Source of the DNA: Myxococcales bacterium
GTDB taxonomy: Bacteria > Myxococcota_A > UBA9042
Direction: 5' to 3'
Assembly: GCA_037441385.1 (NCBI GenBank)
Contig: JBBISH010000164.1
Location: 1 to 11,306, forward strand
Length of the DNA stretch: 11,306 nucleotides
The notes below the pieces were generated by a model. That model ran no database searches and was not told the origin of the DNA. It saw only the letters and a list, made by a program, of their open reading frames with translations. How positions within the stretch are numbered: the first letter of the stretch is position 1; the number at the start of each line of letters is the position of its first letter. Below, piece by piece: positions 1 to 11,306 of this stretch. The position numbers and the translations under genes are program-made.

Positions 1-55
1 CATCGACCGCGGCCAGGGCCGCCTGCCTTTGCTCCTGCGTGTACGCCTTGCCCAT
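1..55 (-). CDS. N-terminus of a probable transposase / HTH protein (runs off the window start)
   Basis: Not in the ORF track. The minus strand reads GGAGG-TCAAC-ATG (SD at 61-65, ATG at 55-53), then MGKAYTQEQRQAALAAVD. This resembles the 'Y(S/T)xExR/K..A' first helix of IS3/IS481/IS630-type HTH domains, and it lies just inside a candidate IS end. Only 18 codons are visible. Confidence 0.5.
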   Translation of the reverse strand, partial: MGKAYTQEQRQAALAAVD

Positions 56-112
56 GTTGACCTCCGCTCGTCTGGCGGTGGTTTCGCACGGTCCGGCGAT
101 CTGTCAAAATTT

Positions 113-145
113 TTGTACACACCCTCTAACGTTGTACGCACCCTC
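113..145. repeat. 14-bp direct repeat pair with 19-bp period (putative transposase-binding sites)
   Basis: TTGTACACACCCTC (113-126) and TTGTACGCACCCTC (132-145), one mismatch. Confidence 0.75.
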
Positions 146-147
146 CA

Positions 148-296
148 TCGGTTCCGCGGTCGAGGCCCCGGCCGATGGCAGTGGCGTGCGCTTGCGGTTG
201 GGTTCGCGCAATCCGCAGCACCGGCCGGTGCTGGTCGAGGCGAGCAGTGAGGCGGAGTTGCCGGCGGTCGGCGAACGGGTCGAGGTCGTGGCCTAG
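148..296 (+). pseudogene. 3' remnant of a gene apparently interrupted by the IS
   Basis: The frame of ORF 39..296 has host-like GC3-rich codons only after about 148 (GSAVEAPADGSGVRLRLGSRNPQHRPVLVEASSEAELPAVGERVEVVA*). The upstream part overlaps the IS end and has no credible start. Confidence 0.4.
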
Positions 297-386
297 TTCA
301 ACAAGTGCTGCGTCGTGAAGGGCTGTGGGCCATCCGGGCGGGGCCGCGTGCGCTGGCGACCGCCAGTCTCCTAGACTCCCTCCAAA

Positions 387-403
387 GCGACATTTTCTGT
401 CGC
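387..403. promoter_or_regulatory. Perfect dyad GCGACA-N5-TGTCGC, putative operator
   Basis: GCGACA TTTTC TGTCGC in intergenic DNA, with an AT-rich spacer. Confidence 0.4.
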
Positions 404-582
404 ACCCCCCGCGTGCACTACCCTGTGCCGGACCAGAACCCGCCGCCTGAACGCCGCAACGCGCACCGCCATCGACACGGCCTGCGCCGTCGCCTACGGG
501 GACACTGCAGCCTGCCCCCAGTGCCGCTGCCCCGGACCATCCCAAAGGCAAAGCTCTTTCCTTTCAGCCAGTAGAAAATGCC

Positions 583-608
583 CCCCTTTCTTCTCCCCTT
601 TCTTCTCC
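583..608. repeat. Pyrimidine-only 12-bp tandem repeat (CCCCTTTCTTCT)x2
   Basis: Exact copies at 583-594 and 595-606, followed by CC. Confidence 0.75.
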
Positions 609-671
609 AGCGCCCAGTGGTCTGGGACACCTTCCTAATTTCGCCAACGATCTTCCAAAGAATACTGCTGT

Positions 672-700
672 TTGACGCCCGCCCAGCCCAAGCGTAGGCT
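672..700 (+). promoter_or_regulatory. Sigma70-type promoter for the PLP-enzyme gene
   Basis: TTGACG (672-677), 17-nt spacer, TAGGCT (695-700). A relatively AT-rich tract lies upstream, and the GGAGG SD is at 743-747. Confidence 0.6.
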
Positions 701-752
701 CGCCGCGCCCCGGCCTTGGCCGGCGGTGCCCCGACTTGTGCTGGAGGAAACC

Positions 753-2162
753 ATGCTCGACCTCATCTGCCAGGGCTGTGGCCGCACCGTGCCGCTGGAC
801 ACCCCTAGTCCCTGGCGCTGCCCAGGTGCCGGCGATGGCCGCGATCACGTGCTGGCCGCGCCGCCCTATGCCAACGTCGCGGTAGGCCCGGAGTCCAATC
901 CCTTTTTGCGCTACCGCCAGAGCACGAGCGCCTGGCACCTGGCGCAGCAGCACGGCCTCAGCGATGCCGACTACAGCCAACTGGTGCAAGACCTGGACGA
1001 TCAGGTCCGCGCCGTGGACGGTGTGGGCTTTGTGCAGACCCCCTTTGGCCGCAGCCAGGCCCTGCAAGAGGCCGCTGGCGCGTCCGGGCCGGTCTACGTC
1101 AAGGTCGAGACGGCGGCCCCCGGCGGGTCGCACAAGGCCAGGCATCTGATGGGCTTGGCCCTGTTTGCCCAGGTGCAGCAGCGCGCTGGTCTGCTGTCCG
1201 GCGAGCTGCCGCGCCTGGCGATTGCTTCGTGCGGCAACGCGGCCCTGGCGGCGGCGGTGGTCGCCCGCGCCTGGCAGCGGCCGCTCGACGTGTTCATCCC
1301 GCCCGACGCCAACCCGCGGGTGGTCGCCCGCCTGCAAGCCCTGGGGGCGCAAGTCGAAATCTGCCATCGCCAACCGGGCGTGGCCGGCGACCCGTGCTAC
1401 CACGCGTTCTTGCAGGCCGTGGCCCAGGGCGCGCTGCCGTTCTGTTGCCAGGGCAGCGACAACGGTCTGACCATCGAGGGTGGCAAAACCCTCGCCTTCG
1501 AGCTGGCCGAGCAAATGGCCGGCGCGGGCGTGCAGGGCGGTAGGTTGTTCGTGCAGGTGGGCGGCGGCGCGCTGGCTTCCAGTGTTTGGCAGGGGTTGGC
1601 CGAGGTTATGCCTGCTGAAATGCGACCCCGCTTGTACCCGGTGCAGACCCACGGCGCCTTCCCGCTGCGGCGGGCGTGGCTGGCGGTGGCCGTCGAAGTG
1701 GCGCGCGAGCTGGGCGACGCGGCCCTGATCGAGCAGGCGCAGGCCCTGACCCGGACGGGCGAGCCTCAGCAAGACCAACGTTTTGCTGCGAAATTGCACG
1801 CGCGCCTTGCCACCCCGGCCGGACAGGCGGCGCTGCAGCGAGCCCTCCACACCGCGACCCAAGAGCGCGCCCGCTTCATGTGGCCTTGGGAAGAGGCGCC
1901 GCACAGTGTGGCCCACGGCATCCTGGACGACGAGACCTACGACTGGCTGGCGCTGGTGCGCGGCACGCTGGAAAGTGGCGGGTTCCCGGTGATTGCAAGC
2001 GAGGAATTGCTGGTGCGCGCCCACGCTCAGGGCCGTGCCGCAGGCTATCACGCCGATCCCACGGGGACTTCGGGGCTGGCCGGGCTGCTGGTGCTGGCGC
2101 AGGCCGGGGTGCTGGCCGCTGGCGAGCCTGCGGTGGTGCTGTTCACCGGGGTCGAGCGGTAG
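753..2162 (+). CDS. PLP-dependent enzyme, fold type II (PALP / threonine-synthase-like), 469 aa, substrate uncertain
   Basis: ATG 753 follows GGAGGAAACC. Motifs: N-terminal CQGC...WRCP...H putative Zn site; YVKVETAAPGGSHKARH (PLP lysine, cf. KxExxNPTGSFKDRG); ASCGNAALAAA; EGGKTLAFE; VQVGGGAL phosphate loop; DPTG..GLAG; C-terminal VLFTG. Confidence 0.9.
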   Translation: MLDLICQGCGRTVPLDTPSPWRCPGAGDGRDHVLAAPPYANVAVGPESNPFLRYRQSTSAWHLAQQHGLSDADYSQLVQDLDDQVRAVDGVGFVQTPFGRSQALQEAAGASGPVYVKVETAAPGGSHKARHLMGLALFAQVQQRAGLLSGELPRLAIASCGNAALAAAVVARAWQRPLDVFIPPDANPRVVARLQALGAQVEICHRQPGVAGDPCYHAFLQAVAQGALPFCCQGSDNGLTIEGGKTLAFELAEQMAGAGVQGGRLFVQVGGGALASSVWQGLAEVMPAEMRPRLYPVQTHGAFPLRRAWLAVAVEVARELGDAALIEQAQALTRTGEPQQDQRFAAKLHARLATPAGQAALQRALHTATQERARFMWPWEEAPHSVAHGILDDETYDWLALVRGTLESGGFPVIASEELLVRAHAQGRAAGYHADPTGTSGLAGLLVLAQAGVLAAGEPAVVLFTGVER

Positions 2163-2301
2163 TATGCACCCGACCTGATTCACGCCTGTACGGCTTCCGT
2201 AACCCGGTTGGCAACTGGCGAGAATCATGCGGGGACCCCGGTTCGGGCCCGCGGAATTTCCAGAGTTTTCGATCCGATTCGAGCGGATTCCGTATAGCCC
2301 G

Positions 2302-3042
2302 CTACAACCCCACCACCGCCTGCGCCTTGGGATCGCTCCGCGCCTCCAGCACCGCGCGCTTCTCGCCCACCTCCAGCCGCTCGTCCACATCGGCCGGAAG
2401 GGCAAAAGTCGCATGGCCTTGCGTGTCCGCCGTGGCCTCCAGCTGGGTGCCATCCGACAGCGTCAGCCGCAGCGCCTCGCCGCCCGTGGGGGTGTGGCCG
2501 CAGTCGCGCTCGCCCACTACCTTCTTCAGCTCGCGCTCGCCCAGGTCCTCGTCGTGCTCGCCGATCTCGCTCTGCTGGTAGACGGCGCCCAGCAAAAACA
2601 CCAAGCCACCAGCCAAGATCCCGCCTGTCAGCAGGTACCGCTGCTGTTGCGCGCCGGGTCCCTCTTCCGGGTCGGGCGTACGGGTCGCCGTCCAAGCCAG
2701 TCCCGCGCCGCCCAGTAAGCTCGCCGCGCCGCCGACGATCCACTCGGCCAGCAGCGACTGCCCGTCGGCGCGCACCGTGGTGTGACGCACTCCGCGGGCC
2801 CGCTGGCGCAGTTCGTCGCCGCAGCGCGCACGCTGGAACACCGACGCAACTACGGTCAAACCCTCGCGTTTGCCGGCCACCCCCAGCAGCGAGGGCAGGG
2901 TGATCGGCTGCTTGCGCGGCGCCTCCAGCGGCACGGCGCTCAGGGTCGACTCGCGGAGCATCCGCGCGCAGTCGCACAGCAACATTGTCAGCAAACAAGT
3001 TGCCAGCAGGTGCAGGGCAAGGGGGGCGGTGCGGCGGGGCAT
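2302..3042 (-). CDS. Hypothetical exported membrane protein / possible lipoprotein, 246 aa
   Basis: AGGAG SD 6 nt before the ATG, 9 nt after the aroC stop. N-terminus is basic then hydrophobic and ends LLCDC. Two Gly-rich hydrophobic segments (LLAEWIVGGAASLLGGAGLAW; YLLTGGILAGGLVFLLGAVY). Host-like codon usage. Confidence 0.75.
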   Translation of the reverse strand: MPRRTAPLALHLLATCLLTMLLCDCARMLRESTLSAVPLEAPRKQPITLPSLLGVAGKREGLTVVASVFQRARCGDELRQRARGVRHTTVRADGQSLLAEWIVGGAASLLGGAGLAWTATRTPDPEEGPGAQQQRYLLTGGILAGGLVFLLGAVYQQSEIGEHDEDLGERELKKVVGERDCGHTPTGGEALRLTLSDGTQLEATADTQGHATFALPADVDERLEVGEKRAVLEARSDPKAQAVVGL

Positions 3043-3051
3043 GGCGTGCTC

Positions 3052-4197
3052 CTACCTTGTTGCCGGCCAGGCATGGCCAGCCAACAGCGCGTCGGCCAAG
3101 ACAAAAGCCACCGCCGCCTCGACGATCGGCACCGCCCGCGTCACCACGCACGGGTCGTGGCGGCCAGTCACCGTGCGCTCGGACGGCTGCCCGGCCCTGG
3201 TACTGCCCTGTTGCGGCTGGGGAATCGTCGCCGCCGGCTTGAACGCGACCTCCAGCACCAGCGGCGCGCCCGAGGAGATCCCACCCAACACGCCGCCGTG
3301 GTGGTTGCTGGCGAACTGAAAACCGTCCAAGAACGGGTCGTTGTGGACCGTGCCGCGCAATTCCGCCGCCGCAAAGCCCGTGCCGAACTGCACGCCGCGC
3401 GCCGCCGGCAGCGAGAGCAGGGCATGACCCAACATCCCGGTCAGCTTGTCAAACACCGGCTCGCCCCAGCCCGCCGGCAGGCCGCGCACCACGCAGCGCA
3501 CGATGCCGCCCAGGCTGTCGCGCTCGCGCTGGGCCTGCTCCAGCAGCGCTTGCATCGCCGCGTGAGCCTGCGGATCGGGGCAGCGCAGCGGACTTTCGTC
3601 GACCTGCGCGCGGGTCAAGGTCAGCGGGTCGATCGCGTAACCGTGGATCTTTCCAGGCAGAATCTGCGCTGGCGCCGGTCCTTGGGCCACTACTCCGCCG
3701 ATCTGCTGCACCCACGCCACGATCTGGATGGGCGGGCACTGGCTGCGGGTCGCCCAGGCCGCCAGCACGGCCTCGGCGATCGCCCCGGCCGCCACCCGCC
3801 CCACCGTCTCGCGCGCCGACGCCCGGCCCCCTCCGCGCGGATCGCGGCGACCAAAGCGCTGGTCCCAGGTAAAATCCGCGTGACCCGGCCGATAGTGCTC
3901 GTCCAGGCCGCTGTAGTCCTTCGATTTGGCGTCGGTATTCTCGACCAGCACCGCGATCGGCGTCCCCAGCGTCTGGCCCTGGTACACCCCCGACAGCAGC
4001 CGCGCGCGATCGCCCTCTTGCCGCTGGGTCTGGTACTTGTTCTGCCCGGGGCGCCGCCGATCCAGTTGGACCTGGATGGACTCGACCGTTAGGTCCACGC
4101 CCGCCGGGCAGCCGTCGACCACACAACCCAGCGCCGCGCCGTGCGATTCGCCAAAGGTGGTCGCCACCAGCGCCTTGCCAAAGCTGTTGCCCGCCAT
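3052..4197 (-). CDS. aroC: Chorismate synthase
   Basis: GNSFG...TTFGESHG, RRRPGQ, RPGHAD, RGGGRASARET, GWGEPVFDKL, SNHHGGVLGGISSG, FKP and GRHDPCV signature motifs. Confidence 0.97.
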   Translation of the reverse strand: MAGNSFGKALVATTFGESHGAALGCVVDGCPAGVDLTVESIQVQLDRRRPGQNKYQTQRQEGDRARLLSGVYQGQTLGTPIAVLVENTDAKSKDYSGLDEHYRPGHADFTWDQRFGRRDPRGGGRASARETVGRVAAGAIAEAVLAAWATRSQCPPIQIVAWVQQIGGVVAQGPAPAQILPGKIHGYAIDPLTLTRAQVDESPLRCPDPQAHAAMQALLEQAQRERDSLGGIVRCVVRGLPAGWGEPVFDKLTGMLGHALLSLPAARGVQFGTGFAAAELRGTVHNDPFLDGFQFASNHHGGVLGGISSGAPLVLEVAFKPAATIPQPQQGSTRAGQPSERTVTGRHDPCVVTRAVPIVEAAVAFVLADALLAGHAWPATR

Positions 4198-4221
4198 CGA
4201 AAAACCCTTTGGTGGCCCAGC

Positions 4222-5019
4222 CTACGCCAGCGGTCGCAGCGCCAGGGGCTGCACCGTGACGGCCTCGGTCGGCCGATCCTGCCAGCTTCCCTGCAACTGC
4301 CCATCGGGCGCCAGCCCGGAAAGGCGGAACAGCCGCACCTGCTGCAGCGGACCCATGTCCAGCTCGACCATCTGCCGCAGATAGGCAAGCCGCCGCTGCA
4401 GACGTTCGTGCGGCAGGACCCCATCAAAGGCCATGACTTCGCTGCGGATCGCCGCCGCCAGCCCAGCCGCTAGCTCGTGGCGCTCTGGCAGGGGTCCGTT
4501 GGCCACTTCTTGCAGCGGGATCCCGATGTCGTGCAGCGCCGCCGGCAACGGCCCGCGCAGGTTCACGCCAATGCCGCACAGCCAGCGCGCGCCACCGCCC
4601 GGCACCTCCACGCGTTCGGCCAGGATCCCGGCGCTCTTGCGCAGCCCGCGCTGGGTGGCCACCATCACGTCGTTCGGCCATTTCAGCTGCAGGCGCGCAC
4701 CCTGCAAACTGGCATGCGCACTCAAGTACTCCACAGCCGCCAGGCCGGCGAGCAGCGAGAGCCGCGGCCACAGCTCCGCCGCCAACGCGACCGGTCCGGC
4801 CAAGGTCATCAACAGGCCCTGGCCAGCGCTGTCCAGCCACTCCGCGCCGCTGCGTCCGCGACCGGCCGTCTGGTGCTCGGCCGTGATCAGCCGCCAATCT
4901 GCGGCGCCGTCCTGCAAAAGCCAAGTGCGCATCGCCGTTTGGGTCGAGTCCAACTCGCCGTAGCTGCGCACCTGCCAGCCGGCGCCCAATTGCTGCTGCA
5001 GTTGTACGGTGTCCAGCAC
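4222..5019 (-). CDS. birA: Biotin-[acetyl-CoA carboxylase] ligase, class I (no N-terminal HTH)
   Basis: LDSTQ, AEHQTAGRGRSG (GRGRxG biotin loop), LKWPNDV, RKSAGIL and GIGVN. GTG start 3 nt after the dacB stop, with a GGAG SD. Confidence 0.93.
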   Translation of the reverse strand: MLDTVQLQQQLGAGWQVRSYGELDSTQTAMRTWLLQDGAADWRLITAEHQTAGRGRSGAEWLDSAGQGLLMTLAGPVALAAELWPRLSLLAGLAAVEYLSAHASLQGARLQLKWPNDVMVATQRGLRKSAGILAERVEVPGGGARWLCGIGVNLRGPLPAALHDIGIPLQEVANGPLPERHELAAGLAAAIRSEVMAFDGVLPHERLQRRLAYLRQMVELDMGPLQQVRLFRLSGLAPDGQLQGSWQDRPTEAVTVQPLALRPLA

Positions 5020-5022
5020 GGC

Positions 5023-6603
5023 TTACTCCGCTAGCAACCGGCGCAACATCCGGTCCTGCACGCCGCGGTAGGGCCCGGCGCCGTTGATGCCGTTGAAGAA
5101 GAACGCAAAGGCATAGATTTTGTCGCCACTTCCAGCGTAGCCGGCCAGGCCCGAGACATCGTCCAACGTGCCTGTCTTGGCAAAGACCTGACCCAAGGTC
5201 ACCTTGCTCTTCAGTCGCCCGCGCAGGGTGCCGTCCACACCGCCCACCGCCAGGGTCGCCTTCCAGTCCTTGCCCTTCTTGTCCTTGGCCATCGCCCGCA
5301 GCAGGTCCACCACCGCCTGGGCGGTGACCGTGTCGGCGTGGTACAGGCCCGAGCCGTTGCCGATCTTGACGCTGTCCCAGCGAATCTCTAGCCCGCTCAG
5401 GGCCTTCTTGACCCCTTCGGCGGCTTTTTCGCCCGTGGACGGCGGGCCGCCTTGCAGCAGCCCCACTTGCTTGAACAGCGTCTCGGCATAGCCGTTGTGC
5501 GACTGTTTATTGGTGACGCTCGCGATGGCGCGCCAGTCGTGGTGCACGTGCTGGGCGACCACCGGCCCGGTCAGGCTCGACTTGCCGAACACGGGCGCAC
5601 CGGCCACCGCCACGCCCTTTTGCTCCAGCAACTGCCGGAACACCCAGCCGGCGTGGTAGGCCGAGTCCGCCACCCGCCGCCGGCCGCTGCCCACTGCTTT
5701 GGCCGTGGCGGGCAACGAACCCGTGATCACGACTTCGGTTTTCTTGCCGCTCGGCCGCGTGCCCACGGTCAAGGTCGACTTGCCCTTGGCCACGGTGCTG
5801 GCCTGGTTGACCACCACCACCGCCTCGCCCGCGTCCGGCATGACCGTTACCAACGGCGGCGCGCCCACTTCGCCAGGCTTGACCACCACTTGCAGGGTGC
5901 TGGCGTCGACGCTCAGGCCACCGACCGGGGCGCGAAAGGCGGCGTCGGTCGCCTTCTCGTCAAAGCCCTTGGGCAGCTTGTCGTCAAAAACCGTAGCGTC
6001 AATCGTCAGTTTCTTGACGCGGGTGATGCCGCTTGCCTTGACCGCGTCGGCCAGCTTGCCCCACTCGGCCGCCGTCATGCTGGGATCGCCCACGCCGACC
6101 ACGGCCAGGTCCACGTCGCCCGACTTGGCCGAGGCGCGCACCTCGGTGACCGGCTTGGCATCCAGGTCAGCGCTGCGCACAAACGCCGCGGTGGTGAACA
6201 GCTTGGCGACCGACGCCGGGTAGACCTGCTTGGTCGGTTGGGCCTCGAACACGGCTTGGCCGCTGGCCATGTCGACGATGAGCCCCACGGCGGTCATCTT
6301 GCCGGGCGCGCTGCGCCAGATAGCCTGCAAGTCCTCGCCGCGGTTGCCGGTGTGGCGGTCGGCCACCTGGGCGCCCGGGGCGGCGTCTTCTTGGGCATTT
6401 TCGTCCGCCGCCGGGCGCACGGCTGCGGGCGCCGCGGCATGGGCCGGTGGTTTGGCGGCGGGTTGCGGCCGCTGGCCCTTGCCCTTGGCCAGTCCAGGCG
6501 CGGCCCACAGGGCCAAACCTAGAATCAAGAACAAGCGCGCAACCGTAGATTGTTTCAGCGTAAAACCAAGAAGGTTGCTGGATGGGTTCGCGCTGCTCGC
6601 CAT
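5023..6603 (-). CDS. dacB: D-alanyl-D-alanine carboxypeptidase/endopeptidase (PBP4, peptidase S13)
   Basis: PASVAKLFT (SxxK), KQSHNGYAE (SxN), AKTGTL (KTG), GVGDPSM, NGSGL and GGVDGTL. Signal peptide (RLFLILGLALWAAPGLA) followed by a Pro/Ala linker. Start placed at ATG 6603 because of the upstream promoter; ATG 6636 is an alternative. Confidence 0.93.
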   Translation of the reverse strand: MASSANPSSNLLGFTLKQSTVARLFLILGLALWAAPGLAKGKGQRPQPAAKPPAHAAAPAAVRPAADENAQEDAAPGAQVADRHTGNRGEDLQAIWRSAPGKMTAVGLIVDMASGQAVFEAQPTKQVYPASVAKLFTTAAFVRSADLDAKPVTEVRASAKSGDVDLAVVGVGDPSMTAAEWGKLADAVKASGITRVKKLTIDATVFDDKLPKGFDEKATDAAFRAPVGGLSVDASTLQVVVKPGEVGAPPLVTVMPDAGEAVVVVNQASTVAKGKSTLTVGTRPSGKKTEVVITGSLPATAKAVGSGRRRVADSAYHAGWVFRQLLEQKGVAVAGAPVFGKSSLTGPVVAQHVHHDWRAIASVTNKQSHNGYAETLFKQVGLLQGGPPSTGEKAAEGVKKALSGLEIRWDSVKIGNGSGLYHADTVTAQAVVDLLRAMAKDKKGKDWKATLAVGGVDGTLRGRLKSKVTLGQVFAKTGTLDDVSGLAGYAGSGDKIYAFAFFFNGINGAGPYRGVQDRMLRRLLAE

Positions 6604-6640
6604 GCCGTCCACTCGGCGCCCCAAACTGAGCGCCATGGGC

Positions 6641-6669
6641 ACGCTACCATGAATGCCTGCGATGGCCAA
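6641..6669 (-). promoter_or_regulatory. Sigma70-type promoter for dacB-birA-aroC operon
   Basis: Minus strand: TTGGCC (6669-6664), 17-nt spacer, TAGCGT (6646-6641), preceded by TGG (extended -10 TGnTAnnnT). Confidence 0.5.
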
Positions 6670-6705
6670 TTCCGCGGAAAGTCGCCCAGGCTGCGCTGGC
6701 TTGGG

Positions 6706-6734
6706 TTGCCGCTCGCCGCAGTTTGCGCTATGCA
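6706..6734 (+). promoter_or_regulatory. Possible sigma70-type promoter for nadC
   Basis: TTGCCG (6706-6711), 17-nt spacer, TATGCA (6729-6734). The -10 lacks the conserved final T. Confidence 0.3.
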
Positions 6735-6780
6735 GCCGCCCGTGCCGCAGTTGCCGCGGCCGCCCCTGCGAGGCCCGTCC

Positions 6781-7635
6781 ATGTGGTTCGACCATCCGCT
6801 TGTGCGCCAACTGGTCGAGCTGGCCTTGGCCGAGGACGTGGGCAACGGCGACCACGCCACTCAGGCCTGCCTCGATCCGCAGCAGCAGGGGACGGCCCAT
6901 GTGCGCGCCAAATCGCCGCTGGTCGTGTGCGGCGGTCCGCTGTTTGCCCGGGTGATGCAGCGCGTCGAGCCCAGCCTGCGCGTCGAATTGCACCTGCAAG
7001 ACGGCGATTCTGCGGCGGCTGGGCAGACTGTGTTGAGCGTGCACGGCTCGCTGGCGGCGATCCTGACCGCCGAGCGGACGGCTTTGAATTTCATGCAGCG
7101 CTTGAGCGGCATCGCGACCACCACTGCCGCCTATGTCGCCGCCGTCCACGGCACCAAGGCGCAAATTGCCGACACTCGCAAGACCCTGCCGGGCTTCCGC
7201 AGCCTAGACAAGTACGCCGTGCGCTGCGGCGGCGGGCGCAATCACCGCACCGCCTTGGATGCCGGGATTCTCATCAAGGAAAATCACACGCATGCGGCGG
7301 GATCGATCGCCCAGGCGGTGGCGTCGGCACGCCAGGTCGGCTCGCACCTGCTCAAGGTCGAGGTCGAGGTCGAGACCCTGGCCGACCTGGACGCGGCGCT
7401 GCAGGCGGGCGCCGACGTCGTGCTGCTCGACAACATGGATCTGGCTCAGCTGCGCGAGGCTGTCCGGCGCACTGCCGGGCGGGCGCTGCTGGAAGCCAGC
7501 GGCAACATGAGCCTAGAGCGGGTGCGGCAAGTGGCCGAGACCGGCGTTGACCTCATCTCGGTGGGCGCGCTGACGCACTCGGTGGTGGCGGCGGATCTGT
7601 CCCTGCGGATTCAGGGCGCGGAATCACCTGGATAG
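6781..7635 (+). CDS. nadC: Nicotinate-nucleotide pyrophosphorylase (quinolinate phosphoribosyltransferase), 284 aa
   Basis: ALAED, AERTALNFMQRLSGIAT, DTRKTLPG, GGGRNHR, LIKENH, EVEVET, LLDNM, EASGN and ISVGALTHS. ATG 6781 has GAGG upstream. Confidence 0.97.
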   Translation: MWFDHPLVRQLVELALAEDVGNGDHATQACLDPQQQGTAHVRAKSPLVVCGGPLFARVMQRVEPSLRVELHLQDGDSAAAGQTVLSVHGSLAAILTAERTALNFMQRLSGIATTTAAYVAAVHGTKAQIADTRKTLPGFRSLDKYAVRCGGGRNHRTALDAGILIKENHTHAAGSIAQAVASARQVGSHLLKVEVEVETLADLDAALQAGADVVLLDNMDLAQLREAVRRTAGRALLEASGNMSLERVRQVAETGVDLISVGALTHSVVAADLSLRIQGAESPG

Positions 7636-10600
7636 CCCAGGCTTCTTGTCCGATTGCGCGTCCATGCGCGGCGGCCCGCCGTAGCGGACCGAGACGAACG
7701 GGCGCAGCGCCGGCACGCCCCAGCCGGGCCACAGGCCCACGTTCGAGCCAATGGTGGCGTACAAGTCCTCGCCCATCACCCAGTTCAGCGCCAGCCCGGC
7801 CTCCATGCGCTCGTCGCGGCTGTTGCTAAAGGGCGCGGTCAGCGGGGTCTCGTGGCTCAGCGAGGCGTCGATCCAAAACACGTCGGGATTCCAAGGCTTG
7901 TCCCAGCCCTTGCGCGCCACCAGCGGGTTCAGGCTGCCGGCGACGCTCACCCGCACCACCGAGCCGTCGTGCACGCTGAACAGCTGGCTCTGGCTCTGCA
8001 GGCGCAGCCCCAACGACATCGCCACGCGCCATGGGCCAAAACTGCCCGACGCCAGGGCTGTTGGCGCGACGGTCGGTCCGGGGCGTCCCAAATAGGCCGC
8101 GGGATCGCCGGTCGGCAGGCTGACCCGCAGTAGCGCCGCCGCGCCCCACGTTCCCAGTTTGTCGGGCACGAACACGTACTTGGCCGCCAAGTGCAGGTCG
8201 CCCACCCCCATGTCGTTGGCCAGCGTGCCGCTGTTGGGGCCATAGAGCGACGGCAACGTCCCGGTTTGGTAAACGCTCAGCGGCAAGCCCAGACCCAGCG
8301 TCAGGTGGTCAAACACGCGCATGGCGGCGCCGACGTCCACTTGCGTGCGACCGTCGACCAGCGGCCGGACCACCGTGGCCTCGTCGCCCACCACCAGCGG
8401 CCGCCAGGCATACTGCAGCTGCATCGTCCCGGCCAGTCCGTACAGCGGCAATTCGCGGGCCGATTCCTCGTTCAAGATGCCCGTGCCGTCCAACCCCGGC
8501 CGCCCGCCGGTCACGTCGGGGGGCGCCAGCGCCAGCGCCGGCAGCGGCACCAGCAGCAGGGCCAGCACCAGGGCCAGCACCAGCGCGTGCCATTTCTGCT
8601 TGCGCCGGACCGCCAACGCCGCCAGCGCCAGCCCCAAAATCGCCAGCACCGCTGCGGGCTTCACGGGCGTCGGCCCAGCGCTGCACGCCGACAGGGGCGA
8701 GGTCCCGCGCACTTCCAATCCCGCTTCCAGCACGTCGCGATCGTCGCCGGCATCCAGGGGATTGGTATGTGTCTCAAGCACTTCTGTGGCATCGTCCAGG
8801 CCGCCGCCGTCGGTGTCGGGGTCGCGCTGGTTGGTGTGAAAGACCAGGACTTCGTCGCCGTCCAGCAACCGGTCGCCGTCGCTGTCCAAGTCGCGGAAAT
8901 CGGGGCGCCCATCGCCGTCGCTATCCAGCGGGCTTTGCGCCAGACCCGGTTCCACGCCGCCTTCGTACGAATCGGGCAAGTTATCGCCGTCCGAGTCCGC
9001 GTCCAGTGCATCGATGACCTTGTCGCCGTCCGTGTCGGCCGGGTGCAGCGGATCGCCAACTTCGGTGGCATCCCACAGGCCATCTTTGTCGCTGTCGGCG
9101 AGCAACGGGTTCGTACCGATCTGCACTTCCACCGTGTTGGGCAGCGAGTCGCCGTCGTTGTCGCCGTCGTTGGCCACGTCGTCGCTGGCCAGGCCTGGAT
9201 CGGTCTCGCCCAGGTCCACCTGGCCGTCGTGGCTGAAGTCTTCGAAGCCATCTGCCAGTCCGCCGCGATCGCTGTCCGGCACGCGCGTCAGGGTGCGCGT
9301 CAACGGGTCCTTGTCGGCGACGAACGTCGACGAGCTCAGCGCCGTCGCCTTGGGAAAGGCCAACGTCTCCAAGGTCAGGCCCATTTCGGTGCCGTCGAAC
9401 AGCCCGTCGTTGTCGCTATCCTCGTCCAGGGCGTCGATCGGGCCGTCGCCGTCGCTGTCGACCGACCAGTTGGCCTCGCGACCGTCTGGCACGCCGTCGT
9501 CGTCGCTGTCCGCATCGTCGGGGCGCGTGCCAAAGTGGTTTTCCTCGGCATCGCACAGGCCATCGCCGTCGCTGTCGGGTTGTGGCGACACGGATTCGGC
9601 GTCGTTGGCGTCGCTCTCTAGCGCGTCGACTTGGCCATTGTGGTTGGCATCTTCGTAGCCGTCGGCCTGGCCATCGCCGTCGCTGTCGCGGGCGAGCGGC
9701 AGGGTCTTGGACAGGGGCTGGGCATCGGCGATGAACCGACCGGCGGCGACCTTGGTGCCCCCCACCGGCCCGATGGCCTCGATCGCGTTGACGACGCCCA
9801 GTTCGGTGCCATCGCCCACGCCGTCGTTGTCGCTGTCGGGGTCCAGCGCGCCGGGCAGGCCGTCGCCGTCGCCATCAAACAGCGGGTCCGGCTCTGCGCC
9901 ATCGGCGACGCCGTCGTCGTCACTGTCCATGTCTTGCGACGAAGTGCCCGCGCGCAGTTCCTCGTGATCCGCCAGGCCGTCTTTGTCCGCGTCGGCCACT
10001 TTCAAGGTCACGCTGGTCGGCGAGTTCGGATCGCCTTCGCCCTCGTCGACTTGGCCGTTGCCGTTGACGTCTTCCAAGCCATCGCGCTGGCCGTCGCGGT
10101 CGCTGTCGGCGCGCAGCGGCGAGGTGCGGGTCAGTGGGTCCAGATCGGGGCTGAAATTGTGGCGCAATTGCCAGGTAGCGCTGGCCGCCGCGGCGATGCC
10201 TCGTTCCAGTCCGTCGGGCAGGCCGTCGCCGTCGCTGTCGGGGTCGTTCACGTCGGGGGCGCCGTCGTGATCGCCGTCCAGGCTAAAGTTCCACTCGGCG
10301 CCGTCGTACCAGCCGTCGTCATCGCTGTCGGCGTCGTGGGGATCGCTGCCCAGGGCCAGTTCTTCGGGATCGCGCAACCCGTCGCCGTCGCTGTCGGGGC
10401 TCGTCGGCTCGGCGGTGGCTTGGTTGGGATCACTTTCGCCGGTCTGGACCTGGCCATCGTGGTTGCTGTCCTCGGCGCCGTCGCGCTGGCCGTCGCCGTC
10501 GCTGTCCACGCCGTCGGGGTTGGTGGTGGTGCTGGGATCGGCGTCGGCGCGGAAGGCGCGCGCAGCCAAGTCGGTGTCGGGTCCGACTTGCACCAGCAGG

Positions 10601-11306
10601 CGTCCCACCTCCACCGAGTCCCAGATGCCGTCGTTGTCGCGGTCGGCGTCCAGCGGCCCGATGAGCCCGTCGCCATCGCCATCCACGGGCGGCTCTTCGC
10701 CGTCTTCCAGCCCGTCGTCATCGCTGTCGCGGTCCTTGGGCGCGGTGCCTAGCTTGACCTCGGACCCGTCGTTCAGGCCGTCGCCATCGGTGTCCGGCAC
10801 CGTACGCAATGTCCCGTATTGCTTCTCTAAACTATCGTTCAGCCCGTCACTGTCCGAGTCGTTGGATCGGAAATCCGCCAGCCCATCGCCGTCGCTGTCC
10901 ACAGGTGGAGTTTGCCAGTTGGCGTCGCCAGCCTCGTCGGCGTCGGACCAATCGTCGTTGTCGCTGTCGGGATCCAGCACATCGGGGGTGCCATCGCCGT
11001 CGCTGTCGACCAGCTTGCCGGCCGGCGCCTCGTGGCCATCCGAGATGGTGTCGCCGTCGCTATCGGGCTTCTTGGGATCCGTCCCGATCTGAATTTCCAA
11101 CGAGTTCTTGAGGCCATCGCCATCCAGATCGCCGCCGCTATCGTCGCTCGGGTCCAGCGGGTTGGTGCCTTCGCTGATCTCTTGCCCATCTGGCGTGCCA
11201 CCTTGGTCGCTGTCCTTCTTGTTTGGGTCGGTCTCGCCGCTGTCGACCTTGCCGTTCTTGTTCTTGTCTTCGCCGGCATCAAACAACCCATCGCCGTCGC
11301 TGTCCT
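7624..11306 (-). CDS. Giant cell-surface protein (5'-truncated, >1226 aa): DxDxDG Ca2+-binding (bacterial TSP3-like) repeats, internal MYXO-CTERM-like signal, second signal peptide, C-terminal outer-membrane beta-barrel
   Basis: The frame stays open to the window edge (DSDGDGL before the track's TTG). Dozens of DxDxDGxxDxxE and GTxP motifs, then RGTSPLSACSAG...AVLAILGLALAALAVRRK, then WHALVLALVLALLLVPLPALA. The last ~300 aa have alternating hydrophobic strands and end PALRPFVSVRY. Confidence 0.88.
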   Translation of the reverse strand, partial: DSDGDGLFDAGEDKNKNGKVDSGETDPNKKDSDQGGTPDGQEISEGTNPLDPSDDSGGDLDGDGLKNSLEIQIGTDPKKPDSDGDTISDGHEAPAGKLVDSDGDGTPDVLDPDSDNDDWSDADEAGDANWQTPPVDSDGDGLADFRSNDSDSDGLNDSLEKQYGTLRTVPDTDGDGLNDGSEVKLGTAPKDRDSDDDGLEDGEEPPVDGDGDGLIGPLDADRDNDGIWDSVEVGRLLVQVGPDTDLAARAFRADADPSTTTNPDGVDSDGDGQRDGAEDSNHDGQVQTGESDPNQATAEPTSPDSDGDGLRDPEELALGSDPHDADSDDDGWYDGAEWNFSLDGDHDGAPDVNDPDSDGDGLPDGLERGIAAAASATWQLRHNFSPDLDPLTRTSPLRADSDRDGQRDGLEDVNGNGQVDEGEGDPNSPTSVTLKVADADKDGLADHEELRAGTSSQDMDSDDDGVADGAEPDPLFDGDGDGLPGALDPDSDNDGVGDGTELGVVNAIEAIGPVGGTKVAAGRFIADAQPLSKTLPLARDSDGDGQADGYEDANHNGQVDALESDANDAESVSPQPDSDGDGLCDAEENHFGTRPDDADSDDDGVPDGREANWSVDSDGDGPIDALDEDSDNDGLFDGTEMGLTLETLAFPKATALSSSTFVADKDPLTRTLTRVPDSDRGGLADGFEDFSHDGQVDLGETDPGLASDDVANDGDNDGDSLPNTVEVQIGTNPLLADSDKDGLWDATEVGDPLHPADTDGDKVIDALDADSDGDNLPDSYEGGVEPGLAQSPLDSDGDGRPDFRDLDSDGDRLLDGDEVLVFHTNQRDPDTDGGGLDDATEVLETHTNPLDAGDDRDVLEAGLEVRGTSPLSACSAGPTPVKPAAVLAILGLALAALAVRRKQKWHALVLALVLALLLVPLPALALAPPDVTGGRPGLDGTGILNEESARELPLYGLAGTMQLQYAWRPLVVGDEATVVRPLVDGRTQVDVGAAMRVFDHLTLGLGLPLSVYQTGTLPSLYGPNSGTLANDMGVGDLHLAAKYVFVPDKLGTWGAAALLRVSLPTGDPAAYLGRPGPTVAPTALASGSFGPWRVAMSLGLRLQSQSQLFSVHDGSVVRVSVAGSLNPLVARKGWDKPWNPDVFWIDASLSHETPLTAPFSNSRDERMEAGLALNWVMGEDLYATIGSNVGLWPGWGVPALRPFVSVRYGGPPRMDAQSDKKPGLSR
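8851..11130 (-). repeat. Higher-order protein repeats B-A-A-A-A-B within the Asp-rich region
   Basis: Type A modules at 10794-10423, 10395-10024, 9993-9604 and 9576-9193 (start-to-start periods 133, 134 and 139 aa). Type B modules at 11130-10825 and 9162-8851. Confidence 0.8.

Follow-up and report, generated by a model that had tools for sequence, protein, structure and literature searches.

The reading frame, its passenger and its barrel

The window, that is, the whole stretch of 11,306 nucleotides that was analysed, carries on its minus strand a long reading frame that encodes, in this order, thrombospondin type-3 (TSP3) repeats, the motif RGTSPLSAC, a transmembrane (TM) helix, the cluster RRK, a second hydrophobic segment ending in PLPALA|L and a domain of 301 aa (Table 1). 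The open frames of relatives span 2020 to 2119 codons, and only the last 1226 codons of the gene lie in the window. An N-terminal signal peptide was present in all the full-length relatives fetched (7/7). Past RRK, no stop codon occurs before the one that ends the frame at 7626-7624 (-), and 322 residues follow RRKQK (324 when counting from RRK). An earlier note on this DNA had described a Cys, a first helix, RRK, a second segment and a long tail, all of which are present on the minus strand at the coordinates of Table 1; the read-through that it had reported also stands, with the one correction that the ORF is open at its 5' end and the gene is only partly contained in the window.

Table 1. 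Features of the precursor gene (coordinates are those of the window)
Feature	Coordinates	Strand	Evidence or remark
Precursor ORF	7624..11304	-	5'-open; 1226 codons and the stop inside the window
Passenger with acidic Ca-binding thrombospondin type-3 repeats	8686..11304	-	Pfam TSP3_bac, 56.1 bits, 6 stretches
Tag signature RGTSPLSAC, Cys at 8685-8683	8683..8709	-	R, G, T, P, L, S and C invariant in 8/8 sequences
TM1, MYXO-CTERM helix AAVLAILGLALAALAV	8608..8655	-	Modelled as helix 18-35; proposed stop-transfer anchor
In-frame TTG, candidate internal start (MAVRRKQK...)	8614..8616	-	Duplex -5.2 kcal/mol, non-discriminating
Basic cluster RRKQK (RRK 8607-8599)	8593..8607	-	Sequence; at least 3 basic loop residues in 76/77 two-segment representatives
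Putative internal signal peptide: h-region ALVLALVLALLLV (8586-8548), c-region PLPALA (8547-8530)	8530..8586	-	Conserved junction columns
Conserved N-terminal part of the mature barrel protein, LAPPDVTGGRPGLDGTGIL...	8437..8529	-	pLDDT 38-56, low confidence
TraB-like 12-stranded outer-membrane beta-barrel	7681..8436	-	AF2 strand blocks mostly pLDDT 80-89
C-terminal tail, 18 aa	7627..7680	-	Protein stops where the profile stops

The gene is placed upstream of PBP4-BirA-AroC. Neither the window nor the flanks examined contained a myxosortase, CPBP protease or T2SS gene, the Rfam scan of the window returned no match, and no convincing terminator or promoter was seen 3' of the stop codon. Seven related loci were obtained by a profile search of genomes with a 4-sequence alignment; these are MAGs of Myxococcota, Myxococcales and Deltaproteobacteria, with L004 assigned to Proteobacteria. 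The flanks of L001, L003, L006 and L007 contained no fts genes.

The passenger resembles CglD and MtsD, albeit below the cutoffs of both (257 bits with the NCBIfam CglD model, for a cutoff of 400), and may serve in adhesion or cohesion. The C-terminal ~300 aa, which had been suspected of forming a barrel, were modelled as an outer-membrane barrel. The best Foldseek match was FapF (5o68_F; E 6.8e-10, TMt 0.69, probability 1.0), and the COG4313 channel 4rl8_C was also matched (E 2.1e-9, TMt 0.66, probability 1.0), the identity to these structural matches being 11-15%; matches to the autotransporter barrels EstA, NalP and Hbp (TMt 0.27-0.49) were weaker than those to FapF and COG4313. The FapF/COG4313 proteins (PF13557) have the same 12-stranded fold but are standalone, without adhesin or sorting tag, and PF13557 itself scored 22.1 bits on the barrel (cutoff 22). 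The TraB model NF033763 gave 40.7 bits (cutoff 700; E 7.2e-11) over profile positions 33-292 of 522. As judged from this profile match, the barrel is a distant homolog of TraB, and the likeness to TraA/TraB, which the earlier note had drawn only by analogy, thereby acquires a basis in homology. The same model matched 19 of 20 sampled fusions, the best stretch starting in 7 of them at profile positions 2-13, just past the basic cluster. Unlike TraB and most relatives, the barrel gave no match to the OmpA domain (PF00691) at E<=0.1 and is followed by only 18 residues.

The barrel could also be regarded as the passenger's own exporter, autotransporter- or FapF-like, which would thread or release the adhesin across the outer membrane. 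The passenger comes first and the barrel last, and the best folds include a polypeptide transporter, FapF, together with 12-stranded autotransporter barrels. We nevertheless hold this account to be quite unlikely: the COG4313 channel fits about as closely as FapF does, the chain would be held in the inner membrane by the TM helix and Arg cluster between the two domains, which is not the case in type V systems, an autotransporter Pfam match is absent, and MYXO-CTERM proteins, as far as they are treated in PMC11980579, need a T2SS. A type Va autotransporter in particular was rejected on its anatomy (intervening TM helix and RRK) and on the absent family match.

The sorting tag and the second hydrophobic segment

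A search with TIGR03901, the model for MYXO-CTERM, matched the isolated 54- and 64-aa tag pieces with 24.7 and 25.3 bits, respectively (cutoff 20), and the whole ORF with 18.2 bits, under the cutoff. Isolated tags reached the cutoff in 7/8 sequences, the exception being L003 (19.8 vs 20). The signature departs from the GGGC[SA] that is usual for MYXO-CTERM, and the tag lies away from the extreme C-terminus, unlike the norm for TIGR03901, yet the Cys, the helix and the Arg/Lys cluster are all present. The Cys, whose conservation was at issue in the earlier note, proved invariant (8/8 sequences), and we propose it as the site of both lipidation and myxosortase cleavage. LPXTG tags and the tag of the Haloferax ArtA substrate, both cited in PMC11980579, are reportedly processed even though they stand away from the C-terminus; the likeness lies in a tripartite tag that is processed with more polypeptide downstream, although other enzymes and other organisms are involved.

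We read the RRKQK cluster that closes the tag as a cytoplasmic loop with two roles, as tail of the tag and as n-region of a second signal. Signal peptides were judged by a rule that asks for an n-region with basic residues, 7-15 residues in the h-region, small residues at both -3 and -1, and any residue but Pro at +1. The segment downstream of TM1 conforms to this pattern in all eight sequences; in the window it displays RRKQK as n-region, an h-region of 13 aa and A-L-A|L at the predicted cut, in a position that is internal and not N-terminal (from residue 907 onwards, counted along the ORF in the window). Because the 13-aa h-region is followed by a Pro-containing c-region, the segment resembles a signal peptide and not an anchor. 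Cleavage by signal peptidase I is predicted between 8530 and 8529 (A|L); around this site all eight sequences share P(-4), A(-1), L(+1) and P(+3), position -3 being A, S or V. Further residues are invariant in the N-terminal part of the mature barrel protein, namely D65, V66, T67, R70, D74, G77, I78 and A84.

Conservation of the junction, and a possible internal start

At the DNA level, the Cys, the TM helix, the basic loop, the second segment and the small-x-small site form an ordered set in all eight sequences (52-87% identity). The junction was read through in the seven related genome loci (7/7), in frames that are bounded in five (2020-2119 codons) and ended by a contig edge in two, and each of the 10 long homologs (1062-2032 aa, 45-54% identity) was fused across it. 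The fusion is thus kept in independent assemblies, and the stop or frameshift past RRK by which an assembly fusion might have been betrayed was found in none of the eight DNA sequences. That two genes were joined artefactually by a lost stop or frameshift, as the existence of a standalone 300-aa match (P0002; 80% identity) might suggest, is almost certainly wrong, because the seven independent MAG loci and the 10 long homologs read through the junction; the junction is, moreover, shared by distant representatives (see below). P0002 was also rejected as evidence for a split gene, being identical at 299/300 positions to the L002 frame past a GTG inside the second segment, where L002 itself is uninterrupted.

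The survey was extended to the barrel family by an exhaustive profile search, from which 150 representatives were listed. Among these, (i) 77 have a barrel preceded by two or three hydrophobic segments, in the arrangement Cys-TM-basic loop-second segment, (ii) 57 have a single segment, which is N-terminal in 54, and (iii) standalone relatives have their N-terminal signal peptide where the fused proteins have their second hydrophobic segment. Within the two-segment set, a Cys lies at most 22 aa upstream in 76/77 and a small-x-small site ends the last segment in 76/77, the full ordered set of junction features being retained in 68-76 of the 77 distant representatives, depending on the strictness of scoring. 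Conservation of the junction architecture is far beyond chance. The well-supported branches of a tree built without P0002 force at least 8 changes between fusion and fission, and the passengers fused within the barrel family comprise TSP3 repeats, DUF4215 Cys-rich repeats, DUF11 and tandem-95 repeats.

These counts bear on the fate of the chain at the second segment. Left uncut, TM1 and TM2 would form a hairpin in the inner membrane and tether both domains in the periplasm; the model does show what such a hairpin would look like, namely a pair of neighbouring hydrophobic helices joined by a basic loop. We consider this very unlikely in view of the invariance of the small-x-small site with its Pro at -4 (8/8), the recurrence of the site in the two-segment representatives, and the use of the segment as an N-terminal signal peptide by standalone relatives. 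In addition, the first strand begins ~30 residues after the second segment, and since a spacer of this size is probably too short, an inner-membrane tether of an outer-membrane barrel is improbable.

A barrel with an ordinary N-terminal signal could also arise from a separate start. The earlier note had pointed to a TTG at 8616 and had seen no evident Shine-Dalgarno (SD) sequence; the codon is indeed in frame (8616-8614), but a weak SD-like pairing (-5.2 kcal/mol) is present and falls in the range of real starts in these genomes. Initiation at this codon, or at the corresponding Val, Leu or Met codon of relatives, would yield MAVRRKQK...-barrel and render the fused reading incidental or minor. 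Consistent with such a start, 6 of the 7 loci parsed (L006 left out) have a start-type codon upstream of the basic cluster, at a distance of 4 codons or less; L001 has an ATG at the position of the TTG of the window; the SD-like duplexes range from -2 to -6 kcal/mol, as do those of real starts apart from one at -10.8; and traA and traB are described in PMC3325183 as translationally coupled through a 4-base overlap. Since the pairing energies near the basic cluster do not differ from those of genuine starts, the barrel may also be translated on its own. As the main account of the locus, internal initiation is nonetheless unlikely in our judgement: the codons in question are plain Val, Leu and Met codons of the TM helix, their position is unconserved, L003 is devoid of any start-type codon between -13 and +5, and ribosomes that translate the passenger must continue into the barrel. 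As none of the eight DNA sequences has a stop in between, the fused chain is produced in any case and so depends on a polyprotein route.

Proposed export route and relation to known systems

Overall, a single precursor chain that is cut into two partner proteins is the best explanation of the locus and probably the correct one, because the fusion junction occurs in 77 of the 150 representatives listed and a further 54 have an N-terminal signal at the position of the second segment. It is the reading proposed in the earlier note, and the computational checks suggested there came out in its favour. Under this polyprotein reading, export of a Ca-binding TSP3 passenger of ~1600 aa would begin from an N-terminal Sec signal, found in full-length relatives but encoded outside the window, until the MYXO-CTERM helix TM1 halts transfer and leaves RRKQK in the cytoplasm. 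The second hydrophobic segment would then engage the translocon anew, acting as an internal signal peptide, so that the C-terminal domain is exported in turn, and cleavage by signal peptidase I after PLPALA would release a free, TraB-like 12-stranded barrel for insertion into the outer membrane. The passenger, for its part, would be lipidated at the Cys, cut by a myxosortase and displayed at the surface, in the way published for proteins that end in a MYXO-CTERM tag, and the lipid-anchored adhesin and the TraB-like barrel may finally pair 1:1, as published for TraA/TraB. The analysis itself shows the order of these elements, how they are conserved and to what they are homologous, and predicts the fold; the two cleavages, the topology, the association of passenger with barrel and the adhesive or cohesive role of the passenger are inferred.

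The architecture has already been described: it is reported for MXAN_5598 of Myxococcus xanthus (mBio 2025; PMC11980579), which, by its published layout, likewise combines a large adhesin-like N-terminus, an internal MYXO-CTERM and an outer-membrane barrel. That paper reports the processing of MYXO-CTERM proteins by myxosortase. In its passages devoted to MXAN_5598, the N-terminal part is proposed to be processed at the internal tag and anchored at the surface, and the protein is likened to TraA plus TraB; a second signal peptide and an export route for the barrel half do not form part of the description given there. Another report lists MXAN_5598 among the proteins of outer-membrane vesicles (PMC4158809). 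According to the published layout, MXAN_5598 has an OmpA domain and adjoins ftsA/ftsZ, whereas the window protein is without OmpA and lies near PBP4-BirA-AroC. A literature search for bacterial internal signal peptides or polyproteins returned nothing relevant.

The resemblance to TraA/TraB, as these are presented in the reports cited, consists in a MYXO-CTERM surface protein followed by a protein with a signal peptide and a barrel. According to PMC12045341, TraA and TraB form 1:1 complexes, TraB combining a signal peptide and a barrel with TSP3 repeats and an OmpA domain. In contrast to the single ORF found here, the two proteins are encoded by two ORFs that overlap by 4 bases (PMC3325183). 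They also differ in content, TraA having PA14 and Cys-rich repeats where the present passenger has TSP3 repeats, and TraB carrying TSP3 repeats and an OmpA domain where the present barrel ends in an 18-aa tail.

Internal MYXO-CTERM motifs are called rare in PMC11980579, a statement that fails within the barrel family, where such a motif is present in 77 of the 150 representatives listed. If both cuts occur, the precursor represents a natural polyprotein of bacteria, with a single helix-loop-helix that closes a sorting tag and opens a Sec signal, a double use of tag end and Sec start that is rarely considered in bacterial annotation. The fusion also provides independent, "Rosetta-stone" support for the model of a TraA-TraB partnership and widens it to many passengers. 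We see an even chance that these proteins make up a large, experimentally unrecognised class of envelope polyproteins, such that about half of the TraB-like barrels of Myxococcota would be translated as the end of a MYXO-CTERM surface-protein precursor, Sec export would be restarted after the stop-transfer helix of the tag by a conserved internal signal peptide, fusion and fission would have occurred repeatedly, and, as a general rule, a MYXO-CTERM adhesin would dock on its cognate TraB-like barrel, with the 1:1 supply set by fusion. The analysis provides exact and testable cleavage sites, and gives reason to revisit the giant Myxococcota proteins of this family whose barrel half is unannotated.

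The long reading frame and its two domains

A single long ORF occupies 7624-11304 of the minus strand (1226 codons, open at the edge of the window), and its last 361 residues run from the motif RGTSPLSAC to the stop codon. The layout that the earlier note had described, with a tag, an RRK cluster, a second hydrophobic segment and an in-frame TTG, is confirmed in every detail and position. Upstream of the Cys, the passenger consists of thrombospondin type-3 repeats of acidic character, matching Pfam TSP3_bac (56.1 bits, 6 stretches) and the CglD model (257 bits, under its cutoff of 400).

Features of the junction and barrel in the translated frame
Feature	Position in the window	Strand	Source
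RGTSPLSAC	Cys 8685-8683	-	translated ORF
SAGPTPVKP	after Cys, before first hydrophobic segment	-	translated ORF
First hydrophobic segment (MYXO-CTERM helix, TM1), AAVLAILGLALAALAV	8655-8608	-	translated ORF
In-frame TTG	8616-8614	-	translated ORF
Basic cluster RRKQK	8607-8593	-	translated ORF
WH	between RRKQK and second hydrophobic segment	-	translated ORF
Second hydrophobic segment, ALVLALVLALLLV-PLPALA	8586-8530	-	translated ORF
LAPPDVTGG... and 301 further residues	to stop 7626-7624	-	translated ORF

The assignment of the tag to MYXO-CTERM held for the isolated junction piece, which scored 24.7 and 25.3 bits against the curated model TIGR03901 (cutoff 20), and failed in the scan of the whole ORF, at 18.2 bits. 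Isolated pieces pass this cutoff in seven of the eight clade sequences (the window and seven related genome loci, L001-L007), L003 reaching 19.8; that of L004 also attains the JDVT-CTERM cutoff (27.4 vs 27). Conservation of the Cys in homologs, on which the tag had been staked, is complete, as the residue is invariant in all eight, like the R-G-T-x-P-L-S ahead of it. The clade's strictly conserved signature, RGT[ST]P[LF][ST]xC (window 8683-8709, minus strand, and the equivalents in L001-L007), replaces the canonical GGGC[SA], which is present in most of the more distant fusions, that is, proteins with passenger, internal tag and barrel in one ORF.

The proposal that the last ~300 residues form a barrel was upheld by an AlphaFold2 model of the junction plus barrel, built from a 9-row alignment (mean pLDDT 71.7, pTM 0.70), in which two helices (18-35 and 39-52) precede 12 long strands located within residues 92-343; pLDDT is 80-89 for most of the strand blocks. 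The top Foldseek matches in the PDB were FapF (5o68_F; E 6.8e-10, TMt 0.69) and the COG4313 channel (4rl8_C; E 2.1e-9, TMt 0.66), with autotransporter barrels and FadL ranked below them. The suggested likeness to TraB was likewise recovered, the barrel domain matching positions 33-292 of the 522 in the TraB profile (E 7.2e-11); PF13557 was matched at 22.1 bits (cutoff 22).

The first ~30 predicted mature residues (window 8437-8529, minus strand) are among the most conserved of the family (invariant D-V-T..R...D..G-I....A; ..ERFR.a.D..G(I/L).dVE in distant relatives) and are modelled with low confidence. The protein with the closest fold, FapF, carries a plug at its N-terminus, and by analogy this segment could serve as a plug or in docking.

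The second hydrophobic segment across the family

By position and by its residue pattern, judged by rule, the second hydrophobic segment is a predicted signal peptide. Its h-region in the window comprises 13 residues followed by a Pro-containing c-region, and the columns around the start of the mature domain in the eight-sequence alignment read P(-4), A/S/V(-3), x, A(-1) / L(+1), x, P(+3), x, D, V/I, T, with P(-4), A(-1), L(+1) and P(+3) invariant.

We regard the comparative argument as stronger than this pattern. Searching the junction-plus-barrel profile against 1.84 billion representatives yielded 3162 proteins at E<=1e-3, of which 996 reach E<=1e-10 and 10 reach E<=1e-30, and architectures were counted among 150 listed representatives of the 3162. 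The profile start is preceded by at least 100 residues in 69 of these and lies within the first 60 in 78, 3 being intermediate. Hydrophobic segments, counted by hydrophobicity in the 95 residues before the barrel, numbered two or three in 77 and one in 57; the 16 with none are fragments. Each of three features was found in 76 of the 77: a Cys at most 22 residues ahead of the earlier of the two barrel-nearest segments, a loop with at least 3 basic residues, and a small-x-small site closing the last segment. All features in their strict form were found in 68; most of the exceptions have a long basic loop that contains one acidic residue. Among the one-segment representatives, 54 of 57 carry the segment in the first 40 residues, as an ordinary N-terminal signal peptide, and therefore the second segment of the fusions occupies the signal-peptide position of the standalone forms (barrels lacking a passenger). 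Matches to the TraB model NF033763 agree with this: it matches 19 of 20 sampled fusions (58.7-291.6 bits, all under its cutoff of 700), and in 7 of them the best stretch begins at profile positions 2-13, directly past the basic cluster.

Among the same 150 listed representatives, 55 of the 69 fusions and 60 of the 78 standalone forms have a C-terminal extension of 150 aa or more, which was OmpA in 11 of 18 sampled. The Pfam scan found no OmpA domain in the window protein, and the ESM Atlas neighbours nearest to its barrel are clusters from Myxococcota whose automatic names are OmpA or MotB family (scores 0.96-0.97).

Reality and history of the fusion

The survey of fused and split homologs that the earlier note had proposed shows the fusion to be real, not an assembly artefact. 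A word-indexed protein search, limited to proteins of similar length, gave 10 proteins of 1062-2032 aa that match residues 860-1226, across the junction (45-54% identity, 77-97% coverage). Scanning one genome per species gave the seven loci, all from MAGs, six titled Myxococcota, Myxococcales or Deltaproteobacteria and L004 "Proteobacteria bacterium"; the frame is uninterrupted across the junction in all seven, five have bounded open frames (2020-2119 codons) and the other two run into a contig end.

The sole standalone match, P0002 (300 aa, 80% identity), was rejected as evidence of a split gene because it is identical at 299 of 300 residues to the part of the L002 frame that follows a GTG within the second hydrophobic segment, and L002 has no stop at the junction; it is thus a sub-call of an uninterrupted frame. 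In L002 this segment (about 10100-10190, plus strand; alignment A3, columns 215-230) contains a tandem LLLAGE repeat (GLLLAGELLLAGELLLAGVLLLVALPSWA), which puts Glu into the expected h-region, the last 16 residues still being hydrophobic; the GTG lies directly past the repeat.

On a FastTree phylogeny of barrel columns only (129 rows, 85 fused and 44 standalone; rows with fewer than 220 matched profile positions, rows devoid of a hydrophobic segment and P0002 left out), fused and standalone states change 27 times against a shuffled mean of 36.8, a value as low in 0 of 500 shuffles, and starred branches force at least 8 changes, figures limited by FastTree support values and gene-call errors. 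Thirteen fusions and 2 standalone forms make up the window's clade (15 rows, support 99). In a first tree, the standalone P0014 (608 aa, with OmpA and its own signal peptide) was a close sister of the OmpA-less fusion P0010 (2032 aa; support 100, branch lengths 0.15 and 0.19), pointing to a recent fusion or fission accompanied by gain or loss of OmpA.

Gene context is not conserved across the clade. The downstream PBP4-BirA-AroC run (window 3052-7164, minus strand) is common only to the closest relative, L001 (12092-15661, plus strand); a 1226-aa ORF lies downstream in L003, where it is MetH, and in L005, and L006 and L007 neighbour Dtd, a hydrolase and enolase. Given these unrelated housekeeping neighbours, the gene appears to stand alone, outside any conserved operon, and no fts, myxosortase or T2SS gene was seen in the window or the flanks examined. 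The PBP4 / S13 DD-carboxypeptidase ORF (5023-7164, minus strand; 713 aa) matches its family from near residue 291-302, its 532-aa L001 ortholog from residue 110. Translation of this ORF probably starts well downstream of 7164, so that the unassigned stretch after the stop of the large gene is at least 459 nt, possibly more than 1 kb. ORFs 564-2453 and 2225-3151 (minus strand; 629 and 308 aa, overlapping by 229 nt) gave no Pfam/NCBIfam match at E<=0.1.

A proposed two-cut polyprotein and its precedent

The most economical reading, that of the earlier note, is a polyprotein cut twice, all of whose processing steps we infer. Export would be started by the N-terminal signal peptide, which was found in all 7 full-length relatives examined; TM1 would stop transfer, leaving the basic cluster in the cytoplasm, and the second hydrophobic segment would re-initiate export. 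Signal peptidase I would then free the barrel, and the passenger would be handled by the MYXO-CTERM pathway, described (PMC11980579) as Cys lipidation, cleavage by the myxosortase MrtX and T2SS-dependent delivery to the surface. TraA and TraB form 1:1 complexes, and AlphaFold puts TraA's membrane-proximal head on the barrel of TraB (PMC12045341); such pairing offers a rationale for hard-wired stoichiometry.

Translation might also initiate internally near the basic cluster, where start-type codons lie within 4 codons in 6 of 7 parsed loci (L006 left out) and the energies of SD-like duplexes, -2 to -6 kcal/mol, fall in the range of real starts nearby; however, these codons are simply the Val, Leu and Met codons of the helix, and production of the full-length chain is unavoidable, as the junction has no stop. 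The polyprotein interpretation is supported as far as computation reaches.

The architecture of adhesin, internal tag and barrel is already described. The available part of PMC11980579 reports for MXAN_5598, whose gene adjoins ftsA/ftsZ, a large adhesin region, an internal MYXO-CTERM, an outer-membrane beta-barrel and then OmpA, compares it to TraA plus TraB, encoded by overlapping ORFs, and proposes that its N-terminal part is processed and surface-anchored; a second signal peptide is not mentioned in that part. A proteome table of outer-membrane vesicles (PMC4158809) lists the protein under the name "OmpA domain protein". MXAN_5598 shares the adhesin-like region, internal tag and barrel with the window protein, whereas OmpA is present in MXAN_5598 only. 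The words internal, fusion, fused and TraB are absent from the Haft preprint, and full-text literature searches gave just 2 papers that name MXAN_5598 and, for internal MYXO-CTERM, nothing beyond the same group of papers. To this description our analysis adds an explicit internal signal peptide with a conserved predicted cleavage site, the prevalence of fusions within the TraB-like barrel family, and an OmpA-less clade with TSP3 passengers that includes the window gene.
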